Source: an uncultured Gaiellaceae bacterium
Lineage (GTDB): Bacteria; Actinomycetota; Thermoleophilia; Gaiellales; Gaiellaceae
Length of the DNA stretch: 64,000 bases
Assembly: GCA_963731615.1 (NCBI GenBank)
Contig: CAVSWD010000005.1
Coordinates: forward strand, 218,203 to 282,202
Reading direction: 5' to 3'
Part shown: positions 1 through 64,000 of the stretch, piece by piece
Layout of the letters: each line of letters opens with the position of its first letter
How positions within the stretch are numbered: the stretch's first letter is position 1
Notes under the pieces: generated by a model
Told to the model about the DNA's origin: nothing
Databases searched by the model: none
Seen by the model: only the letters and a program-made list of their open reading frames with translations
Program-made: the position numbers and the translations under genes

Positions 1-1578
1 CGAGCTCGTCGTCGACGCGACCGCGCGGATCGACGTGGCGGTTGCGCTGGGCAGCGTCTCGCGCGGCTGGCGCGGGACGGCCGTCGCCGTCTCGGAGGAG
101 GTGCAGCTCGTCGGTGCCACGGCATCCGTTGCTCGAGCCCGCGACCGCGGTCCCGATCGACCTCGAGCTAGGTGAGCTTCGCGCCCTCGTGATCAGCGGC
201 CCGAACACCGGCGGCAAGACGGTCGCCCTGAAGACGCTCGGGCTTGCCGCGCTCCTGCACCAGTCGGGCCTGAGGCCGCCTGCGGCGACGGCGGCACTGC
301 CGGTCTTCGACGAGGTGCTCGCAGACATCGGCGACCCGCAGTCGATCGAGATGAGCCTGTCGACCTTCTCGGGCCACGTCGCGAATCTCGTCTCGATCCT
401 CGCGTCGGCCCGCGAGCGCTCGCTGGTGCTCGTCGACGAGCTCGCCTCCGGCACCGACCCGGTCGAAGGCTCGGCGCTGGCGCAGGCCCTGCTCGCCCGG
501 CTTGCGCGAGCAGGCCCGGCTGACCGTTGTGACGACGCACTACCCGGAGCTGAAGGAGTGGGCGAGCGCGACCGACGGGGTCGCGAATGCGGCGACCGGG
601 TTCGACCCGGACACGCACGAGCCGCTCTACCGCATCGCGTTGGGGCGACCAGGTGTCTCGCACGCGCTCCGGATCGCGGAGCGGCTCGGGCTCGACGGAG
701 CCGTCGTCGCCGACGCCCGCGAGCGCGTCGCACCCGAGCGGCTCCGAATCGAGGAGCTCCTCGCAGAGGCCGAGGGAGCGGAGCGCGCCGCGACCGAGGA
801 GCGCGCCGCGGCTCGGCTCGAGCATGTCGCCGCCGCCGAGCTCGCCGAGCAGGCCCGCGAACGTGAGGCAGTGCTCGACGAAGCGATCGCGGCTGTCCGC
901 GCGTCGGCGGCAAGCGAGCGCGAACGCGCGGCCGCGGAGGCGTTCCGCGACCTCGCCGCGGCCCGTGAGGAGCTGGCAGCGCTGCGCGAGGAGATCCGTG
1001 TGGCTCGGCGGAAGGACCGCGAGTCGCGCCGGGCGACACCGGCCGCCGCCCGAGAGCGCGACCGTCGGCTCGGAGCGGCGGCGGAGCGGGCCGAGCTGGC
1101 GGAGAGCGCGATCAGGGCGCTCGACGAGCCGCTTACGCCTGCCGGGCCACTCGCCGCGGGGGATCCCGTCGAGGCGCCGTCCCTCGGCGTCCACGGCACG
1201 ATCGCCGCGATCGAGGGCGACGAGGCCGAGGTGGTGGGACCCGCCGGCCACCGGCTTCGAGTACCGCTCGCGCGCCTGCGGCCTTCTCGCATCCGCGAGC
1301 AGGAGCAGGAGGCACCCGTGCGCGTGATCGCCGCCGCCCGCGGCGACGTCGGCGACGAGCTCGACGTGCGTGGTCAACGAGCGCAGGAAGCGCGAGAGGC
1401 CGTACGGTCGTTCGTGGACGACGCGGCGCTCGCCGGCCTCCCGACGGTGCGGGTCGTTCACGGCCGCGGCACCGGGGCCGTCCGCGCGGCCGTCCGCGAG
1501 GAGCTGGACGGCCATCCGCTCGTCGAGCGTTGCGAGAGCGAGTCGGCCGACGGCGCGACCGTGGCGCATCTCGGCTAG
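1..1578 (+). CDS. mutS2: Endonuclease MutS2 (5' end cut by window edge; ABC ATPase + C-terminal Smr domain); reading frame interrupted near 118 and near 500
   Basis: RHPLL motif, Walker [26 protein letters not shown] and C-terminal Smr [13 protein letters not shown]. The pieces lie in frames 2, 3 and 1 and join at family-conserved positions. Confidence 0.85.
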
Positions 1579-2205
1579 GCGGGCTCCTCGACGACCTTCG
1601 CGGCGTAGAGCTGGTACGGAAGCGCCTCGAGGACGCGAAGCCGCGGCTCGGGCACGTCGAAGAAACGTCCAAGCGCGAGCGGTTCCAGCCACGCCAGGTC
1701 GGCGCGCGAGGCGAGCACGCGCCCGACCGCCGTGCGGTCGCCTCCGAGCGCGACGTGCTCAACACGCTCGCGCCACGGCCCGAGCACGCGCGCGGTTTCG
1801 GAGGCCGCGGCGTCGATCAGCCCGCGCTCCTGCTCGCCGCGCCGGCGCCGGAAGCGGTTCGCCGACGAGCCGCCCTTCTTGTGGCGGCCCTTGACGAACC
1901 GCGAGCCGACTTTCGAGGCGACGAAGCTGCTCGCCCTCGAACACGCCGACGGCGTACCCGCCCAGCCGGACGAGTAGGACGGCGACCCGCGGCTCCAGTT
2001 CGAGCGCTTCGAGCAGCGGCCCCGCGCGGACGACCTCGTACTCGCCCTCGTGGTCGAGCCCGAACGGCGGCGTGACGGTGAAGGCTCCGTCGTTCAGCTC
2101 GATCCGGGCGCTGCCGTCGCGGTAGACAGCTCGTCCTGCCGATCCATCGAGCGCACCGAGCCGCTTTGCCAGGTTCGCCCGGCCGATGTAGCGGGTGTCG
2201 CCCAC
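1575..2205 (-). CDS. acVLRF1 / Vms1-like (eRF1-fold) peptidyl-tRNA hydrolase family protein; frameshift near 1920
   Basis: Joined translation ...VLLVRLGGYAVGVFEGEQL|VASKVGSRFVKGRHKKGGSSANRFRRRRGEQ...HVALGGDRTAVGRVL...FFDVPEPRLRVLE matches the pattern I recall for actinobacterial VLRF1 proteins. GTG start near 2205. Confidence 0.6.
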
Positions 2206-2253
2206 GGTGACACGGTACGCAGAGCACGCCGCACCGCGAGTCGACCAGCCACA

Positions 2254-2706
2254 ATGAGCGCGATGAGCGCCGCCCTGCCCGCGAAAGTCGCCGTCGCCGC
2301 GATCCTGGTCGTGCTCGCCGCCGGCTGCGGCGGTGGGTCGAGCCGCGACGACTTTGTCGACGACGCGCTCGGGGTCTGCCGCACGTCGAACGAGCGCGTG
2401 AAGGCGCTCGGGACTCCCGATTCGTTCACGTCGACACAGCTGTACGGGCGGCAGGCGAAGGACGCCGTGGGCGACGAGATCGAGGAGCTCAGGAAGCTGA
2501 CCCCGCCCAAGGATCTGGAGTCGGCCTTCGCGGCCTATGTCGCCACCCTCGAGCAGCGACAACGGCAGCTCGATCTCCTCATCGACGCCGCCGACGAGAA
2601 CGACGGCGAGGCGATCCAGGACATCGGCACCGAGCTGGACGTCCTCACCGCGCGCGGGCGAGCGCAGGCGCGCCAGGCCGGAATCGCCGAGTGCGAGCAA
2701 GGGTAG
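2254..2706 (+). CDS. Lipoprotein, unknown function (paralog of 2945..3388)
   Basis: Lipobox LAAGC after a hydrophobic N-terminus; helical Glu/Leu-rich body; motif EIEELRKLTPP shared with the paralog. Confidence 0.7.
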   Translation: MSAMSAALPAKVAVAAILVVLAAGCGGGSSRDDFVDDALGVCRTSNERVKALGTPDSFTSTQLYGRQAKDAVGDEIEELRKLTPPKDLESAFAAYVATLEQRQRQLDLLIDAADENDGEAIQDIGTELDVLTARGRAQARQAGIAECEQG

Positions 2707-2715
2707 GCTGAGCTC

Positions 2716-2934
2716 ATGTCCGTCGAGATCCACTACTGCCCTGTCTGATCGGGGTACGACCGACGGGCCGCGAGTCTCGCGGCCGTGTTGAACGCGAGCG
2801 GCGTCGACGCGACGATCGCCGAGGGTGCGAAGAGCCAGTTCGACGTGCTCGCGGACGGGGAGCTCGTGTTCTCGAAGCAGGAGCAAGGACGCTTCCCCGA
2901 AGAGGACGAGATCGTCGCGCTCGTGCGCAGGTAG
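2716..2934 (+). CDS. Rdx/SelW-like thioredoxin-fold selenoprotein (72 aa) with in-frame TGA at 2746-2748 read as selenocysteine (CPVU motif)
   Basis: MSVEIHYCPV-TGA-SGYDRRAASLAAVL...SQFDVLADGELVFSKQEQGRFPEEDEIVALVRR. Family similarity (IEYCxxC...RA..LA..L ... G.FEV..DGELI.SK...GRFP) continues in frame past the TGA. Not in the ORF track because of the TGA. Confidence 0.7.
2766..2784 (+). promoter_or_regulatory. Candidate bacterial SECIS hairpin (GGCCGCGA-GUC-UCGCGGCC) 17 nt downstream of the in-frame UGA
   Basis: Perfect 8-bp inverted repeat read directly from the sequence. The apical loop contains GU, and spacing to the UGA is within the range described for bacterial SECIS elements. Confidence 0.5.
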
Positions 2935-2944
2935 CGTTTCGGCG

Positions 2945-3388
2945 ATGCGCCGTCTCTCATTGCTTCTCCTCGTTGCCCTGGCTGCCGCCTGCGGTGGCGG
3001 CGACGACGGCGACGAGGAGCTCTCGCGCGCGGAGTACACGCGACTCGCGAACGCGAGCTGCGTGGAGGCAGAGCAGAAGCTCGACTCTCTCGGCGGCTTC
3101 GCAGACTTCAAGGAGCTCGAGCGGGAGATGAAGACCGGGCACGACGCGGTCAAGCAATCGGCCGACGAGCTGCGCGCGCTGAAGCCGCCGGCGAAGCTCG
3201 TCGTGCGTCACAAGGAGCTCGTCAGCCTCACGGATGAAACGGCCGACCTCGCCCTGCTGATCGCGACGGCGGCCGGCGAGAACGATCAGGTCGCGATGCA
3301 GAAAGAGGCCGAGCGCGCCGAGAAGCTCACGTTGGCCGCGAACGACGTCGCGAAGAAGCTCGGCCTGCTGGAGTGCGTCGCGGGCTAG
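2945..3388 (+). CDS. Lipoprotein, unknown function (paralog of 2254..2706)
   Basis: MRRLSLLLLVALAAACGGG lipobox; ELRALKPP motif; C-terminal Cys as in the paralog. Confidence 0.7.
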   Translation: MRRLSLLLLVALAAACGGGDDGDEELSRAEYTRLANASCVEAEQKLDSLGGFADFKELEREMKTGHDAVKQSADELRALKPPAKLVVRHKELVSLTDETADLALLIATAAGENDQVAMQKEAERAEKLTLAANDVAKKLGLLECVAG

Positions 3389-4170
3389 GTCGCGGTGAGC
3401 GAGCTCCCGGTGAAGCGCGGCGCGCGCTTCTCGAGAAACGCGGCGACGCCCTCGGCGAAGTCGGCGCTGCCGGTGGCCGCCTGCTGTAGCTCGGCCTCGA
3501 GCTCGAGCTGCTCCTCGAGCGAGGCCGTGTAGGCGTGCTCGAAGAGCCGTTTCGTCATTCCGATCGCTCGCGTCGGCCAGCCGGCGTACTCGGCTGCCAG
3601 CTCCGCAGCACGCGCGGCGAGCCCGTCGGCCTCGACCACCTCGGAGACGAGCCCCCACGCGTGCGCCTCGGCCGCGGTCAGCTTCCGGTTCGAGGTCATC
3701 CACTCGAACGCGCGCGCGAAGCCGAGCAGACGGTGAATGAACCAGGAGCCGCCCGAGTCGGGGATCAAGCCGATGCCGATGAACCCCGGCACAAAGGTGG
3801 CGGCGTCGGCGGCGATGCGGATGTCACAGGCCGCAGCGAGCGACAGCCCGGCGCCGGCACAGGGCCCGTTGACCGCCGCGAGCACCGGCTTTTCGAGCGC
3901 GCGGATCAGACGGATGTTCGGGTGGTAGGTCTGCTCGAGACGGTCGCGGATCGAGCCCGGCGCCTCCTGGAACTCCTTCAGGTCCTGGCCGGAGCAGAAG
4001 CCACGTCCGGCGCCGGTGATGACGACTGCCCGCACGTCCGGCTCGGCGGCTTCCTCGAGTGCGGCCCGGAAGGCGGCGTGCAGTGCGGCGTTGAAGGCGT
4101 TGAAGACCTCGGGGCGGTTGAGCGTGATCGTCAGGACCGCGCCGTCGCGCGACGTCAGCACCTCGCTCAT
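3385..4170 (-). CDS. Enoyl-CoA hydratase/isomerase family protein (PaaG-like)
   Basis: 261-aa intact ORF with crotonase signatures ITGAGRGFCSGQDL and VNGPCAGAGLSLAAACD. Confidence 0.85.
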   Translation of the reverse strand: MSEVLTSRDGAVLTITLNRPEVFNAFNAALHAAFRAALEEAAEPDVRAVVITGAGRGFCSGQDLKEFQEAPGSIRDRLEQTYHPNIRLIRALEKPVLAAVNGPCAGAGLSLAAACDIRIAADAATFVPGFIGIGLIPDSGGSWFIHRLLGFARAFEWMTSNRKLTAAEAHAWGLVSEVVEADGLAARAAELAAEYAGWPTRAIGMTKRLFEHAYTASLEEQLELEAELQQAATGSADFAEGVAAFLEKRAPRFTGSSLTAT

Positions 4171-4186
4171 GGGCGGAGCCTAAAGG

Positions 4187-4522
4187 TCAGGCGAGCAGCG
4201 AGCGCACGCGGTCGAGCGCGTCGGGTGCGAGGCGGTAGTACGCGAACGTGCCACGCTTCTGGCGCTCGAGCAGGCCCACGTCGGTGAGCCGCTTGAGGTG
4301 GTAGCTGACGGTCGGCTGACCGATGTCGAGCTCCGACTCGAAGTCGCAGACGCAGCACACGCTCGTCTCGAACTTGAGCAGACGGCTGACGATCTTGACC
4401 CGGTGCTTGTCGGCGAGAGCGGCGAAAAGCGTCTCGAGCCTGGCCGCCTCCTCATCCGAGAGGTCGGAGGCGACCGGCGCACAGCACTGGAGGACGGGAA
4501 GCGGCTTCACCTCCAGAGTCAT
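4187..4522 (-). CDS. ArsR/SmtB-family metalloregulator
   Basis: wHTH GQPTVSYHLKRLTDVGLL; thiolate-rich sensing residues (N-terminal LQCC, helix-3 SVCCVCDF). ATG at 4522. Confidence 0.85.
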   Translation of the reverse strand: MTLEVKPLPVLQCCAPVASDLSDEEAARLETLFAALADKHRVKIVSRLLKFETSVCCVCDFESELDIGQPTVSYHLKRLTDVGLLERQKRGTFAYYRLAPDALDRVRSLLA

Positions 4523-4532
4523 ATCGAACGCT

Positions 4533-4554
4533 ATCGATGTATTGTCACATCGAT
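4533..4554. promoter_or_regulatory. Perfect palindrome ATCGATGT-N6-ACATCGAT, candidate ArsR/SmtB operator in the divergent promoter region
   Basis: Read directly. It sits 11 nt upstream of the arsR-like start and 25 nt upstream of the sORF start. Confidence 0.55.
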
Positions 4555-4578
4555 GTCTGTCGATGGAGGGAGGGTGAA

Positions 4579-4632
4579 ATGGCTTCCTGCTGCGACGGCG
4601 GCGAGTGCTGCAGCGGCGACGACTGCTGCTGA
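4579..4632 (+). CDS. 17-codon Cys-rich small ORF MASCCDGGECCSGDDCC (candidate mini-metallothionein-like peptide)
   Basis: ATG preceded by GGAGGGAGGG (4565-4574). Six Cys as three CC pairs separated by Asp/Glu/Gly. Followed by a long hairpin. Divergent from the ArsR/SmtB gene. Confidence 0.45.
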   Translation: MASCCDGGECCSGDDCC

Positions 4633-4643
4633 ACCGTCTACTT

Positions 4644-4678
4644 GGGACGTGTCTGGGGACTGTCCCCGGACACGTCCC
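4644..4678. terminator. Long GC hairpin (GGGACGTGTC..GGGGAC/GTCCCC..GACACGTCCC) between convergent sORF and crotonase gene
   Basis: 10-bp outer plus 5-6-bp inner inverted repeats read directly. No strong T-tract. Confidence 0.5.
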
Positions 4679-4679
4679 T

Positions 4680-5496
4680 TCAGGACGGTCGGCGGTCCAG
4701 AAAGCTGCGGATCGCGCCCTGCGCCTCGTCGCCGAGCATCGAGAGCGAGAGCCAGTCGCGCGCGTGGCCGACCGTCTCGTGCCAGGAGATGTCACGCCAC
4801 CAGTTCAGCTGCTGCTTCGCGTAGCGGGTCGTCTCGGGCAGCTTCCGCGCGAGCTTCTCGACCACCTCGTCGACCTTCGCGTCGAGCTCGGCCCGCGGTA
4901 CAGCCCAGTTGACGAGGCCCCACTCCGCGGCCTGGGCCGCCGGCAGCTCGTCGCAGAGCAGGATCAGCTCTCGGGCGCGGCGGTCGCCGATCATGATCGG
5001 CAGCCACTGCGTCGCGCCGCCGGCCGGCACCGACCCGTGCTCGAGCCCGACGTGGCGGATGAACGCGTCGTCGACCATCACCGCGAGGTCGCAGGCCATC
5101 TGGAGCTCGTTGCCGCCGCCGACGGCGATCCCGTTCACCCGCGCAACGGTCGGCTTGCCGATCTCGCGGAGCCGGTCGTGCATGTCCTTGAAGGCGCCGA
5201 ACCACTTCCAGTACTCCTTCGAGTTGCCGAGCAGGTCCTCGCCCCAGGCGCGCAGGTCGGCGCCGACACAGAAGGCGCGGCCGTTGCCGGTGACGACGAC
5301 GACGCGGATCTCGTCGTCCCAGGATGCGTCCTCGAAGGCGCGGGCGAGCTCACGCAGCATCCGGAAGTCGAACGCGTTCAGCACGTCGGGCCGGTTCAGC
5401 GTCACCGTCGCGCGCGGGTAGTCCTTCTCGTAGACGATCCGCTCGAACCCGAGCTCGTCCGGCGGGAGTGGGCGGGGCTGATCCGGCTCGGTCACC
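4680..5496 (-). CDS. Enoyl-CoA hydratase/isomerase family protein
   Basis: VTGNGRAFCVGADL and VNGIAVGGGNELQMACD. GTG start overlaps the stop of the upstream EthD gene (GTGGTGA). Confidence 0.85.
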
Positions 5497-5779
5497 ACCC
5501 TGCGATCTCGACGAACGCGACGGTGAAGGGGATCCCCATCTCCATCGCGTCCTTGCCCGCCGCGGCGAACTCGTCGGAGCTGACGGCAGCCTTGAACGCG
5601 TCCATGTCGGTCCACTCGAACTCGGCGTAGTACGCGAACGGCGGGTCGCCGAACGGGGAGCCGAACACCTTGCCGTGGCGGAACACGTCGCATGGCACCG
5701 GCCGCGTGAACTCCTCGAGGTGCCGCGCATAGCGCTCCGCCTCGGGCTCCCGCTCGAATTGGATCACTGCTCTCACCAC
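5492..5779 (-). CDS. EthD domain protein
   Basis: About 95 aa, ...AVIQFEREPEAERYARHLEEFT...AEFEWTDMDAFKAAVSS.... AGGAG lies 6 nt upstream of the GTG. Confidence 0.7.
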   Translation of the reverse strand: MVRAVIQFEREPEAERYARHLEEFTRPVPCDVFRHGKVFGSPFGDPPFAYYAEFEWTDMDAFKAAVSSDEFAAAGKDAMEMGIPFTVAFVEIAGW

Positions 5780-5828
5780 GATTTTCTCCTCTCGTCTCGG
5801 GACGTGCGGGAGCGTATAGCTTGCGCCT

Positions 5829-6284
5829 GTGTCCGGAGGAACGGCTGCAGCCGCCACTCTCGCAGTGATCGCCGGCCTCGCCGGCTCGATCCAGGTGGCG
5901 GTGATGGGCCGCTTCGGCGAGCGGATCGGCTCGCTCGAGGCGCTCGCCGCCAACCTGCTCTTCTCGACGCTGATCGCAACGACCGTGCTGCTCGTCGCCC
6001 GTCAGAGCCTGGCCGGGTTCGGGGCCGCGGTGCACTCGCCGTGGTGGTACTGGGTCGGCGGTGGCGGGATGGGCGTCGTCGTCGTGCTGACGATCACCGT
6101 CGTGACGCCTCTGATCGGCGCGGCTGCGACGATCGGGCTCCTGATCGCCGGACAGCTCGCGATGGGCGTGCTGATCGACCGCTACGGCTGGTTCGGCGTC
6201 GAGCAGGTGCCGCTCACCTGGCCGCGCATGCTCGGCGTGGTGCTTCTGGCAATCGGCGCAATCCTCGCTCTGCGCAAGGCTTGA
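5829..6284 (+). CDS. DMT-superfamily transporter (YdcZ/DUF606-like)
   Basis: 151 aa, 5 predicted TM helices, Gly-rich WYWVGGGGMG motif. Confidence 0.8.
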   Translation: MSGGTAAAATLAVIAGLAGSIQVAVMGRFGERIGSLEALAANLLFSTLIATTVLLVARQSLAGFGAAVHSPWWYWVGGGGMGVVVVLTITVVTPLIGAAATIGLLIAGQLAMGVLIDRYGWFGVEQVPLTWPRMLGVVLLAIGAILALRKA

Positions 6285-7201
6285 GTCACGGCGGGAAGGT
6301 CTGGGTTGCCCTCTGGGCCGTCTACATCATCTGGGGCTCGACCTACCTCGGCATCGAGCTCGCCGGTGAGACGATCCCGCCGCTGTTCGCAGTGGCCTGG
6401 CGGTTCCTGGTGGCCGGAGCGCTCATGGCCGGCTGGGTCGCATGGCGGCGCGGCTTCTCGACGCTGCGCGTGTCGCGGCCCGAGCTGGCCTCCGCGGCAC
6501 TGATCGGCGTGCTGCTGCCCGGCGCGAACGCCCTGCTCTTCGTGGCCGAGCAGGAGGTTCCGATCGGGCTCGCCTCCCTCGTGATCGCATCAGTGCCGCT
6601 CCTCGTCGTGGCGCTGCGATTCGCCGGCGGCGACCGCCCCACCCGGGGCTCGCTGATCAGCGTCGCGATCGGCTTTCTCGGCGTCGCGGTCCTTCTGCAG
6701 CCGGGAGGAGGCGCGAGCGCGCGCGGGCTCGCCCTCGTCGTCGGCTCGGCGGTCGCCTGGGCGGTCGGCTCGTATCTCTCGGGCCGGTTGCCGATGCCGA
6801 AGGACGCGTTCGCCGCGACGGCGCTGGAGATGCTCGCCGGCGGCCTCGTGCTGCTCCCGATCGGCCTGCTCGCGACGGACTTCGTCCCGTCCGAGTGGTC
6901 GACCCGCTCCATCCTCGGCTGGTGGTACCTCGTCCTCTTCGGCTCGCTGATCGGCTACACGGCGTACGTGTGGCTGCTGCAGAACGCTCCGATCGGCAAG
7001 GTCGCGACGTACGCGTACGTGAATCCTGTCGTCGCGATCGCGCTCGGTGCGATCTTCTTGCACGAGGAGCTGACGTGGCGGATTGCAGTCGGGGCGACGA
7101 TCGTGCTGGCGTCGGTGGCAATCGTCGTTCGGCGGGAGTCCGTGCCGGCCGAGGCAGAGGCAGCGCCCGCAGGCGCCGGGCACGTGTCGGACCGGAGCTA
7201 G
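6281..7201 (+). CDS. EamA/DMT family transporter
   Basis: 10-TM profile, ...WGSTYLGIE... and ...LFGSLIGYTAYVWLL.... TTG start overlaps the previous stop (TTGA). Confidence 0.8.
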   Translation: MSHGGKVWVALWAVYIIWGSTYLGIELAGETIPPLFAVAWRFLVAGALMAGWVAWRRGFSTLRVSRPELASAALIGVLLPGANALLFVAEQEVPIGLASLVIASVPLLVVALRFAGGDRPTRGSLISVAIGFLGVAVLLQPGGGASARGLALVVGSAVAWAVGSYLSGRLPMPKDAFAATALEMLAGGLVLLPIGLLATDFVPSEWSTRSILGWWYLVLFGSLIGYTAYVWLLQNAPIGKVATYAYVNPVVAIALGAIFLHEELTWRIAVGATIVLASVAIVVRRESVPAEAEAAPAGAGHVSDRS

Positions 7202-9418
7202 AGAGCGATGTCGTCCGGCCGCACGGGGATCCGCGCCAGCTCACGGCCGGTCGCGGCGCGCAGGGCCGACACGACCGCGGCCGACGAGACCACGGTCGGC
7301 GGCTCGCCGACGCCCTTGACGCCGTAAGGAGCATCCGGCTCGGGATCCTCGACGAGCACGCTCTGGACCGGTGGCATGTCGAGCGCCGTCGGTATCAGGT
7401 AGTCGGTGAAGCTCGCGTTCGTGATCAGGCCGTCGCGCGTGCGGATCTCCTCCATCAGCGCGAGGCCCAACCCCTGTGCAGTGCCGCCCTCGATCTGCCC
7501 TTCGACGGCGAGCGGGTTGATCGCCTTGCCCACATCCTGCGCCGTGCCGATCCAGACGACGCGGGTCAGCCCAAGGTCGACGTCGACCTCGGCGACCACT
7601 CGCATGGCCGCGACGGCGAAGGAGACGTGGGCGCGGTCGCCGGTGATCTGGCCCGTCTCGGGATCGAGCGGGGTCGTGCGGAGATGGCGGTAGATGCGCT
7701 CGACGTCCACCTCACCGGCGGAGCGCTTCCGTTCCTCGAGCGCGGCACGGCAGGCATCGCGCACCGCCCCCGCCGCCATCCAGGTCATGCGGGAGGCCGA
7801 CGCGGACCCGGCCGAGCCGACCGCCGCCGTGCCGGGCGGTGCGAGCACGACCGCGTCGGTGCCGAGCTCCGTGCGCGCCACCTGCAGGATCACGTCGGTG
7901 ACGCCCTGGCCGACCTCGGCAGCTGCGCAATGGATCTCGGCGGAGCCGTCGGCGCGGAGGATCACCCGGGCGGAGGCGAAGTCGTCGAAGCCTTCGGAGT
8001 AGCAGATGTTCTTGAACCCGACCGCGAAGCCGACGCCGCGCTGCACTCCCTCGCCGCGAGTCGTGTTCCCGGCGCCGCCCGGCAGCCGGATCGCCTCTCG
8101 GGGCAGCTGCTCGGGCTCCGGTACCGGCAATTCGGCGGCGCGCCGGATCACCTCGGCGGTCGGAAGCGAGCCCTCGATCACCTGGCCGGTGGGCAGCGTG
8201 TCGCCGGTGCCGAGAGCGTTCAGGAGCCGGAGCTCGACGGGATCGATCCCGAGCGCCGAGGCCAGCTTGTCCATCTGCGCCTCAACCGCAAAGCACGTCT
8301 GCACGGCGCCGAAGCCGCGCATTGCCCCGCAGGGTGGGTTGTTCGTGTAGACGCAGGTCGACTCGATCAGCGCGTTCGCGACGTTGTAGGGCCCAATCGC
8401 GAAGCAGGCTGCGTTCGAGGTGACCGCGGTCGAGCTCGAGGCGTAGGCGCCGCCGTCGAGCAGGATCCTCATCCGAACGTTGACGAGCTCGCCCGCCCGG
8501 GTCGCCCGGTGCTCGCACCAGATCCGCGCCGGGTGGCGGTGCACGTGGCCGAAGAAGGACTCCTCGCGGTTGTAGACGATCTTGACCGGCCGCTTCGTGT
8601 GCAGCGCCAGCAGCGCGCCGTGGATCTGCATCGAGAGGTCCTCGCGGCCGCCGAAGGCGCCGCCGACCCCCGCGAGGTGGATGCGAACGAGCTCGGGCGC
8701 CAGCCCCAGGCACGGGGCGACCTGGTCGCGGTCGATGTGCAGCCACTGGGTGGCCACGTAGATGTCCACACCGCCTTCCCCGTCCGGGACGGCCAGGCCC
8801 GACTCCGGGCCGAGGAACGCCTGATCCTGGATCCCGATCTCGTAGACGCCGCTGACCGTGACGTCACCGTCGGTCTCGGGGTCGCCGTGCCGGAGGACCA
8901 TGTGCCGGACGACGTTCGGGCGGTCGTCCTCGCGGTAGCCGTGCGCCATCGTCGGCCGATCGGGGTGGAGCGGCGGCTGCTCGGTCGCGCGCTCCATGTC
9001 GACCACGGGCTCGAGCAGCTCGTACTCGACGCGCACCGCGGCGACGGCGCGGCGGGCCTGCTCGATCTCGTCGGCGGCGACGAGCGCGACGGGCTCGCCG
9101 TAGTAGCGAACGCGCTCGGCCGCCAGGACCGGCTGGTCGGCGAACTCGAGCCCATAGGTCTTCTGGCCCGGCACGTCCGCGTGCGTGAGGACGGCGTGCA
9201 CGCCGGGCATCCGCAGCGCCGCCGAGATGTCGAGCTCGACGATCTTCGCGTGCGCGTGCGGGCTGCGCACGGTCACGCCCCAGAGCATCCCGGCGGCGTG
9301 CAGGTCGCTCGAGTATGCGAACTCTCCGGTCACCTTCGGCACGGCATCGCTGCGCGTGCCCGCGTCTCCCACCCGCGCCAGCTGCAGCTCGGCCTGTTGC
9401 TGCTGGGTCGTCGTCAAG
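7198..9418 (-). CDS. Xanthine dehydrogenase family, molybdopterin-binding large subunit
   Basis: 740 aa intact; KVTGEFAYSSD, GGAFGGRED, GFGAVQ motifs. TTG start overlaps the 2Fe-2S subunit stop (TTGA). Confidence 0.9.
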
Positions 9419-9869
9419 GGCGGGCCGCCAGCCTGACGGCGTCGAAGATCTTCGCGTAGCCCGTGCAGCGGCAGAGGTTGCCCGAGAGCTCCTCGCGGAT
9501 GACGTCGTCGCTCGGCTGCGGGATCCGCTCGAGCAGCGCCGCGGTCGCGACGACGAGACCGGGGGTGCAGAAACCGCACTGGACGGCGCCCGCATCGACG
9601 AATGCCTGCTGCACGCGGTGAAGGCCGTCGCCCGCGCGAAGGCCCTCGACCGTCGTCACCTCGTGCCCGTCCGCCTGGGCCGCGAGCACGAGGCACGCGC
9701 AGACGAGCTCGCCGTCGAGGAGGACCGAGCAGGAGCCGCACTCGCCCTGTTCGCAGGCGTTCTTCGAGCCGGGAAGGTCGAGCGAGTCGCGCAACGTCGT
9801 CAGGAGACTCTCGCCCGCCCAGACGTCGGCCTCCCGCGAGTCACCGTTGACGGTCAGCCGGATCTTCAC
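9414..9869 (-). CDS. (2Fe-2S)-binding small subunit of xanthine dehydrogenase family enzyme
   Basis: CEQGECGSCSV and CGFCTPG...CRCTGY cluster motifs. Confidence 0.9.
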   Translation of the reverse strand: MKIRLTVNGDSREADVWAGESLLTTLRDSLDLPGSKNACEQGECGSCSVLLDGELVCACLVLAAQADGHEVTTVEGLRAGDGLHRVQQAFVDAGAVQCGFCTPGLVVATAALLERIPQPSDDVIREELSGNLCRCTGYAKIFDAVRLAARP

Positions 9870-9879
9870 GCGAGCCCTG

Positions 9880-10671
9880 TCATGCGAGAACCCTGTCCAG
9901 GGCGCGCTTCGTCAGGATGCGGAGCGCATGCCGGCGGTAGTCGGCGGTCCCGCGCACGTCGTCGATCGGGCTTGCTGCCGCCGCGACGAGCTCGGGGAAC
10001 TCGGCGCGCGCATCGAGCGGCGCGACGACGAGGGCGGGTACGGGGCCGGCCGAGCCGTAGGCCGCGCGGAGCTCGCCGCGCTCGCGGTCGGCAAGGACGG
10101 CGAGCGAGCACACCGCAATCACCATCGCGTTCCGCGGCCCGACCTTCATGAACGTCTGCGGCCGGCCGCTCGGCGCGAGCCGCACTGCGAGCACGAGCTC
10201 GTCCTCGGCGAGGGCGTTCCGCTTCGGGCCGAGGAAGAATTTGGTCAGCGGCAGCGTCCGAACGCCCCGCACGCTGCCGATCTCGACCTCCGCGGCCTCG
10301 ACCAGCAGTGGCGGGTGCGCGTCGCCGGCAGGGGACGCGGTGCCGAGGTTGCCGCCGATCGTGCCGCGGTTGCGGATCTGCGGCGAGCCGACGGTGCGCG
10401 AGGCCTCGGCGAGCGCGGGCAGCAGAGCTGCCAGCTCCGGTCGCATCGCCTCCGCGTACGTCAGCCCGGCACCGAGCCGGACGCTCCCGTTCTCGCGCGC
10501 CCATCCCTTCAGCTCCGGCACCTCCGCGAGGTTGAGGATTGTGTCCGGTCGAGTGCGGTCGAAGTTGAGCTCGACGAGAAGGTCGGTGCCGCCCGCGATC
10601 GGACGGGCGTCGGGGCGCTCGGCCTTCCAGCGAAGCGCCTCCTCGAGAGTGCGCGGAGTGATGACCTCCAC
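9880..10671 (-). CDS. FAD-binding (CoxM/XdhB-like) subunit of xanthine dehydrogenase family enzyme
   Basis: IAGGTDLLVE and RNRGTIGGNL motifs; GTG start at 10671. Confidence 0.85.
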   Translation of the reverse strand: MEVITPRTLEEALRWKAERPDARPIAGGTDLLVELNFDRTRPDTILNLAEVPELKGWARENGSVRLGAGLTYAEAMRPELAALLPALAEASRTVGSPQIRNRGTIGGNLGTASPAGDAHPPLLVEAAEVEIGSVRGVRTLPLTKFFLGPKRNALAEDELVLAVRLAPSGRPQTFMKVGPRNAMVIAVCSLAVLADRERGELRAAYGSAGPVPALVVAPLDARAEFPELVAAAASPIDDVRGTADYRRHALRILTKRALDRVLA

Positions 10672-10732
10672 TAGATGGTTGACCGGTGATCGGCGTGCTC
10701 GACCATCTTGGACAAAGATACGGTATGCAGCC

Positions 10733-12068
10733 ATGAAGTCCCTGCTCGCCGGTGGCCACATCGTCACGCTGGACGACGAGGGAACCGAGCACCAGAGTGG
10801 CTGGATCCTCGTCGAGGACGGCTTCGTGACCGAGGTCGGGGCCGGGGCTGAGCCGGAGGCGGACGAGCGCCAGTCGCTTGCGGGAGCCGTGGTCACACCA
10901 GGCCTCGTCAACACGCACCACCACCTCTACCAGACGCTCACGCGGGCCCGGGCGCAGCAGGCCACGCTCTTCGAGTGGCTCGTCGAGCTCTATCCGACGT
11001 GGGCGCAGATCGACGCCGAGGCCGAGTACGCCGCCGCGCGCACCGGGCTCGCGGAGCTGATGCTCTCGGGCTGCTCGACCGTCTTCGACCACCACTACGT
11101 CTTCCCGCGCGGGCGCTCGGGCTTCGTCGAGGCCGAGGTGCAAGCAGCCGGAGAGCTGGGCTGCCGGATCGTCGCCTCGCGCGGATCGATGGACCTGGGT
11201 GTCTCAGACGGCGGTCTCCCGCCCGACGAGCTCGTGGAAGAGATCGACGCCGTCCTTGCCGATACCGAGCGGCTAGTGGCCGAGCTGCATGAGCACGGGC
11301 CAGGCGCGCGCGTCCAGATCGCCGTCGCGCCCTGCTCCCCGTTCTCGGTCACCGGCCGGCTGATGACGGAGTCGGCCGAGCTTGCACGCCGGCTCGGCGT
11401 TCAGTTGCACACCCACCTGGCGGAGACCATGGAGGAGGAGGCGTACTGCCAGGAGCTCTACGGCTGCACGCCGGTCGAGTACCTGGACGGCCTCGGCTGG
11501 CTCGACGGCGACGTCTGGTGCGCGCATTGCGTCCATCTCTCCGACGCGGAGATCGGACGCTTCGCCGCGACCGGGACCGGCGTCGCCCACTGCCCGACGT
11601 CGAACCTGCAGGCTCGGCGCCGGCGTCGCGCCCGTGCAGGCGATGACGGCTGCGGGAGTGCGCGTTGGGCTCGGCGTCGACGGCTCGGCCTCGAACGAGC
11701 GCAGCGACATCTTCCACGAGGTCAAGCAGGCGCTGCTCGTCGCACGCGGGCGCGGCGGGCCGCAGGCGATGACGGCGCGCGAGGCGCTCCGGCTCGCGAC
11801 GCGAGGCGGGGCGGCGGTGCTCGGGCGGGACGACATCGGCGCGATCGCGCCCGGTCGGTGTGCCGACCTCGCCGTCTGGGCGACGGACGGGCTCGAGCTG
11901 GCCGGGGCCGCCGACCCGGTGGCGGGTCTCGTCTTCGCCGGCACCCACCGAGTCGACCGTCTCTACGTCGGCGGCGAGCTCGTCGTCCGCGGCGGCGCGC
12001 TCGTCCGCGCGGACGAACGAGAGATCGCGAGCACGCACCGCGCACAGGCCGTTAGATTCGCTCCGTGA
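10733..12068 (+). CDS. 8-oxoguanine deaminase-like amidohydrolase; frameshift near 11610
   Basis: NTHHHLYQTLTR, HTHLAET, ...CPTSNL|RLGAGVAPV...GVDGSASN. A single extra base (ctgc[a]ggctc) separates the two frames. Confidence 0.8.
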
Positions 12069-12352
12069 TCTCGCTTTCGACGCACGTCCTGGATACGGCG
12101 GCCGGAAGCCCCGCGGAAGGAGTGCTGATCGTCCTCTACCGCGGCGACATGTTCATGAAGGAGGCCCGCACGGACGACGACGGCCGCGCGACGCTGGGCG
12201 ACGGCCTCGATCCGGGGACGTACAGGCTCGTCTTCCACCCCGTCTCGCCGTTCTTCAAGCGCGTCGAGTTCGAGATCAGCCTCGCGGAGGGCCACTACCA
12301 CGTCCCGCTCCTCGTCTCCCCCTACGCGTGCGCGAGCTACCGCGGCAGCTGA
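12065..12352 (+). CDS. uraH: 5-hydroxyisourate hydrolase (transthyretin-like)
   Basis: STHVLD start motif and C-terminal YRGS signature. Confidence 0.9.
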   Translation: MISLSTHVLDTAAGSPAEGVLIVLYRGDMFMKEARTDDDGRATLGDGLDPGTYRLVFHPVSPFFKRVEFEISLAEGHYHVPLLVSPYACASYRGS

Positions 12353-12747
12353 GCGCCGAGGAGCTGACGCGGCTGTTCTCGGGGCGCACGCGGCTGGTGG
12401 ACGAGCTGGCGCAGCGCGAGGATCCGCTCGGCGTCGCCGAGGAGGTGGCGCTTGGGCTTCCGGAGGCCGATCGGGTCGCGGCGCTCGCGACCCATCCGCG
12501 GATCGGCGAGCCCTCGGACGAACAACGGGGCGCGGAGCCTGAGGTGCTGGCGGAGCTGGCGCGGCTGAACGCGGAGTACGAGTCGCGCTTCGGCTTCGAG
12601 TTCGTCGTCTTCGTCGACGGGCGCTCGCGCGGCGAGCTGCTGCCGGTGCTCCGCGACCGGCTCGAGCGCACGCGCGAGGAGGAGCTGGAGACCGGAATCC
12701 GCGAGCTGGTGGCGATTGCGAGGAGTCGGTGGACACCGACTACCTGA
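12328..12747 (+). CDS. uraD: OHCU decarboxylase (short form); start uncertain
   Basis: THPRIGEPSDEQRG and FGFEFVVFVDGRSRGELLPVLRDRLE motifs. Candidate GTG at 12328 overlaps the uraH 3' end. Confidence 0.7.
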   Translation: MRELPRQLSAEELTRLFSGRTRLVDELAQREDPLGVAEEVALGLPEADRVAALATHPRIGEPSDEQRGAEPEVLAELARLNAEYESRFGFEFVVFVDGRSRGELLPVLRDRLERTREEELETGIRELVAIARSRWTPTT

Positions 12748-13886
12748 GAGACGTCGCCGACCTCGTCCTCCGGTTCCTGCACGTCGTGGCGGGGATCGCG
12801 TGGATCGGGGCGTCGTTCTACTTCATCCGGCTCGACCTCGGGCTGAGCCCGCCAAAGGACTCGGCCGACGCGGAGCGTGGCGTCGCCGGCGAGTACTGGG
12901 GCGTGCACGGCGGCGGCTTCTACCACTCGCAGAAGTACAAGGTGGCGCCGCCCGAGCTGCCGTCGCACCTGCACTGGTTCAAGTGGGAGGCATACACGAC
13001 CTGGCTCTCCGGCTTCGCGCTCCTGCTCGTCCTCTACTGGCTCGACGCGGACACGCGCCTGGTCGATCCGGCAGTGGCCGACCTCACCGCCTGGCAGGCC
13101 GCAGGGCTTTCGGCCGCGGGACTCGCGCTGGCGTGGGCTGATCTACGACGCGGCCTGCCGGCTGCTGCGCGACGACCGCCTGGTCGCCGTCGCGGTCGCG
13201 GTGCTGGTGACGCTCTCGGCCTTCGCGGCCGGCGAGCTGTTCGCGGCGCGCGCCTCGTTCCTCCAGGTCGGCGCGATGCTCGGAACGATCATGGCCGCGA
13301 ACGTCTTCTTCGTGATCATCCCCGCGCACTGGGAGCTCGTCCGCGCGAAGCAGGAGGGGCGAGAGCCCGATCCGGCGCCTGGCCTCCGCGCCAAGCAGCG
13401 CTCGGTGCACAACAACTACCTGACGCTGCCGGTCGTCTTCACGATGCTCGCCGGGCACTTTCCGCTCGCGTTCGGAGCCGACAACGCCTGGCTCGTCCTG
13501 CTCGCGATCTTTGCGCTCGTGGTGGCGATCCGGCACTTCTTCAACCTCTGGCACGTGGGCAAGCGGCCCTGGTGGATCCTCGGCGCGGCGGCCGCCGGCG
13601 CGGTCGCGCTCGTGTTCGTGCTCGCTCCGGAGGACGTGGTGACGACCGGGTCCACGGTCTCCGACGGCCGAGGCGGCTGCGATCGTCGTCGCAGCGCTGC
13701 GCCGGCTGCCACTCGGGGATCTCGGCGCCGCTCGGAATCCGGCTGGCTGGGGTCGACCAGGTCGTGCGGCATGCGGGGCAGATCGAGGCGCAGGTGAGCT
13801 CGGGCGCGATGCCGCCCGGCAACGTCACGGGCATGACGGACACCGAGCGCGCCGAGCTCGTCGCCTGGGCCGCGGCGCAGGGGTAG
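12729..13886 (+). CDS. puuD: Urate hydroxylase PuuD (polytopic membrane protein with C-terminal cytochrome c domain); frame interrupted near 13136, 13667 and 13693
   Basis: HVVAGIAWIGASFYFIRLD..., ...SVHNNYLTLPVVF..., C-terminal RCAGCHS...MPPGNVTGMTDTERAEL. The pieces must be joined across three frames. Confidence 0.75.
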   Translation: MDTDYLRDVADLVLRFLHVVAGIAWIGASFYFIRLDLGLSPPKDSADAERGVAGEYWGVHGGGFYHSQKYKVAPPELPSHLHWFKWEAYTTWLSGFALLLVLYWLDADTRLVDPAVADLTAWQAAGLSAAGLALAWADLRRGLPAAARRPPGRRRGRGAGDALGLRGRRAVRGARLVPPGRRDARNDHGRERLLRDHPRALGARPREAGGARARSGAWPPRQAALGAQQLPDAAGRLHDARRALSARVRSRQRLARPARDLCARGGDPALLQPLARGQAALVDPRRGGRRRGRARVRARSGGRGDDRVHGLRRPRRLRSSSQRCAGCHSGISAPLGIRLAGVDQVVRHAGQIEAQVSSGAMPPGNVTGMTDTERAELVAWAAAQG

Positions 13887-13895
13887 GCTCCGGCG

Positions 13896-14303
13896 GTGCT
13901 CGAGATCACCGCCGCCGGGATGCGCTTCGTCGCGCGCTGGGAGGACGAGCTGGCGCCGCAGACGGTCGCCGCCTTCAAGGCGATCCTGCCGCTCGACGAC
14001 CGGATCATCCACTGCCGCTGGAGCGGCGAGTCGAACTGGATCCCCTGGGGCGACCGCGACCTCGGCATCGGCCCCGAGAACGCGACCAGCTACCCGCATC
14101 CGGGCGAGCTCGCGCTCTACCCGGGCGGCGAGAGCGAGACGGAGCTCCTGTTCCCGTACGGCTACTGCTCTTTCGCGAGCAAGGCGGGGCACCTTTGGGC
14201 GAACCACTTCGCCACGCTCGTCGAGGGCCAGGAGCAGCTGAAGGAGCTGGGCCGGCTGACGCTCTGGGAAGGCGCGCAGGCGATCTCGTTCCGCGAGGTC
14301 TGA
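13896..14303 (+). CDS. DUF3830 (cyclophilin-like fold) protein
   Basis: 135-aa intact ORF, ...IIHCRWSGESNWIPWG...; the family assignment is from memory. Confidence 0.65.
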   Translation: MLEITAAGMRFVARWEDELAPQTVAAFKAILPLDDRIIHCRWSGESNWIPWGDRDLGIGPENATSYPHPGELALYPGGESETELLFPYGYCSFASKAGHLWANHFATLVEGQEQLKELGRLTLWEGAQAISFREV

Positions 14304-14304
14304 C

Positions 14305-14670
14305 GTGGCCTCGGTTCGGTATCTCGTCGCCGATGTCAACGCGGCTGTCGCCTTCTACGTCGACCACCTCGGCTTCGAGCTCGAGCGACGGATGGGCCCG
14401 GCGTTCGCGATTGTGACGCGGGAAGGCCTGTCGTTGTGGCTGAGCGGCCCGCGCAGCTCGGCGGCGCAGCCGATGCCCGACGGCCAACAGCCGGAGCCGG
14501 GCGGCTGGAATCGCCTGGTCGTCGAGGTCGACGCGATCGAGGAGATCGTCGAGAGCCTGCGAGGCGAGGGTGCGCGCTTCCGCAACGAGATCCTGGCAGG
14601 CGTCGGCGGGAAACAGATCCTCGTTGAGGATCCCTCCGGGAACCCAATCGAGCTGTTCGAGCCCGACTGA
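14305..14670 (+). CDS. VOC/glyoxalase family protein
   Basis: FYVDHLGFE...ILVEDPSGNPIELFEP. Confidence 0.8.
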   Translation: MASVRYLVADVNAAVAFYVDHLGFELERRMGPAFAIVTREGLSLWLSGPRSSAAQPMPDGQQPEPGGWNRLVVEVDAIEEIVESLRGEGARFRNEILAGVGGKQILVEDPSGNPIELFEPD

Positions 14671-14674
14671 GGCG

Positions 14675-15019
14675 CTAACTCTCCAACCGGAGGTCGAAGC
14701 CGGCCGGGGCGTGGATGTTCACCATCCGCACCGGCTCGCCGGTCCGGTTCGCGAACGTGTGCTCGACGCCGGGAGGGACGAGGACGAACGTCCCGGGGCC
14801 TGCGACGACTTCCTCACCGTCGACGCCGAACGTCAGCTCGCCTTCGAGGATGTAGAACGCGTCGTCCTCGGCGGTGTGCGCGTGCTTCGGCGGCCCGTCC
14901 CGGTTCGGCCCGATCGTGATCACCGCCAGGTTGAAGCGCGGCGTGTCCGCGCTCCGGGCGAGGAACTCGACGTTCCCGACCCGGTGCCCCTCCCCCGGCT
15001 TGACGACGACGGCTCGCAT
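14675..15019 (-). CDS. Cupin domain protein
   Basis: HAHTAEDDAFYILEGEL...VPPGVEHTF cupin motifs. Confidence 0.8.
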   Translation of the reverse strand: MRAVVVKPGEGHRVGNVEFLARSADTPRFNLAVITIGPNRDGPPKHAHTAEDDAFYILEGELTFGVDGEEVVAGPGTFVLVPPGVEHTFANRTGEPVRMVNIHAPAGFDLRLES

Positions 15020-16011
15020 CAGCCCGCCAACCTTCTCAACGCGCCGGTGAGCGCGTCAACGGCGAGCGCTATGTCGTCGGGTGAGCTGAGCTCGTCGGGA
15101 TGGTGGCTGACGCCGCCGTTGAGGCTGCGGACGAAGAGCATTCCCGACGGCACCCCGGCCGATGCCAGGATGCCGGCGTCGTGGCCCGCCCCCGACGGCA
15201 GCTCGAGCACCGGCAAGCCAACGGCCTCGACCTCGGCCCGCAACGCCGAGCGGACCTCATCGGCCATCTGCGAGGGCTCGGTACGCATCGGCTCCTCGAT
15301 CTCGAGCGCAGCCGCAAGCCGGTCGAGCCGCTCTGCGTCCGGCGCCCGCGCGTCGACGCTGACCGTGACGCGGCCGGGGATCACGTTCGTCCCGCCCGGC
15401 TCGACGGTCACCTGGCCGATCGTCGCGACGGCGCCCTCGATCCCGAGCGCGACCTCGCGTGCATGGAGGACGAACTCCGCCGCCTGCACGAGCGCGTCCT
15501 CGCGAACGTCCATCGGGGTCGTGCCGGCGTGGCCGGGCGTGCCGGTGAACGTGCGGCTGCCACGGACGTAGCCGACGATCGCCGTGACGACGCCGAGCGG
15601 CGCATCGGCGCGCAGCAGGGTCGGACCCTGCTCGATGTGGAGCTCGACGTACACGTCCGGCGGAGAGGTGCAGGCGCGGCTGCCGGTGCAGCCGCGCTCC
15701 TCGTCGCGGAAGACGACCACGCCGAGCCCCGGCAGGCCGAGCCGCTCGACCGCCTCCAGCCCGGCGACCACGCCGAGCGTGCCGTCGAAGCGCCCGGCGC
15801 CGGGAACGGTGTCGAGGTGCGAGCCGGTCCAGATCTGCCGTTCGCCGCCCGCGATCCGGCCGATCAGGTTGCCGCCCGGATCGACCTCGACCTCGAGCCC
15901 GGCCTCGCGCATCCAGCCGGCCGCGAGATCGTGCGCCGCCTGCTCCTCCGGCGAGTAGCCGATCCGGTCGCCGAGGGAGGCCAGCTCGTCGAGGCGCTCC
16001 AGGATCCGCAC
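15019..16011 (-). CDS. M20 family allantoate amidohydrolase / carbamoylase-like hydrolase (short, 330 aa)
   Basis: GSHLDTVPGAGRFDGTLGV, ELHIEQGP, GHAGTTPM, GAGHDAG motifs. Confidence 0.8.
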   Translation of the reverse strand: MRILERLDELASLGDRIGYSPEEQAAHDLAAGWMREAGLEVEVDPGGNLIGRIAGGERQIWTGSHLDTVPGAGRFDGTLGVVAGLEAVERLGLPGLGVVVFRDEERGCTGSRACTSPPDVYVELHIEQGPTLLRADAPLGVVTAIVGYVRGSRTFTGTPGHAGTTPMDVREDALVQAAEFVLHAREVALGIEGAVATIGQVTVEPGGTNVIPGRVTVSVDARAPDAERLDRLAAALEIEEPMRTEPSQMADEVRSALRAEVEAVGLPVLELPSGAGHDAGILASAGVPSGMLFVRSLNGGVSHHPDELSSPDDIALAVDALTGALRRLAG

Positions 16012-16020
16012 GCCCGGAAC

Positions 16021-16585
16021 CTATCGCGGCCGCAGCCCCGACTGATCCAGCTCGGCGGCGATGAGCGCGTCGTATCGCTTCGCCTCCAGGTCGCCGAGCG
16101 GATCCTTGGTGTAGCGCAGCAGCTCGCCGTAGGGCAGACCGAAGGCGGCTCGCATCGCGATCAACTCGCGCCGGGCCGCCGATTCCGGCTCGACGGAGGA
16201 TCCGCGCCGCAGCGTTCAGCCGCCGCACCTGCCGCACGCGCGGCGGCAGCAGCCAGAGCAGGAGCAGGCCGGCCGGCAGCGCGAAGAAGAGGATGCCGAG
16301 GAGGTTCGCGAGATCGTGCGCCGCACCGGCTCCGCCGCGGCCGAGATCCTCGGCCTCGCCTCCGGTTCCGGCACCGGCGTCCCGCAGCGCGTCGCCCAGC
16401 TCGTCGCCGATCAGCGGCGTGCCGTCGACGGCCTCGGCAGCGGCGTCGAAGCCGCCGCTGACGCCCTTGCCCGCCGTCTCGACGCCTTCGCCCAGCACCG
16501 CGAGCTTGTCGACGGCGTCGTGCACCTCGAGCCCGATCTTGGCGAAGATCACGAGGGACAGGAGCAACGCGAGGTCGCGCGCCAT
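16021..16585 (-). CDS. Hypothetical membrane protein; frameshift near 16200
   Basis: N-terminal TM MARDLALLLSLVIF, a second TM LLGILFFALPAGLLLLWLL, and a C-terminal part ...ESAARRELIAMRAAFGLPYGELLRYTKDPLG... in another frame. Confidence 0.5.
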
Positions 16586-16646
16586 CAGGTCGATCCGCCG
16601 CGACGGTTGGTCGGGATAGAGGCGCACGTCTCGTGCGTACCCGACT

Positions 16647-17790
16647 TCAGCGCGATACAAGCGGACGCAGCAACCAGGCGCCGACGAGCGGAAAGAGCGC
16701 CGCCAGCGCGAACGCGACGCCCCAGGACGTCGCCGAGACGGCGGCGGCGAACGCGATCGGCGCGGCGACGCCGATGCCCGACAGCACGGTCTGCTGGAAG
16801 CCGATCGCGGCGCCGCTGCGGCGGCCGCCGAGCTCAGCGGCGATCGTGAACGAGAGCCCGTTCCACGCCATCGAGAGCCCCGTTGCGAGGACGAGCGCCG
16901 GCACGAGCAGCCAGCCGGGCGCGTCGACGAGCAGCGCGACCACGGCCAGCGTCACCGCGACCGCTACCCCGACCCGGCGCAGCGGGCGCACCCGCGAGCC
17001 GAGCACGTCCGACCAGCGCCCGACGGCGATCCGCAGCACGGCCGCAAGCCCCTGGCCGACTGCGAAGACTGCAGCCGCCTGGCCGGTCGAGTAACCGTGC
17101 TCGTCGTAGAGGAAGAGGACGACGAAGCCCATCATCGCGACCTGGGCGACGAGGTAGAGCCCGCTGCCGAAGCAGGCGAGCCAGAGGCGGCGGTCGCGCA
17201 GCGTCATCTCGACGTCGTCCGGATCGAGGTGCTCCTCCGTGCCGGAGCGGAGCACCAGCGCTCCCGCGAGCGCGCCGGCGAGCACGAACGCGGCGACGAA
17301 GAGCAAGCCGGCCTTCGGCGTCTCGAGCAGAGGCAGGACGAGCGCCGCAATCGCGCCGCCGATCGGGACGGCGGTCTGGCGGACGCCGAGCGCGAGCCCG
17401 CGCTCGCGGGCGGCGAACCAGCGCATCACCGCCCGGCCGCTGCCGGACTGGACGCTGCCGCCGGCGATTCCCGGCCAGGCCGAGGTAGACGACGAGCCAC
17501 TCGAAGCTCGGGGCGTACGCGGCCGCGGCGAGGAAGCCGGCGCAGACCGTGAGCCCGCCCGCGACCGTCCAGCGCTCGCCGAAGCGGTCGACCGCGTAGC
17601 CCCAGGGCAGCAGCGCGAAGGTGAGCCCGATCCACTCGGCCGAGAGCACGATCCCGATCTCCGTCAGGCTGAGGTCGTACTCGTCGCGTAGCGCGGGTGC
17701 GAGCACCGCGATCGCGAACGAGATCGACGAGAAGCTCGCCTGGGCCGCGGTGCCCGCCGCGAGGACGGCCCAGCGGTAGCTCAGGGTTGC
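16647..17790 (-). CDS. MFS transporter; frameshift near 17470, true start not resolved
   Basis: TM-rich pieces ...YRWAVLAAGTAAQ...DRFGERW... and MMRWFAARERGLALGVRQ... join at ...GLAG|IAGGSVQSGSGRAV.... Confidence 0.75.
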
Positions 17791-17791
17791 C

Positions 17792-19249
17792 TCAGAGCTG
17801 GAACGGGTTGATCGGCCGCGCGCCGGTGTTGACCGTGACGCTCTTCGTCTCGAGATAGAGATCGAGCGTCTCGACCCCGAGCTCGCGCCCGAAGCCCGAC
17901 TGCTTGTAGCCGCCGAACGGCAGGCCCGGGAACGCCGTGTACGGCATGTTGATCCCGACCGTGCCTGCCTTGATCCTGCTCGCGAGCCGGTGCCCGCGCG
18001 CGGGGTCGCCGGTCCAGACCGAGGCCATCAGCCCGTACTTGACGTCGTTCGCGATCCGGATCGCGTCCTTCTCGTCCGCGAACGGGATGATCGTGACGAC
18101 CGGCCCGAAGACCTCCTCCTGGGCGATCGTGGCCGAGTTCTCGATGCCCGCGACCACGGTCGGCGGGTAGAACGCATGCTCACCCGGCTCGCCTCCGAGC
18201 ACGACCTCGGCGCCCTCGCTGCGGGCGTCCTCGACGAACGAGTGCACGCGCTCCCGGTGCGCCTGCGAGATCAGCGAGCCCATCTGGGTCTCGGCATCGA
18301 GCGGGTCGCCCATCCGCACCGATCCGGCCTTGTCCGCGAACTGGGTGACGAACTCGTCGTAGAGCGGCTGCTCGACGAGGACACGCGAGCGCGCCTCGCA
18401 GCTCTGGCCGGCGGCGTAGTAGATCGACCACACCGCGCTCGGGATCGCAGAGTCGAGGTCGGCGTCGGCAAAGATGAGGTTCGGGCTCTTGCCGCCGAGC
18501 TCGAGCGTCAGCCGCTTGATCGGCTCGGAGCAGAGCCGCATGATCTCGCCGCCGGTCTTCGTCGAGCCCGTGAACGCGACCTTGTCGACGCCCGGATGCT
18601 TGACGAGGTAGGCGCCCGTCGTCGGCCCCTCAGCGGGGACGATGTTGATCGCGCCGGCCGGGAAGCCGACCTCGGCTGCGAGCTCGGCCAGCCGCAGCAC
18701 CGTCGCGGGCGTCTGCGGGTCGGGCTTGAGGACGACGGAGCAGCCGGCGGCGAGCGCGGGCGCCAGCTTCCACGTCGCCATCAGCAACGGGTAGTTCCAG
18801 GGCACGATCTGGCCCGCGACGCCGACGGGCTCCTTCAGCGTGTAGGAGAGCAGCGACCCGCCGATCGGATTCGACCGGCCGGCGATCGTGGCGATCGCAG
18901 AGGCGAAGAAGCGGAAGTGCTCGACGGCGCCGAAGAGCTCGGCCTTGGTCGACGAGATCGCCTTGCCGACGTTCCGCGATTCGAGCTCGCTCAGCTCCTT
19001 GCGGTTCGCGGCGAGCGCATCGGCGAGCGCGTGCAGCAGGCGTGAGCGCTCGTTCCCGGGCGTCTTGCCCCAGTCGCCGTCCAGCGCGGCTCGGGCGGCC
19101 TCGACGGCACGGTCGATCTCGGCCTCGCCGGCGAGCTGCGCGGTCCCGAGCGGCTCGCCCGACGCGGGCTCGACCAGATCCCGGGTCGATGAGCCCTCGA
19201 CGGTCTCGCCGTTGATGTAGAGCCCGAACTCGCGCGTCGCGACAGCCAC
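17792..19249 (-). CDS. NAD(P)-dependent aldehyde dehydrogenase
   Basis: 485 aa intact; ELGGKSP and catalytic region AGQSCEA. Confidence 0.9.
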   Translation of the reverse strand: MAVATREFGLYINGETVEGSSTRDLVEPASGEPLGTAQLAGEAEIDRAVEAARAALDGDWGKTPGNERSRLLHALADALAANRKELSELESRNVGKAISSTKAELFGAVEHFRFFASAIATIAGRSNPIGGSLLSYTLKEPVGVAGQIVPWNYPLLMATWKLAPALAAGCSVVLKPDPQTPATVLRLAELAAEVGFPAGAINIVPAEGPTTGAYLVKHPGVDKVAFTGSTKTGGEIMRLCSEPIKRLTLELGGKSPNLIFADADLDSAIPSAVWSIYYAAGQSCEARSRVLVEQPLYDEFVTQFADKAGSVRMGDPLDAETQMGSLISQAHRERVHSFVEDARSEGAEVVLGGEPGEHAFYPPTVVAGIENSATIAQEEVFGPVVTIIPFADEKDAIRIANDVKYGLMASVWTGDPARGHRLASRIKAGTVGINMPYTAFPGLPFGGYKQSGFGRELGVETLDLYLETKSVTVNTGARPINPFQL

Positions 19250-19262
19250 GGCCGGAATCTAT

Positions 19263-19730
19263 CTAGATGGGGCGCCGCGGCGCGCGGGGCGGCGGCAGCT
19301 TGCCCGGCCTCTTGCCGAGGTGCGGGAGGGAGTCGAGCTTCGGGTACGGCTTCACGCTCTCCTGCCCGGCCGGATCCGTCCGCGCCACCAGCGCGACGGC
19401 CTCGGTGTCGGTGTAGTTCGCGACGACGTGCGGCAGACCCGGCGGGACAAAGACGAAGTCGCCCGGGCGCGCGGTGACGTGCTTGAGCATCTCCTCGCCG
19501 AACCACGTCACGATCTCGCCTTCGAGCACGTACGCGGCGGACTCGTGCTCGCCGTGCGAATGCGCGGCAGAGACGAAGCCGGGCTGGATGCGCAGGAGCT
19601 GCAGGGCCAGCTGCTGTGAGCCGACCGTCTCAGCGACGACTCCGGCGAGGTAGTCGAAGCCGGCGGCGCCCTCCTGCGGATCGGCCGGACGGATGACCCG
19701 GACGTTGCTGAGGCTGCTGACGCTGCTCAT
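19263..19730 (-). CDS. Cupin domain protein
   Basis: [17 protein letters not shown]...[12 protein letters not shown] overlaps the thiolase stop (ATGA). Confidence 0.75.
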
Positions 19731-20885
19731 CGTTCGAAGAGAACCGCCTGACCCTGGCCGACGCCGACGCACATTGTCGCCAAACCGTAGCGGCCGCCGC
19801 GCCGGCGCAGCTCGTGCAGCAGCGTCACGACCAGGCGGGCGCCGCTCATTCCGAGCGGATGGCCGATCGCGATCGCGCCGCCGTTCACGTTCACCTTCTC
19901 TTCGTCGAGACCGAGCTCCCGCACCACCGCGAGACTCTGCGACGCGAACGCTTCGTTCAGCTCGACGAGATCGAGGTCGCCGACGCCGATCCCGGCTCGG
20001 TCGAGCAGCTTGCGGACGGCGGGCACCGGCCCGATGCCCATCACGCGCGGGTCGACGCCGGCCACCGCACTGGCGACGAACGCACCGAGCGGGTCGGCGC
20101 CGAGCAGCCGGGCCTTCTCCTCGGAGGCGAGCACGAGCGCGGCAGCCCCGTCGTTGAGACCGCTCGAGTTGCCCGCGGTCACGGTTCCGTGCTCGCGGAA
20201 GGCCGGCTTCAGCGTCGCGAGCTTCCCGGCCGTCGTGTCGGGGCGCGGATGCTCGTCTCGCTCGAGGCCGCCCGCCGGCACGAGTTCGTCGGCGAAGTCC
20301 GACTCGGCCCAGCGCTGCTGCGAGCGGAGCGCGAACGCGTCCTGCTCCTCCCGGGACACTTCCCAGCGCTCGGCGACGTTCTCCCCCGTCTCGCCCATCG
20401 CCTCGAGCGGGAACATCGCCTCGAGCGCCGGGATTCGGGAAGCGCCAGCCCAGCGTCGTGTCGTACATCGTCCGGTCGCCGCGCGGAAAGGCGGCGTCGG
20501 GCTTCGCGGTGACGAGCGGCGCCCGGCTCATCGACTCGACGCCGCCGGCGACGAACAGGTCGCCGTCGCCCGCGACGATCGCGTGGCAGGCGCCGACGAC
20601 GGCCGAGAGCCCGGACGCGCAGAGCCGGTTGACGGTGACGCCCGCGACCGACTCGGGCAGCCCCGCGAGCAGGGCGGCCATCCGCGCGACGTTGCGGTTG
20701 TCCTCGCCCGCCTGGTTCGCGCAGCCGAGGTAGACATCCTCGATCTCGCCCGGCTCGACCCCGGCTCGCTCGACCGCTGCAGCGACCGCGATCGCGGCGA
20801 GGTCGTCGGGCCGCACCGCCGCGAGCCCGCCGCCGTACCGGCCGACGGGAGTTCGGACGGCCGAGAGGACGACCGCCCGCATCAC
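19727..20885 (-). CDS. Acetyl-CoA C-acetyltransferase (thiolase); frameshift near 20430
   Basis: NRLCASGL, ...GWRFPNP|[19 protein letters not shown]..., [28 protein letters not shown]. Confidence 0.85.
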
Positions 20886-21703
20886 ACGTAGTCGAGCCGG
20901 ACCGGCTCGGGAAACGCGCCGATCTCGTCGCCGCGGCGAAGGAGCTCCTCCACGGCCCTGCGCCCCTCATCGCCGTAGTCGCACGTGAGCTCGTTGACGT
21001 ACATGCCGACGAACTGGTCCGCGGTCTTGGGGTCGATGCCACGGCCGAACCGCATCGCGTAGCGCATCGCCTCGCGGCGGTTGGCGAGGCCGGCCTGGAT
21101 CGATTCGAGCAGCACGGCCGAGAGGTCGTTCAGGCGCTCGCCGAGGTCACGGCGGGCGACGTTGACCCCGAGCGGCAGCGGCAAGCCGGTCTCGAGCAGC
21201 CACCACTCGCCGAGATCGAGCACCTTGTGGAGCCCGCGCTCCCCAAACGTGAGCTGGCCCTCGTGGATCACGAGCCCCGCGTCGGCCCGGCCGGACGCGA
21301 CCTCGTCGAGGATCTGGTCGAACGGAACCTCGCGGTGGCCGAACTCGCCCAGCGCAAGGCGGAGGGTCAGGAACGCCGTTGTCATCCGGCCGGGCACGAC
21401 GATCTCGGCGTAGCGCAGCTGCTCGAGCGCCAGCGGCTCGCGCGCGACGAGGATCGGCCCATAGCCCGAGCCGATGCTGGCCCCGTGCGGCAGCAACGCG
21501 TAGCGGTTCTGCACGAACGGGTACGCGTGCAGCGAGATCGCCGTCACCTCGAGCCGACCGTCGAGCGCCCACTCGTTCAGGGTCTGGATGTCCTGCAGCA
21601 CCTGCTCGAACGTGAACCCGCGCGTGTCGATCGCCCCCGCGGCGATCGCCCAGAACATGAACGCGTCGTCCGGATCCGGGCTGTGGCCGAGCTTGACCAG
21701 CAT
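20882..21703 (-). CDS. MqnA/MqnD/SBP-fold family protein (futalosine-pathway-like)
   Basis: 273 aa, [15 protein letters not shown]...VIHEGQLTF.... Confidence 0.7.
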
Positions 21704-21736
21704 GGGGCGAGGCTAGCACCGGCCTAGACTAGGGCT

Positions 21737-22198
21737 GTGACGAAGGTCGACCTGAGCGACTCGATCCAGGACTACCTGAAGGAGATCTACAAGCTGGGGC
21801 TCGAGAGCGAGCGGGTGTCGACGTCTGCGCTTGCGCGGAGGCAGCAGGTCTCGGACGCGTCGGCGAGCGCAATGGTGAAGAAGCTCGCGGCGCTCGGGCT
21901 CGCCGAGCACGCGCCCTATCGCGGCGTCACGCTCACACACGCCGGCGAGCAGGTGGCGATCGAGGTGATCCGGCACCACCGGCTGCTCGAGCTCTATCTC
22001 GCGGAGACGCTCGGAATCAGCGTCGACGACGTCCACGACGAGGCCGACCGGCTCGAGCACGCCCTCTCGGAGGAGCTCGAGGCGCGGATCGACCGGGCGC
22101 TCGGCTTCCCCACGCACGATCCGCACGGCGATCCGATCCCGGACGCCAACCTCGAGTGGCCGAAGGAGGCGCCGGTCGAGGGCGGGAAGACCGGCTAG
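21737..22198 (+). CDS. DtxR/MntR-family metal-dependent transcriptional regulator
   Basis: IQDYLKEIYKL, wHTH, HRLLELYL, HDPHGDPIP. Confidence 0.85.
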   Translation: MTKVDLSDSIQDYLKEIYKLGLESERVSTSALARRQQVSDASASAMVKKLAALGLAEHAPYRGVTLTHAGEQVAIEVIRHHRLLELYLAETLGISVDDVHDEADRLEHALSEELEARIDRALGFPTHDPHGDPIPDANLEWPKEAPVEGGKTG

Positions 22199-22208
22199 CC
22201 CAGCCGAG

Positions 22209-22559
22209 TCAGCCCAGCCAGGCGAGCAGCAGGATCCCGATCGCGCCGAGCGCGGCGAGCCCCACCGCGACCGCGTTGACGACGAGCAGGATCAGGAGCG
22301 CCCGAGACGGCCCGGAGTCGCCCTGCGCGAGCCGAGGCCGGCGAGGCTGGTCGGCCGCACCGTTCTCGCTTCTCCAGCCGATCGCGCTCGCCAGTGTGCC
22401 GGTGATGAACTGGTTCAGGCTCGTGCCGTCGCGCTCGGCCGCTTCGGTCAGGGCACCGTGCAGGCTGCGCGGCATCCGCAGGAGCAGACGGCCGCTCGGC
22501 GTGGACGGTTCGCTGGAGCCGGCCTCAGGAGGCGCGGCCCGACGGCTCGAGACGCTCAC
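22209..22559 (-). CDS. Ribbon-helix-helix (HicB-antitoxin-like) domain protein with C-terminal transmembrane helix
   Basis: LLLRMPRSLHGALTEAAERDGTSLNQFI (RHH-like), then a linker and ALLILLVVNAVAVGLAALGAIGILLLAWL. Confidence 0.55.
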   Translation of the reverse strand: MSVSSRRAAPPEAGSSEPSTPSGRLLLRMPRSLHGALTEAAERDGTSLNQFITGTLASAIGWRSENGAADQPRRPRLAQGDSGPSRALLILLVVNAVAVGLAALGAIGILLLAWLG

Positions 22560-22576
22560 TCACCGAGTGTAGGACG

Positions 22577-22602
22577 AAAAAATACGCTGCACAACGCAGT
22601 AT
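22577..22602 (-). terminator. Intrinsic-terminator-like hairpin followed by the only T6 run I noticed, immediately after the sigma gene stop
   Basis: Minus strand reads AUACUGC-GUUGU-GCA(GC)GUAU-UUUUUU. The stem is short and imperfect. Confidence 0.45.
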
Positions 22603-23165
22603 CACGCCACGCGTTGCCCGAGCTCGCGCCCCAAACGCCCGAGCGAGTCCCTGAGCAGGCGCGAAACGTGGACCTGCGAGATTCCCAGCTGAGCAGCGAT
22701 TCGACGCTGGCTGAGGTCGCCGTAGTAGCGCAGCTGAACGACGCGACGCTCCCGCTCCGGCAGCGAACGGAGGCCTCGCGACACGAGCGCGCGGGCCTCG
22801 CTCCTCGCAAGTCCTTCCTCACCGCTGTCATCCGAGTGTGAGCCGGCTGCGGCCTCGAGCGGAAGCGGGAACCGAGCCGGGGTCGCCTCCTCACCGGCAC
22901 TGCGCGGAATGCGAATCAGCGTCGATCGGTCGCGCAGGTGCCGCTGGATCTCGCCGGCGATCGTCGGCGCGGCGTAGGCCCCCACGGTCACGCCGCGCCG
23001 AGGATCGAACCGGTCGACCGCCTTGATCAGCCCGACTGCGCCGACCTGCACGAGGTCCTCCAACGACTCGCCGCGATGGGCGAAACGCTGTGCGATCGTC
23101 CGCACGAGCGGAAGGTGCTCTTCGATCAGCAGTCTGCGGGTCTCCTGCGCGGTCGCCGTAGCCAT
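22602..23165 (-). CDS. RNA polymerase sigma factor, SigB/F/G subfamily (187 aa)
   Basis: LVRTIAQRF..GESLEDLVQVGAVGLIKAVDRFDP, IAGEIQRHLRD (region 2), QRRIAAQLGISQVHVSRL (region 4). Confidence 0.85.
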   Translation of the reverse strand: MATATAQETRRLLIEEHLPLVRTIAQRFAHRGESLEDLVQVGAVGLIKAVDRFDPRRGVTVGAYAAPTIAGEIQRHLRDRSTLIRIPRSAGEEATPARFPLPLEAAAGSHSDDSGEEGLARSEARALVSRGLRSLPERERRVVQLRYYGDLSQRRIAAQLGISQVHVSRLLRDSLGRLGRELGQRVA

Positions 23166-23273
23166 ACGTCGACTCTACGCCTTACAGCACTCGATTGCCA
23201 AGTCGTTGTTTCGTTCCGTCTTGTGCACGTCGTCTGCTAATGCTTCACGAATTGGCTCAACTATTACCTAGGT

Positions 23274-23279
23274 GGGTAT
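23274..23279 (+). promoter_or_regulatory. GGGTAT hexamer (SigB/SigF-type -10 consensus) 13 nt upstream of the ATG at 23292; near-leaderless transcript implied
   Basis: Read directly, inside the only clearly lower-GC intergenic stretch of the locus (23170-23290). The -35 match is weak (GGCTCA, 14-nt spacer). Confidence 0.35.
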
Positions 23280-23291
23280 TTCCTCTCCAGG

Positions 23292-24550
23292 ATGCATCGG
23301 CAGTCTCTACCGGGGCACGGACTCCGGATCGCCGTCGCAGTCCTCGTCAGCCTGGCGGTCGCCCCCGCTGCAGGCGCCGAGGACGGCGTGCCGGTGCTCG
23401 TAGACCCGATCGCGATGACAACCGCGATCGTCGAAGCATCCCTCGCCGGAGTCCCAGAGCTGCCACTCGAGAGCACGCTGCCCGCAGAACCTCCGGCAGC
23501 GACGGTTCCTGAGGCTGTGGCGGCGGCGGCGGAGCCGATTCCGGCTCAGGAGCCGCAGCCAACGCCGCCGCCGCCACAGCCTCAGGTGCCCGACCCCGAA
23601 ACCGCTCTGGAGGAGCTCAGCCCGCCGCTGGAGCCGGATCTCGCGCCGGTCGAGGAGCCGCAGTATCAGCCCGAGCCGCCGCAGTATCAGCCGCCGGAGC
23701 CCGTCACCGCTCCCGTTGCCGCTCCGCCGCCGCCGGAAGCGGCCGAGGAGGAGTGGACGTGGGACTGGTCGTGGAGCTGCGGCGATGCCCCGGCCCAGCT
23801 TCCGGCGGTCAAAGGAGACAATCTCCCTGATACCTGGAACTGGAACTGGGCTTGGAACTGCGGCGGTTCAGGGCCAACGCTGGCGAATAACGAAACGGAA
23901 AAGACGACGCAGTATCAACCCGCGCTTACGCAGTATCATCCGATCAATGTCAACGTATCGATTCGGATCGCCAGCCCGGGTGACGACGGGCCGGTGACCC
24001 AGACGAATGTCGTCGTCCTCGTCGAGGCGCCGACGCTCGGGCTGACGGCCCAAACACCTGTCGCGACCGCAGCCGTGCCCCCGGCCGGGCCTCCTGAACC
24101 GCCCCAAGCCGTCCCGGACGGGGACCAGCGCCCGCAGCTGCGGAGCCCGCGACTCAGCCGGCCGCCAAACCCGCGGCCGCAGGCGCCAAAGCCGAACCGA
24201 AGACCATGCTTGCCTCCGCGCAGAACCTCGCACCGGCGGAGGCCACCCCCTGGAGCGCCCGGCCCGCCACGCCGAAGCGGCTCCAGCGCACCACCCAGGA
24301 AGCCCATCGCAACCGCCCGCAGGTCCGGCGGCCCACCCGGCGTCCACTGCCCCCGACAAGGGCGCCGATGATCCCGGTGAGCTCCGCCGGCGCAGCCCCA
24401 CTGGGCGGCGTCGACGGTGGTGGCTTCCAGCTGGCCCTCCTACTCGTTCCGTTCGCGTTCGCGCTCGTCGACAGCGCGCGCCGGGTGGTCCGAGACACCG
24501 CGCCGCCGGTGGGGAGAGGCCATAAGAAGCGGCGGAAGCGCCCCGGCTGA
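23292..24550 (+). CDS. Secreted Pro-rich protein with twin WxWxWxWxCG motifs, one fibre-type repeat unit, C-terminal TM anchor and basic tail; frameshift near 24120
   Basis: Signal peptide ...AVAPAAGA; EEWTWDWSWSCG and DTWNWNWAWNCGG; TQYHPINVNVSIRIASPGDDGPVTQTNVVVLV; C-terminal FQLALLLVPFAFALV...GHKKRRKRPG in a second frame. Confidence 0.65.
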
Positions 24551-24622
24551 CCGCGGTCCTCTCTCCCGATCAACGGGGCTCAGACGCCCCGTATCCACTG
24601 ACACTTGGAAGGAGAAGGATCG

Positions 24623-26690
24623 ATGAGACGCACACTCGCGGTACTCGCCGCGGTCGTGCTCGGGCTCCTCGGGAGCGCCGGGCAGGCGTCGGCGAGCGAT
24701 CCGGGAGGCTCTGCCGAACAGGCGGCCGCACAGGCCGGAGCCAGCGCTCAATCGGCTCTGGCACTGGCGGGCGCGCTGCAGGGCAACCCGAGCAACGCAA
24801 ACACCGCCATCAAGGTGCTGAGCCCCGGCAACGCCGGCTCCGTCAACCAGTCGAACACCGTCATCGCCGGCTCCGTGGCCGCGAACGGCAACTCGACGAA
24901 TCAGACGGCAAGCCAGACGCAGGCAGGCGGCTCGGGCACGCAGACGGCGGGCCAGATCGCAGGCAACGAGCAGTCCGCGGCCAGCGACGCCGACGCAACG
25001 CAGTACGGAGCCGAGAATCAGAACATCGACGTCCGGGTCTTGAGCCCCGGCAACAGCGGCTCCGTGACCCAGAGCAACACCGTGCTCGCCGGCTCGCTGG
25101 CGGCGAACGTGAACGAGACGAAGCAGGGAGCGATACAGACCCAGGGTGGCGGCCCGGGCTCAGGCTCCCAGACGGTCGGGCAGGCGGCAGCGAACGAGCA
25201 GGACGCCTGGGCCGACTCGAAGGCGACCCAGCACGGCGCGAAGAACAAGAACATCTCCGTTCGCGTTCTCAGCGACGGGAACGACGGGGACGTCAACCAG
25301 TCGAACACGGTCGCGGGACTCGCGGCCGCGCTCAACGGCAACGCGACGGGTCAGACCGCATCGCAGAGCCAGGCCGGCGGTGGTACGCAGGCCGCGCTCC
25401 AGGGCGCGACGAGCAAGCAGAAGGCGGGGAGCTCCGCCGACGCCAAGCAGCACGGGGCGTCGAACGAGAACATCGCCGTCCGCGTGCTCAGCCCGGGCAA
25501 CGGCGGCTCCGTGCACCAGTCGAACACCGTTCTCGCCGGCTCGCTGGCGCTGAACGGGAACCACACGTCGCAAGCCGCCAACCAGGTGCAGGGCGGCGGG
25601 TACGGCGGCTCGAATCAGCAGGTGGCAGGCCAGGCGGCCACGAACGACCAGGACGCCGACGCCTACTCGGACGCCGACCAGCATGGCGCGTCGAACACGA
25701 ACCTGCCGATCCGGGTGCTCAGCGACGGGAACGACGGTGACGTCAGCCAGTCGAACACGGTGGCCGGGATCGCCGCCGCGCTCAACGGCAACGCGACGAC
25801 GCAGTCCGCATCGCAGAGCCCAGGCAGGCGCACCCGCGCCCATGCCTGTCCTCGTTCCGTACGACGACCACAAGGTCGTCCCGAAGGACGCGGGAACGGG
25901 CGTGCAGGCGCTGGGGCAGATCGCGCAGAACACGCAGGACGCCGACGCTGTCTCGACCGCCTCGCAGGAGCACGTCTCGAACACGAGCGCTCCCGTGCGG
26001 ATCGGCAGCGCCGGCAACGACGGCTCGACCACCCAGGCGAACACGGTTCTCTCGCTCGGGATCGCGGCCAACGGCAACAAGACGTACCAGGGGGCAACAC
26101 AGAACCAGGCCGGCTCCGGTGGGACGCTCGTGCAGGCGTCTGGGCAGATCGCCCAGAGCAAGCAGGACGCACTCGCCTGTGCCGACGCTGAGCAGAAGGG
26201 CGCCAAGAACGAGAGCACGCCCGTCCGCGTCTTCAGCGACGGCGCTGCCGGCTCGACGAGCCAGTCGAACACCGCGGCCGCGATCGCTGCCGCGCTGAAC
26301 GGCAACTCCACCGGCCAGTCGCTCGGCCAGTCGCAGGCCGGCTCTCCCGGCTCGACGCTGGTTCAGGCATCAGGCCAGGCCGCGGGGAACCACCAGACAG
26401 CGGCCGACAAGGCCGACGCGAAGCAGTACGGCGCCTCGAATCAGAGCACGCCTGTCCGCATCGGTCACGAGCGGCGCAAGCCGTGTGAGCAGCAGCCGCG
26501 CTGCGAGGACAAGCGGCCGGCCGAGCCGTGCCGCACGTGCGCACCCCGGAAGCCCGACTACGACGAGTGCAAGCGTCCGGTCGAGCCGAAGCCGTGCGAA
26601 CGACGCAAGCCGGTGATCGAGCGGTGCAATCCGTGCGATCGGCGGCCCAAGGAAGCGACCCCGAAGTGGAGGTATGCAGACGAGAGGTAG
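24623..26690 (+). CDS. Secreted Q/N/G/S/A-rich protein with 7.5 repeats and a Cys/Pro/Lys/Arg/Glu-rich C-terminal tail (no family assigned); frameshift near 25820
   Basis: AGGAG SD; signal peptide MRRTLAVLAAVVLGLLGSAGQASA; repeat core N.N[IL].VRVLS[PD]GN.G.V.QSNTV......A.NGN.T.Q.A.Q.Q.GG; tail RKPCEQQPRCEDKRPAEPCRTCAPRKPDYDECKRPVEPKPCERRKPVIERCNPCDRRPKE. Confidence 0.75.
24780..26480 (+). repeat. Tandem in-frame coding repeats, periods 219-231 nt (one unit 286 nt), 7.5 copies
   Basis: The VR[VI] landmark codons recur at 24809, 25031, 25259, 25478, 25709, 25995, 26223 and 26454. Units 3 and 5 are nearly identical at DNA level. Confidence 0.8.
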
Positions 26691-26817
26691 AGCGACCTGA
26701 ACGTGCTTCCGCAGGCGGGTGCGCGCGCCCGCCTGCGGAGGCAGAACTCGGCTCCGTTGACACGAAATCGGCGCAGTACTACCGTCGAAGCAGGGAAAAC
26801 GACCAAGGGCGGCCGCA

Positions 26818-27308
26818 TTGCCCGCAACGAGAGCGAGATCGTCACTGCGGCGATCGTGGCCCCCGGCAGGGGTCGTGGCCCTCCTATGCCTGTTTCTCGC
26901 CGCCGTGCCGCTTCCGGCGGCAGCGATGCCCACGCCCGATCCGGCGCCCTCCGGGGTGACGCCCGACCCGGCGCCCACAGCCCCCGCCGTCGTGATGCCG
27001 ACGTCGCCGGCGGTCCGCGTGCCGGTTCAGCAAGCGTCTCGGCCCGCAGCAGCGACCCCGCCCGTCCGCCGCCAGGCACCGGCTCCTCGACCGAAGGCGA
27101 AAGCGAAGCCGAAACGGCGGTCGTCGCGCTTCAGGCCGTCGTCCGGGACTCGACACAGGCCCCCCGCAGCCCCTCCTTGCCTGCAGCGGCAGCCGCAGTC
27201 GAGCGGAGGCTGCTCGTGCTCGCCGGGGTCGCGCTGATCGTCGTCGCGCTGGGCGGCGGCGTCGTCCTCGTCGCGAGCCGCCGCGCCCTTGCGGGAGCAC
27301 ACGCATGA
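26818..27308 (+). CDS. Pro/Ala-rich protein with N-terminal signal sequence and C-terminal TM anchor; frameshift near 27120
   Basis: ...RRSWPPAGVVALLCLFLAAVPLPAAA|MPTPDPAPSGVTPDPAPTAP...KAKAKPK, then in another frame ...RRLLVLAGVALIVVALGGGVVLVASRR. Its stop overlaps the next ATG (ATGA). Confidence 0.55.
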
Positions 27309-28640
27309 GCGCCATGCGACGGCTCGGGTTGCTCGGCGCGCTGATCCTGCCGCTCGTCGTCGCGCCGCAGGCCGGCTCCGTCCCCGGCGCGCCGATTCCC
27401 CAATGTTCTCCCAGTGCGGCGGCCGGCTGCAACGGCTGGTTCACCGGCAACGTCACCGTCTCGTGGACGTACGACCCGGCCGGCGTGACGCAGACCGTCG
27501 GCTGCAACGTCAAGACGATCACTGCCGACGGCACTACCTCCCAGTCGTGCGAGGTCTGGTACGGCGACTCCAGCTTCGCCCGCACCGTCACGATCCGGCG
27601 CGACGCGACGCCGCCGCAGGTCACAGGCTCGGCCTTCGAGCGCGCCCCCGATGCGGACGGCTGGTACAACCGGCCGGTCGCGGTCACCCTCTCCGGTACC
27701 GATGCCACGTCCGGCCTGGCCTCGTGCGACCGGCCTGCCTACAGCGGCCCCGACGCCACGTCTTCGCAGCTCTCGGGAACCTGCCGGGACGTTGCCGGGA
27801 ACACGAGCACAGCGGCGACGGTCACGCTCAAGTACGACGCCACCGCTCCGGCCGTCAGCGCCGCGGCGGATCGGGCACCGGACGGCAAGGGCTGGTACCG
27901 GCGGCCGCTGACGGTCCGGTTCACGGCCACTGACGCCGTCTCGGGCGTCGCCTCCTGTACCGCCCCGGCCCGGTATGCGGGCCCCGACCGCCAGGGCGTC
28001 GCCCTCGCGGGCAGCTGCCGCGACGGCGCCGGGAATGTGTCGGCGGAGCAGCCCTTCGTGCTCAACTACGACGCGACGGCGCCGAAGCTCAGCCGCGTGA
28101 AGGCGCAGGTCGCGCGGGGCGTGGCGCGCGTCGGCTGGCAGAAGCCCGCCGATGCAGTGCTCGTCCGGATCGAGCGGAGCCCGGGCCTGAACGGAGCCAA
28201 GCAGACGCACGTCTACAGCGGCACCGGAGAGCAGTTCCTCGATCGCACGGTTCGCCGCGGCGTGGCGTACCGGTACGAGGTCAGCGCGCTCGACGCCGCC
28301 GGCAACGTCTTCGGAACGACCGTCGCGACCGGGCCGCGTCCGGCCCTGCACACGCCCGCGGCACGGGAGGTCGTGCGGGCGCCCGTCGTGCTCGGCTGGA
28401 ACGCCGTTGCCGGCGCCCGCTACTACAACGTCCAGCTGCACCGAAACGGCGTCAAGGTGCTGACCGCCTGGCCGCGGACACCGAGGCTCCGGATCGCCCG
28501 CAGCTGGCGCTCGCTCGGGAAGCACGCAGTCGCTTCGGCCCGGCACCTACACGTGGTACGTCTGGCCCGGGCTCGGATCGCGCTCGCTCTCCCGCTACGG
28601 CAAGCTGCTCGGCTCGAGCAGCTTCGTCGTCAAGCGCTAG
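27305..28640 (+). CDS. Secreted multi-domain protein (three Ig-like Cys-containing modules + FN3-like + C-terminal conserved module); frameshift near 28525
   Basis: Signal MSAMRRLGLLGALILPLVVAPQAGS. Recurring D.TAP.V......P...GWY..P..V.....DA.SG.ASC......G.......G.C.D.AGN. C-terminal ...LRPGTYTWYVWPGLGSRSLSRYGKLLGSSSFVVKR in a second frame. Confidence 0.7.
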
Positions 28641-28996
28641 CGTCTTCCGAAGAAGAAGCGTTCCAGAACCGGCAGCACTTCCTTGCGCGTGAACGGCTTG
28701 ACGCGGTCGACCGTGCCGTCGTCCTCGAGCACGCGCACGTCGTCCTCGAGGGCGTCGTTCGCAGCCTCGAGCGCGTCGCCGAGCTCGTGGCCCTCGAACA
28801 CGTAGTCGTCCCGGCGCGACTCCTCGCTGGGACGGTGCTGCGGGTTCACCGCCCGCCCTACGGCCCAGACCGCACCCGGCTTGCGCTCGACCCAGATCAC
28901 GATCCGCTCTTCGCGACCGGTGTCGTCGACCCCGCGGAGCACCCGCTCGGCGCAGCGGGCATCGGAAGAATTGCGGCGCACGGCCTGAGGATACAA
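28637..28996 (-). CDS. Hypothetical acidic protein; start uncertain
   Basis: Coding-like composition, ...IVIWVERKPGAVWAVGRAVNPQH...DDYVFEGHELGDALEAANDALEDD.... Its stop shares a CTAG with the stop of 27305..28640. Confidence 0.45.
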   Translation of the reverse strand: MYPQAVRRNSSDARCAERVLRGVDDTGREERIVIWVERKPGAVWAVGRAVNPQHRPSEESRRDDYVFEGHELGDALEAANDALEDDVRVLEDDGTVDRVKPFTRKEVLPVLERFFFGRR

Positions 28997-29005
28997 TCGC
29001 CCGCG

Positions 29006-29247
29006 ATGGCGTTCCGCAACCTCTTCTCATTTCTCTTCCAGCGCTCGTCCGCGGACGAGCGGGTGGCCGCCTACGTGATTCGCGAGCACGAACGCGGCCG
29101 CGATCTCGCGGAGATCCTCGAGGATCGCTACGTGCAGAACCGCCTCACCCCGCAGCAGCGCGCACGGCTGCTCGACCGGCCCGAGGTGATCAAGGCGATC
29201 GGCAACGACACGATCTCCGTCGCCCGCACCAGCCTCGAGAGCCCTAG
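29006..29247 (+). CDS. Hypothetical small protein; 3' end uncertain
   Basis: MAFRNLFSFLFQRSSADERVAAYVIREHERGRDLAEILEDRYVQNRLTPQQRARLLDRPEVIKAIGNDTI looks coding. The remainder of the open frame is antisense to the OCD gene and looks non-coding. Confidence 0.3.
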
Positions 29248-30174
29248 AGCTCGTCGCCCGACGCCCCGGTCGCGCGCGCGGCCGAGCACCTCGACGCCGA
29301 TCGCCACGTCCCAGGCAGCCAAGCCGTTCGACTTGAAGACGATGATGTCCGCGTCGGACTGACGCCCGGGTAGCTCGCCCGCGACCACCTCCTGCAGCTC
29401 GTGCACCTCGAGCCAGTCCAGCGCGCCGCTCTCGACCGGCTCGATCAGATCGCCGGACTCGAGGCGCGCCTGCTCGCGCGAGTCGCAGCAGACGAGCGTC
29501 GCCCGCTCGAGGACGACGTTGTCGAGCTCGCGAGCGCGCGGGTCGTTCGCACCGACGGCGCACACCAGCGCCCCCTCGCGGAGCCACTCGCCGCGAACGA
29601 CCGGGTCGCGCGAGGTGGTCACGGTGACGACGACGTCCTGAGACGCTGCCTGCTGGTGGCTCTCGGCCGGCTTCGCGCCGGTCTGCTTGCAGAACGCACG
29701 GAGCGACTTGGGGGTGCGGCAGTACGCGACGACGGACTCGATCGTCGGAACGGCCGCCAGGATCGCGTCGACCTGCGACTCGGCCTGCCAGCCGCAGCCG
29801 ATCACACCGAGCGACTGTGCTCGGGGCCGGGCGAGCTGCTTGGCGGCGACCCCGCTCGCCGCGCCGGTGCGCCGCTGGCCGAGCGTGTCCGCCTCGATCA
29901 CAGCCGCCAGCCGTCCGGTCGCGAGTTCGAAGAGGCAGACGACGAAAGCCGCCTGTCCGGCAGCAGCCGCGTACGACTTCAGCCCTGCGTAACCCAGCCC
30001 ACGGTCGACTGCGGACATGATCGCGAAGAAGCCCTCCTCGAGCGGGATCCGGCGGCGCGGCACGTTCTCGATCTCACCGGCCGCGAGGCGGAGACAGCAC
30101 GCTTCGAGCGCCGGGATCGCTTCACCCGCGGTGATCAGGCCGTCGACGTCGGATTCGGAGAGGTAGAGCGGCAC
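29244..30174 (-). CDS. Ornithine cyclodeaminase / mu-crystallin family protein; probable 1-nt insertion near 29258 just before the natural stop
   Basis: GVIGCGWQAESQ Rossmann motif. Removing one G of GGG restores ...GVGDEL-stop at 29244. Confidence 0.8.
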
Positions 30175-30190
30175 CGCCGAAGCCTAGGTC

Positions 30191-30625
30191 TTAGCCGATG
30201 AAGCTGATCTGGCCGTTCGTCTCGAGCACGGCCCAGCGCACGTCCTCGATCGTCGCGATCTGCTGCTGCCGGGCCGCCGCGGCCAGCTCCTCGACGGTGA
30301 TGCGGTTGCGGCGCAGGTTCCGGTCGATCGGCTTCCCGTCCTCGACAACGATCACCGGCTCGCCGTCGAGCGCGGGTCTCAGCTTCGGGAACTTGAAGCT
30401 GAGGTACGAGACGGCCACCGTCATCAGGCCGATCGTGCCGCCGACGAGGATCGCGCCGGTGACCGAGAAGTCGTTCTGAGTCACCCCCTGCTGCACGAGG
30501 TCGCCGATCATGACGAGCATGATCAGGTCGAACGGCTCCAGCGAGGAGAGCTCGCGCCGGCCGATCACGCGCGTCAGCAGGTAGACGAAGGCAAAGGCGA
30601 CGACTGCGCGGATGACGAGATCCAT
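30191..30625 (-). CDS. DUF421 (YetF-like) membrane protein
   Basis: MDLVIRAVVAFAFVYLLTRVIGRRELSSLEPFDLIMLVMIGD.... Confidence 0.8.
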   Translation of the reverse strand: MDLVIRAVVAFAFVYLLTRVIGRRELSSLEPFDLIMLVMIGDLVQQGVTQNDFSVTGAILVGGTIGLMTVAVSYLSFKFPKLRPALDGEPVIVVEDGKPIDRNLRRNRITVEELAAAARQQQIATIEDVRWAVLETNGQISFIG

Positions 30626-31173
30626 CAGGGATAGATGGTCACGTCGCGGTCGATGTGGAGGAGCGGCGTCTCGCCGTCGTACAGGTCGACGTTCTGCGGC
30701 CGGTGGCCGACCTCGGTCGGATTGACCTGGAAGTGGAGGAAGAAGACGTGCTTCGTGCCGGCGGGCACGCGGCCGAGGTCGAGCGCGATCCTGCCGTTGC
30801 GGTTCGCCTCGCCGATCGGCGACGGCTCGAGCGTGTTCAGCGTGATCCCCTCGAGCCAACCGGGATCGAGCACCAGCGTCGCCGCCTTGATCTCCTTCGC
30901 CGCGCGAATCGTGAAGCGCGACATGAAGAAGAGGCCGCTCCGCAGGTGCTCGGGCGAATAGACCTCGAGCTCGACGCCGTCCGCCGCAGCGGTGTCTGTG
31001 TGCGGCTTCTGGCCGAACACGTTCGCGAGGCCGAGCAGCAGCACGAGCCCGATCAGGGTGAGCAGCACCCAGCGCAGATACGGCCGGCGTTCGCGACCCA
31101 CGAGGTCGCGATGGCGTTTCAGCGTCAGCTGATCCGGAACGTGCCACTCAGTCGTGTTCGCCGCCACCCCCAT
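30625..31173 (-). CDS. Hypothetical membrane-anchored protein
   Basis: One N-terminal TM (WVLLTLIGLVLLLGL) plus a beta-rich ectodomain. Stop/start overlap TGATG with DUF421. Confidence 0.6.
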   Translation of the reverse strand: MGVAANTTEWHVPDQLTLKRHRDLVGRERRPYLRWVLLTLIGLVLLLGLANVFGQKPHTDTAAADGVELEVYSPEHLRSGLFFMSRFTIRAAKEIKAATLVLDPGWLEGITLNTLEPSPIGEANRNGRIALDLGRVPAGTKHVFFLHFQVNPTEVGHRPQNVDLYDGETPLLHIDRDVTIYP

Positions 31174-31191
31174 CCTTCCTCGGGGCGAGCC

Positions 31192-32150
31192 TCACTTGAC
31201 CGCGTTGACCGCCGCTTCCAGCTCCTCGACCGACGCCGAGCCCTCGAAGCGGTCCCTGATCACCCCGTTACGGTCGACGACGAAGAGCCACGGTTCGCTC
31301 GGGAGCTTCCACTCGGTCATCCACCGGTTGACGCCCTGCGCGGGGTCGTTGTTCTTGTACACCTCGATGTGGATGAAGCGCACGTTCGAGCCCGCTGAGC
31401 GTCGCCGGACCTCTTCGACGATCTCGACGGTCGGGCCGCAGGTCCGGCTCGCGCAGTACTGCGGGGTCGCGAAGACGACGACGAACGGCACCTTGGCCCG
31501 GAGAGCATCCTGCACGGACGAGCGCAGGAGCTCGCGGTCGGGCGGGCGGGCCGTCGTGATCTCCCTCGCCGGCGCATCGGCAAGAGTCGGGTTGTCGGAG
31601 GGAGGTGCCTTGTCTCCGACTGCGGGTGCGGCGGCCTTCTCTTTCACGTCGAGCGCGACCAGCCCCTGAGTCGGCTCGCCCGGCAGGTCGACGACGAGCC
31701 AGTACCGGCCTGCTTCGGGGAAGGTGAGGCGGGTCACGAAGAGCGCCTCCGAGTCCGGATCCTCATGCGTCTGGGTATGCGCCGACCCGACGCCGTGCGG
31801 GTCGAGCTTCAGCAGGCGCGCGTCCGCGGTCGACTCCGGCACATCCGCGAGCGTTCGGGCCAGGAAGACCTTCGCAGTCGGCGTCTCGACGAGCTTGCCG
31901 TTGCTGCCGACCACGACGAAGCTGAGCCGGTTCTCGCCGACGGCGAAAGTCGGAGGTGCCGAGGATCAGGCCGACGTCCTCGCCCGGCTGCGCGTCGAGC
32001 CGAGTCCTGCAGCGACCCTGTCGGCGCCGCTTTCGCGGCCGTGGTCGTTCCGTCGCTGGAGGAGCCTCCATCGCAGCCCGCGAGAACGAGCGCAGTCGCG
32101 GCCGCACCGAGGAGAAGCGCGAGAGGGCGGGCCGGCGGTCTGCTCATCAC
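31192..32150 (-). CDS. Lipoprotein with C-terminal thioredoxin-like (TlpA/redoxin-type) domain; frame interrupted near 32003 and 31945
   Basis: MMSRPPARPLALLLGAAATALVLAGC lipobox; ...FVVVFATPQYCASRTCGP (CxxxC) ...WLFVVDRNGVI. Confidence 0.65.
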
Positions 32151-32217
32151 CGGTTCCGAGACTAGCGAGACGGGTGCTCTCTATGCCCGCGCGCGTCGTG
32201 CGGCTACTTTCCGACGG

Positions 32218-33120
32218 ATGGCGGATCTCGGTCACGATCACGGCGGGACGAACCGCAATGCGCGCGCCCTGCTGCTGACGCTCGGGCTGACAGCCACCTA
32301 CACCGTCGCGGAGGTGATCGGCGGCTGGCTGACCGGAAGCCTCGCGCTCATCGCCGATGCCGGCCACATGCTCTCGGACACGGGCTCGATCGCCATTGCC
32401 ATCGTCGCGATCTGGCTCGCGAGGCGTCCCGCGACGGCGCAGCGGAGTTTCGGCTTCAAGCGCGCCGAGATTCTCGCCGCCCTCTTCAACGGGATCACGC
32501 TGGTCGCGATCTCGATCTGGATCTTCGTCGAGGCGATCGACCGATTCGCCAATCCCACCGACGTGCTCGGAGGCTGGATGCTGGTGATCGCCGTCGGCGG
32601 CGTGGTCGTCAACGTCGCAGGCGCGCTGATCCTCGCCCGCGGCGACCGCGGCAACCTGAATCTGCGAGCCGCGCTCCGGCATGTGATCGCCGATCTGCTC
32701 GGCTCGGTCGGGGTGATCGTCGCAGCGATCGTCATCCTCACCACCGGCTGGGACTACGCCGACCCGCTGATCAGCGTCGTCATCGGCGTCCTGATCGCGG
32801 CCAGCGCCTGGGGCGTGCTGCGCGACTCGATCTCGATTCTGCTCGAGGCGACACCGAGCGGCATCGACGCCGAGGATGTCCGGACGATGATGCTCTCGGT
32901 TCCTGCCGTCCGGAACGTCCACGATCTCCACATCTGGACGATCACGTCGGGCTTCTCGGCGCTCGCCGCACACGTCCTCGTCGAGCCCCGCGAGGACTGC
33001 CACGGCAAGCGCCGCGAGCTGGAGCGCCTCCTCGAAGCGGAGTTCCACATCGACCACACCACGCTCCAGGTCGACCATGTCCACGAGGAGCTCCTCCACA
33101 TCGGCAGAGACAGGCCCTGA
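32218..33120 (+). CDS. Cation diffusion facilitator family transporter (CzcD/ZitB-like)
   Basis: His-rich N-terminus, SLALIADAGHMLSD, HVIADLLGS, HDLHIW. Confidence 0.9.
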   Translation: MADLGHDHGGTNRNARALLLTLGLTATYTVAEVIGGWLTGSLALIADAGHMLSDTGSIAIAIVAIWLARRPATAQRSFGFKRAEILAALFNGITLVAISIWIFVEAIDRFANPTDVLGGWMLVIAVGGVVVNVAGALILARGDRGNLNLRAALRHVIADLLGSVGVIVAAIVILTTGWDYADPLISVVIGVLIAASAWGVLRDSISILLEATPSGIDAEDVRTMMLSVPAVRNVHDLHIWTITSGFSALAAHVLVEPREDCHGKRRELERLLEAEFHIDHTTLQVDHVHEELLHIGRDRP

Positions 33121-33317
33121 CCGCTGACACTGCGAGTGTCGCGCCAGAGGGAGGTGCGCGGCGCGGCAGCCGGCCTCGGCCCTCCGGCGCGTCCCTGGCG
33201 GTGCGTAGGCCGGGTGGACAGTGCGCGAGCACGGACTCCCGGCTGGAGCGGCGCCAGGGGCGCGAAGGCGGCGGAGCCGGGCTCCGCCCGGCGGGAGCCG
33301 CCTGGCCGGTGGGTCGA

Positions 33318-33392
33318 GGTGCGCCCGGCACGATTCGAACGTGCGACCTCTGCCTCCGCAGGGCAGCGCTCTATCCCCTGAGCTACGGGCGC
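33318..33392 (-). tRNA. tRNA-Arg, anticodon GCG as written
   Basis: Manual cloverleaf: GCGCCCG/TA/GCTC-AGGGGATA-GAGC/G/CTGCC-CTGCGGA-GGCAG/AGGTC/GCACG-TTCGAAT-CGTGC/CGGGCGC-ACC. A20 is present. Confidence 0.85.
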
Positions 33393-34156
33393 TCGGGACC
33401 GGTCAGTGTAGCGGCGCCCGCGCCGACCGTTAGCTCGGCCTCCTCGGGCACCTCGCGCCGCACGTAGGCGAGCGCGACGGCTCCGTCCTCGACGGGCACA
33501 GCGCTCGTGATGCGGCCGACCGTCTTGCCCTCGTAGGCGAGCTCGGCTTCGGGCTCCGGCAGCTCGGCCAGCGAGAGCACGCGCAGGCCGCGGTTCGCGT
33601 GGCCGCGGTAGTGCAGCCGCGCGATCGGCTCCTGGCCCGGATAGCAGCCCTTCGTGAAGCTGACCGCCCGCTCCGTGAGGCCGGCCTCGGCGGGAAGGAC
33701 ACGGTCGTCGATCTCCTTGCCCCAGGCGGGCGTCCTGGCGCGGATGCGCAGCAACTCGAGCTCGTCGCTCGAGACGGTGACGTCGAGGTCGGCGTCGAGC
33801 ACCTCCGCGGCCGGCTCCCCGTACGCCACGGTCGGAACCCCCTCGCCGCCGAAGACGACATGCGACGTGTGCTCCTCGGTCTCGATCTCGACCTTCGCGG
33901 CGAACCGGAACCGCACGAGCTCCGCGCGCACGCGCTCGGCGAGACCGGGCTCCGTCAGCAGCAGGAAGTCCTCGTGACCGCGGCGGAGGACGACGAGCGG
34001 CGCGATCACGCGCGCCTTCGCTGTCAGCAGCAGCGCTTCGCACGACTCACCGGGGCCGAGCGCGGCCACGTCGTTCGAGACCATCCGGTCGAGGTACGCC
34101 TCGGCCTCGGACCCGGCGACGCGGACGAAGGACCGCGGACGTAACGCGACGCGCAT
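33383..34156 (-). CDS. ygfZ: YgfZ/GcvT-like folate-binding protein
   Basis: ...SFTKGCYPGQEPIARLHYRGHANR... signature. Its last 10 nt overlap the tRNA-Arg 5' end. Confidence 0.8.
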   Translation of the reverse strand: MRVALRPRSFVRVAGSEAEAYLDRMVSNDVAALGPGESCEALLLTAKARVIAPLVVLRRGHEDFLLLTEPGLAERVRAELVRFRFAAKVEIETEEHTSHVVFGGEGVPTVAYGEPAAEVLDADLDVTVSSDELELLRIRARTPAWGKEIDDRVLPAEAGLTERAVSFTKGCYPGQEPIARLHYRGHANRGLRVLSLAELPEPEAELAYEGKTVGRITSAVPVEDGAVALAYVRREVPEEAELTVGAGAATLTGPERP

Positions 34157-34781
34157 GCTCGTTACTGTAGAGATCGTGTTCCGCTCCAAGGCCGAAAAGA
34201 AGGTGCTCGAGGCCGGCTACGACCCGGCCCGCCTGCCGCCGGGGCAGTACCTGACCGAGAAGTGGCCCGTGCTGCACGCCGGCTCGGTGCCTTCGACCGA
34301 CCTCTCGACCTGGACGTTCGAGGTCTCCGGTGAGGTCGAGAACCCGGTCGCGCTCTCGTGGGACGAGCTGAACGCGCTGCCGCGAACCGAGCACACGCAG
34401 GACATCCACTGCGTCACGCGCTGGTCGAAGTTCGACGTCACCTTCTCCGGTGTCCACTGGCGCGAGCTCGAAGCGCTCGTCCAGCCGAAGCCGAGCGCGC
34501 ACTACGCGATCGCGGAGGCCGAGCAAGGCTTCACCGCGAACGTGCCGATCTCATTTCTCCGCGACGAGCACGCACTGCTCGCGACGCATGCGAACGGCGA
34601 GCCGCTCGAGCTCGAGCACGGGTATCCGCTGCGGCTCGTGATCCCGGGCAAGTACTTCTGGAAGAGCGCGAAGTGGCTGCGCGGAATCGAGCTCTCGGCG
34701 TCCGACAAACCGGGCTTCTGGGAGCGCTACGGCTACCACAACGAGGCCGATCCGTTCGAGGAGGAGAGGTATGCCTTCTAG
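34155..34781 (+). CDS. Sulfite oxidase-like molybdopterin-binding oxidoreductase domain protein (alternative GTG start at 34176)
   Basis: ...HCVTRWSK...GYPLRLVIPGKYFWKSAKWLRGIE.... Confidence 0.8.
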   Translation: MLVTVEIVFRSKAEKKVLEAGYDPARLPPGQYLTEKWPVLHAGSVPSTDLSTWTFEVSGEVENPVALSWDELNALPRTEHTQDIHCVTRWSKFDVTFSGVHWRELEALVQPKPSAHYAIAEAEQGFTANVPISFLRDEHALLATHANGEPLELEHGYPLRLVIPGKYFWKSAKWLRGIELSASDKPGFWERYGYHNEADPFEEERYAF

Positions 34782-34872
34782 GCGAACTTGGAAATCACTC
34801 AAACGAGTGACTACAGGGCGGCCGCCGCAGGCCGATACCTGGGCTACCCACCTCCCCCAGTTTCATCCCCTC

Positions 34873-34900
34873 AGAAGACCCGGCCCCCTCCGGGTCTTCT
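34873..34900 (+). terminator. Intrinsic terminator (11-bp stem AGAAGACCCGG/CCGGGTCTTCT + TCTTTGT)
   Basis: Perfect inverted repeat read directly, with a T-rich tail. Confidence 0.6.
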
Positions 34901-34932
34901 TCTTTGTGGGGACGGGACCCTCTCTGTACGAC

Positions 34933-34958
34933 GAAGGGCCGGCGATTGCCGGCCCTTC
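34933..34958 (-). terminator. Terminator hairpin downstream of groEL (GAAGGGCCGGC-GATT-GCCGGCCCTTC)
   Basis: Perfect 11-bp inverted repeat 28 nt past the groEL stop. Confidence 0.6.
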
Positions 34959-34985
34959 GCGTCAAGCAGAAGCCCGGGGGACTTC

Positions 34986-36635
<1,650 letters not shown>

Positions 36636-36941
36636 CTAGACTGCGGCGCGGTCGCCGACGACCTTGGCCAGGACGTCGGACTCGCGCAGAATCAGCACGT
36701 CGTCGACACCGACCTTGATCTCGGTGCCGCCGTACTTGGAGAAGATGATCTCGTCACCCTCCTCGACATCCATCTTGATGTACTCCCCGTCCTCGTCACG
36801 CGGGCCGGGTCCGACTGCGAGGACGCGGCCGCGCTGCGGCTTTTCCTTCGCGGTGTCGGGCAGCACGATGCCGCTGACGGTGATCTCCTCTTCTTCGAGG
36901 GTCTCCACGATCAGGCGGTCACCAAGGGGCTGCAGATTCAT
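36636..36941 (-). CDS. groES: Co-chaperonin GroES
   Basis: 101 aa; [12 protein letters not shown]...[15 protein letters not shown].... Confidence 0.95.
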
Positions 36942-36978
36942 GTGTTGCCTCCTCGATCCTCAGACTTTGTAACAGACA

Positions 36979-37005
36979 CTGGCACTCCCACGGGGAGAGT
37001 GCCAA
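36979..37005. promoter_or_regulatory. CIRCE (HrcA operator) CTGGCACTC-N9-GAGTGCCAA upstream of groES
   Basis: 14/18 match to TTAGCACTC-N9-GAGTGCTAA, in the groES leader. Confidence 0.7.
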
Positions 37006-37075
37006 TGCGACTATACCAGTATCGACGCCGCGAGCAAGCGACTCCCGCCAAAACCACGCAACAACCTGTTACAAA

Positions 37076-37507
37076 GTGGCGATGATTCGGGAGTTCTCTG
37101 CAGGGGGCGTGCTGGTACGGCGCCTCCGGGGCCGCTGGTGGCTGGCGGCGATCCGGCCGAACGGCAAGCCGGAGGGCGTGTGGGCCCTGCCGAAAGGGCT
37201 GGTCGACCCGGGCGAGACCGGAGCTGAGACGGCGCTCCGCGAGGTCGCCGAGGAAACCGGCCTCACGGGCCGGCTCGACGGCAAGCTCGGCGATGTCCGC
37301 TACGTCTACACCCGTCGCGGCGAGCGGGTCTTCAAGGTGGTCAGCTTCTTCCTGCTGCGCTACACCCGCGGGAGGATCGGTGACCTGCCGACGGGGATGG
37401 AGCTCGAAGTCGCCGAGGCGCGATGGCTGCCGTTGGAGGAGGCGCCACGGCTGCTCGCCTACGGCGGCGAGCGGGAGATGGCAAAGCGCGCGCTCGCCTC
37501 TCTATAG
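37076..37507 (+). CDS. NUDIX hydrolase
   Basis: Nudix box GLVDPGETGAETALREVAEETGL. Confidence 0.85.
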   Translation: MAMIREFSAGGVLVRRLRGRWWLAAIRPNGKPEGVWALPKGLVDPGETGAETALREVAEETGLTGRLDGKLGDVRYVYTRRGERVFKVVSFFLLRYTRGRIGDLPTGMELEVAEARWLPLEEAPRLLAYGGEREMAKRALASL

Positions 37508-37516
37508 TCGTGCGTC

Positions 37517-37879
37517 GTGGCAATGTTCGCGCTCAACTTCTACTCGCCGCTCGTGGCCGACCAGCTGCGCACGCACCGGAAGACGGCGACGATCCGGCTC
37601 GGGGACAAGTCGAGCAAGTACAAGAAGGGGATGATCGTGACCGTGCTCGTCGGCGTCCGCTACGGCCAGCGCGAAAAGATCTTCGACGCAGTGATCGACA
37701 AGGTCGAGGTGAAGCAGATCAACGAGCTCTCTCCGCGCGAAATCGAGCACGACAACCCCGAGATCCGGCGGCCCGACGAGATGAGCCGCTTCCTCGGCCA
37801 GCTCTACAACCGGCCTGTCGCCGAAGACGAGACCGTGACGGTGATCCGCTTCTCGCAGATCATCGGCGCGATGTTCTAG
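37517..37879 (+). CDS. ASCH domain protein
   Basis: 120 aa; ...RKTATIRLGD...VTVIRFSQI pattern typical of the ASCH/PUA-like fold. Confidence 0.65.
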   Translation: MAMFALNFYSPLVADQLRTHRKTATIRLGDKSSKYKKGMIVTVLVGVRYGQREKIFDAVIDKVEVKQINELSPREIEHDNPEIRRPDEMSRFLGQLYNRPVAEDETVTVIRFSQIIGAMF

Positions 37880-37881
37880 CG

Positions 37882-38162
37882 CTAGCGACCGGGCTTGCGG
37901 ATCCTGACGCCGAGCACCTCGGGTGCCCGCACCGGAACACCGCACTCCTCGCACTCGATCGCGAACGCGGACGGAATCGGTGCCGAGCAGGCGGGACAGC
38001 GGTGCCTGGTCTCGCCACCACAGTGCGGGCAGGCCGCCGCCAGCTCTGCCTCGCCCTCGAGGAAGTAGCGCCACACCGAGCCGCACGCGAGACAGAAGCA
38101 GACGTAATCGCCGAGCGTCTTCCGCCGCTCCTCCTGGATCCAGTTGCGCTTCGGCTTCGCCA
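37882..38162 (-). CDS. Zinc-ribbon protein (four Cys pairs)
   Basis: CFCLAC..., CPHCGG, CPAC, CEEC. GTG start at 38162. Confidence 0.5.
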
Positions 38163-38165
38163 CCG

Positions 38166-38756
38166 TTACCTGCTCTGGAGCGCGTCGAGAGCGATTCCGA
38201 GCGCCACCGCGAGCCGGCGGTCGATCGTGTGCTCGGTGTCGCCGCTGAGGTCGAGCGTGTAGCTGTCGCGGACGCCGATCGCGCGCGTGAGCTCGCCGTA
38301 GTGCTGCTCGCCGTGATCGATCCGGAAGTGGAAGAGGATCGGGACGAACTCGCCGTACGGCACCGCATCGATCAGGCGGCGCACGATCGCCCAAAACGGC
38401 GAGCGTTCCTGCGCGACGCCGACCTCCTGCTCGTTCGCGTCGAGGATCCGCCACGTCGAGCGGAGGAGCGACGTGCCGAACACCTTCTCGAGCACGCCGA
38501 TCTTCTCGCCCGATGGCGTCGTCACGTCGTAGCGGCCGCCGAGCTCCATCAGCGCGCGGGCCTTGATCCGGAAGAGCTCTTCGGTCTCGTCCTCATGGGC
38601 GAAGAAGCGGATGTCCTCCTTGAGCGCCATCCGCTTCTGCCGGACGAACGCGACGGGAAGGCCGCGTGCGGAGATCCGGTAGAGGTTGACCATCGGCCGG
38701 ATCACCTGCTGGATCTCGAACCGGTCGGCCTCGAAGACGGTGCTCACCCACTCCAT
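38166..38756 (-). CDS. Scramblase/LURP-one-like (Tubby C-terminal-like fold) protein
   Basis: FEIQQVIRPMVNLYRI...LFRIKARALMELGGRYDV...STWRILD... resembles the scramblase family pattern. Start chosen at the MEWV ATG. Confidence 0.5.
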   Translation of the reverse strand: MEWVSTVFEADRFEIQQVIRPMVNLYRISARGLPVAFVRQKRMALKEDIRFFAHEDETEELFRIKARALMELGGRYDVTTPSGEKIGVLEKVFGTSLLRSTWRILDANEQEVGVAQERSPFWAIVRRLIDAVPYGEFVPILFHFRIDHGEQHYGELTRAIGVRDSYTLDLSGDTEHTIDRRLAVALGIALDALQSR

Positions 38757-38811
38757 CCTACGGGCGTCGATAAAGTGCACCCGTCGTCCAACCCGACGGG
38801 GGTAGTCGCGC

Positions 38812-39855
38812 ATGGCGGTACGGGAAGCGGAGCCGGTCGGCTCGCTGAGCGAGGTGAGGGAAGCCGGTCTCGATCGCGAGGATCTGCTGGGCATCTATCG
38901 CAATCTGCTCGTCACCCGCGGGATCGAGGAGCGCGGCCACATCCTCTACAAGCAGGGAAAGATTCCGGGCTCGTTCTACACCGGTAGGGGCAACGAGGCC
39001 GCAGCGGTCGGCGTCGCCACGGCGATGGGGCCGAACGACGTCGGCACGCCGCTGCACCGCGACATGGGCGTCCACGTCACGCGCGGCGTCGAGCCCTGGC
39101 GGATCTTCGCGCAGTACATGGGCCGCGAGGGCGGCCCGACACGTGGCCGCGACGGCAACGTGCACATGGCCGACTCGAAGCTCGGGATGATCGCGATGGT
39201 CAGCCACCTGCCGGCGATGCTCCCGGTCGCCGTCGGCTGCGCGCTCGCCTTCCGGATCCGCGACGAGAAACGGGTCGCGGTCGGCTGGTTCGGCGAAGGC
39301 TCGGCAGCGCGCGGCGACGCGCACGAGTCGATGAACTTCGCCGGCGTCCGCAACCTCCCGGTCGTCTTCATCTGCGACAACAACCAGTGGGCCTACTCGA
39401 CGCCGACTCACCTCGGCTACGCAGTCGAGCATCTAGCCGACCGCGCCGCTGCGTACGGGTTCGAGGGCGTCGTCGTCGACGGCACCGACGTGCTCGCCGT
39501 CTATCGCGAGGCCAAGAACGCGATCGAGAAGGCGCGTGGCGGCGGTGGACCGACGCTGATCGAGTGCCAGACCCTCCGGATGGAGGGCCACGCGGTCCAC
39601 GACGACGCGTTCTACGTGCCGAAGGAGCTGTTCGAGGAGTGGGCGAAGCGCGACCCGATCGAGCGTTTCCGCAGCTGGCTCCGCGACAATGCCGAGCTGA
39701 CGGGCGACGAGGAGGACGAGATCTCCGGCCGGGTGAAGAAGATCCTGAACGACGCGCTCGCTCAGGCAGAAGAGTCGCCTCAGCCTGATCCAGCGACCCT
39801 GCTCGACGGTGTCTACGCGACGCCCGAGGACCTCGACACCCCCCACCACAAGTAG
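38812..39855 (+). CDS. 2-oxoacid (pyruvate/branched-chain) dehydrogenase E1 alpha subunit, TPP-dependent
   Basis: 347 aa; GEGSAARGDAHESMNFA, ICDNNQWAYSTP. Confidence 0.9.
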   Translation: MAVREAEPVGSLSEVREAGLDREDLLGIYRNLLVTRGIEERGHILYKQGKIPGSFYTGRGNEAAAVGVATAMGPNDVGTPLHRDMGVHVTRGVEPWRIFAQYMGREGGPTRGRDGNVHMADSKLGMIAMVSHLPAMLPVAVGCALAFRIRDEKRVAVGWFGEGSAARGDAHESMNFAGVRNLPVVFICDNNQWAYSTPTHLGYAVEHLADRAAAYGFEGVVVDGTDVLAVYREAKNAIEKARGGGGPTLIECQTLRMEGHAVHDDAFYVPKELFEEWAKRDPIERFRSWLRDNAELTGDEEDEISGRVKKILNDALAQAEESPQPDPATLLDGVYATPEDLDTPHHK

Positions 39856-40830
39856 ATGGCCGAGAAGACCTATCTCCAGGCGATCAGCGACGGGCTCCGG
39901 CAGGAGATGCGCCGCGATGAGCGCGTCTTCGTGATCGGCGAGGACGTCGGGGTCTACGGCGGCGCCTTCAAGGTGACGCTCGGCTTCCAGGAGGAGTTCG
40001 GCCCCTGGCGCGTGCTCGACGCGCCGCTCGCCGAGACCGCGATCGTGGGCGCCTGCACCGGCGCGTCGATGATGGGCATGCGCCCGGTCGCAGAGATGCA
40101 GTTCGCGGACTTCATCTCCTGTGCGTGGGACCACCTCGTCACCGTCGCCGCCAAGCAGCGCTTCCGGGCCGGCACGCCGGTGCCGATCGTGGTGCGGTTA
40201 CCCTCGGGCGGCGGCTTCTCCGGCGGGCCGTTCCACTCGCAGAACCCCGAGAGCTCGTTCGCGCACATTCCCGGCCTGAAGTGCGTCTGCCCGGCGACGC
40301 CGGAGGACGCGAAAGGGCTGCTCGTGGCCGCAATCGAGGATCCGAACCCGGTGCTCTACTTCGAGCACAAGCACCTCTACCGCCGGATCAAGGGCGAGGT
40401 GCCGGACGAGCGCTATGTGACCCCGCTCGGCAAGGCGCGCACGCATCGCGAGGGCGACGACATCTCGGTGATCACGTGGGGCGCGATGGTCTACACGGCC
40501 GAGGAAGCCGCGAAGAAGCTCGAAGGCGAGGGCATCTCGGTCGAGATCATCGACCTGCGAACGGTGATGCCGTGGGACAAGGAGGCGGTGCTCGAGAGCG
40601 CGCGCAAGACGTCGAAGGTGCTCGTCCTGCACGAGGACACCCGCACCGGTGGCTTCGGCGCCGAGATCGCCGCGACGATCGCCGAGGAAGCATTCGAGGA
40701 TCTCGATGGGCCGGTGAAGAGGATCGCCGCACCTGACTCCCCAGTCCCGTTCTCGCCCGTCCTCGAGAAGGCCTACATCCCGCAGGTCGAGGATGTCGAG
40801 CAGGGACTGAGAGAGCTGGCGGAGTACTAG
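39856..40830 (+). CDS. 2-oxoacid dehydrogenase E1 beta subunit
   Basis: 324 aa; [26 protein letters not shown]. Confidence 0.92.
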
Positions 40831-40838
40831 GAGGCCTA

Positions 40839-42303
40839 GTGGCTACGGGAACGCAGACCGACGTCGTAATGCCGCAGATGGGCGTGTCCGTCTCGGAGGG
40901 GACGATCACCAAGTGGCTCAAGTCCGAGGGCGAGACGATCGCCCGCGACGAGCCGCTGCTCGAGATCTCGACCGACAAGGTCGACACCGAGATCCCCAGC
41001 CCCGCTGAGGGCGTCGTCGCCCAGATTCTCGTGCAGGAGGGTGAGACGGTCGAGGTCGGCGCCGTTCTCGCGGTGATCGCGCCCGAGGGAGCCGAGCCCG
41101 CCGCGCCCGCGCCGGAACCGGCCCCGGCGGACGTGCCCGAGCCGGCCACGCAGGCGGCCGCGGACGCATCCGAGGCGGCGGCGAACGAGATCGCGGAGCC
41201 GACGGCACCGACGCCCGCGCCGACCCCTGCCCAGGCTCCCGACTGCCGCGGCCCCTGTCGCCGCACCCGCGTCCGGCAACGGCCGCACCTTTGTCTCGCC
41301 AGTCGTCGCGCGCATCGCCGCCGAGCACGGCGTCGACCCGAACTCGGTCAGCGGTACCGGCACCGGCGGCCGCGTGACGAAGAAGGACATCCTGGCCTTT
41401 GTCGAGTCTGGCGCCTCGACGAAGGCTACGCCGGCTCCGCCGGCGGAACAGCCCCCTCCGCCCGAGCCTCAGGCGGTAGCACCGCCGCCGCCCCCCACCC
41501 CGGAAGCTGCACCGGCTCCTGCACCTGCGCAGGCCCCGTCACCGCCGCCTGCTCCGGCTCAGCCACCGCCACAGGCGCAGCCTGTGGCAGCAGGGGAGAG
41601 CGAAGAGCCGATGACGGCCATGCGCAAGGGGATCGCCGAGCACATGCGCCGTTCGCTCGACACCTCGGCGCACGTGACCAGCGCGATCGAGGTCGACATG
41701 TCGAAGGTCGTGGCGATCCGCCAGAAGCTGAAGAAGGAGTTCGAGGCGTCGTACGGCGTCAACCCGACGTATCTCTCCTTCGTCGCGCGCGCGACCGTCG
41801 AGACGCTGCGGGAGTACCCGTGGATCAACGGCGAGATTCGCGGCGACAAGATCGTGACGCGAAATTTCGTCAACCTCGGCTTCGCGGTCGAGCTGGCCGA
41901 CGGCAAGGGCCTGATCGTGCCGGTGGTGAAGAACACCGAGAGCCTGAACCTGCTCGGGATGGCGAAGTCGGTGACCGAGATCGCTGCGCGGGCACGCGAC
42001 AAGAAGCTGATGCCCGACGACGTGCAGGGCGGCACGTTCACGATCACGAATCCCGGCGGCTACGGCACCTTCCACGGCACGCCGGTGATCAGCCAGCCAC
42101 AGGCGGCGATCCTCGGCACGTACGCCGTCGTGAAGCGGCCGTGGGTGGTGCAGGACGAGCTCGGCCAGGACGTGATCGCGATCCGGCCGATCATGAACCT
42201 CACCCTCACGTACGACCACCGGCTCGTCGACGGCGCACTCGCCGGCCGTTTTCTCAAGTCGTTGCGCGAGAAGCTCGAGAACTGGGGCGAAAGCGACTAC
42301 TAG
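40839..42303 (+). CDS. Dihydrolipoamide acyltransferase (E2); frameshift near 41240
   Basis: Lipoyl domain [14 protein letters not shown]; [18 protein letters not shown]; catalytic [13 protein letters not shown]. Confidence 0.85.
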
Positions 42304-42501
42304 CGTCCTCACTACTGTCTCGTCGGCGGCGGAGGCGGAGATGCTCTGCGGCCTGCTCCGGACGGCCGACCTCGAGTGCGATCATCGCCCGGTGCAGTCG
42401 GGGGACGCGTTCGGCGGCGCGCACGAGGTGCTCGTGCACCTGGAGGACCTGGAAACGGCGCGCTCGATGCTCCCGACCGACCCGTGAAAGGCGCCTACGT
42501 G

Positions 42502-43192
42502 ATGAACCTCGGCGTCGTTCCGTACGCCGAGGCATGGGAGCTCCAGCGGGCGCTGGCGGGCGCTGTCTCTCAGGGCGCGATCCCGGACACGATCCTGGTG
42601 CTCGAGCACCCGCCGACGGTCACCACCGGCCGCCGCACCGATGCGGACGAGCTGCACATCCCGGCAGAGCGCCGAGGTCGAGGTGGTCGAGACCGACCGC
42701 GGCGGCAAGTCGACCTTCCACGGGCCCGGCCAGCTCGTCTGCTACCCGATCTTCGATCTCCACCGGCACGGCCTCGACGTGAAGCGCTACTGCCGCGATC
42801 TCGAGGAAGCGCTGATCCGCACGCTGGCGTCGCTCGGCCTCGAGGGGGAGCGCATCGACGGCCTGACCGGCGTCTGGCTCAACCGCCCTCCACGCAAGAT
42901 CGCCTCGATCGGGATCCACGTTGCGAAATGGGTGACGACACACGGCTACGCGCTCAACGTCGACCTGGATCCGGCCCCGTTCACGCAGTGGATCACAGCA
43001 TGTGGGCTCGAGGACGCCGCCTTCACGACGATCGCGAAGGAGCTCGAGCGTGCCGTCACGGTCGACGAGGTGCGAGCGCCCGCTCTCGAGGCGCTCGCGG
43101 ACGTCTTCGAGCTGGAGCTCGAGGAGCTGCCGGCCGACGCCGGACACGGCCTTTGGCCGCAGCCCGTCCACGGGCAGCTCGCGGCCCGCTAG
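42502..43192 (+). CDS. lipB: Octanoyltransferase LipB; frameshift near 42670
   Basis: [12 protein letters not shown]...|...[19 protein letters not shown]...KIASIGI. Confidence 0.85.
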
Positions 43193-43527
43193 GCCGGTTC
43201 CCAGCTCACCTCGACGACTGTATCCGTCCGGATCGGAGCAACTTCACGCTCACGTAGTCGGGCTCGTCCCACCACTCGACGATCGGGCAGACCGTCTGCG
43301 CTGCAACACGATCGCGGAACGTACGCACGTCGTCCGGTGACGGCAAGCGGGTCCGAAATGCATGAACGGCGGCAGTCGTGAGCGGTCGTCCACCTCACCA
43401 AGTGCCAGCGAGAATCCTGCCGCGTCTGCAGGATCAGACACCCCGTCGGCACGCGCGCAGGCTCGGCGGTGAAACCGAAGTAGGTCTCGCAGAAGCGGCG
43501 CGATCGTTCCTGGTCCGCAACCGCCAT
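43189..43527 (-). pseudogene. VOC/glyoxalase-family gene remnant with at least three frame disruptions in 340 nt
   Basis: Pieces MAVADQERSRRFCETYFGFTAEPARVP.., ..GFSLALGEVDDRSRLPPFMHFG.., ..PDDVRTFRDRVAA.., ..SDPDGYS|VEVSWEPA lie in different frames. Confidence 0.55.
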
Positions 43528-43628
43528 CGGCTAGGTGACGCACGCTCGCGATCGTACGCCGCAACTAGACTGACCGGGCATGCAAGGCATCGCTTCCCGT
43601 CGACGAGCGGCCCCGCCGGCCGGAGTGG

Positions 43629-44501
43629 ATGAAGGTTCGCGCCCCGAGCGCCGACGGGCGCTACTTCGACGTCAAGAAGCTGCTGCACGGGCTCTCGCTG
43701 CACACCGTCTGCGAGGAGGCTCGCTGCCCGAACATCTCCGAGTGCTGGGGGCGCGGCACTGCGACCTTCCAGATCCTCGGCGACACCTGCACCCGCGCCT
43801 GCCGCTACTGCTACGTCCATTCCGGCAGGCCGGAGCGCGAGCCCGACCCGCTCGAGCCGCTCCGCGTCGGCCAGGCCGCGGCACAGATGGAGCTGAAGCA
43901 CGTCGTCGTCACGTCCGTCGACCGCGACGACGTCCCCGACCGCGGCGCGGGGCACTTTGCGGCCACGATCCGCGCGATCAAGGCAAAGCTGCCACAGGCG
44001 AGCGTCGAGGTGCTGACCCCCGACTTTCTCGGCGTCGAGGAGGCCGCACTTCGCACGGTGCTCGCCGCGCGGCCCGAGGTCTTCAACCACAACATCGAGA
44101 CCGTCCGCCGCCTGCACCGGAGCATGCGCGGCGCGAAGGCCAGCTACGACAAGGCGCTGTGGCTGCTGGGCCGCGCGAAGGAGCTTGCGGACTATCCGGT
44201 GCTGACGAAGTCCGGGATCATCGTCGGGCTCGGGGAGACGAACGACGAGATCGTCGAGACGATGCGAGACCTGCGCTCCCGCGGAGTCGACGTCGTCACG
44301 ATCGGCCAGTACCTGCAGCCGAGCTCGAAGCACGCGGCGATCGACCGCTGGGTGCATCCGGACGAGTTCCGCTGGCTGCGCGAGCAGGGCGAGGCGCTCG
44401 GCTTCGGCTCCGTCTTCGCCGGCCCGCTCGTGCGCTCGAGCTACCGGGCCGACGAGCAGCGACACGCGGCCGAGACCGGCCGCGGCGCCGTCGCCTACTA
44501 G
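43629..44501 (+). CDS. lipA: Lipoyl synthase
   Basis: CEEARCPNISEC and CTRACRYC clusters; the conserved PEWMKVR begins right at or just before the ATG. Confidence 0.92.
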   Translation: MKVRAPSADGRYFDVKKLLHGLSLHTVCEEARCPNISECWGRGTATFQILGDTCTRACRYCYVHSGRPEREPDPLEPLRVGQAAAQMELKHVVVTSVDRDDVPDRGAGHFAATIRAIKAKLPQASVEVLTPDFLGVEEAALRTVLAARPEVFNHNIETVRRLHRSMRGAKASYDKALWLLGRAKELADYPVLTKSGIIVGLGETNDEIVETMRDLRSRGVDVVTIGQYLQPSSKHAAIDRWVHPDEFRWLREQGEALGFGSVFAGPLVRSSYRADEQRHAAETGRGAVAY

Positions 44502-44578
44502 CTGGCGTAGTCACCCGTTCAAGGGTCGCGCTTCGTTCTGGGGCGTGCATTCATGTGAGCTGGGAGGAAAGCGAATGC

Positions 44579-44913
44579 GTGTCTCCGCAGCAGCCGTCGG
44601 TGCTCGTGCTGGTGCTTGCCGTGCCCAGTTGGGGAGCGCAGCCTCGGCGTGCGAGCCTCGATGACTCTGAAGCTCGGTCGCACCTCTCGTCGTCCGCGGC
44701 AGCGGCTTCGGCGGCGGCGAGCACGTCGTGATCGTCGCCGCCGTGCGCGGCACGCAGCGCATCGCCAACGCGATTGCGCACCGAAATGGTCGGTTCGCCG
44801 CTCGGTTCGACCTGCGCCTGAAGCGCTGCACTCCATTCACCGTCCGCGCGATCGGCAGGCTGGGCAGCCGGGCGATCCTGCACGTCGAGCCCACCTGCGG
44901 TGACGACGACTAG
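44579..44913 (+). CDS. Small secreted protein (paralog of 44963..45325); frameshift near 44672; start uncertain
   Basis: ...SVLVLVLAVPSWGAQ..., then in another frame ...PLVVRGSGFGGGEHVVIVAAVRG...NGRFAARFDL...CTPFTVRAIGRLGSRAILHVEP, parallel to the neighbour. Confidence 0.35.
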
Positions 44914-44962
44914 CGCAACGGAACGTGATTCACCGGGGAAATTCGGGGCATACTGTCCCGCG

Positions 44963-45325
44963 ATGCGCGTCATCGTTGTCGCCGTCCTGCTGCTAGTGCT
45001 GGCCGCTCCGGCGCCCGCCGCCAAGCAACAGCCGAGCCTTCGCGTCGTCGGCACGAGCCCGCTCACCGTGCGCGGCGCAGCCTTCCCCGCCCGCATGGCG
45101 GTCGTCGTTACCGTACGCCAGGACGGGCTCCTGCAGGCCCGGCGGACCGTCCGCTCGGGTTCCGCCGGCGGTTTCGCCGTGACGTTCGCCGGCACGGGCG
45201 TCCACCCGTGCGACGGGGGCGCGATGTCGATCACGGCCGTGAGCAGCTCGGGTGCGGTGGCCAAGGCGAAGCTGCCGCAGGCGTTCTGCCCGCCGCCGCT
45301 CGCCGCCTTGAGAAACTTGCCGTGA
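44963..45325 (+). CDS. Small secreted protein, unknown function
   Basis: MRVIVVAVLLLVLAAPAPAA signal; ...PLTVRGAAFPARMAVVVTVRQ...AGGFAVTFAG...C...ITAVSSSGAVAKAKL. Confidence 0.55.
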   Translation: MRVIVVAVLLLVLAAPAPAAKQQPSLRVVGTSPLTVRGAAFPARMAVVVTVRQDGLLQARRTVRSGSAGGFAVTFAGTGVHPCDGGAMSITAVSSSGAVAKAKLPQAFCPPPLAALRNLP

Positions 45326-45330
45326 AAGGC

Positions 45331-45356
45331 GGAGGGCCGCCCTGGGGCGGCCCTCC
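45331..45356. terminator. Bidirectional terminator hairpin GGAGGGCCGCC-CTGG-GGCGGCCCTCC between convergent genes
   Basis: Perfect 11-bp inverted repeat read directly. Confidence 0.6.
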
Positions 45357-45381
45357 GGTTGACGTCGATCTGCTGCCTCGG

Positions 45382-47640
45382 CTACGGCGTGCCGTCGCCT
45401 GGGCAGGGTGTGACGAGGAACCTCGCATCCTCGGGCTTGGGCTGCTTCTGGCCAGCGTCGGCTCCGAGACTCGAGTATTCGTCAACGAAGACGTCCGACT
45501 GCTCGCAGATGGGGTTGCGCCCCGCCTGCGGCCCGGCTCCGCCGGCCGGCCCACCGGACGAGCGGCCGTTGCGCGCGTCCGTCCAGTAGCCGTAGGCCTT
45601 CGAGTCGTTCGGCGTCACGGCGACGTTGTTGTAGTCGCCCGCGAAGATCCCGGCCCGGAACGTGTAGTCGAAGTTCGACGGCACGTCCTGGATTCCGAAG
45701 TTGTGCAGGCTCCCAAGGAACGTGGGGCCTTGACCCGGAACCGGATCCGCACCGGGGTCGACCGGGGCGGTCGGCTGAGCGACCGTCACCGCACCCGGCG
45801 CCAGGCACTCGCGCGAGTTCGCGTTCTTGACCTCGCACTGCGCCCCCCACGTCCAGACGAGGTAGTTCCCCGGGCTGCCGATCGGCGCAGCGCGGCTCGT
45901 CGGCCACTCGCCGAGGACGGAGTTCACGTCCAGCCGGCGGTCGTGGAAGATGATGTTCAGGTGCCCGAAGTCGTTGATATCGACCCACGGCCACCACTGG
46001 TCGGCACCGAAGCTGCCGTCGCACGGCCCCGAGAACGGGTTCGCACTGGTACCGCCGAAGCCGATCGACCCGGGAGGCCGCAGGCAGTCGCGGCCGCTCC
46101 CGAACCCGAACTGATCCGGGCCCGCAGTCAGCTGCGACCGGTCGTTGTTCACCCGTGTCGGCCCGATCCACGTCGAGCCGCCGTCCAGCGACTTGAACAG
46201 GAAGATGTCGGCGTTCGAGCTGTAGACCGTTCCGTTGCGGTTGTCCGAGAAGACCATGTACAGGTCGTCTGCGAACGCACCGCCACGGCGATCGGCGACG
46301 ACATTGCCGCCGGCGTTGGAGCGGAAGCAGGTGTTCGTGTAGACGATTCGACTTTGCTGCTGACCACGAGCTGCACAATCCACACGGCCGCTGACGTTCG
46401 AGCGCGGGAAGTTGACGTCGTAGACCGGCGTGATGAAGAACGGACCCTGGTAGGTGTTGCCACCATCCTGCGAGCGAACCGCAAGGTACTGGTTCTCATC
46501 CGGCGTGTTGAAGTTCTCGAAGACGACATAGAGGTGCCCCGTCTGGGGACTCACCGTCGGCGTCGAGAACTGGTTCGAGTCGCAGTTGTTCGCGACTCCG
46601 AAGGCGCAGAACGCCGCGCTGCCGCTGATCACCTTCGGCTGCGACCACGAGCGAGCCTGGTCGTCGGAGTGGCTTTCCATGATGTTCGACGTCGTCGCGG
46701 TGAACCTCGTCCATGTCACGTAGACGCGGTCCGGGCTGATCGGCCGCGAGCCGCAGGGTGTCACCGCGTGTGCGGCGTCGTAGCACACCGGCGCAACGCC
46801 TGCCGGGCGCGGACCTGCGGCGATGTACTCCTTGTCCTCGAACGGAACGCTGCTGTTGATGAGGACGTCGTTGTCGCGGTTGAACGCGATGACGCCGTCC
46901 CCCGGCATGCGCGGATCGCCCGGGCCGCCGCACGCCGGCGTCGTGACCGGGTCGACGATGCAGGCGCGGCTCCACGTGTAGCCGCCGTTCGTCGACCGCT
47001 GCACCGTGATGCCGTTGGTGTCGTCGTCGCGGTTGAACGCGATCTGAGCGTAGTAGACGACGCCGGCGCGGTCGAAGACGATCGCCGGGTCGCCGCCGCT
47101 GACGAGGAACCCTTGCGTGGCGCCCGGGCCGGGAGCCGGACCGTTGGCCGGATTCACGGACGGGAACGGGATGATCCCGCTGTACCACGTCTGGCCGTTG
47201 TCGTTGCTGGCCGAGAAGCCGGACGAGCCGGTACCGAGACGGTAGTCGTTTGCCCCGGCGACGATGTTCTTCTCGGCGCCCTTGGCCGGGTTCGTGTCGA
47301 TGCTCGTCTCGTTCTGCGGGAAGCAGCTGTACTCCTCGTTCGTGCGCCGGTCGTCGCCTCCCTGTGAGTACTGCTCGACCGAATCCTTGGTGCGGCGGTC
47401 GAATGGCTCGCCGAAGAGCTTCTTGAGTCCGGCCTGCGGGCACTCGGTGAGCCCGGTGCCGAAATTGAAGTCCTTGAAGTCGTAGATGCCGGATGACGGC
47501 GCCGTCGGCGGCGCGGTGCCGGGCGTGTACTTCGGCACCGGGTCACCCGGGCTCTCGGCGGTCTGCGCGAAGCCGCCACCAGAGCTCAGTCCGATCGCGG
47601 CGGTCGCCGCGAGCGCAAGCATTACGAGCAAGCGCTTCAT
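45382..47640 (-). CDS. Secreted BNR-repeat (sialidase-like beta-propeller) protein
   Basis: 752 aa intact; signal MKRLLVMLALAATAAIG; BNR motifs SNDNGQTW, STNGGYTW, SDDQARSW, SQDGGNTY, SLDGGSTW. Confidence 0.8.
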   Translation of the reverse strand: MKRLLVMLALAATAAIGLSSGGGFAQTAESPGDPVPKYTPGTAPPTAPSSGIYDFKDFNFGTGLTECPQAGLKKLFGEPFDRRTKDSVEQYSQGGDDRRTNEEYSCFPQNETSIDTNPAKGAEKNIVAGANDYRLGTGSSGFSASNDNGQTWYSGIIPFPSVNPANGPAPGPGATQGFLVSGGDPAIVFDRAGVVYYAQIAFNRDDDTNGITVQRSTNGGYTWSRACIVDPVTTPACGGPGDPRMPGDGVIAFNRDNDVLINSSVPFEDKEYIAAGPRPAGVAPVCYDAAHAVTPCGSRPISPDRVYVTWTRFTATTSNIMESHSDDQARSWSQPKVISGSAAFCAFGVANNCDSNQFSTPTVSPQTGHLYVVFENFNTPDENQYLAVRSQDGGNTYQGPFFITPVYDVNFPRSNVSGRVDCAARGQQQSRIVYTNTCFRSNAGGNVVADRRGGAFADDLYMVFSDNRNGTVYSSNADIFLFKSLDGGSTWIGPTRVNNDRSQLTAGPDQFGFGSGRDCLRPPGSIGFGGTSANPFSGPCDGSFGADQWWPWVDINDFGHLNIIFHDRRLDVNSVLGEWPTSRAAPIGSPGNYLVWTWGAQCEVKNANSRECLAPGAVTVAQPTAPVDPGADPVPGQGPTFLGSLHNFGIQDVPSNFDYTFRAGIFAGDYNNVAVTPNDSKAYGYWTDARNGRSSGGPAGGAGPQAGRNPICEQSDVFVDEYSSLGADAGQKQPKPEDARFLVTPCPGDGTP

Positions 47641-47734
47641 CGATCCCCCTCTCTTGGTCCCGGAACCCCCTGCTCCAGGAGATGCGGGACCATAAACCGA
47701 CTCGGTGCAATCATGCGGCGGTAACCGAAGCCGC

Positions 47735-48321
47735 CTAGTTACCAGCGTCTTCGAGGCGCTGCTGCTGCCTCCGCGCCAACGCCTCGACGTCTGCCGGCGC
47801 GAGTTTTCCCGAGAAGCCGTTCGCCGTCACGGCAGCGACGACGTTCCGCTCGCGCCAGACGATCGTCACCGTTGCGAGCTCGCCGGGCTCGCTGGAGGCC
47901 GCCAGCAGGCGCGCGTCTTCACCGAGCTCGACAGCTTCGACCGGCTGCGACGAGGTGGCGCTCTGCTCGAGAGCGTCGACCGCGGCGTCGAAGTCCTGCT
48001 CGGCGCCGGACACTGCGGCGAACAGATCGGCCCGCGACTCGACCACGAGCGGGCCCGCGGTCGCCGCCGATCCGGGGCGCCGATACCGTGCCTTCCAGCC
48101 GCCCTGGCGGTCGAACCGCGCTGCGTCGGCCCGCGGCCCCGGCGGCGCGTCCGCGCGTAGCTGGCGCCCCTCGTCGAACTGAGCCCACCCCTGCGCGAGG
48201 TCGGCGGGCTTGAGCACGAGCTGCGGCAGCTGCGACTCCCTGCAGGAGCTGCTCGTCGTCGCCGGCGCAGCCCGCGCCAACGCTCGCGACGAGCAAGAAC
48301 AGCGTTACGAGCCGGAGCGCG

Positions 48322-48338
<17 letters not shown>
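47735..48338 (-). CDS. Lipoprotein, unknown function; frameshift near 48240
   Basis: ...LVTLFLLVASVGAGC lipobox piece joins ...ESQLPQLVLKPADLAQGWAQFDEG.... Confidence 0.5.
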
Positions 48339-49662
<1,324 letters not shown>

Positions 49663-49673
49663 GGGGAAGCAGT

Positions 49674-50492
49674 CTACCCGGGGTCGAACGCTGTTCTCAG
49701 CGCGTCGGCAGGCGCACCGCGCTCGCTGTAGCGGGACGTCCCCTCGTCGCGGAGCTCCTCTCCGCCGGTGAGCAGAGCGCCGTAGGCGGCGTTTGCAAGC
49801 GCACCTCCGGTGGAGACACGCCGGACGCCCGTTGCGGCGAGCTCGGAGACGTTCGGACCGTTCGGCAACGCGAGCACGTTCACCGGGATGCCGACCTCCT
49901 CGACGACCCTCGAGATCGAGGCGAGATCGGCGAGGCCGGGCGCGTAGACGACGTCTGCGCCGGCGTCCCGGTAGGCGAGCAGTCGCGCGATCGTGTCGTC
50001 GAGGTCATGGATCCCGTGGAGGTGGTTCTCCGCCCGGGCGGTGAGGACGAGCGACGTCGCCTCGGCGGCGACCGCGACGCGCTCGGCAGCGGCCTCGATC
50101 GCGACGATCGCATCCGTCGCCGGGTCGTAATCCTCGATCGAGCAGCCGGCTGCACCGGCCTCGGCGAGCATGCGTACGGTCTCCGCGACGCCGCCAGGCT
50201 CGTCGGGGAAGCAGCGCTCGCTGTCGACGTTGAGCGGCAGCGGTGTCACGGCGGCGAGCTGCCCCACGTGCGCAAGGAGCTCGTCCCGCGTCACCTGCAT
50301 GTCGAGCTTGCCGAGCGACCAGGCGAGACCGGCGCTCGTCGTCGCGAGCGCCTCGAACCCCAGCGACGCGAGCAGCTTCGCCGAGCCGACGTCCCACGGG
50401 TTCGGCATCACGAAGATCCCGTCGCGATGAAGCTCTCGAAAGCGTTCCACCGCGGCCACGTGAAAGAGGCTACCTCTCCACGCCCCCGACAC
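49674..50492 (-). CDS. Isocitrate lyase / PEP mutase family protein
   Basis: MPNPWDVGSAKL...GCSIED.... Confidence 0.85.
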   Translation of the reverse strand: MSGAWRGSLFHVAAVERFRELHRDGIFVMPNPWDVGSAKLLASLGFEALATTSAGLAWSLGKLDMQVTRDELLAHVGQLAAVTPLPLNVDSERCFPDEPGGVAETVRMLAEAGAAGCSIEDYDPATDAIVAIEAAAERVAVAAEATSLVLTARAENHLHGIHDLDDTIARLLAYRDAGADVVYAPGLADLASISRVVEEVGIPVNVLALPNGPNVSELAATGVRRVSTGGALANAAYGALLTGGEELRDEGTSRYSERGAPADALRTAFDPG

Positions 50493-50531
50493 TGAATCCG
50501 CCGCCGAAGGCGGCCCTTCAGGGGTTTGCGC

Positions 50532-50563
50532 GACCTGGGATCCGCTCCTGCGGATCCCAGGTC
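50532..50563 (-). terminator. 14-bp-stem hairpin GACCTGGGATCCGC-TCCT-GCGGATCCCAGGTC downstream of tRNA-Phe
   Basis: Perfect inverted repeat read directly. Confidence 0.55.
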
Positions 50564-50579
50564 ATGCGACGGCAAGACA

Positions 50580-50652
50580 TGGCGAGAGCCGGACTTGAAC
50601 CGGCGACACCACGGTTTTCAGCCGTGTGCTCTACCAACTGAGCTACCTCGCC
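50580..50652 (-). tRNA. tRNA-Phe (GAA)
   Basis: GGCGAGGTAGCTCAGTTGGTAGAGCACACGGCTGAAAACCGTGGTGTCGCCGGTTCAAGTCCGGCTCTCGCCA folds as a cloverleaf; CCA is not encoded. Confidence 0.9.
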
Positions 50653-50689
50653 TCGGGGCCGAGGGATTGTAGCGAGTAGGTTTTCCGCC

Positions 50690-51592
50690 GTGGCTGCAGG
50701 CAAGCAGGTCGCGATCATCGGCGCGGCTCTCGACCTCGGCGCCGGCCGGCGCGGCGTCGACATGGGGCCATCCGCGATCCGGTATGCCGGATTGCACGAG
50801 CGGCTGACCGCGATCGGCTACGACTGCCTCGACTGGGGCGACGTCGAGACGGCCGTGCTCGAGGCGACGCAGGTGACGGACGAGAGCGCCCGCTACCTGC
50901 CCGAGATCAAGGCTGCGTGCGGCCGCGTCGCGCGCCTGGTCGGACTGGCGCTGGAGCAGAACGCCCTTCCGCTCGTGCTGGGCGGCGACCACTCGGTCGC
51001 GCTCGGCACGCTCGGCGGGCTGGCTCAGGCGAGCGGCATCGGTGGAGTGCTCTGGATCGATGCGCACGGTGACCTGAACACACCCGAGTCCTCACCGACC
51101 GGCAACGTGCACGGGATGCCGCTCGCGGCCGCGATCGGTCTCGGCGACGAGCGCTTCGACAGCGACCTGTGGACGCTGCCCGCCGTCGACCCCAACCGCG
51201 TCGCCCTCGTCGGCCTCCGCTCGACCGACTCCCGCGAGCGCCAGCGGATCCGCGAGCTCGGGATCAAGGCGTACACGATGAGCGACATCGACCGGATCGG
51301 GATCGAGCGGGCGGTCCGCGAGTCGCTGACGCACATCGCCGGGCCGGGCTTCGTGCACGTCTCGCTGGACATGGACGCGCTCGATCCGGAGGTCGCGCCA
51401 GGCGTCGGCACGCCGATCCGGGGCGGCCTGTCCTACCGGGAGGCGCACCTCGCGCTCGAGCTCGTGGCGGAATCGGGGCTCGCCGGGTCGCTCGAGGTGG
51501 TCGAGGTGAACCCGATCCTCGACCGCGAGAACGCGACCGCCTCACTCGCCGTCGAGCTCGTCGCCAGCGCGCTCGGCAAGACGATCCTCTAG
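50690..51592 (+). CDS. rocF: Arginase
   Basis: GGDHS, DAHGDLNTP, SLDMDALDP metal-binding motifs. Confidence 0.9.
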   Translation: MAAGKQVAIIGAALDLGAGRRGVDMGPSAIRYAGLHERLTAIGYDCLDWGDVETAVLEATQVTDESARYLPEIKAACGRVARLVGLALEQNALPLVLGGDHSVALGTLGGLAQASGIGGVLWIDAHGDLNTPESSPTGNVHGMPLAAAIGLGDERFDSDLWTLPAVDPNRVALVGLRSTDSRERQRIRELGIKAYTMSDIDRIGIERAVRESLTHIAGPGFVHVSLDMDALDPEVAPGVGTPIRGGLSYREAHLALELVAESGLAGSLEVVEVNPILDRENATASLAVELVASALGKTIL

Positions 51593-52383
51593 CGGGCGCT
51601 CGTCACGAGCGCGAGGCCGGGCAGCACGTAGCCGCTCTCCGTCCGGTACGGCTCGAGCCGGGCCTCTGCGGCACCGTCGACCTCCACTCGCGTGGCGTCG
51701 TCGAGCGTCGCCAGCAGCTCCCGCAGCGAGGACGCGAGCTTCGGAACGACGCTGCGATACTCGGCCCAGTCGGCGAACCGGAACTCGAGCTCCACCTCCT
51801 CGACCGCGACCTCGTCGAAGCCGGCTCCACGCACGAGCGGCTCGATCTGGTCACGCTCCGCGAGAGCGAACTGACCGGGCTCTCCGGGCACCGGCGGCTC
51901 CTGCAATCCGCGTTCGAGCAGCACCGGCCCGTAGGCAGTCGCCCAGGGATTGCGCCTGGCGGGAGCCCAGGTCGCGAACGCCAGCCGGCCCTGCGGACGG
52001 AGGACGCGGCGGGTCTCGCTCAGGGCGAGTGCCGGATCGGGCACGAGCATGTAGCCGAAGCGCGAGACGACTCCGTCGACGCTCCCGTCCGGCAGGTCGA
52101 TCGCCTGCATGTCCATCGCCCGGTGCTCGGCATTCGGGATCCGGAGCCGCGCCGCCGCCTCGACCATCGCAGGCGACAGGTCGGTCGAGATCACGGTCGC
52201 GACGCGGGGGGCGAGCGCCTCGGTGAGGTCACCGGTGCCGCTCGCGAGCTCGAGCACCGTGTCTCCGGGCTGCGGCGAGAGCGCCTCGACGAGCGCCGTC
52301 GTGACCGGCGCGTTGGCGACAGCGAGCCGCTCGCGCTCGGCCTCCCACGGCTGCGGCCGCGGCGTCCCACCGCCGCCTGACAT
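51589..52383 (-). CDS. Class I SAM-dependent methyltransferase
   Basis: VLELASGTGDLT motif I. Confidence 0.8.
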   Translation of the reverse strand: MSGGGGTPRPQPWEAERERLAVANAPVTTALVEALSPQPGDTVLELASGTGDLTEALAPRVATVISTDLSPAMVEAAARLRIPNAEHRAMDMQAIDLPDGSVDGVVSRFGYMLVPDPALALSETRRVLRPQGRLAFATWAPARRNPWATAYGPVLLERGLQEPPVPGEPGQFALAERDQIEPLVRGAGFDEVAVEEVELEFRFADWAEYRSVVPKLASSLRELLATLDDATRVEVDGAAEARLEPYRTESGYVLPGLALVTSAR

Positions 52384-52395
52384 CGTCCGTCGTCG

Positions 52396-53415
52396 CTACG
52401 CGGCAACCCCGCTGAACTGCGGCAGGATGTCGCGACCGTATGTCTCGAGGATCTCTTCCTGGCCGTGGGTCATCAGGTAGATGTTGAACTGGTCGACGCC
52501 GATCGACTCGAGCTCGCGCAGCTTCGCGATCGCCTGCTCGGTGGTGCCGAGGACGCAGAAGCGGTCGCAGATCTCGTCGGTGACGAACTCGCCGTGCTTG
52601 GCGCCGACGCGGGAGTGCTCGTTGTAGTCGTAGAACTTGCGCGCCTCGACGTAGTCGGTGAGCACCTGGGGCACGACGGAGCCGTCGGTGCCGTAGCGGT
52701 CGATCAGGTCCTGGACGTGGTTCGAGACCATCGCCGGGAACCAGCGCACCTGCTCGCGCGCGTCGGCGAGGTCGTCCGAGATGTGGCTCGGCGCGCTGAC
52801 GATGCACTTGAGCGCTGCCGGGTCGCGTCCCGCCTCCTCGGCCGCCGCGCGGGCGGTGTCCATGATCCACTGGATGATGTCCGGGTCGGCGAGCTGGATG
52901 ATGACGCCGTCGCCCTGCCGGCCGGCGACCGCCAGCGCCTTGGGGCCGTAGCCGGCGACGTGCATCTCGATCTCGGGCAGCTCCGGCCGCACCCACTTGA
53001 GCTGCAGCTCCTTGTCGTTCCAGAGCACCTCCTTACCGTTCATGAACGGCTTCACCATCTTCAGCGCTTCCTCGAAGTCGGCGACCTTCATCGGCTTGCG
53101 GCCGACGTAGCGCACCGACGAGTCGCCTCGCCCGACGCCCATGATCATGCGGCCGTTCGAGATGTCCTGGAGCGTGGCGTACGCGCTCGCGAGCACCGTC
53201 GGGTCGCGGATGGCCGGGTTCGTGACCATGTGGCCGAGCTTGATCGTCGAGGTCTGGTCGGCGAGGAGCGCCATCACCGGCATCGACTCCTGCCAGAGCA
53301 CGTGCGAATCGTAGGTCCAGCCGTACTCGAAGCCCTGCGACTCGGCGAGCTTCGTCAGCTCGATCAGGCGCTGGTACGGCGGGTCGGGCAGGACGGTGAC
53401 GCCGAAGCTGAGCAA
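52396..53415 (-). CDS. LLM-class (F420-dependent) oxidoreductase
   Basis: ...MIMGVGRGDSS..., ...HVAGYGPKAL.... TTG start chosen at 53415. Confidence 0.8.
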   Translation of the reverse strand: MLSFGVTVLPDPPYQRLIELTKLAESQGFEYGWTYDSHVLWQESMPVMALLADQTSTIKLGHMVTNPAIRDPTVLASAYATLQDISNGRMIMGVGRGDSSVRYVGRKPMKVADFEEALKMVKPFMNGKEVLWNDKELQLKWVRPELPEIEMHVAGYGPKALAVAGRQGDGVIIQLADPDIIQWIMDTARAAAEEAGRDPAALKCIVSAPSHISDDLADAREQVRWFPAMVSNHVQDLIDRYGTDGSVVPQVLTDYVEARKFYDYNEHSRVGAKHGEFVTDEICDRFCVLGTTEQAIAKLRELESIGVDQFNIYLMTHGQEEILETYGRDILPQFSGVAA

Positions 53416-53491
53416 TTCAGAACCCCCGGACTCGGGTGCAGGGAAAGAGGCATTCTCGCGCGAATCCCCGCGCGTCGCAATGTCGCTGCTG

Positions 53492-54732
53492 CTACGCGAC
53501 GCGGAGCCAGGCAAGCGTCTTCGTCGCCAACCGGTCGAGCGCCTGCACGGCCAGCTCGAGGTGCTCCGGCTTCGTGTCCTCGAGCTTCGTGTGGCTGAGG
53601 CCGCGGAGGCTCTGGACGAAGACCATCACGGTGGGCACGCCTGCGCGTGAGACCTCGGCTGCGTCGTGGAGCGGGCCGCTCGGGAGCCGGTGCGAGGTGC
53701 CTGCGATCTCGCGAATCGACTCGTCCGCGAAGCCGATCAGCGTCTCGTCGAAGAGGATCGGCTCGATCTGCCAGATCCGCTCGTACTCGACCTCGATCTT
53801 CTCCTCCTGCGCGAAGCGCTCGCATGCCGCGCGCACCTGCTCCCACATCGAGGCGAGCTTCGCAGCGTCGAGATGGCGCATGTCGAGCAGCTGCTCGGCC
53901 GTCTCGACGACCGACGTGACGATCCCGGGCTTGCAGGTGACGCCGCCGCTCGTGAGGACGGCGCCGTCGCCGACACGCGCTGCGATCACGCGCAGCTCGA
54001 GCGCGAGCTTCGCCGCTCCGGCGAGGGCATCGCGGCGCTGATCCATCGGCGTCGAGCCGGCGTGCGCGGCCTGGCCGCGCCAGGTGATCCGGTGGCGCTC
54101 GACCCCGAAAGTCCCGAGCACGGCGCCGAGCGGGAGATCCATCGACTCGAGCACCGGCCCCTGCTCGATGTGCAGCTCCAGGTAGGCGGCGGCGGTCTCG
54201 AGCTGGGAGCGAGCCTCGAGCGCGCGATCGAGGTCGACGCCGTGCTCGCGGAGCGCGTCCGGCAGCGAGACGCCGTCGCGGTCGGCAAGCTCCCGAAGCT
54301 CGTCCTGGTCGGCCATCGAGCCTGCAGCGGCCGACGAGCCGAACAGGGAGCGGCCGAAGCGGGCGCCTTCCTCGTCGGCCCAGTTGACGAGCCGAACGGT
54401 CACGGGCGGCGTGCCCTCCTCGGCGATCCGCCGCACACCTCGACCGCGGCAACGACGTTGAGGCAGCCGTCGAGCCAGCCGCCGTTCGGAACGGAATCGA
54501 TGTGCCCGCCCAGCAGGACCGCGCGCTCCGAGTCCCCGCGGAGCGTCCACCACTGGTTGCCGGCCTCGTCGACCTCGTACCCGAGCGGCAGGCCCTCGAG
54601 CTTGGTCACGAGCCACGCCTGTGCGGCCACCCAGGTGGGCGTCCAGGCGACTCGCTGCGCGCCGTTCTCGTCGCCGGTCAGCTCGCGCAGCTCGCGCAGC
54701 TCCTCGACGGCGCGTGACGGGTCGAGCGGCAT
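53492..54732 (-). CDS. M20 family N-carbamoyl-amino-acid / beta-ureidopropionase-type amidohydrolase; frameshift near 54437
   Basis: GGHIDSVPNGGWLDGCLNVVAAVEV|RRIAEEG...NWADEEGARFG, ELHIEQGP, AHAGSTPM, GPLHDA. Confidence 0.85.
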
Positions 54733-54798
54733 CGCGCGCAGCCTACGCAACCGCTTGGACCCTTTTCAAAGGAAGCCGTGTCGTGTTACAGATGAGCG

Positions 54799-55689
54799 GT
54801 GCACGCGGAGGCTGCCGAGGAGTTCGCGCTGCATGCCGACGAGCGGCGTGCGTGGCCGTCCAACCTCCTCAAGCGCGTCGGCCTGACGCTGATCGTCCTC
54901 GCCGCGCTCTGGGCACTCTGGGAGGGCTATCGCGCGATCTGGATGGCGACCGGCTGGACGCGCCCGTTCACCGTCGACGACCTGACCATGCCGCCGATGG
55001 CCGACATCGTCAGCCGCCTCTGGGAGCCGCTCGCGGAAGGGCAGCCGCCCCTGATCCGCGACCTCGTCGACAAGGCGGTGTTCACGATGCGCGAGGCGAT
55101 CGCCGGCTTCCTGCTCGGCGGCGTGATCGGCTTCACGATCGGCGTCGTCCTGCACCAGTCGCGGCTGCTGCGGCGCGGCTTCCTGCCCTACGTGGTCGCC
55201 TCGCAGACCGTCCCGATCCTGGCGATCGCGCCGATGGTCGTGATCTGGCTCGGCGGCAAGGGCCTGCCGATCTGGATGCCGGTCGCCGTGATCGCGGCCT
55301 ACCTCACGTTCTTCCCGGTCGCGATCAACACGCTCCGCGGGCTCGACTCGGCCGAGCCGCAGGCGCTCGAGCTGATGCGCTCGTACGCGGCCTCTTCGTG
55401 GGACGTGCTCTGGAAAGTCAAGTTCCCTTCCTCGCTGCCCTACATCTTCACGGCCCTGAAGATCTCGGCGACCGCGTCGGTCGTCGGCGCGATCATCGGC
55501 GAGCTGCCGTCGTCGATCCAGGACGGGCTGGGCGGAGCGATCCTGAACTTCAACCAGTACTACTCGCTCGACCCGGCCGCGCTCTGGGCGACGAACATCG
55601 TCGCAGCGGTACTCGGGATCGCCTTCTTCGGCGCGGTGGTGCTCGCCGAGCACCTCGTCGTCCGCCGGGCACCGGAGCACGTCGCATGA
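54799..55689 (+). CDS. ABC transporter permease (NitT/TauT-type)
   Basis: 296 aa polytopic; the EAA-loop region is present. Confidence 0.85.
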   Translation: MHAEAAEEFALHADERRAWPSNLLKRVGLTLIVLAALWALWEGYRAIWMATGWTRPFTVDDLTMPPMADIVSRLWEPLAEGQPPLIRDLVDKAVFTMREAIAGFLLGGVIGFTIGVVLHQSRLLRRGFLPYVVASQTVPILAIAPMVVIWLGGKGLPIWMPVAVIAAYLTFFPVAINTLRGLDSAEPQALELMRSYAASSWDVLWKVKFPSSLPYIFTALKISATASVVGAIIGELPSSIQDGLGGAILNFNQYYSLDPAALWATNIVAAVLGIAFFGAVVLAEHLVVRRAPEHVA

Positions 55690-56468
55690 CCGAAGCGGCT
55701 GCAGTCACGATCGCGGGGGTCACGAAGACGTTCGGCAAGGGCGGCACGACCGCCTTGCAGGACATCGAGCTCGAGATCCAGCCCGGCGAGTTCGTCTCGC
55801 TGATCGGGCCGTCCGGCTGCGGCAAGTCGACGCTCCTGCGAACGATCGGGGATCTTGTCGAGCCGACGGCCGGCAGCGTGCTGGTCGGCGGCAAGTCCGC
55901 GCACCGGGCCCGGCTCGACCGCGACTACGGGATGGTGTTTCAGGAAGCGGTGCTCTACGACTGGCGCACCGTCGCGAAGAACATCGCGCTGCCGCTCGAG
56001 CTCGCCGGCTGGGAGCGCGCGCGCCGTGCCGAGCGGGTGAAGGAGATGGTCGACCTCGTCGAGCTGTCCGGCTTCGAGAGCCACTATCCCTGGCAGCTCT
56101 CGGGCGGGATGCAGATGCGGGTCGCGATCGCCCGCGCGCTCTCCTTCGACCCGAAGCTGCTGCTGATGGACGAGCCGTTCGGCGCGCTCGACGAGATGAC
56201 GCGAGAGCGGCTGAATCTCGAGCTGCTGCGGATCTGGGAAGCGAGCGGCTCGACCGTCGTCTTCGTCACCCACTCGATCACCGAGGCCGTGTTCCTCTCG
56301 ACACGCGTCGTCGTGATGAGCCCTCGACCCGGACGGATCGCCGGCCTGGTCGAGATCGACCTCCCGCAGCCGCGCACGAACGACACACGCGAGGAGCCGC
56401 GCTTCTTCGAGCTTGCGACCGAGCTCCGCGAGCTGCTGCGCGGACGCGCCCCGGAGGAAGTGCACTGA
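55686..56468 (+). CDS. ABC transporter ATP-binding protein
   Basis: GPSGCGKST, LSGGMQMRVAIARAL, LLLMDEPFGALD. Confidence 0.9.
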   Translation: MTEAAAVTIAGVTKTFGKGGTTALQDIELEIQPGEFVSLIGPSGCGKSTLLRTIGDLVEPTAGSVLVGGKSAHRARLDRDYGMVFQEAVLYDWRTVAKNIALPLELAGWERARRAERVKEMVDLVELSGFESHYPWQLSGGMQMRVAIARALSFDPKLLLMDEPFGALDEMTRERLNLELLRIWEASGSTVVFVTHSITEAVFLSTRVVVMSPRPGRIAGLVEIDLPQPRTNDTREEPRFFELATELRELLRGRAPEEVH

Positions 56469-56524
56469 GCACCGTCGTCGTCACCGAGCCCGGCCGGTCG
56501 CTGGCCCGCGGCGTCGGCCGAGGC

Positions 56525-57286
56525 GTGCGCGACTGGGTGCCGGCGCTCGTCGTCCTCGTCGCCGTCCTCGTCGGCTGGGAGCTAGCAATCGACGTCTTCG
56601 ACATCCAGCGCTTCCTGCTCCCGAAGCCGAGCGCGATCGCGGCGCGGTTCTGGGACGAGCGCGAGACGCTCTGGGCCGCGGGCTGGTTCACCTTCCAGGA
56701 GGCCCTGTGGGGCTTCGCCGTCGGCTGCTCGGCGGGCATCCTCGCCGCCCTACTGCTCGCGCGCTTCCGTCCGCTCGGGGCGGCGCTGATGCCGTACTTC
56801 ATCGCCGCGAATGCCGTCCCGATCATCGCCTTCGCGCCGATCGCGATCGCGTGGTTCGGGATCGACAAGGGATCGAAGATCGCGATTGCCGCCGTACTCT
56901 GTTTCTTCCCGGTGCTCGTGAACACGCTCAAAGGGCTGACCTCTGTGCGACCGTCCTCGATCGAGCTGATGCATTCCTACGCAGCCGGCGAGGTGCAGAT
57001 CTTCCGCCGCGTGCGGATCCCGAACTCGCTGCCGTACGTGTTCGCCTCGCTGAAGGTGGCGAGCGTGCTCGCGATGATCGGGGCGATCGTGGGCGAGTAC
57101 TTCGGCGGCTCGCTCACCTCGCTCGGAATCCAGATCAAGAGCGCCGCGGCGCTCTTCAACTTCGAGACAGCCTGGGCGGCGATCGCCGTCGCCTGCATCC
57201 TCGGCATCTCGTTCTACCTCGCGATCTCGCTCGTCGAGCGGCTCGCGATGCGACGGTACCCCTCGGCACCAGAGGTACGGTCATGA
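56525..57286 (+). CDS. ABC transporter permease (NitT/TauT-type)
   Basis: 253 aa polytopic; paralog of 54799..55689. Confidence 0.85.
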   Translation: MRDWVPALVVLVAVLVGWELAIDVFDIQRFLLPKPSAIAARFWDERETLWAAGWFTFQEALWGFAVGCSAGILAALLLARFRPLGAALMPYFIAANAVPIIAFAPIAIAWFGIDKGSKIAIAAVLCFFPVLVNTLKGLTSVRPSSIELMHSYAAGEVQIFRRVRIPNSLPYVFASLKVASVLAMIGAIVGEYFGGSLTSLGIQIKSAAALFNFETAWAAIAVACILGISFYLAISLVERLAMRRYPSAPEVRS

Positions 57287-57317
57287 CCCGACCGGGTTCA
57301 ACGACAAGGAGGGCTCG

Positions 57318-58445
57318 ATGAAGACACGCAGGATGGCGATCCTCGGCGCAGCAGCCGTAGGGCTCGTCTCGCTCGCGGTGGCGGGTGGCGCCGCGGCACG
57401 TACCGACGTGGGGGCCGCCCCCGCGGGTGGTGCGACGAAGGTGACGCTGCAGCTGAAGTGGGTGACGCAGGCACAGTTCGCCGGCTTCTACGCCGCCAAG
57501 GCGAAGGGCTACTACAGCGCGGCGGGCCTCGACGTGAACCTCAAGCCGGGCGGGCCGGACATCACGCCCGAGCAGGTCGTCGCGTCCGGCCAGGCAGAGT
57601 TCGGGATCGACTGGCTGCCGAGCCTCCTCTCCTCGCGCGACAAGGGCAGCGACCTGGTCAACATCGCGCAGGTGTACACGCGCTCCGGCATGACGCAGCT
57701 GACCTGGAAGGACTCGGGCATCGACACGATCGCGAAGATGCGCGGGAAGAAGGTCGGCAACTGGCTCTTCGGCAACGAGTTCGAGCTGTTCGCCGCGCTC
57801 GTCAAGAACGGGATGGACCCGACCAAGAACAAGGGCGTCACGATCGTCCAGCAGCCGTTCGACATGAACCTGTTCCTGCAGCGGAAGATCGACTCGGCCT
57901 CGGCGATGACCTACAACGAGCTCGCCCAGGTGCTGGAGAGCAAGAACCCGAAGACGGGCAAGCTCTACCAGCTGTCCGACCTGAACGTGATCAAGATGGA
58001 GGCGGTCGGGACGGGCATGCTCGAGGACGGCGTCTTCGTCCGCGGGGACTGGATCAAGTCGGCCGCGAACCAGGCGACGGCGCGGAAGTTCCTCGAGGCG
58101 TCGTTCAAGGGCTGGCTCTGGTGCCGTGACCACCTCGCCGACTGCACGCGGATCGTGCTCAAGAACTCGCCGATCCTCGGCAAGGGCCATCAGACGTGGC
58201 AGATGAACGAGGTCAACGCCTTGATCTGGCCGGCGCCGCAGGGCATCGGCGTCATGAACCAGAAGGCGTTCACCAGGACCGCATCGATCTCGCGGCAGTT
58301 CGGCGTGATCAAGAAGCTGCCGAGCGGCGCCTTCCGCGCCGACCTCGCCAAGGCGGCCGTTGCGGCGCTGAAGAAGCAGGGCCTCGACGTGAACGGGGCC
58401 AAGTGGAAGAAGGCGACCGTCAAGGTCACCGCAGGCGGAAAGTAA
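57318..58445 (+). CDS. ABC transporter substrate-binding protein (NMT1/THI5-like)
   Basis: Signal peptide, then LQLKWVTQAQFAGFYAAKAKGYY. Confidence 0.85.
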   Translation: MKTRRMAILGAAAVGLVSLAVAGGAAARTDVGAAPAGGATKVTLQLKWVTQAQFAGFYAAKAKGYYSAAGLDVNLKPGGPDITPEQVVASGQAEFGIDWLPSLLSSRDKGSDLVNIAQVYTRSGMTQLTWKDSGIDTIAKMRGKKVGNWLFGNEFELFAALVKNGMDPTKNKGVTIVQQPFDMNLFLQRKIDSASAMTYNELAQVLESKNPKTGKLYQLSDLNVIKMEAVGTGMLEDGVFVRGDWIKSAANQATARKFLEASFKGWLWCRDHLADCTRIVLKNSPILGKGHQTWQMNEVNALIWPAPQGIGVMNQKAFTRTASISRQFGVIKKLPSGAFRADLAKAAVAALKKQGLDVNGAKWKKATVKVTAGGK

Positions 58446-58473
58446 GCCCGACGAACCGAGAAGGGAGATCCGC

Positions 58474-59901
58474 ATGTCCGTTCTGATCAAGGGAGGCCGG
58501 GTACTGACGGCCGCAGACGACTACGTCGCCGACATCTTCATCGAGGACGAGCGGATCTCCCTGATCGGGACGAATTTAGGGAGCTCAGGGCTCGACGTCG
58601 CGGCAGACACCGTGATCGACGCGTCCGGCAAGTACGTCCTGCCGGGCGCGGTCGATCCGCACACCCATCTCGACATGCCGTTCGGCGGCACGACGACGAT
58701 CGACGACGTCGAGTCGGGCCAGCGGGCGGCGGCGCGCGGCGGCACGACCACGCACGTCGACTTCTGCATCCAGGCGCCCGGCACGAGCTTCGGCGACGCG
58801 CTCGCCGACTGGAAGTCGAAGGCCGAAGGCAAGCAGCTGATCGACATGGGCTACCACATCGCCGTCACCGACCTGAAGGACGGGGGCTCGCTCGAGGAGC
58901 TCGCCTCGCTGCCGGACCAGGGGATTACCTCCTACAAGCTCTTCATGGCCTACAAGGGCGCGCTGATGGTCGACGACGAAACGCTCTTCAAGACGATGGA
59001 GGTCGCCGCCGAGACGGGCGCGCTCGTGATGGTGCACGCCGAGAACGGCGACGCGATCGACGTGCTCGTGAAGAGGGCGCTCGCGGAGGGGAAGACCGAG
59101 CCGAAGTATCACGCGCTCACCCGGCCGCCCGAGACCGAGGGCGAGGCGACGAACCGCGCGATCCAGCTCGCCCGCGTCGCCGGCTGCGCGCTCTACGTCG
59201 TCCACGTTTCGTGCCTGGAGTCGGTCGAGCCGATTCAGCTCGCCCGCGAAAAGGGCTGGGACGTCTGGGGCGAGACCTGCACGCAGTACTTCTTCATCGA
59301 CTACACGCATCTCGAAAAGCCTGACTTCGAGGGCGCGAAGTACGTCTACACGCCGCCGCCGCGCGACAAGGCGAACCAGGACGTGCTCTGGGACGCGGTT
59401 CGCCGGGACACGCTCAGCGCGATCTCGACCGACCACTGCGCCTTCTCATGGGGCGAGCAGAAGGCGCTCGGCCGCGACGACTTCTCGAAGATCCCGAACG
59501 GCGGCCCCGGCCTCGAGAACCGGCTGCACATGATCCACAACTTCGGCGCGCGCGAAGGCCGGATCAGCCTGAACCGGATGGTCGAGCTGCTCTGCACGAA
59601 CCCTGCGAAGCTGTTCGGCCTCTACCCGAGGAAGGGGACGATCGCCGTCGGCTCCGACGCCGACCTCGTCGTCTTCGACCCCGAGAAGAAGCACCTGATC
59701 ACCGCCGCGAGCCAGCAGTCGAGGACCGACTACAACCTCTACGAGGGCACCGAGGTCACGGGCGACGTCGAGACGGTGCTGGTGCGCGGACACGTGATCG
59801 TGGACGGCGGCGAGGTCGTCGGCAAGCCGGGGGTCGGGCGGTTCGTGGCCCGCGCGAAGTTCGGCGAGCAGCTGCACGCGAAGGCGGCGATGGCGACGTA
59901 A
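58474..59901 (+). CDS. hydA: Dihydropyrimidinase / D-hydantoinase
   Basis: 475 aa; DPHTHLDMPFGG, SYKLFMAYKG, VHAENGD, STDHC. Confidence 0.92.
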   Translation: MSVLIKGGRVLTAADDYVADIFIEDERISLIGTNLGSSGLDVAADTVIDASGKYVLPGAVDPHTHLDMPFGGTTTIDDVESGQRAAARGGTTTHVDFCIQAPGTSFGDALADWKSKAEGKQLIDMGYHIAVTDLKDGGSLEELASLPDQGITSYKLFMAYKGALMVDDETLFKTMEVAAETGALVMVHAENGDAIDVLVKRALAEGKTEPKYHALTRPPETEGEATNRAIQLARVAGCALYVVHVSCLESVEPIQLAREKGWDVWGETCTQYFFIDYTHLEKPDFEGAKYVYTPPPRDKANQDVLWDAVRRDTLSAISTDHCAFSWGEQKALGRDDFSKIPNGGPGLENRLHMIHNFGAREGRISLNRMVELLCTNPAKLFGLYPRKGTIAVGSDADLVVFDPEKKHLITAASQQSRTDYNLYEGTEVTGDVETVLVRGHVIVDGGEVVGKPGVGRFVARAKFGEQLHAKAAMAT

Positions 59902-59943
59902 CGAAGCTCGGCTCCTCGCCGGAGCGGCACGTAGGCTGCCGCA

Positions 59944-61365
59944 GTGCAACGACGCGTCCGCCTCACGCGTGCCGACGATCATGACATCGCGGCGGCCTTC
60001 GCCGAGCTGCGCGAGAACCTGGACGTCGAGCTCGGCTTCCCGGACGAGGTGAGCGAGGAGGCCGAGCGGTCGGTCCGCTCGCCGCGGCTCCCCGACGCCG
60101 ACGAGACGGCGATTCCGTTCGTGACGATCGACCCGCCCGAGTCGATGGATCTCGACCAGGCGCTGCACATCGAACGGGCCGGCAGCGGCTACCGCGTCCG
60201 CTACGCGATCGCCGACGTCGCGGCCTTCGTTACCCCGGACGGCGCGATGGACCAAGAGGCGCACCGGCGCGGTCAGACGCTCTACGCGCCCGACGAGAAC
60301 GCACGGCTCTATCCGCCGCAGCTCTCCGAGGGCGCCGGCAGCCTCCTTCCGGGTGAGCCGCGCCCGGCGCTCCTCTGGACGATCGACGTCGACGAGAGCG
60401 GCGAGGGCGTCAAGGTCGAGGTCCGGCGGGCGCTCGTCCGCAGCCGCGAGAAGCTCGACTATGCCGGTGTCCAGCGCTCGCTCGACAACGGGGGCGCGTC
60501 CGAGTCGCTGCAATTGCTCCGCGAGGTCGGGCTCCTGCGCCAGGAGCGCGAGGAGCGGCGAGGCGGGATCCAGCTCCCGATCCCCGAGCAGGAGGTCGAC
60601 GACGGGCCGGACGGCTTCACGCTGGCGTTCCGGGCACCGCTGCCGGTGGAGGGCTGGAACGCGCAAATCTCGCTGATGACGGGACAGGCCGCGGCAGAGC
60701 TGATGCTCGAAGCGCACGTCGGGCTCCTGCGCACGCTGCCCGAGGCCGACAAGGGCGCGGTCGACCGGCTGCGGCGAACGGCGAAGGCGCTCGAGATCGA
60801 CTGGCCGCGCGACGTCGAGTACGCAGCGTTGATCCGGACGCTCGACCCGGAGCGGCCCGAGCACGCGGCTTTCCTCGCAGAGTCGACCGTCCTGCTCCGC
60901 GGCTCCGGCTACGCGGCCTTCGACGGCGAGGTGCCCAACCGGCCGGCGCACGCAGGTGTCGGCGCACCGTACGCCCACACGACGGCGCCGCTACGCCGCC
61001 TCGTCGACCGTTACGTCGGCGAGATCTGTGTGGCCGTCTCCGCCGGCGCGGCCGTGCCGCAATGGGTGCACGCGGCGCTCCCGGGTCTCCCCGAGACGAT
61101 GGAGCGCTCGAACCGCCGCGCGCAGCAGTATGAGGCCGGGATCCTTTCGACGGTCGAGGCTGCAGTGCTCGCACCGCGGGTCGGAGAAACGTTCGAGGCA
61201 GTCGTCGTCGAGGTCGACGAACACGACGGCGGCGGCACGATCCAGCTGGCCGAGCCGGCCGTAACGGCGCACGCCACCGGCGAGCTGCCGCTCGGCGAGC
61301 GCGTCACCGTCCGGCTCGAGCTTGCCGACGTCGCGAAGCGGCAGGTGCGCTTCACTCTCGCCTGA
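59944..61365 (+). CDS. RNB domain-containing ribonuclease (RNase II/R family)
   Basis: TIDPPESMDLDQAL, ...APYAHTTAPLRRLVDRY.... Confidence 0.8.
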   Translation: MQRRVRLTRADDHDIAAAFAELRENLDVELGFPDEVSEEAERSVRSPRLPDADETAIPFVTIDPPESMDLDQALHIERAGSGYRVRYAIADVAAFVTPDGAMDQEAHRRGQTLYAPDENARLYPPQLSEGAGSLLPGEPRPALLWTIDVDESGEGVKVEVRRALVRSREKLDYAGVQRSLDNGGASESLQLLREVGLLRQEREERRGGIQLPIPEQEVDDGPDGFTLAFRAPLPVEGWNAQISLMTGQAAAELMLEAHVGLLRTLPEADKGAVDRLRRTAKALEIDWPRDVEYAALIRTLDPERPEHAAFLAESTVLLRGSGYAAFDGEVPNRPAHAGVGAPYAHTTAPLRRLVDRYVGEICVAVSAGAAVPQWVHAALPGLPETMERSNRRAQQYEAGILSTVEAAVLAPRVGETFEAVVVEVDEHDGGGTIQLAEPAVTAHATGELPLGERVTVRLELADVAKRQVRFTLA

Positions 61366-61893
61366 TCAGCAGCGTGCGCCGAGCGAGATCGTGCGGCGGT
61401 ACGTACGGCCGCGATCGACGCGCACGTCGAGCGCGTAGCAGCCACGCTTCGCGAACGAGAACCCACCTGGAAAGACGGTCACCCGCTTCAGCCGGCCGTT
61501 GCCGCCGAACATGACAGTTCCCGGCGCGCAGGGCTCGAATCGGATGGTTGGCGTGAGCTCGTTCGTCCGAGCGTAGTCGAGCGCGAGCGACGGCCGGCTC
61601 GACGGAGACACACTCATCGTCACCGGCGGACCCCAGAGCACCTTGGCTGCCACCTTGCGCTCGAAGCGACCATCCGGGCCGCGATCGAGCCGCGTCGCAG
61701 ATGCCGCCGGCGCGAGGCCAGCCAACGAGACCGGTCCGATGACGCTGTCGCCGGGCTGGGCGAAGCGGATCGCGGAGCCGTCGCTCGGGTCACCCCGCGT
61801 CGCGCAGTCCCGGGTGGGGGATACCTCGTCGGCCGACGCCGCGCCGGCGGCGAGTGCGAGCGCCAAGACGAGGAGGGCGAGAAGCGATCGCAT
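61366..61893 (-). CDS. Secreted hypothetical protein
   Basis: MRSLLALLVLALALAAGAASA signal; 175 aa. Confidence 0.55.
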   Translation of the reverse strand: MRSLLALLVLALALAAGAASADEVSPTRDCATRGDPSDGSAIRFAQPGDSVIGPVSLAGLAPAASATRLDRGPDGRFERKVAAKVLWGPPVTMSVSPSSRPSLALDYARTNELTPTIRFEPCAPGTVMFGGNGRLKRVTVFPGGFSFAKRGCYALDVRVDRGRTYRRTISLGARC

Positions 61894-61927
61894 CGCTTGT
61901 TCTACACCCCGCCTGCCCATCCGGTTC

Positions 61928-63457
<1,530 letters not shown>

Positions 63458-63531
63458 CTCGGCCTCCTAGGTGATCCTCGAAGCGTAGCGCGGCACGCGC
63501 TCCAACAAACTCAGCGCGGTAGGATCGGGCG

Positions 63532-64000
63532 ATGGCCACGATCGAGACGAATCCTCAGCTCGGGGCGCAGGTCAAGGCCGACGCCAAAGAATTCGTCCTG
63601 CATTCCTGGTCGGTGCAGAACGCGATCGATCCGATTCCTGTCGCGGGCGCCGAGGGCCGCTACTTCTGGGATTACGACGGCAAGCGGTACCTCGATTTCG
63701 CCTCGCAACTCGTCAACGTCTCGATCGGCCACGGGCATCCGAAGGTGATCGCCGCGATCAAGGAGCAGGCGGAGAAGCTCTGCACGATCGGGCCGCCGAT
63801 GGCAACCGAACCGCGCTCGACGCTGGCGCGGATGCTCGCCGAGATCACGCCCGGGAACCTGAAGATGTCCTTCTTCACGAACGGCGGCGCCGAGGCGAAC
63901 GAGAACGCGATCAAGGTCGCCCGCTGGGTCACCGGCCGCCACAAGGTGATCGCGCGCTACCGCAGCTACCACGGCGCGACCGGAGGTGCGATCACGCTCA
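63532..64000 (+). CDS. Class III (omega/beta-alanine-type) aminotransferase, 3' end beyond window
   Basis: My own translation: MATIETNPQLGAQVKADAKEFVLHSWSVQNAIDPIPVAGAEGRYFWDYDGKRYLDFASQLVNVSIGHGHPKVIAAI...FFTNGGAEANENAIK.... Not in the ORF track because no stop falls inside the window. Confidence 0.85.
   Translation, partial: MATIETNPQLGAQVKADAKEFVLHSWSVQNAIDPIPVAGAEGRYFWDYDGKRYLDFASQLVNVSIGHGHPKVIAAIKEQAEKLCTIGPPMATEPRSTLARMLAEITPGNLKMSFFTNGGAEANENAIKVARWVTGRHKVIARYRSYHGATGGAITL

Follow-up and report, generated by a model that had tools for sequence, protein, structure and literature searches.

A predicted SelW-like selenoprotein gene with an in-frame UGA and a SECIS-type hairpin in the Gaiellaceae

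Introduction

SelW-like selenoproteins with a CxxU motif have been known in bacteria since the mid-2000s (Zhang and Gladyshev; PMC1794560). They belong to the Rdx family (PF10262), have selenocysteine (Sec) as the second residue of the motif, and carry the SECIS element inside the coding sequence, just past the UGA. Very few or no Cys homologs are found in Sec-using organisms, and the Actinobacteria are among the phyla rich in selenoproteins (PMC1794560). In a 2026 review, the "SELENOW-like protein, PF10262, CxxU" is given as a family predicted with high confidence, and selenoproteins are said to be seldom retained by aerobic bacteria (PMC13188914).

Structures have been solved for several members of the Rdx family. 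The Cys-type bacterial proteins (2P0G of V. cholerae, 2FA8 or Atu0228, 2OJL, 2OBK, 2OKA, and 3DEX or SAV_2001) have a CxxC motif and about 100-107 residues. Mammalian SelW (2NPB) and MIEN1 (C17orf37; 2LJK) are further members with a thioredoxin-like fold, and SelW has a CxxU motif. Eukaryotic SelW uses a SECIS in the 3'-UTR together with SBP2 and eEFSec. The archetype of SelB-dependent UGA recoding is the SECIS of E. coli fdhF, a hairpin directly after the UGA with a G and a U in the apical loop.

Here we describe a gene at positions 2716-2934 of the window, by which we mean the whole 64-kb stretch of DNA that was analysed. The gene almost certainly belongs to the SelW-like selenoproteins already known from bacteria, as a genuine new member, its in-frame TGA encoding selenocysteine. 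Its product falls into the same Pfam and NCBIfam family, the predicted Sec is likewise the second residue of CxxU, the putative SECIS lies likewise within the coding sequence just past the UGA, and the ortholog group is likewise without Cys forms. However, the host lineage, Gaiellaceae/Thermoleophilia, is known mostly from soil MAGs, and an apparently leaderless transcript, an invariant CPVU and the hairpin GGCCGCGA-GUC-UCGCGGCC are specific to the Gaiellaceae ortholog group. Compared with the Cys-type bacterial Rdx proteins, the window protein has the same fold and redox loop but CxxU instead of CxxC, only 72 residues, and an identity of 20-29%. The CxxU of mammalian SelW is at the same structural position as that of the window protein, although the window gene, unlike the eukaryotic ones, has a bacterial-type hairpin within the coding sequence. 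Like the fdhF SECIS, this hairpin comes directly after the UGA and presents G and U in the loop, but it has no sequence similarity to the fdhF element, its 8-bp stem is perfect and without a bulged U, and the host protein is different. It is very probable, in our assessment, that the locus encodes a 72-residue Rdx (SelW/SelT/SelH) selenoprotein of a Gaiellaceae-like actinobacterium, with the UGA recoded through SelB and the hairpin.

The gene and its annotation

The features of the locus are collected in Table 1. Mechanical ORF calling yields solely the 49-aa piece at this locus, and an entry of the public protein collection (P0007) is the same shortened product. Conceptual translation of the full interval gives MSVEIHYCPV, an internal stop at the TGA, and then SGYDRRAASLAAVLNASGVDATIAEGAKSQFDVLADGELVFSKQEQGRFPEEDEIVALVRR up to the terminal stop; past the TGA codon the protein thus continues as SGYDRRAASLAAVLN...VRR. 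A sequence-only reading of this DNA had proposed a 72-aa frame, open when the TGA is read through and missed by stop-to-stop calling. The translation confirms the frame, and at this locus the ORF list indeed gives the 49-aa fragment alone.

Table 1. Positions of the Rdx/SelW-like gene, its elements and its neighbours in the window
Feature	Position	Strand	Remarks
Upstream lipoprotein-like hypothetical gene	2050..2706	+	No Pfam match; position conserved in L001 and L057
-10-like hexamer TAGGCT (TANNNT)	2704..2709	+	Partly within the upstream gene, at its TAG stop; the ATG follows after 6 nt
Rdx/SelW-like CDS, predicted selenoprotein of 72 residues	2716..2934	+	ATG 2716, predicted Sec codon 11, stop TAG 2932-2934; from translation and profiles
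Redox motif Cys8-Pro-Val-Sec11 (TGC CCT GTC TGA), Sec predicted	2737..2748	+	Predicted Sec codon TGA at 2746-2748
Putative SECIS hairpin, 8-bp stem GGCCGCGA/UCGCGGCC, loop GUC (2774-2776)	2766..2784	+	From folding, alignment and synonymous constraint
Shortened 49-aa ORF, GTG start	2785..2934	+	What ORF finders and public gene calls give in place of the complete gene
Downstream lipoprotein-like hypothetical gene (MRRLSLLLLVALAAACGG...)	2945..3388	+	No Pfam match; 10 nt past the Rdx stop; position conserved in L001, L002 and L057

Scanning one genome per GTDB species gave 52 related loci, whose proteins are 51-85% identical to that of the window. They come from MAGs labelled Gaiellaceae, Gaiella sp., Thermoleophilia, Actinomycetes or Actinomycetota, except for one labelled Alphaproteobacteria. 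The start codon at the position of 2716 is kept as ATG or GTG among the orthologous loci. The alignment used for the hairpin and codon analyses had 51 sequences, 50 of them distinct and all with the TGA; three further loci (L050, L052 and L055) also have the TGA and carry a frameshift farther downstream, most likely an assembly indel. A protein search found 515 homologs. Examined at the Sec position, the best 120 of the 515 (90%-identity clusters) comprise 110 truncations that begin after the TGA, nine entries with W and one with G, and none with Cys. The truncations have 47-63 residues and start mostly at M/V-L-N.

Protein family and fold

With Cys substituted for the TGA, the 72-residue protein matches the Pfam profile Rdx (PF10262) over residues 3-71, with an E value of 3.4e-13 and 50 bits against a cut-off of 22.6. 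It also scores above the cut-off of NCBIfam TIGR02174, CXXU_selWTH (46.2 against 34.2 bits). With the equivalog NF041051, SelTWH_Campy, the score is 56.9 bits, below the cut-off of 88, and by this profile the protein is placed outside that narrower group. The part after the TGA matches Rdx by itself (E 4e-9). The earlier claim of Rdx similarity on both sides of the TGA is thus borne out, by a profile match that spans the codon as well as by the C-terminal part alone.

A profile made from 12 orthologs matches five solved Rdx proteins: MIEN1, which ranks first by sequence in the PDB (E 2e-7), the "SelW-related protein" of V. cholerae (2P0G), SAV_2001 (3DEX), 2OKA and Atu0228 (2FA8). In the profile alignment, the TGA column coincides with the second Cys of CxxC in the solved Cys-type homologs. 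An AlphaFold2 model was built on the ortholog P0001, which is 80% identical to the window protein and has W at the Sec position. The model has a mean pLDDT of 95 and consists of strand 2-7, helix 14-27, strands 31-36, 42-46 and 49-53, and helices 54-57 and 63-70. In it, C8-x-x-U11 falls in the loop that links strand 1 to helix 1. Its top 23 fold matches in the PDB are all of the SelW family, with TM scores of 0.68-0.87, a range that includes the Cys-type bacterial proteins, and the superpositions on solved SelW-related proteins reach 0.8-0.87; mouse SelW is the last of the 23, and thioredoxins proper rank below them at about 0.5. As modelled, then, the protein has a thioredoxin-like beta-alpha-beta-beta-beta-alpha fold that resembles those of the solved SelW-related proteins. 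The Rdx/SelW-like assignment made in the sequence-only reading is upheld by the profiles and by the fold of the 80%-identical ortholog.

The hairpin downstream of the UGA

The hairpin, in DNA GGCCGCGA-GTC-TCGCGGCC, lies 17 nt past the TGA and encodes R-A-A-S-L-A-A, a part of helix 1. A published model of the bacterial SECIS specifies the loop, the stem, the loop G, the spacing and the folding energy (PMC13188914, Fig. 2 legend). The model has an apical loop of 3-9 nt, here GUC, or A-GUC-U, which fits N1-G-[G/U]-N-N2. The upper stem is to be of 4-16 bp, and is of 8 bp here; a G is required in the first two loop positions and is found there; the UGA-to-loop spacing is to be 16-37 nt, and is 25 nt; and the MFE is to be -7.5 kcal/mol or lower, and is -14.7 here and -8.2 to -13 in the variants. 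A perfect 8-bp hairpin at this distance from the UGA, with GU in the loop and compatible with a bacterial SECIS, had been pointed out from the letters alone; all of its described elements are present, and its compatibility extends to every feature of the published model. No Rfam family matches this hairpin.

The folding energy gives a divided picture. In isolation the hairpin is unusually stable (z = -3.6, none of 200 shuffles folding as well). In a 61-nt context the energy is unexceptional for a sequence of 70% G+C (z = -0.6), so the hairpin alone is unconvincing. An extended lower stem, also predicted in the window, was dropped since it is not conserved in the relatives.

The hairpin could, then, be a by-product of the palindrome-like peptide A-A-S-L-A-A, or have some other RNA function such as stability or attenuation, and not be a SECIS. 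Besides the 61-nt fold being no better than its shuffles, this explanation draws on the protein itself: the conserved helix reads R-A-A-x-L-A even in the Cys-type Rdx homologs, and this overlaps much of the conservation of the hairpin. Nor does covariation settle the matter. Pairing is found in 97.8% of the stem cells among the 50 distinct sequences (9 cells are unpaired) and drops to 25-53% on shifting the 3' partner by 1-3 columns, and RNAalifold predicts the same helix. However, double changes, from C-G to U-A, are confined to one stem pair and to four sequences, next to 14 changes to G-U wobbles. Covariation by itself is therefore weak evidence here, and it is thin because the element barely varies.

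Synonymous sites provide a stronger argument than covariation for selection on the hairpin. Codon entropy averages 0.25 bits over the seven hairpin codons with four- to sixfold degeneracy, against 1.02 bits over eighteen conserved codons of the same kind in the rest of the gene (Mann-Whitney p = 0.001); synonymous sites are near-invariant inside the hairpin and variable outside. All 47 sequences with Ser in the loop use AGT, although this codon makes up only 2% of the Ser codons in the confident ORFs of the window, and the four sequences with Arg at this position use CGT, so that the GU of the loop is invariant. Where the peptide does change, the RNA is preserved: Ala-to-Val changes in the 3' arm retain pairing as G-U, and a replacement of Ser-Leu by Arg-Val retains both the pairing and the loop GU. 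As judged from these comparisons, selection acts on the hairpin RNA beyond its protein coding. Together with the fit to every feature of the SECIS model, this leaves a peptide by-product or another RNA function improbable, and a SECIS is by far the preferred reading of the hairpin.

The translation start

In 49 of 50 loci, a TANNNT hexamer is found 6-8 nt upstream of the ATG or GTG start, where the background expectation is about 0.3%. No Shine-Dalgarno sequence is evident before the Rdx start. In Actinobacteria, a -10-like element this near to the start, with no Shine-Dalgarno sequence, is typical of leaderless mRNAs. A promoter and terminator scan of the sigma-70 type found nothing here, its consensus being that of E. 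coli. From the placement of the hexamer, the Rdx mRNA is probably leaderless and begins at or next to ATG 2716, and the same placement fixes the start of translation at 2716.

The position of this element bears on what the product is. Gene finders call GTG 2785 as the start, many sequences have a GTG or ATG there, and the 110 truncations among the best 120 of the 515 homologs begin at this position. It might accordingly be proposed that the real product is the 49-aa protein, the upstream part being a separate short ORF or an untranslated leader. However, the -10-like element is positioned for ATG 2716 and not for 2785. Moreover, a 49-aa protein would be an Rdx fold without its redox motif, its strand 1 and the greater part of helix 1. 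The 23 codons upstream of it show conservation at the protein level and fit the Rdx profile. A 49-aa product is thus very unlikely, and the 72-residue frame is the one followed here.

The UGA codon in the relatives

The sequence-only reading had named as refutations relatives with a genuine stop and no conservation downstream, or a TGC-to-TGA pseudogene. The relatives have been compared. All 52 loci, each from a distinct GTDB species, have TGA at the Sec codon, and none has Cys. Both sides of the TGA are conserved as protein, the codons before it (V-E-I-H/F/L-Y-C-P-V) and those after it (x-G-Y-D-R/E-R-A-A-S-L-A-A) keeping their amino acids while varying synonymously. This pattern rules out a pseudogene, and the amino acid conservation on both sides leaves no room for a genuine stop with a 49-aa gene of its own after it.

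Could the TGA be read as Trp or Gly, through an alternative code or near-cognate read-through, to give CPVW or CPVG? The ten W or G entries among the best 120 of the 515 homologs seem to speak for it, and one contig, L058, truly has GGG in place of TGA. It is the sole exception among the sequences examined, a 1.2-kb JGI metagenome contig in which the GGG falls within a run of eight G. The W entry checked at the DNA level, P0001, has TGA at its W position; its translation had used code 4, which reads TGA as Trp, and the terminal TGA of the entry likewise appears as W. Of the 39 confident ORFs in the window, 14 have TGA as their stop, 22 have TAG and 3 have TAA, and the Rdx genes of L002, L004 and L057 themselves terminate in TGA, so there is no genome-wide reassignment of the codon. 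Furthermore, Trp or Gly would abolish a redox motif that has Cys or Sec across the family, and would leave the conserved GU-loop hairpin at SECIS distance without a role. A Trp or Gly reading is therefore highly improbable, and selenocysteine remains the preferred reading of the codon.

The least likely alternative by a small step, that a Cys codon TGC mutated to TGA and left the gene dead or making only a 10-residue peptide, accords with a window without Sec machinery and with ORF calling that takes the TGA as a stop, but it is effectively refuted by the comparative data, with the same codon as TGA in 52 of 52 species and no Cys form, purifying selection apparent on both sides, and the start, frame, hairpin and stop of the window copy all intact.

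The selenocysteine machinery

Searches with tblastn for E. coli SelA, SelB and SelD found none of the three genes in the 64-kb window or the Rdx loci. The same probes strongly matched 120 metagenomic selA loci, which makes the negative result in the window meaningful. ARAGORN and Rfam found no tRNA-Sec in the window, where tRNA-Arg and tRNA-Phe are the only tRNAs. A second selenoprotein gene, with an in-frame TGA and a coding signal on both sides, was sought in the window and in the flanks of the related loci, and no convincing one was found. A GTPase match near the Rdx gene of L036 was considered as SelB and rejected, since the gene is EF-G/Tet(M)-like and frameshifted.

The machinery was found elsewhere in the clade. 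Metagenome contigs were scanned with a G+C-rich back-translation of the SelA motif SGDKLLGGPQ. The scan gave the 120 selA loci, many with an adjoining selB, and these were ranked by how closely their tetranucleotide composition resembles that of the window and the Rdx loci. The best-ranked locus (L079) has selA-selB, and its SelA has relatives at 81-82% identity, HEY8630174.1 and HEX9599577.1. NCBI names the close SelA and SelB relatives, these two among the SelA, as proteins of Gaiellaceae bacteria; the SelB relatives so named are at 73-74% identity. Two long MAG contigs, L179 (GCA_037024555.1, 331 kb) and L181 (ERZ25039464 contig_18831, 227 kb), each have selA, a selB whose product has Pfam domains specific to SelB, and, 7-8 kb downstream, a tRNA-SeC gene. 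In L122 also selA, selB and tRNA-SeC occur together. At the level of clade contigs, these matches show that predicted selA, selB and selC genes exist in this clade. A selD was not located in the clade, the Rdx gene was not found within the sel loci examined, and no contig with sel genes was matched to one with an Rdx gene. We infer that the source genome itself has Sec machinery.

Proposed mechanism

Transcription, driven by the -10-like TAGGCT 6 nt upstream, would start the mRNA at or next to ATG 2716. When the ribosome meets the UGA at codon 11, the hairpin at 2766-2784, with its GUC loop, would bind SelB-GTP-Sec-tRNASec, and selenocysteine would be inserted at the UGA in place of termination. 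This would yield a small protein of thioredoxin fold, in which the loop from strand 1 to helix 1 bears Cys8-x-x-Sec11. It would be expected to act in redox reactions of the thiol type, its C8/U11 pair cycling between the selenol/thiol and selenenylsulfide forms.

Significance

The Gaiellaceae are an abundant soil lineage, and the single cultured relative is aerobic. The results indicate that the Gaiellaceae and related Thermoleophilia use selenocysteine and that a SelW-like protein has been kept in a Sec-only form in at least 52 species. This conservation is mildly interesting, given how rare selenoproteins are in aerobes (PMC13188914). The sequence-only reading had called Sec-insertion machinery notable for this lineage, which is overstated. 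SelW-like selenoproteins have long been known, and the Actinobacteria are rich in selenoproteins (PMC1794560); NCBI records of Gaiellaceae MAGs already include proteins named SelA and SelB; and many of the truncated JGI entries of the Rdx gene carry the name "predicted Rdx family selenoprotein". A literature search for selenoproteins in Gaiella, Gaiellales, Thermoleophilia and Conexibacter found no relevant paper.

What is known of Sec decoding and of the Rdx family is unchanged by the finding, whose practical value is mainly in the correction of annotation. The error is systematic: hundreds of public entries are shortened to 48-52 residues or, through translation with the wrong genetic code, have W at the Sec position. 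A bolder proposal, which we make tentatively and with somewhat less than even confidence, is that the whole Gaiellaceae lineage may maintain the Sec trait for a single obligate Sec SelW-like protein with no Cys alternative. Its mRNA would be leaderless, with the UGA as the eleventh codon and the SECIS lying about 50 nt from the 5' end. If this is true, retention of the trait for one protein would run against the rarity of selenoproteins in aerobes (PMC13188914), and the Rdx gene would give an example from nature of a leaderless message recoded through SelB.

The gene neighbourhood

The gene neighbourhood that was examined gives no pointer to a specific substrate, and the remainder of the 64-kb window is made up of housekeeping genes. 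The true start of the upstream lipoprotein-like gene is probably farther downstream than 2050, and the downstream one is probably co-transcribed with the Rdx gene. The two flanking genes, both Cys-containing, are paralogs of each other (28% identity over 132 aa, E 3e-10). The conserved order of genes at the locus is MutS2, acVLRF1, (AidB-like acyl-CoA dehydrogenase), hypothetical, Rdx, hypothetical, and enoyl-CoA hydratase.

Database entries and variant copies at the Sec codon

Nine public (JGI) protein entries homologous to the SelW-like (Rdx) selenoprotein (P0001, P0003-P0006, P0008-P0011) carry W at the Sec position. The DNA was checked for P0001 alone, and its contig had been translated with a code in which TGA is Trp, the terminal TGA being read as W as well. 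The W is an annotation artefact, caused by a selenoprotein gene lying on short contigs.

A single copy of the gene lacks the TGA (L058, positions 577-801 of a 1190-bp contig from JGI 3300078583). Its Sec codon is GGG, situated within a stretch of eight consecutive G (GTC GGG GGG GGC); either the sequencing or the assembly is in error here, or the copy is a rare inactive CxxG variant. In three MAGs (loci L050, L052 and L055) the gene (at about 3000-3215) has a single frameshift downstream of both the TGA and the hairpin, which are intact; long-read indel errors, not decay, probably account for these frameshifts.

Codon and stop usage

Where Val precedes the UGA, its codon (2743-2745 in the window, and its counterpart in the orthologs) is GTC in 47 of 47 sequences. 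Val codons at other positions of the gene vary, whereas this one shows no synonymous variation, which may reflect an influence of codon context on Sec decoding or on termination. Window-wide, the stops of 39 confident ORFs, as defined by our own crude GC3-based gene calls, are TAG in 22, TGA in 14 and TAA in three. TAG is the commonest, although dominance of TGA is the usual expectation at the 70% G+C of the window.

Neighborhood of the selenoprotein gene

Rdx is flanked by two mutually paralogous genes, which share 28% identity across 132 aa (E 3e-10) and lack any Pfam match. Each carries a lipobox-like ...AACGG / CGGG, together with a conserved Cys close to the N-terminus and an E-C-x-x-G at the C-terminal end. 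This layout recurs in the related loci L001 and L057; in L002, Rdx is followed by a single 300-aa gene. An AidB-like acyl-CoA dehydrogenase gene is absent from the window (about 2093-2300) but present in the relatives L001, L004 and L057.

Further upstream, a MutS2 gene (42-1578, +) appears to be broken into two reading frames. MutS2 is unbroken in L001 and L057 (779-789 aa) and is split also in L004. The split in the window is probably an indel error of long-read assembly, or else a genuine frameshift. In all four loci compared (the window, L001, L004 and L057) an acVLRF1 gene is convergent with MutS2 and overlaps its 3' end. Because MutS2 of B. subtilis is a sensor of ribosome collisions, MutS2 and acVLRF1 may constitute a ribosome-rescue module.

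Coordinates of the features discussed
Feature	Locus	Position	Strand	Remark
MutS2 part with MutS domain V	window	42-866	+	one of two reading frames
MutS2 part with Smr	window	502-1578	+	second of two reading frames
acVLRF1 / baeRF family-10 (eRF1-like, Vms1-type release factor)	window	1575-2093	-	
acVLRF1	L001	2279-2908		
acVLRF1	L004	2726-3355		
acVLRF1	L057	7354-8001		
AidB-like acyl-CoA dehydrogenase	L001	2950-4503		between acVLRF1 and upstream hypothetical gene
AidB-like	L004	3375-4922		same
AidB-like	L057	8004-9557		same
Upstream flanking gene of Rdx	window	2050-2706	+	
Downstream flanking gene of Rdx	window	2945-3388	+	
Rdx	L057	10001-10219		grouped with the nine JGI entries carrying W
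O-methyltransferase (Dimerisation + Methyltransf_2)	L181	11315-12235		inserted between selA and selB

Sec genes and tRNA in other contigs

ARAGORN called a tRNA-Val(CAC) of 95 nt, unusually long for this tRNA, in L025 (1714-1808); the call may be false, or the tRNA may bear an insertion. In one Gaiellaceae-like MAG contig (L181), selA and selB are separated by an O-methyltransferase gene; the two overlap directly in contigs L179, L180 and L079.

Follow-up and report, generated by a model that had tools for sequence, protein, structure and literature searches.

A short open reading frame (sORF) of 17 codons, rich in Cys, lies divergent from an ArsR/SmtB-family repressor gene in a 64-kb stretch of DNA from an uncultured Gaiellaceae bacterium (the window). 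Is this reading frame a gene, and if so, which metal or metalloid would its product bind? The preliminary description of the locus had recorded the divergent pair, a Shine-Dalgarno (SD) sequence and a hairpin following the sORF; all of these were found, with small corrections to the coordinates (Table 1).

Table 1. Coordinates of the features at the arsR-sORF locus, numbered within the 64-kb window
Feature	Position	Strand	Remarks
ArsR/SmtB-family repressor, 111 aa	4187-4522	-	HTH_5 and NF033788 profile matches
Operator 1, ATCGA-N6-TCGAT (ATCGAACGCTATCGAT)	4523-4538		Exact match; abuts the ArsR start codon
Perfect palindrome ATCGATGT-N6-ACATCGAT	4533-4554		Inner arms of operators 1 and 2
Putative -10 hexamer TATTGT (actinobacterial TAnnnT type)	4540-4545	+	Read directly; between the operators
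Operator 2, ATCGA-N6-TCGAT (ATCGATGTCTGTCGAT)	4549-4564		Exact match; just 5' of the SD
Shine-Dalgarno sequence GGAGGGAGGG	4565-4574	+	Precedes the sORF ATG at 4579
sORF, 17 codons plus TGA	4579-4632	+	Encodes MASCCDGGECCSGDDCC; ATG 4579, TGA 4630-4632
Stem-loop	4633-4689		Between convergent stops: sORF 4630-4632, enoyl-CoA hydratase 4680-4682

The short open reading frame and its conservation

The peptide MASCCDGGECCSGDDCC contains Cys at 6 of its 17 positions, arranged as three vicinal pairs with acidic residues and Gly as filler. It is encoded by a ribosomal ORF with ordinary codons and displays the operational hallmarks of a metallothionein: it is small and Cys-rich, carries CC motifs and, in the window, has neither aromatic residues nor His; the relative at locus L016 contains one Trp. 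Six-frame translations of 297 kb, comprising the 64-kb window and the fetched related loci, revealed triple, closely spaced CC pairs in the sORFs only, and every such match adjoins an ArsR gene and terminates at a stop codon. As the motif is confined to ArsR-adjacent sORFs, the reading frame is not a chance ORF.

Eleven canonical copies (window, L001, L002, L016, L024, L026, L044, L048, L049, L051 and L058) and two variants (L015 and L045) adjoin ArsR orthologs on metagenome contigs and in MAGs of Gaiellales, several of which stem from large soil surveys. All 13 are divergent from the ArsR ortholog, are led by an SD of the form (A/G)GGAGG about 5-10 nt 5' of the ATG and stop directly after the last CC; the consensus reads M-x(2-5)-CC-[DE]-x-x-[DE]-CC-x(2-4)-D-CC-stop. 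The peptides comprise 17-20 aa, and the differences in length are always whole codons. In an alignment of ten sORFs, 59 of 60 Cys codons are kept, with synonymous variation between TGC and TGT, and pN/pS is approximately 0.35, a value that is only moderate and derives from pairwise comparisons that are not phylogenetically independent. The non-Cys residues (D/E and G) and the stop right after CC are conserved as well. The L048 peptide is identical to that of the window, with two synonymous changes at the nucleotide level, while the L048 ArsR is only 81% identical. The sORF is retained beside ArsR orthologs down to ~48-52% identity and in differing genomic contexts. It has been lost in L055/L056 and hence is dispensable; the rapid destruction of the sequence where selection lapsed argues that the intact copies are maintained. 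Conservation next to ArsR homologs had been named in the preliminary description as a check of its proposal, and the frame, the six Cys codons and the stop are indeed kept. Judged by these comparisons, the sORF is conserved as a coding sequence.

Two other ways of reading the ORF were discarded. A 31-aa version beginning at the in-frame ATG 4537 is ruled out, because this start is not conserved and L048, L051 and L016 carry an in-frame stop four codons 5' of the post-SD ATG. Selenocysteine read-through at the TGA is ruled out by the stops of L044 (TAG) and L045 (TAA), and also by the downstream frame, which runs antisense through the convergent gene.

The peptide is absent from protein databases and families, and no gene caller has it. 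A protein search with a concatenation of four peptide variants gave nine word-sharing candidates, none of them with E <= 10, and a 60-aa Cys-rich relative from L032 matched only itself. A tblastn search of plasmids with a 20-aa variant returned no match, low-complexity masking being a likely cause. At E <= 10, Pfam including Metallothio_Pro yielded nothing for the 31-aa extended ORF, the 20-aa relatives or the 60-aa Cys-rich relative, and NCBIfam had no match for the sORF relatives. From these empty peptide searches it follows only that annotation lacks the peptide. In the literature covered, which includes few subscription-journal papers, a Cys-pair peptide linked to ArsR is nowhere described; an ultra-short gene-encoded arsenic-binding peptide would probably be of a kind not described before.

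Behind the sORF, the DNA can form an inner stem of 16 bp (4644-4659/4663-4678, closed by a 3-nt loop; 4644-4678) and an outer stem of 7 bp (4633-4639/4683-4689). The 141-nt hairpin region folds with -80.2 kcal/mol (z = -5.6), and none of 200 shuffles folds as well. Most non-syntenic loci also have a hairpin 3' of the sORF, and compensatory changes are seen in L024 and L001. The stem-loop is probably a bidirectional terminator devoid of a T-tract; a scan for T-tract terminators was negative at the locus, but is uninformative for high-GC Actinomycetota. Rfam had no match at the locus. With a hairpin after nearly all copies and a convergent next gene in the window, the sORF is a stand-alone gene.

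Repressor, operators and genomic context

The repressor, for which an alternative GTG start at 4510 would give 107 aa, matches Pfam HTH_5 (E 1.8e-11, 44.2 bits; cut-off 22) and NF033788 (77.9 bits; cut-off 55), and stays below the Rv2640c-family equivalog NF041413 (75.1 bits; cut-off 155); the protein has no record in the contig index. Its best match in the PDB is CgArsR (6J0E, 'Arsenic responsive repressor ArsR', E 9.4e-13), followed by SmtB and CadC. Candidate ligands are C13, C14, C56, C57 and C59 (C13-C14 and C56-C57-x-C59), of which C13/C14 align with the As(III) ligands Cys15/Cys16 of CgArsR. Of 42 ArsR orthologs, 40 retain both the CC and the CVC motif; the other two, L015 and L036, read CGC and CAC. 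The N-terminal Cys pair and the CVC near the DNA-binding helix conform to a predicted As(III)-type S3 site. By comparison, the SmtB-type alpha5 Zn site is built from Asp, His, His and Glu in the C-terminal helix. Because residues 75-111, the C-terminal third of the repressor, hold no His, these Zn ligands are absent.

Between the two start codons, a perfect palindrome, ATCGATGT-N6-ACATCGAT, had been noticed earlier. The palindrome is real and occurs once in the window, against 0.01 occurrences expected with two mismatches allowed. The conserved operator, however, is the box ATCGA-N6-TCGAT, which is present twice, and the palindrome is the junction of both copies; in other loci the operators are offset by 25 or 26 nt, so that conservation does not include the extended palindrome as such. 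The two boxes are the sole matches to ATCGA-N6-TCGAT in the 64-kb window, one mismatch allowed. Near the ArsR start, the box is found in 40 of 42 related loci, and it matches 63 times in 7.8 kb of promoter-proximal DNA compared with 10 times in 166 kb elsewhere, an enrichment of ~135-fold. As a putative operator, the box marks the promoters of this ArsR family. The TATTGT hexamer may represent the -10 element of the sORF promoter; a TAnnnT hexamer directly follows operator 1 in most sORF and arsM loci. A sigma-70 consensus scan, which is uninformative for high-GC Actinomycetota, detected no promoter at the locus.

Orthologous ArsR genes are divergent from arsM (NF008823, 299 bits; cut-off 263), from ArsI/CadI (161.7 bits; cut-off 116) and from LMW-PTP arsenate-reductase-like (arsC) genes. 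The slot ECH-[X]-ArsR-ECH is occupied by the sORF in the window and in L001, L002, L024, L048, L049, L051 and L058, and L026 harbours the sORF in a similar ECH-ArsR-ECH slot plus an insertion. In L050, L052, L053, L054 (the same contig as L023), L057 and L059, the slot holds arsM, preceded by the same operators and SD; L022 and L025 also carry arsM, on sequences too short to include the flanking genes. The variant sORFs adjoin operons, L045 beside ArsR-ArsC and L015 beside ArsR-ArsM. CC-rich tails are found on ArsI/CadI, ArsO-like and ArsM proteins of related loci. Using ArsC, ArsM and CadI queries from related loci, tblastn detected no arsC, arsM or cadI in the 64-kb window; the only adjacent putative target of the repressor is the 17-codon ORF, and not a pump, reductase or methyltransferase. 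The neighbours of the sORF (ECH, DMT_YdcZ, acyl-CoA dehydrogenase and similar) vary between loci, and ArsR is its only constant partner. Base composition around the locus is free of an island signature and displays a mild GC dip at the intergenic region only.

Predicted function and alternative explanations

The best explanation, which we hold with modest confidence, is that the module, a self-contained unit of two genes of arsenic type, encodes an As(III)/Sb(III)-inducible thiol peptide, either a mini-metallothionein or a gene-encoded phytochelatin analogue. As(III)/Sb(III) is more likely the effector than Zn or Cu, because orthologous repressors are predicted to control arsM, arsC and arsI/cadI, because arsM takes this syntenic slot, with identical operators in front, in sister genomes, and because the closest solved structure, CgArsR, is an As(III) sensor. 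The preliminary description had suggested a metal-inducible thiolate peptide for Zn, Cu or Cd; an inducible thiolate peptide is still the best reading, but the ars partners and the CgArsR match make As(III)/Sb(III) likelier than the metals named there.

Transcription, translation and ArsR-box binding are inferred, as are the nature of the inducer and the ability of the peptide to bind a metalloid. With no inducer present, an ArsR dimer would occupy both ATCGA-N6-TCGAT boxes; as the boxes lie on either side of the sORF promoter and reach up to the arsR start, both genes would be repressed. As(III) or Sb(III) would be the most likely inducer, methylarsenite a possible one; binding of such a trivalent metalloid to the Cys ligands of the repressor (N-terminal CC and CCVC) would release the protein from DNA. 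A short monocistronic mRNA, consisting of the SD, 17 codons and the terminator hairpin, would then be made and translated. The three Cys pairs of the peptide could bind the metalloid in two AsS3 sites, or in three dithiol sites in the case of organoarsenicals, and the peptide would act as an inducible cytoplasmic thiol buffer. A 10-residue CC-x5-C peptide from AfArsR binds As(III) by itself, with trigonal-pyramidal AsS3 coordination (PMC11212059).

Against this reading it counts that all organisms are uncultured MAGs, that the peptide appears in no gene call or database, that arsC, arsM and cadI are absent from the window, and that a free 17-mer may be unstable in vivo. Moreover, the N-terminal CC and CVC also resemble the CadC alpha3N Cd/Pb site, and CadI-type partners are Cd-associated in mycobacteria. 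Owing to this CadC-like ligand set and the Cd-associated partners, Cd(II), Pb(II) or Hg(II) may be the effector.

A true SmtB/SmtA pair is unlikely; in that case Zn(II), Cd(II), Pb(II) or Cu(I) would be the signal for the repressor, and the peptide would serve as a metallothionein for divalent metals or Cu(I). Such a pair would agree with the ArsR/SmtB family membership, with the position of SmtB and CadC second to CgArsR in the PDB, with the ArsI/CadI-family partners of some orthologs and with the N-terminal Cys and CVC of the repressor, which make up a CadC-type site too; the six thiolates and their acidic neighbours could also build a small M(II) or Cu(I) cluster. Yet the ortholog partners arsM and arsenate-reductase-like are arsenic-specific, and the same slot holds arsM in place of the sORF. 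In addition, the SmtB alpha5 Zn ligands are missing from the repressor, the peptide lacks the His that SmtA-type proteins contain, and its relatives match no Pfam family, Metallothio_Pro included.

A hand-off or feedback factor, that is, an ArsD-like As(III) carrier to a pump or enzyme or a buffer that competes for the inducer and resets repression, is distinctly unlikely. In the ArsD chaperone, As(III) is bound by vicinal Cys pairs; peptide and repressor would be co-regulated via the overlapping operators, and ars enzymes in related loci bear CC-rich tails. ArsD is also listed among three-Cys As(III) sites (PMC11212059). No partner gene, however, is consistently linked to the sORF, contexts vary by locus, and the sORF usually stands in place of arsM and not alongside it, with L015 as the exception.

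It is very improbable that the ORF is non-functional, be it a product of chance in GC-rich DNA or what is left of a decaying gene such as arsM. Although TGC-rich off-frames are frequent in high-GC DNA, arsM with its CC-rich N-terminal stretch shares the slot, and L055/L056 illustrate that decay is possible, the SD, ATG, six Cys codons and stop are kept across ArsR lineages 48-52% identical, the motif occurs nowhere else in the 297 kb in any frame, and the quick destruction in L055/L056 makes the intact copies look maintained. An origin of the sORF by arsM deletion was considered and set aside, as low complexity precludes a meaningful alignment of the CC-rich stretches of ArsM with the sORF; that deep ArsR lineages have the sORF speaks against a recent arsM relic.

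Even slighter is the chance of a cis-regulatory polycysteine uORF, in which ribosomes stalling at Cys codons would report a shortage of cysteine or thiols and the peptide would have no role of its own. Consecutive Cys codons beside a strong hairpin do look attenuator-like, and polycysteine sORFs work as attenuators in mycobacteria (10.1101/834739). The known examples are leaderless and located 5' of operon genes, whereas the strong SD here, found 5-10 nt 5' of the ATG in all 13 loci, argues for a leadered mRNA. Furthermore, the stop of the convergent gene follows right after the hairpin and leaves nothing to attenuate, a layout with the hairpin facing a convergent gene that recurs in L001, L002, L024, L048, L049, L051 and L058; the non-Cys residues and the CC-stop are also conserved.

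The faintest prospect is the precursor of a modified or secreted peptide (RiPP, SCIFF/ranthipeptide-like or thiol-crosslinked), which the preliminary description had offered as its alternative: the ORF is short, unannotated and has six Cys, as SCIFF precursors likewise do, but the proposal is unsupported, as neither a maturase gene nor any radical-SAM enzyme, cyclase, protease or exporter accompanies the sORF, ECH and unrelated neighbours differ by locus with only ArsR constant as a partner, and the 2-5 residues before the first Cys pair leave no room for a leader peptide.

Relation to known systems

The cyanobacterial smtB-smtA pair likewise couples an ArsR/SmtB repressor to a divergently encoded, small Cys-rich product that binds metal (as is predicted here), has inverted-repeat operators in the common intergenic region and follows the inducible-sequestering logic that we propose. 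SmtA is a protein of ~56 aa with a zinc-finger-like fold and His ligands, whereas the window peptide has 17 aa, no His and an unrelated sequence; unlike SmtB, the window repressor is without alpha5 ligands and its orthologs are predicted to control ars genes. CgArsR from Corynebacterium glutamicum is the best structural homolog, its Cys15/Cys16 aligning with the Cys pair, but the window repressor additionally has CCVC. In R773 ArsR and CadC, a CVC is present in the corresponding helix. As in actinobacterial ars operons, where the repressor is divergent from its predicted targets, the orthologs here pair with arsC, arsM and arsI.

Phytochelatins and short fungal metallothioneins are tiny acidic Cys-rich peptides by which thiophilic metal(loid)s, As(III) among them, are detoxified (PMC9917255, PMC4755600), and the window peptide is likewise very short, Cys-rich and acidic. 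Phytochelatins are non-ribosomal products of phytochelatin synthase with gamma-Glu-Cys bonds, (gamma-Glu-Cys)n-Gly, whereas the window peptide is ribosomal with Cys-Cys pairs, and the likeness is functional only; fungal metallothioneins are longer than the window peptide, which is bacterial. The earlier claim that the peptide lies far below known metallothionein size overstated the gap, as the Cu-MT of Neurospora crassa has 26 residues (PMC4755600), but 17-20 residues would still be the shortest.

Tentatively, we propose a new arsenic-resistance determinant: the smallest known gene-encoded metal(loid)-binding peptide (17-20 aa, three Cys pairs, two AsS3 sites), ArsR-controlled, interchangeable in evolution with arsM at one and the same locus, and a ribosomal counterpart of phytochelatins. 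An equally tentative part of this proposal is that annotation would have missed the sORFs since they fall below gene-calling length limits. Should the peptide be produced and bind As(III), bacteria would possess a gene-encoded, inducible metalloid thiol sponge, a role known so far from enzymatic phytochelatins and much larger metallothioneins. It would extend the ars repertoire by a member invisible to annotation pipelines, offer abundant soil Gaiellales a natural alternative to methylation or efflux, and provide a minimal genetically encodable arsenic-binding tag for biosensing and bioremediation. With a single conserved operator scaffold in front of either arsM or the sORF, the locus could then be viewed as a natural experiment on alternative detoxification strategies, and the ATCGA-N6-TCGAT box may serve as a handle to map the arsenic regulon of this uncultured lineage.

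Adjacent Cys residues with a third Cys nearby create the AsS3 sites of ArsD and AfArsR, to which the Cys pairs of the peptide are comparable; ArsD and ArsR, however, are folded proteins of >100 aa with defined partners, whereas here the Cys-pair motif is the entire gene product. Ms5788A and other mycobacterial polycysteine sORFs are also unannotated actinobacterial ORFs with consecutive Cys codons and conservation at the peptide level. While these are leaderless, cis-acting and located 5' of cysteine-metabolism operons, the window sORF is SD-led and predicted to be monocistronic, has a hairpin facing a convergent gene and is preceded by a putative ArsR operator.

Architecture of the divergent module

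The region 4187-4690 of the window, whose GC content is ~70%, contains four elements and is flanked on both sides by enoyl-CoA hydratase (ECH) genes (see table). The layout given in the preliminary description, a repressor divergent from a small Cys-rich open reading frame (sORF) with a Shine-Dalgarno sequence (SD) and a hairpin after the frame, is present in full; only the coordinates required correction, with the sORF start placed at 4579. For ArsR the start codon is uncertain (4508-4522): ATG 4522 lacks an SD and abuts operator 1, so that the ArsR mRNA may be leaderless, and the alternative GTG 4510 yields 107 aa, a length shared with many homologues. An M-x-x-[EQ]-x-K N terminus recurs in several ArsR orthologues linked to arsM (arsenite methyltransferase).

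The two operators are exact copies of ATCGA-N6-TCGAT, and the 64 kb window contains no further match when one mismatch is tolerated. Intergenic regions throughout the ArsR family share this motif: with at most one mismatch, 63 matches lie within ~170 nt of an ArsR start versus 10 in the other 166 kb (~135-fold enrichment), and at least one is found in 40 of 42 loci. The palindrome noted earlier is real and represents the junction of the inner arms of operators 1 and 2; since the boxes of other loci are offset by 25 or 26 nt, the extended palindrome itself is not conserved. Between the operators lies a TAnnnT hexamer, TATTGT, with a similar hexamer in most related sORF and arsM loci, and we infer a putative -10 element that is predicted to be occluded by bound ArsR. 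Scanning the locus with the sigma-70 consensus, which is ill-suited to high-GC Actinomycetota, gave no match.

The inner stem of the hairpin comprises 16 bp, and the folding energy of the 141-nt region is -80.2 kcal/mol (z = -5.6). Almost every locus has a stable hairpin after the sORF, also outside the syntenic set (L016, L026 and L015), with compensatory changes in L024 (CCTG/CAGG for CGTG/CACG) and L001. A convergent gene comes next in the window and in seven syntenic loci, which leaves the sORF no gene downstream to regulate; by its layout, the sORF appears to be a monocistronic unit. The Rfam matches in the window are two tRNA genes, 33320-33392 (-) and 50580-50652 (-), with no riboswitch or known sRNA near the sORF. 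Just past the flanking ECH gene, an apparently paralogous ORF pair (2050-2706 and 2825-3388, +) carries lipoprotein-like signals ('...AAGCGGG...' and '...AAACGGG...').

Positions of module features, sORF peptides and arsM genes in the sORF slot
Feature	Locus	Position	Strand	Details
ArsR/SmtB-family repressor	window	4187-4522	-	111 aa; above HTH_5 and NF033788 cut-offs
Intergenic region	window	ArsR-sORF gap		56 nt
Operator 1	window	4523-4538		exact match
Extended palindrome	window	4533-4554		single occurrence in window
Hexamer TATTGT	window	4540-4545		
Operator 2	window	4549-4564		exact match
SD of sORF	window	4565-4574	+	GGAGGGAGGG
sORF	window	4579-4632	+	17 codons, MASCCDGGECCSGDDCC; stop codon 4630-4632
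Stem-loop	window	4633-4689		exactly between sORF stop and convergent ECH stop codon 4680-4682
sORF	L048			MASCCDGGECCSGDDCC
sORF	L049			MASCCDGGECCSGDGCC
sORF	L051			MASCCEAGECCSGDDCC
sORF	L002			MASCCDSGESCSGDDCC
sORF	L001			MSACCEGGDCCDSGGDCC
sORF	L024	271-315		MRGCCEGGDCCDSGDDCC
sORF	L026	2368-2412		MRGCCEGGDCCDSGDDCC
sORF	L058			MNGCCEGGDCCDGSDDCC
sORF	L044			MANIVTCCDGGDCCDGDDCC
sORF	L016			MLATTWCCEGDDCCGDDCC
Looser sORF variant	L045			MKSCDCGSCDCGPDCDCDCC
Looser sORF variant	L015			MRRLGDDDPFCCPPGCC
Slot arsM	L050	1536-2282		
Slot arsM	L053	637-1374		
Slot arsM	L054	1705-2442		
Slot arsM	L057	1189-1935		
Slot arsM	L059	1164-1943		

Conservation of the sORF

Loci with relatives of the window ArsR (L numbers) were sought in species-representative genomes and metagenome contigs, and individual homologues were looked up as well; all close relatives stem from uncultured Gaiellaceae, Gaiellales or Thermoleophilia. 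A canonical sORF diverges from the ArsR gene in 11 loci, the window included, and looser variants were found in two. Each copy displays an (A/G)GGAGG box ~5-10 nt 5' of the ATG and a stop codon immediately after the last CC, and length varies by whole codons only. Among ten aligned sORFs, 59 of 60 Cys codons are preserved, three of six Cys positions show synonymous TGC/TGT variation, and pN/pS is ~0.35 when summed over pairs, which are not independent; most non-synonymous changes are D/E/G/S swaps or affect residues 2-3. L048 encodes the window peptide with two synonymous changes next to an ArsR of only 81% identity, and the ArsR partners of the L016 and L044 sORFs are only ~48-52% identical, in unrelated genomic contexts. 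A six-frame search of 297 kb found tight clusters of three CC pairs nowhere but in these sORFs. The frame, Cys codons and stop are thus kept beside ArsR orthologues, the check that the preliminary description had proposed, and the sORF is very probably a real, selected, ArsR-linked coding gene.

In two sister genomes, GCA_038910935.1 (L055) and GCA_038911015.1 (L056), operator 2, the SD and most of the sORF are replaced at ~1800-2000, leaving '...DCC-stop' and the hairpin. Judging from this decay, the sORF sequence does not last without selection. Both loci have an added 218-aa gene without Pfam match between the ECH gene and the hairpin. L024 and L026 share one peptide, yet their ArsR proteins fall into different subclades of a rough tree, which could be due to sORF recombination or tree error. 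A 31-aa reading from 4537 is ruled out, because in-frame stops lie four codons 5' of the ATG in L048, L051 and L016; recoding of the TGA ahead of the hairpin as selenocysteine can be discarded, since L044 stops with TAG and L045 with TAA.

Arsenic gene partners and the likely inducer

The closest solved structure to the window ArsR is CgArsR, the As(III) repressor of Corynebacterium glutamicum (6J0E, E 9.4e-13), with SmtB and CadC matching five orders of magnitude worse. C13/C14 align with Cys15/Cys16 of CgArsR, and 40 of 42 orthologues retain both CC and CVC (exceptions L015, CGC, and L036, CAC); an extra Cys (CVC to CCVC) marks the sORF/arsM subclade. Since the C-terminal third (residues 75-111) has no His, the SmtB α5 Zn site is absent; a CadC-like Cd/Pb site may exist, going by the sequence.

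Partners of orthologous repressors include arsM (NF008823, 299 bits versus a cut-off of 263), an ArsI/CadI metalloenzyme (161.7 versus 116), LMW-PTP arsenate-reductase-like proteins with or without an N-terminal three-helix domain (best matches arsC families, below cut-off) and one ArsO-like flavoprotein (weak match). The variant sORFs adjoin ars operons, ArsR-ArsC in L045 and ArsR-ArsM in L015. The clearest arsenic signal comes from the slot ECH-[X]-ArsR-ECH, which in closely related genomes harbours either a 17-18-codon sORF (window, L001, L002, L024, L048, L049, L051, L058 and, with an insertion, the similar L026) or a 245-259-aa arsenite methyltransferase (L050, L052, L053, L057, L059 and L054, which shares its contig with L023), the latter with the same operator pair and SD position; two more arsM loci, L022 and L025, do not extend far enough to reveal their flanking genes. 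On a rough neighbour-joining tree of the repressors, sORF-linked and arsM-linked members are interleaved, so swaps happened repeatedly, and the deepest branches hold further sORF-linked members.

Taken together, the ars partners, the arsM swap, the likeness to CgArsR and the missing α5 site make arsenic or antimony the most likely inducer. The same four points render a Zn/Cd/Cu metallothionein in the SmtA sense less likely. In function, smtB-smtA and ars operons are both parallels to the module. The metal-inducible thiolate peptide suggested initially remains the best reading, with As(III) or Sb(III) more likely than Zn, Cd or Cu as the metal, because orthologues partner arsenic genes.

Phosphate-transporter-like membrane ORFs near ArsR-ArsC loci (L041 2500-3588, L005 63-959), called Pit-like and PstC-like from N-terminal sequences only, would fit arsenate entry via phosphate uptake systems. 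A conserved 49-aa Rdx-family gene (PF10262) lies a few genes from the module in the syntenic relatives L049 (4114-4263), L050 (3989-4138) and L058 (3636-3785).

Proposed role of the peptide

We favour, with modest confidence, an arsenic-inducible sequestering peptide: a trivalent metalloid would free ArsR from the paired operators, the short sORF mRNA would then be transcribed and translated, and the three Cys pairs would chelate the metalloid. The AfArsR 10-mer Ac-NCCHGTRDCA-NH2 (CC-x5-C) alone folds round As(III) with native AsS3 geometry (PMC11212059); by analogy, the CC-x4-CC-x4-CC spacing of the window peptide may accommodate As(III) at two AsS3 sites or methylarsenite at three dithiol sites. 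CC-rich segments also occur in ArsR-linked enzymes of these lineages: ArsI/CadI C termini end in '...ACCSGESACCSA' or '...ACCTPESACCT' (L006 2502-2936, L012, L014), an ArsM carries 'GGCCGGGGCG' near its N terminus (L023 1705-2442) and the ArsO-like protein has 'AACCGSGS' (L036 1064-2389). The resemblance of such tails to the peptide suggests a shared metalloid-capture motif, which the sORF seems to encode in isolation.

A chaperone or feedback factor, if unlikely, is compatible with these data. A chance ORF or relic is very unlikely, being contradicted by the conservation pattern. Still more improbable is a polycysteine attenuator, as known examples are leaderless and upstream of operons (10.1101/834739), whereas this sORF has an SD and no gene downstream to control. 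The modified-peptide (RiPP) precursor considered initially has no linked maturase and is the least probable.

Phytochelatins and the shortest fungal metallothioneins parallel the peptide; that of Neurospora has 26 residues (PMC4755600). Pfam and NCBIfam gave no match (queries: the 31-aa extended ORF, 20-aa and 60-aa relatives), 5.8 billion predicted proteins included no relatives (queries: four joined variants and the 60-aa relative from L032), and a literature search, thin on subscription journals, returned no description of such an ArsR-linked peptide. The peptide thus appears to lie outside every sequence family searched, and we regard it as a Cys-rich peptide with a predicted role in metal(loid) binding, placed under the control of a repressor of the ArsR family. 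The 60-aa relative is an orphan Cys-rich ORF ('...CSCCGEECGSDCCAGGECCG...') divergent from an ArsR orthologue (L032 527-709, same in L033), for which a protein database search returned nothing but itself. The ArsR orthologue of L031 is divergent from another orphan, an ORF of 55 aa (1647-1814) that has a single CC pair.

Follow-up and report, generated by a model that had tools for sequence, protein, structure and literature searches.

Our analysis of a 64,000-nt stretch of DNA from an uncultured Gaiellaceae bacterium (the window, below) revealed a six-gene module that, judging from its sequence, probably encodes a new cell-surface fibre or coat. Genes for an alternative sigma factor and for a ribbon-helix-helix protein with a transmembrane segment (RHH-TM) lie on the minus strand and diverge from four plus-strand genes, designated B, C, D, and E. 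The products of all four are predicted to carry signal peptides, as judged by reading the sequences and from low-confidence N-terminal helices in AlphaFold2 models. For this module we infer a role as a surface fibre or coat, with fibre formation, location on the cell surface, and a link to stress or development as parts of the proposal.

The module is best explained as a self-contained, lineage-specific unit of the cell envelope, belonging to Gaiellaceae and related Thermoleophilia, which are soil bacteria known almost wholly from metagenomes. Of 80 related loci, 71-78 share the arrangement RHH-TM <- sigma / B -> C -> D/E: the sigma gene was found in 78/80, the RHH-TM gene in 73/80, and B and E in 71/80 each, and a D-like open reading frame (ORF) that ends at the E start and encodes a C-terminal transmembrane stretch was present in 42 of 49 loci. 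The carriers are dozens of uncultured soil actinobacteria, Gaiellaceae and relatives, and all homologues found come from metagenomes or MAGs. A preliminary description of this DNA had given the order and coordinates of the six genes and had proposed co-occurrence across relatives as a check; all six were recovered in that order and orientation, and the check was positive, with the same arrangement retained between differing flanks. The flanking genes are metabolic and vary from locus to locus, only sigma, RHH-TM, B, C, D, and E being conserved. B, C, and D, which had been regarded as undescribed, gave no family matches in Pfam, NCBIfam, or PADLOC. Pfam domains of chaplins, rodlins, TasA, or S-layer (SLH) proteins were absent from these three proteins, and E had a weak Ig-like match only. 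Apart from a generic resemblance of sigma region 2 to MzaA, the PADLOC defence models matched nothing in the module. When all frames of B-E were searched by pattern, there was no LPXTG-type motif in a sorting-signal context or before a membrane anchor, and no secretion, sortase, or assembly machinery is encoded near the module.

The four plus-strand genes are all frame-broken in the window, with one change of frame apiece, and three of these changes were seen directly as 1-nt indels: an extra C at approximately 25820 in C, AAA in place of the expected AAAA near 27108 in D, and an extra base near 28527 in E. For B, what was located is the change of frame, near 24100. The breaks are most likely assembly errors and not gene decay, as the same kind of break splits three housekeeping genes elsewhere in the window, those for a thiolase, an E2 acyltransferase, and LipB, and intact orthologues exist in relatives (at 84-88% identity; 688-695 aa for C and 443 aa for E). 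That the locus is a decaying pseudogene cluster in this organism, with all four plus-strand genes frameshifted, would fit the density of changes, with four over the 5.3 kb of B-E but one over about 6 kb of neighbouring genes when these are compared with the related locus L001. Such decay is, however, highly improbable given the equally broken genes elsewhere in the window. GC3 is still high past each shift, stop codons do not accumulate, and the three changes resolved to the base are single-base indels, that of D falling in an A homopolymer. D is also split over two frames in the related long-read assembly L001, and it is a single intact ORF in 10/10 other loci checked, in short- and long-read assemblies alike.

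The sigma gene (22602-23165, minus strand) encodes a SigB/F/G-like protein of 187 aa with Pfam matches to Sigma70_r2 (1e-20) and Sigma70_r4 (8e-15). The matching parts are two separate stretches, regions 2 and 4; the protein lacks region 3. The top NCBIfam family is SigB/F/G TIGR02980, with a score of 174 bits that stays under the 234-bit cutoff because region 3 is missing; by the curated cutoff and the possession of regions 2, 3, and 4 the protein falls outside this family, and it passes only the general sigma-70 superfamily model TIGR02937. A candidate housekeeping-type promoter (TTGGCA-18-TAGAGT, 23172-23201, minus strand) ends 7 nt ahead of the sigma ATG, which suggests a leaderless sigma mRNA, and a similar TTGnnn-N17-TAnnnT element is found just before the sigma start codon in approximately 35 of 78 loci. 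Among the called genes around the module in three related loci (L001, L002, and L083), there were none for an RsbW/SpoIIAB-type anti-sigma kinase or a STAS anti-anti-sigma factor.

The RHH-TM gene (22209-22559, minus strand; 116 aa from a GTG start) adjoins the sigma gene in 73/80 loci. Between them, a terminator-like hairpin followed by a T-run (22587-22612, minus strand) overlaps the sigma stop codon and lies upstream of the RHH-TM start. The protein combines an N-terminal ribbon-helix-helix domain (a GRLLLRMP strand and two helices) with a hydrophobic C-terminal tail anchor of about 30 aa ending in AWLG. It belongs to a family of 337 clusters, and one member that was looked up, P0444, is encoded in the same module on a 3.1-Mb chromosome. 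The protein matches Pfam HicB (PF05534) with 35 bits against a cutoff of 21. A HicB antitoxin would be expected beside a hicA gene, but none is adjacent in the window or in L001, L002, L083, and L084; the upstream neighbour is the sigma gene in 73/80 loci, and the protein has a membrane anchor. We propose that the housekeeping-type promoter drives the region-3-less SigB/F-like sigma, and that the tail-anchored RHH protein encoded just downstream may hold this sigma in check at the membrane, like an anti-sigma factor.

Upstream of B, a promoter (23252-23279, plus strand) is composed of the -35-like element TTGGCTCA (23252-23259), a 14-nt spacer, and the -10 element GGGTAT (23274-23279). In related loci it is conserved as TGGMTCA-N14-GGGTAT, 12 nt ahead of the B start codon. 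With a position weight matrix built from the related loci, the site scored 35.7 bits and was the only one with at least 14 bits on either strand of the 64-kb window; the motif occupies the same place in approximately 57 of 78 loci and was found nowhere else in 1.07 Mb of loci, the search covering the window plus some 14 kb of surroundings for each related locus. As the B start codon is only 12 nt past the -10 element, the B-C mRNA is predicted to be leaderless or nearly so. A GGGTAT-type -10 element approximately 14 nt past the -35 element is what is expected for a TIGR02980-type sigma, and the -10 element and spacer fit the SigB-type consensus GTTTAA-N12-14-GGG(A/T)A(A/T) (PMC8346170). The -35-like element is unlike the GTTT of the SigB/F consensus and might be an operator rather than part of the promoter. 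In a sister clade, whose sigma is a different one, the motif reads TGAATGAAA-N14-GCATAGAT, and the sigma type predicts the motif type in 15/16 cases for one type and 53/62 for the other. This covariation and the SigB/F-type -10 element upstream of B tie the sigma to the array, in keeping with its earlier description as a dedicated regulator.

C (24623-26690, plus strand) is 688 aa long once one inserted C is removed. A signal peptide is followed by seven full repeats of about 75 aa, flanked by partial ones, in agreement with the 7.5 repeats counted previously; the last 70 aa or so form a tail in which Cys (8 residues), Lys, Arg, Glu, and Pro are abundant. The repeats are 73-77 aa in length (95 with an insert); approximately 70% of the protein is A, G, S, Q, N, or T, and hydrophobic or aromatic residues are very scarce. 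At 50% identity, the family comprises 1511 representatives, and invariant Q, N, and A recur at even spacings, with a period of 2, in 51 sequences down to 38% identity. The AlphaFold2 model of P0006, a homologue 86% identical to C, has pLDDT values above 90 in the repeats (77.8 for the best model as a whole, pTM 0.73) and shows strands of 27, 23, and 9 residues per repeat; it is the one confident model of five, with pLDDT 77.8 vs. 66.7, 66.4, 66.4, and 44.8. Foldseek found no significant match to it in the PDB, and the nominal matches (E of at least 0.45, TM up to 0.14) were parallel beta-helices or amyloid, with FapC at the top. On this model, C may self-assemble and be located at the surface: the repeats would stack into a beta-solenoid with wide rungs, or into a cross-beta ribbon, and associate with one another on the outside of the cell, conserved Gln, Asn, and Ala probably being displayed on one face of each repeat.

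B (23292-24550, plus strand; approximately 419 aa once the single frame change is bridged) starts with a signal peptide and a Pro-rich linker, followed by two Trp-ladder strands (WTWDWSWSC and TWNWNWAWNC) and QYQP motifs. Then come a partial C-type repeat (NVNVSIRIASPGDDGPVTQTN), a second linker that is Pro-rich and basic, a hydrophobic anchor, and a tail ending in RPG. B was said to carry one copy of the fibre repeat; the similarity is present (E ~1e-6 to 4e-7 for B vs. C), but the copy is only partial, running from the end of strand 2 through the short strand and the SPGxDG loop into the start of strand 1. The core motif was recognised by a strict pattern in 36/80 loci, and the C-terminal anchor with its tail is conserved in 49 loci. 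B may be a tether that sits in the membrane by its C-terminal anchor and reaches out on its Pro-rich linkers, presenting a copy of the short-strand/loop hairpin of C by which it could dock to C or seed it.

The spacer between B and C (24548-24625, plus strand) is predicted to form an RNA helix in which an anti-Shine-Dalgarno stretch (approximately 24552-24566), the bases just past the B stop codon, pairs with the Shine-Dalgarno sequence of C, GGAAGGAGAAGG (24607-24618), and encloses a GC hairpin (24574-24591). The spacer is of constant length, at 67-89 nt in 47 loci. Pairing of this Shine-Dalgarno sequence with the 30 nt that follow the B stop codon has P>0.5 in 38 of 48 loci; the pairing probability is 0.71, vs. 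0.32 with the 5' arm shuffled, and the mean z-score is -2.5. These values are per-sequence, from loci that are phylogenetically related. The flanks of the helix vary by clade, with CCTTCTCC/GGAGAAGG in one and GCTCC/GGAGC in another, and RNAalifold on a MAFFT alignment of the spacer found no consensus structure. With its ribosome-binding site locked in the helix, C would be translated mainly where B is being translated, and translation of the two genes may thus be coupled.

Beyond C, a GC hairpin (26705-26742, plus strand; a perfect 18-bp stem with a 4-nt loop) lies 15 nt past the stop codon. An equivalent follows C in 42/42 loci, with dG from -24 to -52 kcal/mol and differing stem sequences, at 0-6 nt past the stop codon in 38 of them and 30-60 nt downstream in the other four; it is a candidate terminator, attenuator, or mRNA stabiliser. 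It is followed by a housekeeping-type promoter (TTGACA, 17-nt spacer, TACCGT; 26757-26785, plus strand), and the pattern TTGA[CA]N-N17/18-TAnnnT was found in all 39 loci of 39, at a distance of 55-72 nt from the C stop codon (19 nt in L071), against a background rate of 0.008 per 170 nt. The hairpin and this separate promoter argue that B-E, described before as one tight array, is probably not a single sigma-dependent operon and that the private sigma most likely drives B-C only.

D (26818-27308, plus strand; approximately 164 aa with the missing A restored) begins with an SSLRR motif and hydrophobic signal in its N-terminal part, continues with a Pro-rich and then a Lys-rich stretch, and is anchored by a transmembrane segment at the C-terminus. 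The D stop and E start codons overlap in ATGA, as noted before. E (27305-28640, plus strand; approximately 444 aa after removal of one inserted base) combines a signal peptide with a chain of five beta-sandwich domains of the Ig/FN3-like type, in which Cys pairs are conserved. Its Ig-like/FN3-like character, proposed earlier, is borne out by structure prediction: the AlphaFold2 model of P0121 (86% identical to E) has a pLDDT of 89.9, and Foldseek matched it to tandem Ig/FN3 arrays, GhpA being the top at 7e-12; the sequence hits are only weakly Ig-like.

We propose that the locus comprises three transcription units, sigma with RHH-TM, B-C, and D-E. The sigma would read the private TGGMTCA-N14-GGGTAT promoter and give a leaderless B-C transcript ending at the strong hairpin, and D and E would run from their own housekeeping-type promoter, the membrane-anchored, Pro/Lys-rich D and the five-domain Ig-like rod E acting as constitutive envelope partners.

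That this gene module and its regulation serve to make C as a self-associating surface fibre or ribbon, with B as the tether, stands at about even chances in our estimation. C could also form a two-dimensional coat, S-layer-like or a sheath, over a thin wall, with B and D as tethers and E as a spacer. By the geometry that the model implies, strands stacked as a solenoid in 7-8 repeats would make the monomer a flat plate and not a thin rod. C seems to be the main product of its unit, with the strong hairpin directly following; its basic tails (Lys-rich or Cys/Lys/Arg-rich) might attach to polymers of the wall; and the peptidoglycan layer of Gaiella occulta, which stains Gram-negative, is thin (PMC6741124). 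We nevertheless consider a coat rather unlikely, as no SLH or other known S-layer anchoring domain was found with Pfam and NCBIfam, and S-layer genes are usually constitutive, whereas B-C appears to depend on an alternative sigma.

It is unlikely that C is a non-polymerising surface or secreted protein held by B, such as a beta-solenoid adhesin or a binder of minerals, polysaccharides, or ice, whose repeats would offer a flat face for binding. Its composition and the copying of part of its repeat in B are more typical of templated self-assembly, and no catalytic or ligand-binding domain was detected in C. Many of the nominal beta-helix neighbours are indeed monomeric adhesins or lyases (Ag43, pertactin, tailspikes), but none of these matches is significant, E being 0.45 or worse and TM 0.14 or less; the conserved, regular polar face would suit a binding surface as well as a core. 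The fold itself might be an AlphaFold2 artefact and C a largely disordered Q/N/G/S/A-rich matrix or hydrogel protein, since AlphaFold2 over-predicts confident beta-solenoids for repeat proteins (PMC11795689), four of the five models were of lower confidence, and hydrophobic or aromatic residues are so few. This we regard as quite improbable: the repeats of C are diverged, the case in which AlphaFold2 was found reliable (PMC11795689), and the strict period-2 conservation of Q, N, and A over 51 sequences is atypical of disorder.

Returning to the self-associating fibre or ribbon with B as its tether, we put forward, tentatively and with considerable doubt, a more specific joint reading: C would be a functional amyloid of bacteria with a structure of a new class, in which cross-beta rungs of about 75 residues, over three times wider than those of curli, make up a ribbon. 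If so, membrane-anchored B would seed and tether C via the shared hairpin and the Trp-ladder, and a sigma/anti-sigma pair of a new type, the region-3-less SigF-like sigma held by the tail-anchored RHH protein, would control when they are made. Translational coupling would ensure that no subunit is made without its anchor, and the whole system would rank among the main features of the envelope in Gaiellaceae and related Thermoleophilia.

Among known systems, curli, with CsgA as the major subunit, CsgB as the nucleator, and CsgD as the regulator, share with the module a secreted Gln/Asn/Gly/Ser/Ala-rich main product with imperfect tandem repeats and ladder-like Q/N, a second, cell-associated protein with a related repeat element, and dedicated transcriptional control. 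Locally, A.Q..a.N.n..V.VLSPGN.G.V.Q of C resembles ALALQTDARNSDLTITQHGGGNGADVGQ of CsgA. A parallel with curli was drawn from the outset, but it does not extend to detectable homology, and on profile comparisons C is not related to curlin: Curlin_rpt (PF07012) gave no hit at E up to 10 in C of the window, in its L002 homologue, or in P0006, and hhalign of the C family profile against Escherichia coli CsgA gave a probability of 0.3% (E 0.21). The curli repeat is about 22 aa and the subunit about 130 aa, vs. about 75 and 690 aa for C; strand-turn-strand rungs of about 22 residues are not seen in the C model, and curli structures are absent from its Foldseek hits. Curli also have the outer-membrane secretion genes for CsgE, CsgF, and CsgG, which the module lacks, and a LuxR-type activator in place of a sigma factor, whereas the anchor protein here has a transmembrane helix. 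The Pseudomonas functional amyloid protein FapC (9u4u), the top nominal Foldseek neighbour of C, has imperfect repeats and a cross-beta stack; however, the match is not significant (E 0.45, TM 0.04/0.14), Fap accessory genes are absent, and the host is not a proteobacterium with the Fap outer-membrane pathway.

The regulatory part resembles SigB/SigF systems, in that the GGGTAT -10 element and 14-nt spacer are those of the Bacillus subtilis Pctc promoter and fit Streptomyces SigB homologues (PMC8346170), but the -35 element is TGGMTCA and not GTTT, and the motif marks one promoter within the examined DNA. In Streptomyces, the genes for the surface amyloids of the chaplin and rodlin types are transcribed by BldN, a dedicated sigma whose anti-sigma, RsbN, is novel in sequence and encoded next to it (PMC6101532). 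The module differs from that system in that chaplin and rodlin domains were not matched in Pfam, the sigma is SigB/F-like and without region 3 whereas BldN is an ECF sigma, the adjacent protein is a tail-anchored RHH protein with a putative anti-sigma role, and the anchor is transmembrane and not sortase-dependent. The likeness would lie in an actinobacterial surface amyloid, putative in the module, a dedicated alternative sigma, and an adjacent membrane protein of novel sequence. Long chaplins are anchored to the cell, and short chaplins assemble on them.

The gene order and orientation put forward in the preliminary description were borne out at 22209-28640 by the ORF list, the third-position GC (GC3) plot and the three-frame translations, with the caveat that some frames are interrupted. 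The minus strand carries the gene of a sigma factor (187 aa, 22602-23165) and, 42 nt beyond its stop codon, that of a tail-anchored ribbon-helix-helix (RHH) protein (116 aa, 22209-22559; Pfam HicB, 35 bits), whose C-terminal end of about 30 residues is hydrophobic; a terminator-like hairpin with a T-run lies at their junction (22612-22587, minus strand). Genes B (23292-24550), C (24623-26690), D (26818-27308) and E (27305-28640) lie on the plus strand, and the ATGA overlap between D and E, also described before, is seen at 27305-27308. A DtxR/IdeR-type metal-dependent repressor gene (21737-22198, plus strand) is convergent with the RHH gene and ends 10 nt from its stop codon. It adjoins the module in the close relative L001 too, and is a neighbour rather than a member, as it is not adjacent in L002 (sister-clade sigma type) or L083 (a 3.1-Mb chromosome). 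On the other side, a 119-aa ORF (28637-28996, minus strand) is convergent with E, the stop codons of both abutting. It has coding-type GC3, is 85% conserved in L001 and L003, where it is not called as a gene, and has a counterpart elsewhere in L022 (71% conserved). We regard it as a genuine small gene with no assigned family, outside the module. Further downstream, an ORF of about 78 aa (29006-29239, plus strand; beginning MA.RNLFSFLFQRSS...), also without a family, shares 88% identity with a 79-aa gene called in L001.

The family of C is large. At least 503 homologues were found in a 90%-clustered collection, and the C profile, run against 1.84 billion representatives, matched 1511 at E ≤1e-3 (counted at 50% identity) and 449 at E ≤1e-30. 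Species-representative genomes contain at least 297 C-encoding stretches, the best 80 of which formed our locus set; nearly all of these are metagenome-assembled genomes labelled Gaiellaceae, Gaiella, Thermoleophilia, Solirubrobacteraceae or unclassified Actinomycetes. Around C, tblastn found the same order and orientation of the sigma gene in 78/80 loci, RHH in 73/80, and B and E in 71/80 each. D is of low complexity and undetectable by BLAST; an ORF ending at the start of E and encoding a C-terminal hydrophobic stretch, used as a test in its place, was present in 42 of the 49 evaluable loci. The co-occurrence expected in the preliminary description is thus found across relatives. The flanking genes vary between the close relative, a distant relative and the complete 3.1-Mb chromosome; since the order is kept across loci while the flanks differ, the six genes form a self-contained module. 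Gaiellaceae and related Thermoleophilia are common in soil metagenome assemblies, and almost none are cultured. We know of nothing published on their cell surface, and a literature search on amyloid or surface structures of Thermoleophilia or Gaiella found nothing relevant. Being lineage-wide, the module provides concrete candidate envelope genes for these bacteria.

Several other identities were considered for the locus. A prophage or mobile element was rejected, as composition is uniform across the whole window (G+C about 70%) and no such genes are present, and a defence system was rejected for want of defence-family matches. A toxin-antitoxin pair is suggested by at least one NCBI record, in which RHH is named HicB antitoxin. 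The HicB-type domain is indeed present, but it has no HicA partner, so that the pair was rejected and the name is probably wrong. The start codon of RHH also requires revision. In relatives the gene is called from an internal Met (80-89 aa), too far downstream: starting there cuts away GRLLLRMP, the conserved beta strand of the RHH domain, and the longer ORF of 116-124 aa is kept between distant loci (start region 22475-22559, minus strand, in the window; 5544-5813 in L001; 5213-5455 in L002). The database entry P0391 is an RHH fragment, 100% identical. Both the name and the start codon are corrections to database annotation.

In the window B, C, D and E each contain one frame change. With the L001 proteins (about 81% DNA identity), tblastn split B, C and E over two frames each, and the neighbouring thiolase as well. 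The break in B was placed near 24100. The break in C is one surplus C within AGCCCAGG (about 25820), that in E one surplus base near 28527, and that in D, near 27108, lies in an A homopolymer, where AAA is present and AAAA restores the frame. Three housekeeping genes are split between two frames, a single Pfam domain being divided in each: the thiolase (19730-20882, minus strand), the 2-oxoacid dehydrogenase E2 acyltransferase (40839-42303, plus strand) and LipB (42502-43192, plus strand). This points to frequent 1-nt indels in the assembly, as expected of unpolished long reads. Moreover, intact orthologues exist for C (688-695 aa, 84-88% identity) and E (443 aa, identity up to 86%), and D is one ORF in 10/10 other loci checked, in short-read and long-read assemblies alike; it is also split in one related long-read assembly. 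Programmed frameshifting in D was rejected, given the single ORF in those ten loci and the position of the shift in a homopolymer. The breaks in B-E are therefore most likely assembly indels rather than gene decay, and frame-corrected C has 688 aa.

C consists of a predicted signal peptide, seven full repeats of 73-77 aa (one repeat has 95 aa, owing to an insert) flanked on either side by partial copies, and a tail of some 70 aa (26475-26690, plus strand) that contains 8 Cys and is rich in Lys, Arg, Glu and Pro. Tails in the window's clade contain 6-10 Cys in patterns like PC..K.RCE...PC..C.PRKP; more distant homologues from other clades have a short Lys-rich tail instead. The Cys-rich tail might form disulfide cross-links, or bind metal or the wall. 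In the repeat region Ala makes up 18% of residues, Gly 13%, Ser and Gln 11% each, Asn 9% and Thr 7%; aromatic residues are nearly absent. When 51 homologues reaching down to 38% identity are compared, the positions that never vary hold Q, N, A or G and recur at even spacings. This pattern is the hallmark of beta strands constrained on one face, and it owes nothing to structure predictors. AlphaFold2 was applied to P0006, an intact homologue 86% identical to C. The best model (pLDDT 77.8, pTM 0.73) has repeats above pLDDT 90 and a disordered tail, each repeat comprising strands of roughly 27, 23 and 9 residues, which the SPGxDG loop connects; the other four models scored 45-67 only. AlphaFold2 is known to over-predict confident beta-solenoids for repeats, less so for diverged natural repeats (PMC11795689). 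A Foldseek search of the model against PDB returned nothing significant (best E 0.45, TM ≤0.14), the nominal neighbours all being parallel beta-helices or the FapC amyloid. Pfam marks of Inhibitor_I78 and OST_P2 on some C homologues were disregarded as faint or located in insert regions.

Pfam, NCBIfam and PADLOC gave nothing for B-E beyond weak Ig-like matches for E, so the families of B to D are undescribed, as had been proposed; no LPXTG motif with membrane anchor and no lipobox were found in B-E. In B, a predicted signal peptide and a Pro-rich linker are followed by two WxWxWxWxC strands, QYQP motifs and a copy of the short-strand, loop and strand-start element of C (B-C similarity E ~1e-6); under a strict pattern, the core motif was recovered in 36/80 loci. 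After a second linker comes a C-terminal module kept in 49 loci: a Gly-rich stretch, about 16 hydrophobic residues, ARR, about 20 residues, and R-[E/D/K]-R-P-G before the stop. The cytoplasmic tail of B (24460-24550, plus strand) always ends with Pro-Gly, in the window and in the 49 loci; to our knowledge, no known sorting signal matches a C-terminal Pro-Gly after a membrane anchor. A B-like tblastn match at 41314-41622 proved to be the Pro/Ala linker of the E2 acyltransferase. D has an SSLRR-type N-terminus, Pro-rich and Lys-rich stretches and a predicted C-terminal transmembrane helix. The S-L-R-R motif stands just before a hydrophobic stretch (26818-26900, plus strand) and recurs in L006, L016, L022, L061 and L066, with the variants SSLRRS, TSSLRRR and RSLRRF; from its sequence, it could be a twin-arginine (Tat) rather than a Sec export signal. 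The high-confidence model of E (pLDDT 89.9) shows a signal helix and five beta-sandwich domains. Its Foldseek neighbours are tandem arrays of Ig/FN3 domains, among them the GhpA filament, fibronectin and complement MG domains. Three Cys pairs of E are conserved without exception.

The best family of the sigma factor is SigB/F/G (TIGR02980), at 174 bits, under the 234-bit cutoff; it has regions 2 and 4 only. When the sigma-B intergenic regions were anchored on an over-represented hexamer, GGGTAT, a two-part motif emerged upstream of B, aTGGmTCA-N14-GGGTATTT, with about 10-13 nt from the -10 element to the B start codon in related loci. GGGTAT with a 14-nt spacer corresponds to the SigB-dependent Pctc promoter of Bacillus subtilis and fits the -10 pattern recognised by Streptomyces SigB homologues (PMC8346170). 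With a weight matrix, the window site (23250-23283) scores 35.7 bits and is the sole site of at least 14 bits on either strand of the 64 kb, and all matches of at least 12 bits in 1.07 Mb of related loci lie at the position upstream of B. Matches at this position are partly circular, as the matrix was trained there; the absence of matches elsewhere is a valid control, and four loci outside the training set (without exact GGGTA) also score at the same position. The sister clade lacks the GGGTAT motif and carries TGAATGAAA-N14-GCATAGAT at the equivalent position, and the type of motif is predicted by the type of sigma in 15/16 loci with the L002-type sigma and 53/62 with the window type. The module is tied to its sigma by a private, co-varying predicted promoter; this co-variation across clades is a testable prediction even if the fibre idea fails. 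The sigma gene itself has a candidate promoter, TTGGCA-18-TAGAGT, on the minus strand, ending 7 nt before its ATG, with similar sites in about 35 of 78 loci.

The four plus-strand genes had been presented as one sigma-dependent array; the anatomy downstream of C suggests otherwise. In 42/42 loci a GC hairpin (-24 to -52 kcal/mol) comes after the C stop codon, only a few bases away in 38 cases; in the window it has an 18-bp stem (26705-26742, plus strand). On its 3' side, 39/39 loci carry TTGA[CA]N-N17/18-TAnnnT, a pattern whose background rate is 0.008 per 170 nt, the window's candidate D-E promoter being TTGACA-17-TACCGT (26757-26785, plus strand). The simplest reading is of three transcription units: sigma (with RHH) from a housekeeping promoter, B-C from the private sigma, and D-E from a housekeeping promoter. 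The sigma thus probably controls B-C rather than all four genes.

The B-C spacer measures 67-89 nt in 47 loci. In the predicted fold, a pyrimidine stretch just past the B stop codon pairs with the C Shine-Dalgarno sequence GGAAGGAG, and the helix encloses an inner GC hairpin whose sequence varies. Pairing between the Shine-Dalgarno sequence and the 30 nt that open the spacer has P>0.5 in 38/48 loci, the mean folding z-score is -2.5, and shuffling 27 nt of the 5' spacer reduced the mean pairing probability from 0.71 to 0.32. RNAalifold on the MAFFT alignment of the spacer predicted zero pairs, as the hairpins are out of register in it; the evidence for structure is per-sequence folding with shuffled controls. 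Rfam matched only two tRNA genes in the window (33320-33392 and 50580-50652, both minus strand). The conserved masking of the C ribosome-binding site is a testable prediction even without a fibre. The anatomy of the three promoters, the spacer and the hairpin is new in this analysis.

From the anatomy of the module we infer how it most likely works. The sigma factor would be made from a housekeeping promoter, and the RHH protein, with its tail anchor, may retain it at the membrane. Once released, the sigma would transcribe a leaderless B-C message ending at the hairpin past C. Termination of B translation would place a ribosome over the anti-Shine-Dalgarno stretch and free the C ribosome-binding site, so that C would be made only alongside its anchor. 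Exported C would stack into a wide-rung solenoid or ribbon, with the conserved Q/N/A face as its core, and could assemble as a fibre or a two-dimensional coat. B, membrane-anchored on Pro-rich linkers, would present a matching hairpin to dock or seed C, and D and E would be constitutive envelope partners. If C self-assembles, a fold without a solved relative joins the short list of bacterial functional amyloids and coats, and the compact circuit of private sigma, private promoter and RNA-level anchor-subunit coupling could be reused in engineered living materials.

Overall, the preliminary reading finds partial support, in that the module is both conserved and undescribed and is linked to its sigma. 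The sigma resembles SigB/F in sequence and in its -10 element but lacks region 3 and the partner-switching regulators. The module failed all family tests for curlin, Fap, chaplin, TasA, SLH and sortase substrates, and an hhalign comparison of the C profile with CsgA gave no significant match. The proposed restraint of the sigma by RHH has its closest precedent in Streptomyces, where sigma-BldN and the sequence-novel anti-sigma RsbN control the chaplin and rodlin surface-amyloid genes (PMC6101532). The parallel drawn earlier with curli and chaplins does not extend to membership; it stands as an analogy of working logic, in which a major, putatively self-assembling subunit is combined with a related protein bound to the cell and has a regulator of its own.

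Follow-up and report, generated by a model that had tools for sequence, protein, structure and literature searches.

What kind of protein is encoded at positions 24623 to 26690 of the stretch of Gaiellaceae DNA analysed here (64,000 nucleotides, referred to below as the window), and what might it build? Almost all that is known of Gaiellaceae and their relatives comes from metagenome-assembled genomes, and nothing on their cell surface was found in the searchable literature. A sequence-only reading had described the product, here called B, as a secreted repeat protein of no recognisable family, and in this it was right: Pfam and NCBIfam searches of B returned no family at E ≤ 1, and a profile search of the PDB, FapC entries included, gave no match at E ≤ 10.

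Gene B, its reading frame and its export signal

Gene B (24623..26690, forward strand) encodes a protein of 688 amino acids once a single C is taken out of the run at 25819-25821. The frame is broken once, at AGCCCAGGC (25814-25822), and comparison with orthologues assigned the single surplus base to the CCC run (25819..25821, forward strand). The orthologues are single-frame across this site, that of locus L002 reading ACC CAG GCG GGC (S-Q-T-Q-A-G). Those with an intact frame comprise 665-695 residues and are 76-84 % identical over approximately 97-100 % of the length; downstream of the frameshift, B is as well conserved as the intact orthologues are among themselves. A programmed frameshift was ruled out, the orthologues being in frame at the site and a slippery sequence being absent. 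A metagenome scan for B of the same strain without the surplus base gave just two unrelated chance matches. Compared with locus L001, five frameshifts were counted over about 22 kb, of which four lie inside the gene cassette to which B belongs. As the genes A, B, C, and D of this cassette are each frameshifted in the window, the cassette may be inactive in the source genome.

The strong Shine-Dalgarno sequence and the signal peptide that had been noted from the sequence were both recovered. The former, GGAAGGAGAAGGA (24607..24619, forward strand), is located upstream of the ATG at 24623; its GGAAGGAG part is kept in eight of nine loci, the exception being L008, and the whole 13-mer in six of the nine. 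The signal peptide (24623-24694, forward strand) is of the Sec type, as judged by inspection of the n, h, and c regions in the N-terminus, MRRTLAVLAAVVLGLLGSAGQASA followed by Ser-Asp. A Tat signal was ruled out: the RR pair is not kept, and the orthologues carry KR or RH.

The repeat array and the C-terminal tail

The repeat region (24695-26465, forward strand) consists of an N-terminal degenerate half unit, seven full units, and the first nine residues of unit 8. The full units are 73-77 residues long with the exception of unit 5 (95 residues), which carries an insertion of 19-20 residues rich in Pro and Val, APAPMPVLVPYDDHKVVPKD; the earlier count of 7.5 tandem units, one with a Pro/Val insertion of some 20 residues, was accurate. 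Pairwise identity among the units is 43-70 % (mean 55 %), and each of them scores 58-91 bits against the unit HMM, far above chance. The proposed dominance of Gln, Asn, Gly, Ser, Ala, and Thr was borne out for residues 26-614, of which Gln and Asn make up 19.9 % and Gly, Ala, Ser, and Thr 50.6 %. Cys and aromatic residues are as scarce there as had been claimed (one Cys, in unit 6, and 1.4 % aromatic residues), but the description "almost no charge" was overstated, as 10.4 % of these residues are charged, with a net charge of -15.

The array is followed by a tail rich in Cys, Pro, Lys, Arg, and Glu (26466-26687, forward strand), a feature absent from the sequence-only reading. It comprises 74 residues, among them 8 Cys and 13 Pro, and is 50 % charged with a net charge of +7. 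Distant relatives of B have CxC pairs in turns in place of this Cys/Pro/Lys-rich tail.

Conservation of the unit across the B family

The B family comprises about 620 clusters at 50 % identity, all labelled "hypothetical". Where a taxon is named, it is Gaiellaceae, Thermoleophilaceae, or an Actinomycetota metagenome-assembled genome only, and we know of no cultured organism that carries a member. A genome scan with narrow patterns returned five loci and says little on taxonomic breadth. Ten relatives with N-terminal extensions gave sub-threshold noise alone in a Pfam scan. Literature searches on the motif, on Gaiellales combined with amyloid or S-layer, and on surface repeat proteins of Thermoleophilia yielded nothing relevant and no mention of the B family.

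Unit statistics were collected from 1188 units of 121 proteins, each with 6-14 units. Conservation across these units follows a strict two-residue periodicity, with Gln and Asn invariant at fixed positions. In the segment designated strand A in the model given below, V17, Q19, N21, A27, A29, N31, N33, Q37, A39, Q41, and Q43 are conserved in at least 84-99 % of units, and in strand B the same holds for Q52, Q56, A58, Q62, A64, and Q72; some positions are at least 98 % conserved in a family that extends down to approximately 42 % identity. The residues between the conserved positions are variable and bear the charges, Asp and Glu being frequent throughout the family at positions 24, 26, 38, 40, and 61, which are assigned to the outward side. 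Indels are confined to two sites, one following position 46 (in 689 units, with lengths of up to 38 residues) and one at positions 73-76 (in 573 units), and none was seen within the strands or turn 2 among the 1188 units. The turn SPGDxG is of fixed length across the family. Salt-bridge ladders between successive units were looked for and not supported, like charges prevailing at the same outward position. In-register stacking would therefore cost energy unless counter-ions compensate, and the charge pattern counts mildly against it. Covariation analysis (DCA) is unsuited to telling a parallel solenoid from an antiparallel meander here, as the units of one protein are related by descent and would give false couplings between residues i and i+76.

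The predicted fold of B

AF2 modelling of three units with the 121-sequence alignment gave an all-beta structure (pLDDT 83, pTM 0.70) with two strands per unit of approximately 28 and 35 residues, the second being split into 24 and 9 residues in the three-unit model. Full-length B (pTM 0.61) showed the same strand pattern. In Foldseek searches, all 12 matches of one search and nearly all 44 of another were parallel beta-helices or solenoids. The best of these was FapC (9u4u; E=7e-4, probability 0.15, but with a TM-score of 0.08-0.12 and an rmsd of 26.6 Å); the top five also included a second FapC entry (9nqd, E=3.6e-2) and the CsgA fibril 8enq, and among the weak matches were CsgA of P. korlensis (8c50), ice-binding proteins, tapirin, and Ag43-type adhesins (e.g., 6eio, 3wp9, and 4kh3). 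B is thus predicted to be a parallel beta-solenoid, a topology taken from the fold class of weak Foldseek matches (TM 0.04-0.16) and not from a contact map. This agrees with the beta-solenoid that had been proposed from the sequence, FapC and CsgA being the nearest, if weak, structural neighbours. The division of each unit into three or four curli-like strand-turn-strand segments, proposed at the same time, did not hold: autocorrelation of the unit profile revealed a period of 2 and a weak half-unit echo at a shift of 33-35 and no other sub-repeat, and each unit has only two indel sites. Because AF2 places two long strands in each unit and the Foldseek neighbours are solenoids, the unit is predicted to form one wide rung and not three or four curli-like sub-repeats.

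That this solenoid is an artefact of AF2, and that B is instead a secreted protein of a matrix or hydrogel, rich in Gln, Asn, Gly, and Ser and for the most part disordered, or one structured only upon aggregation, seems to us very improbable. AF2 is documented to over-predict solenoids for repeat proteins, with models that are confident yet unrealistic (PMC11795689), three of the five models of the three-unit fragment reached a pLDDT of only about 40, and the composition of B is of low complexity with few hydrophobic residues. The CsgA monomer, too, is reported as disordered in ensemble studies (bioRxiv 10.1101/2025.09.08.674806). On the other hand, all prediction methods were found to agree for natural families of diverged repeats, curlin among them (PMC11795689), and the units of B are likewise imperfect. 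A strict two-residue periodicity, positions that are at least 98 % conserved, a SPGDxG turn of fixed length, and indel-free strands, in 1188 units of a family that reaches down to approximately 42 % identity, are unlike disorder. We know of no solved precedent for a core made almost purely of Gln, Asn, Ala, and Ser with straight strands of 30 residues, which counts against the predicted solenoid.

The gene cassette and its expression signals

B is part of a cassette that is kept in nine of nine loci, at B identities down to 43-46 %, in which a gene for a ribbon-helix-helix (RHH) protein with a transmembrane (TM) helix and a sigma factor gene diverge from A-B-C-D. The RHH (HicB-like) protein of 116 residues (22209..22559, reverse strand; Pfam HicB, E=1e-8) ends in a TM helix, as seen from the hydrophobic C-terminus of the translation. 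Its gene adjoins the sigma gene in all nine loci, and the protein may be a regulator of the cassette that is tethered to the membrane. The sigma factor of 187 residues (22602..23165, reverse strand), which is divergent from A and present in nine of nine loci, resembles the SigB/SigF/SigG family. It has regions 2 and 4 (Pfam Sigma70_r2 and r4) and lacks region 3; its top NCBIfam match is TIGR02980 SigBFG (174 bits, E=2.8e-51, under the 234-bit cut-off).

A candidate SigB/F-type promoter of the A-B operon (23249..23282, forward strand) consists of a -35-like sequence, GAATTGGCTCA (23249-23259), and a conserved -10-like GGGTAT within TGGGTATTTC (23273-23282), which ends 9 nt upstream of the ATG of A. 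GGGTAT is the form that the -10 element takes in sigmaB/sigmaF promoters. The sequence TGG[G/A]TATTTC is invariant across eight orthologous loci whose proteins are down to approximately 43 % identical. Between the stop codon of A and the Shine-Dalgarno sequence of B, a stem-loop is present (ACGGGGC-TCAGAC-GCCCCGT; 24573..24592, forward strand). The aligned orthologous loci have a hairpin at the matching spot, the sequence of which differs per locus, so that its arms co-vary; it presumably acts as a partial terminator or stabilises the mRNA. A second, G+C-rich hairpin of 18 bp without a U tract (26704..26743, forward strand) starts 14 nt past the stop codon of B. The minimum free energy of the surrounding region (26680-26790) is -56.7 kcal/mol (z=-4.35), none of 200 shuffled sequences being equally stable, and L001 has an equivalent hairpin 3' of B.

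Gene A (23292..24550, forward strand) encodes approximately 419 residues after correction of a frameshift near 24118 that was located by tblastn; the orthologue in L001 is intact and has 429 residues. The protein has a signal peptide, Pro-rich spacers, two WxWxWxWxC motifs (23754-23780 and 23835-23861, forward strand), and a C-terminal TM helix ending in KKRRKRPG, and was matched by no Pfam or NCBIfam family. It also contains a partial B unit, NVNVSIRIASPGDDGPVTQTN (23946-24008, forward strand), detected with the unit HMM, positions 2-26 of which match with E=1e-7 to 1e-9 in three A orthologues and E=2e-6 in the window. The occurrence of the B motif in the upstream gene is absent from the sequence-only reading. 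The A family comprises 105 proteins, many of which share contigs with B. One protein (P0161) that could have been a true A-B fusion was rejected, as it looks like the run-on from a frameshift. From its architecture and its partial unit, A is proposed to be a membrane anchor or nucleator for B.

Two further genes follow B. Gene C (26818..27308, forward strand; approximately 160 residues) is frameshifted in the window, near 27100; it has an uninterrupted, uncalled frame in L001 and is a called gene in L007 and L008. Its product starts with a hydrophobic N-terminal segment, is rich in Pro and Lys in the middle, and carries a C-terminal TM helix. Gene D (27305..28640, forward strand; approximately 440 residues, frameshifted near 28520) is present in nine of nine loci and encodes a secreted protein with Ig-like or fibronectin-type-III-like repeats carrying RDATPP...GWY...SG...C motifs. 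D had no match in Pfam and a weak one in NCBIfam (MXAN_2561 family, E=6e-6, under the cut-off).

A proposed assembly and its alternatives

The reading that we favour, tentatively and at a little under an even chance, is that B, exported via Sec, serves as the major structural subunit of a cross-beta fibre or ribbon on the surface of Gaiellaceae-type actinobacteria, which would polymerise there and be docked or nucleated by A. In a flat parallel beta-solenoid of two sheets, each unit of 73-77 residues would make up a single rung. Its strand A (positions 16-44) would lead through a variable Gly-rich turn (45-50) into strand B (50-72), which would run back against strand A. The chain would then pass a short kink at 73-76 and N-x-N-x-P-V-R-V at positions 1-9, and the turn S-P-G-D-x-G (10-15), which is of fixed length, would open the next rung. 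Every second strand residue (Gln, Asn, Ala, Ser, Val, or Thr) would point inward to make a polar-zipper core with Gln/Asn ladders, leaving an outward face that is variable and acidic. At 3.3 Å per residue and 4.8 Å per rung, the 7.5 rungs of one monomer would add up to a plate approximately 9-10 nm wide and 3.6 nm long along the hydrogen-bond axis. As both ends of B are incomplete rungs, end-to-end stacking into a ribbon or fibre is proposed. A, with its C-terminal helix in the membrane and held out by its Pro-rich spacers, would supply 23-50 residues that span turn 2 together with the last part of strand B and the first part of strand A. At the cell surface it would dock B, or nucleate it in the way in which CsgB nucleates CsgA. 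Cross-linking or tethering of the subunits might be the task of the Cys/Pro/Lys-rich tail of B. The neighbouring sigma factor would drive the operon from the SigB/F-type promoter, and the hairpins flanking B could, with the very strong Shine-Dalgarno sequence, give a high yield of B. The analysis shows the anatomy of the sequence, the family, the conservation of the cassette, and the class of the predicted fold; the inward and outward assignment, polymerisation, the role of A, and the regulation are what we infer. It is possible, if on the doubtful side, that B represents a new class of functional amyloid: a nanoribbon of 73-77-residue rungs with a polar-zipper core of Gln/Asn ladders with Ala and Ser in place of a hydrophobic one, templated at the cell surface by A and turned on by a SigF-like sigma factor of its own.

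The AF2 and Foldseek evidence, with its matches to ice-binding proteins, tapirin, and Ag43-type adhesins, applies equally to a monomeric surface beta-solenoid that does not polymerise and is held by A or by its basic, Cys-rich tail. Such a protein could serve for adhesion, as a coat that protects or hydrates the cell, or for attachment to mineral or ice-like surfaces via its flat, repetitive, acidic faces, for which the net charge of -15 and the Asp and Glu residues at the outward positions named above would be suitable, and the N-terminal segment of B, helical at low confidence in AF2, could be its cap. We consider this unlikely. The outward positions are variable, so that a conserved ligand-binding face is not seen, distant family members end straight after strand B with no cap, and a partial rung in A suits templating better than plain tethering.

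The plate-like monomer, some 10 nm wide as implied by the strand lengths, also raises the question of whether B forms a two-dimensional lattice or a tubular sheath (an S-layer, or a structure like the sheath of filamentous methanogens) that C and D would organise or anchor. The presence of these two further envelope proteins in the cassettes of all loci and the strong expression signals would suit an abundant coat protein. This option is nevertheless quite improbable: neither SLH nor any other curated S-layer family or anchoring domain was found in B with Pfam and NCBIfam, the lateral contacts of a lattice would have to be conserved, yet the outward (lateral) residues and the lengths of the loops are free to vary, and a unit number of 6-14 would alter the lattice constants.

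If B does have the predicted fold, the known range of functional amyloids or beta-solenoids would extend to a rung of 75 residues with a core of almost purely polar or small residues, which would be of interest for engineered protein materials as well as for the rules of amyloid stability. Should the fold prove wrong, the family would serve as a useful natural test case for the solenoid bias of AF2. Should B be a new amyloid, its rungs would be three to four times wider than those of curli, and in Gaiellaceae and related Thermoleophilia, for which soil metagenomes are the chief source of knowledge, it would be one of the main structures of the envelope or matrix. With its dedicated sigma factor and a repeat protein that is, by its signals, strongly expressed, the conserved envelope cassette of six genes offers a concrete handle on Gaiellaceae biology.

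Comparison with known systems

Curli (CsgA/CsgB, PF07012) resemble B as secreted proteins with imperfect tandem repeats that are rich in Gln, Asn, Gly, Ala, and Ser, have Gln and Asn invariant at fixed repeat positions, and form a two-sheet parallel beta-solenoid with one strand-turn-strand rung per repeat, as is predicted for B. As with A and B, a second, cell-associated protein that is encoded alongside bears the same motif, and the local motifs are similar (G-N-G-A-A-V-D-Q in curli, G-D-N-G-S-V-T-Q in B). The exclusion of B from the curlins and chaplins by the sequence-only reading was nonetheless sound, as neither family was matched in Pfam. Curlin repeats (Curlin_rpt) are defined as S-x5-Q-x-G-x-G-N-x-A-x3-Q repeats of approximately 22 residues, and hhalign of the B unit profile with E. 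coli CsgA gave a probability of 0.2 % (E=0.33, 8 columns). The rungs of curli have 19-23 residues, those of B 73-77, and no csgE-, csgF-, or csgG-like genes were present in the gene lists and Pfam annotations of L001, L007, and L008. Furthermore, the host of B is an actinobacterium, A is TM-anchored with a partial unit only, and B has a Cys/Pro/Lys-rich tail.

FapC, which occurs with FapB, has conserved Cys residues close to the C-terminus, comparable to the Cys-rich tail of B. Foldseek places it (9u4u, 9nqd) first among the weak structural neighbours of B, with which it shares linkers of variable length between strands. Its imperfect repeats are reported to form the stacked layers of a cross-beta solenoid (PMC12392863), as is predicted for B. 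The TM-score of 0.08-0.12 indicates that the overall shape is unlike that of B, and there is no sequence similarity. FapC has three repeats separated by long linkers, whereas members of the B family have 6-14 contiguous units, and neither a FapF-like outer-membrane channel nor other fap genes were found in L001, L007, and L008.

The chaplins of Streptomyces (PF03777) come from the same phylum as the host of B. They form a Sec-secreted surface amyloid that pairs an anchored component (long chaplins, attached to the cell wall) with a free, polymerising one (short secreted chaplins), to which A and B may be likened if B polymerises. Chaplins are under developmental or stress sigma control, and the B cassette may be compared with them in this respect as well. 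The chaplin domain, however, is a hydrophobic stretch of approximately 40 residues that includes two Cys, unlike the polar tandem repeat of B, and chaplins are anchored by an LPXTG/sortase signal instead of a TM helix as in A.

The solenoids of ice-binding, ice-nucleation, and adhesin proteins (6eio, 3wp9, and Ag43, 4kh3) resemble the predicted B in that many rungs are stacked into a long array, the flat faces of which are repetitive. They differ in that their rungs are three-sided, comprise 16-25 residues, and enclose hydrophobic cores. The conserved face of these proteins is the outward, ligand-binding one, whereas that of B is proposed to point inward.

The repeat protein gene and its frameshift

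In the window, which has a G+C content of approximately 71 %, the repeat protein gene B (24623-26690, plus strand) starts with an ATG at 24623 preceded by GGAAGGAGAAGGA at 24607-24619. The product has a Sec-type signal peptide (MRRTLAVLAAVVLGLLGSAGQASA|SD) ahead of its repeats. The first frame is open to approximately 25819, after which the repeats resume in a different frame that ends at 26690. The junction, AGCCCAGGC, holds one surplus base in the C run at 25819-25821, and orthologues pass through it in a single frame (ACC CAG GCG GGC, S-Q-T-Q-A-G, in the orthologous locus L002). Deletion of one C yields a protein of 688 aa comprising the signal peptide, a degenerate half unit, seven units, and the initial nine residues of an eighth, which confirms the secreted repeat protein that a sequence-only reading had proposed here. 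The seven units measure 73, 74, 76, 76, 77, 77, and 95 residues, the longest (unit 5) as a result of a Pro/Val insertion of 19-20 aa, and are 43-70 % identical to each other (mean 55 %). The repeat region consists for 20 % of Gln and Asn and for 51 % of Gly, Ala, Ser, and Thr, with 1.4 % aromatics and a single Cys. The same reading had described the repeats as nearly uncharged; this is not supported, as 10.4 % of the residues are charged and the net charge is -15. It also made no mention of the C-terminal tail of 74 aa, with 8 Cys and 13 Pro, in which 50 % of the residues are charged (net +7).

Comparison with the syntenic contig L001 revealed five frameshifts over approximately 22 kb (~17470, ~24118, 25819, ~27100, and ~28520). 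Four fall in the cassette, one per plus-strand gene (A, B, C, and D), and the fifth lies in a gene for an MFS transporter. At least two of the five are located in G or C runs. As G/C homopolymer runs are 1.6 times denser within the cassette, indel or sequencing errors are the likely cause. The closest relatives are "MFD" MAG assemblies, and the same strain did not turn up elsewhere in a metagenome scan. Recent inactivation of the whole cassette in this genome, in which each plus-strand gene is hit, is a possible alternative. Intact full-length B orthologues comprise 665-695 aa (identity 76-84 %, query coverage ~97-100 %). Downstream of its frameshift B is 74-83 % similar to them, as similar as they are to each other, so that there is no sign of decay.

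A family without Pfam or NCBIfam match

No matches were obtained with B in Pfam and NCBIfam at E ≤ 1, nor in a PDB sequence search with a profile of 20 B orthologues at E ≤ 10, which bears out its earlier placement outside any recognised family. Relatives are numerous: at least 755 were retrieved by word-indexed search, and out of 1.84 billion cluster representatives, 620 matched at E ≤ 1e-3 in an exhaustive search. All are named "hypothetical protein" or are clearly misannotated, the only taxa named among them are Gaiellaceae, Thermoleophilaceae, and Actinomycetota MAGs, and they carry 6-14 units each. No description of family or cassette was found among the searchable papers, and both are undescribed as far as the literature could be searched.

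In four distant relatives (P0026, P0039, P0062, and P0115) the Cys/Pro/Lys tail is absent; C-G-C or C-x-C pairs occur there in the variable turn, in alternate units, and also in the 73-76 loop. These pairs may serve as disulfide staples, or as metal sites, along the edges of the solenoid. Their alternate-unit spacing, together with a 450-nt TRF period in the window, hints at a two-unit super-repeat.

Unit architecture and predicted fold

Among 1188 B units, conservation alternates strictly with every second residue. After N1, N3, P5, V6, R7, V8, and a fixed turn S10-P-G12-D-x-G15, the conserved face of the first predicted strand (strand A) is formed by V17, Q19, N21, V/A23, S25, A27, A29, N31, N33, T35, Q37, A39, Q41, Q43, and G45. 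Beyond a Gly-rich stretch follow G50, Q52, I54, Q56, A58, N/S60, Q62, A64, A66, S68, A70, Q72, and G74. The positions in between are variable and bear nearly all charge. Every unit of B has N-G-N-x-T at positions 31-35 (e.g., 24887-24901), a N33-x-T35 sequon; located on the conserved face, it may not be a glycosylation site but simply an Asn/Thr ladder.

Indels are confined to two sites: 689 units have indels of up to 38 aa following position 46, and 573 have them at positions 73-76. None occurs within the strands or the SPGDxG turn of the 1188 units. That B is a disordered matrix protein is possible; at the level of sequence, and without recourse to AF2, the period-2 conservation and the indel pattern indicate a definite arrangement of strands and turns. 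The only internal periodicities are period 2 and a faint echo half a unit on, at a shift of 33-35, and the unit is therefore taken to consist of two long strands instead of the 3-4 short curli-like segments envisaged before. Since the conserved residues of both strands are small or Gln/Asn and the variable ones charged, the conserved faces most likely pack together while the surface is free to vary. This pattern points to a structural rather than a ligand-binding role.

AF2 modelling of full-length B with a 20-sequence alignment (mean pLDDT 59, 70-86 in the central repeats, pTM 0.61) gave two strands of 28-34 residues per unit, with pLDDT below 50 in the signal peptide, the N-terminal segment, the unit-5 insertion, and the tail. 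The same strand pattern was obtained for units 2-4 with a 121-sequence alignment (mean pLDDT 83, pTM 0.70), only two of the five models being confident. Foldseek found no global match in the PDB (TM ≤ 0.16). Parallel beta-helices or solenoids made up all 12 matches of the full-length model and nearly all of the 44 of units 2-4, the latter headed by FapC (9u4u, E = 7e-4; 9nqd), tapirin, and the CsgA fibril 8enq, with ice-binding proteins, Ag43, and left-handed beta-helix enzymes lower down. From this fold class, a parallel solenoid topology is inferred for B, and prediction thus supports the beta-solenoid suggested earlier. AF2 over-predicts solenoids for perfect repeats, while prediction methods agree for natural families with diverged repeats, curlin included (PMC11795689); the B units, unlike perfect repeats, are diverged. 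When outward positions are compared between successive units, equal positions carry like charges more often than opposite ones, which counts against in-register stacking.

The cassette and its expression signals

The cassette is kept in all nine loci, down to a B identity of 43-46 %, as judged from called genes in L001, L007, and L008 and by tblastn in L002-L006 and the window. Gene A of L008 was missed by tblastn; a gene is called there whose product has A features. On the minus strand, the cassette encodes a SigB/F/G-like sigma factor without region 3 and, beside it in 9/9 loci, a ribbon-helix-helix (HicB-like) protein with a C-terminal TM helix (22209-22559). The latter is a candidate membrane-tethered regulator or anti-sigma analogue; in L001, L007, and L008, the called genes adjoining the sigma gene include none of the RsbW/SpoIIAB anti-sigma type.

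Gene A (23292-24550, plus strand; 429 aa when intact) encodes a signal peptide, Pro-rich spacers, and a C-terminal TM helix followed by basic residues and RPG. Unit positions 2-26 (NxNxSIRIxSPGDxGxVxQxN, E = 1e-7 to 1e-9) occur in it once or twice, as a segment that BLAST stretches to approximately 50 residues. None of the 105 members of the A family is named, and many share contigs with B. The A proteins of the window and of L001, L007, and L008 have 2-4 WxWxWxWxC motifs each, in the window at 23754-23780 and 23835-23861 (plus strand; W-x-W-x-W-x-W-x-C-G, e.g., WTWDWSWSC and WNWNWAWNC). These motifs, which match no curated family, could form a disulfide-closed Trp-zipper-like hairpin or present an aromatic platform to wall glycans. 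Between B and D lies C (26818-27308, plus strand; ~12200-12696 in L001), which specifies a small protein that is rich in Pro and Lys and has a hydrophobic segment at both its N- and its C-terminus; the gene is uncalled on L001 and conserved in L007 and L008. D (27305-28640, plus strand) encodes a secreted protein of ~440 aa with Ig-like/fibronectin-type-III-like repeats, to which Pfam and NCBIfam assigned no family.

In eight loci, an invariant TGG[G/A]TATTTC closely precedes gene A, ending 9 nt short of its ATG in the window, with GAATTGnCTCA ~15 nt farther upstream. Promoters of the sigmaB/sigmaF type have GGGTAT as their -10 hexamer, and the element is consistent with control by the neighbouring sigma factor. 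The A-B intergenic region contains a hairpin with arms that co-vary among loci, followed by the B SD, GGAAGGAG, conserved in 8/9 loci; an 18-bp hairpin (z = -4.35) follows the B stop. Taken together, these signals suggest that the B segment is stable and translated at a high level, which would suit a major structural subunit. Downstream of the second hairpin, a conserved TTGACA/TTGAAA ... TACTAC (26745-26790; ~12130-12165 in L001) may provide C-D with a sigma-70-type promoter of their own; a consensus promoter scan did not report it.

A model for assembly

Both ends of B are incomplete rungs, distant members stop directly after the second strand of a unit (strand B), and A combines a membrane tether with precisely a partial rung. 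The most economical model would be that B monomers stack end to end into a ribbon ~10 nm wide, which A starts or holds at the cell surface. B may also be a monomeric surface solenoid, for which the same predicted fold would serve, or the subunit of a two-dimensional lattice or sheath; both are possible. A putative fibre or S-layer role of B is plausible. In the end-to-end ribbon model, B would be a secreted cross-beta subunit of imperfect repeats, with an anchored partner that shares its motif. Although B has no detectable homology to either system, this arrangement of A and B can be likened to those of CsgB/CsgA and FapB/FapC.
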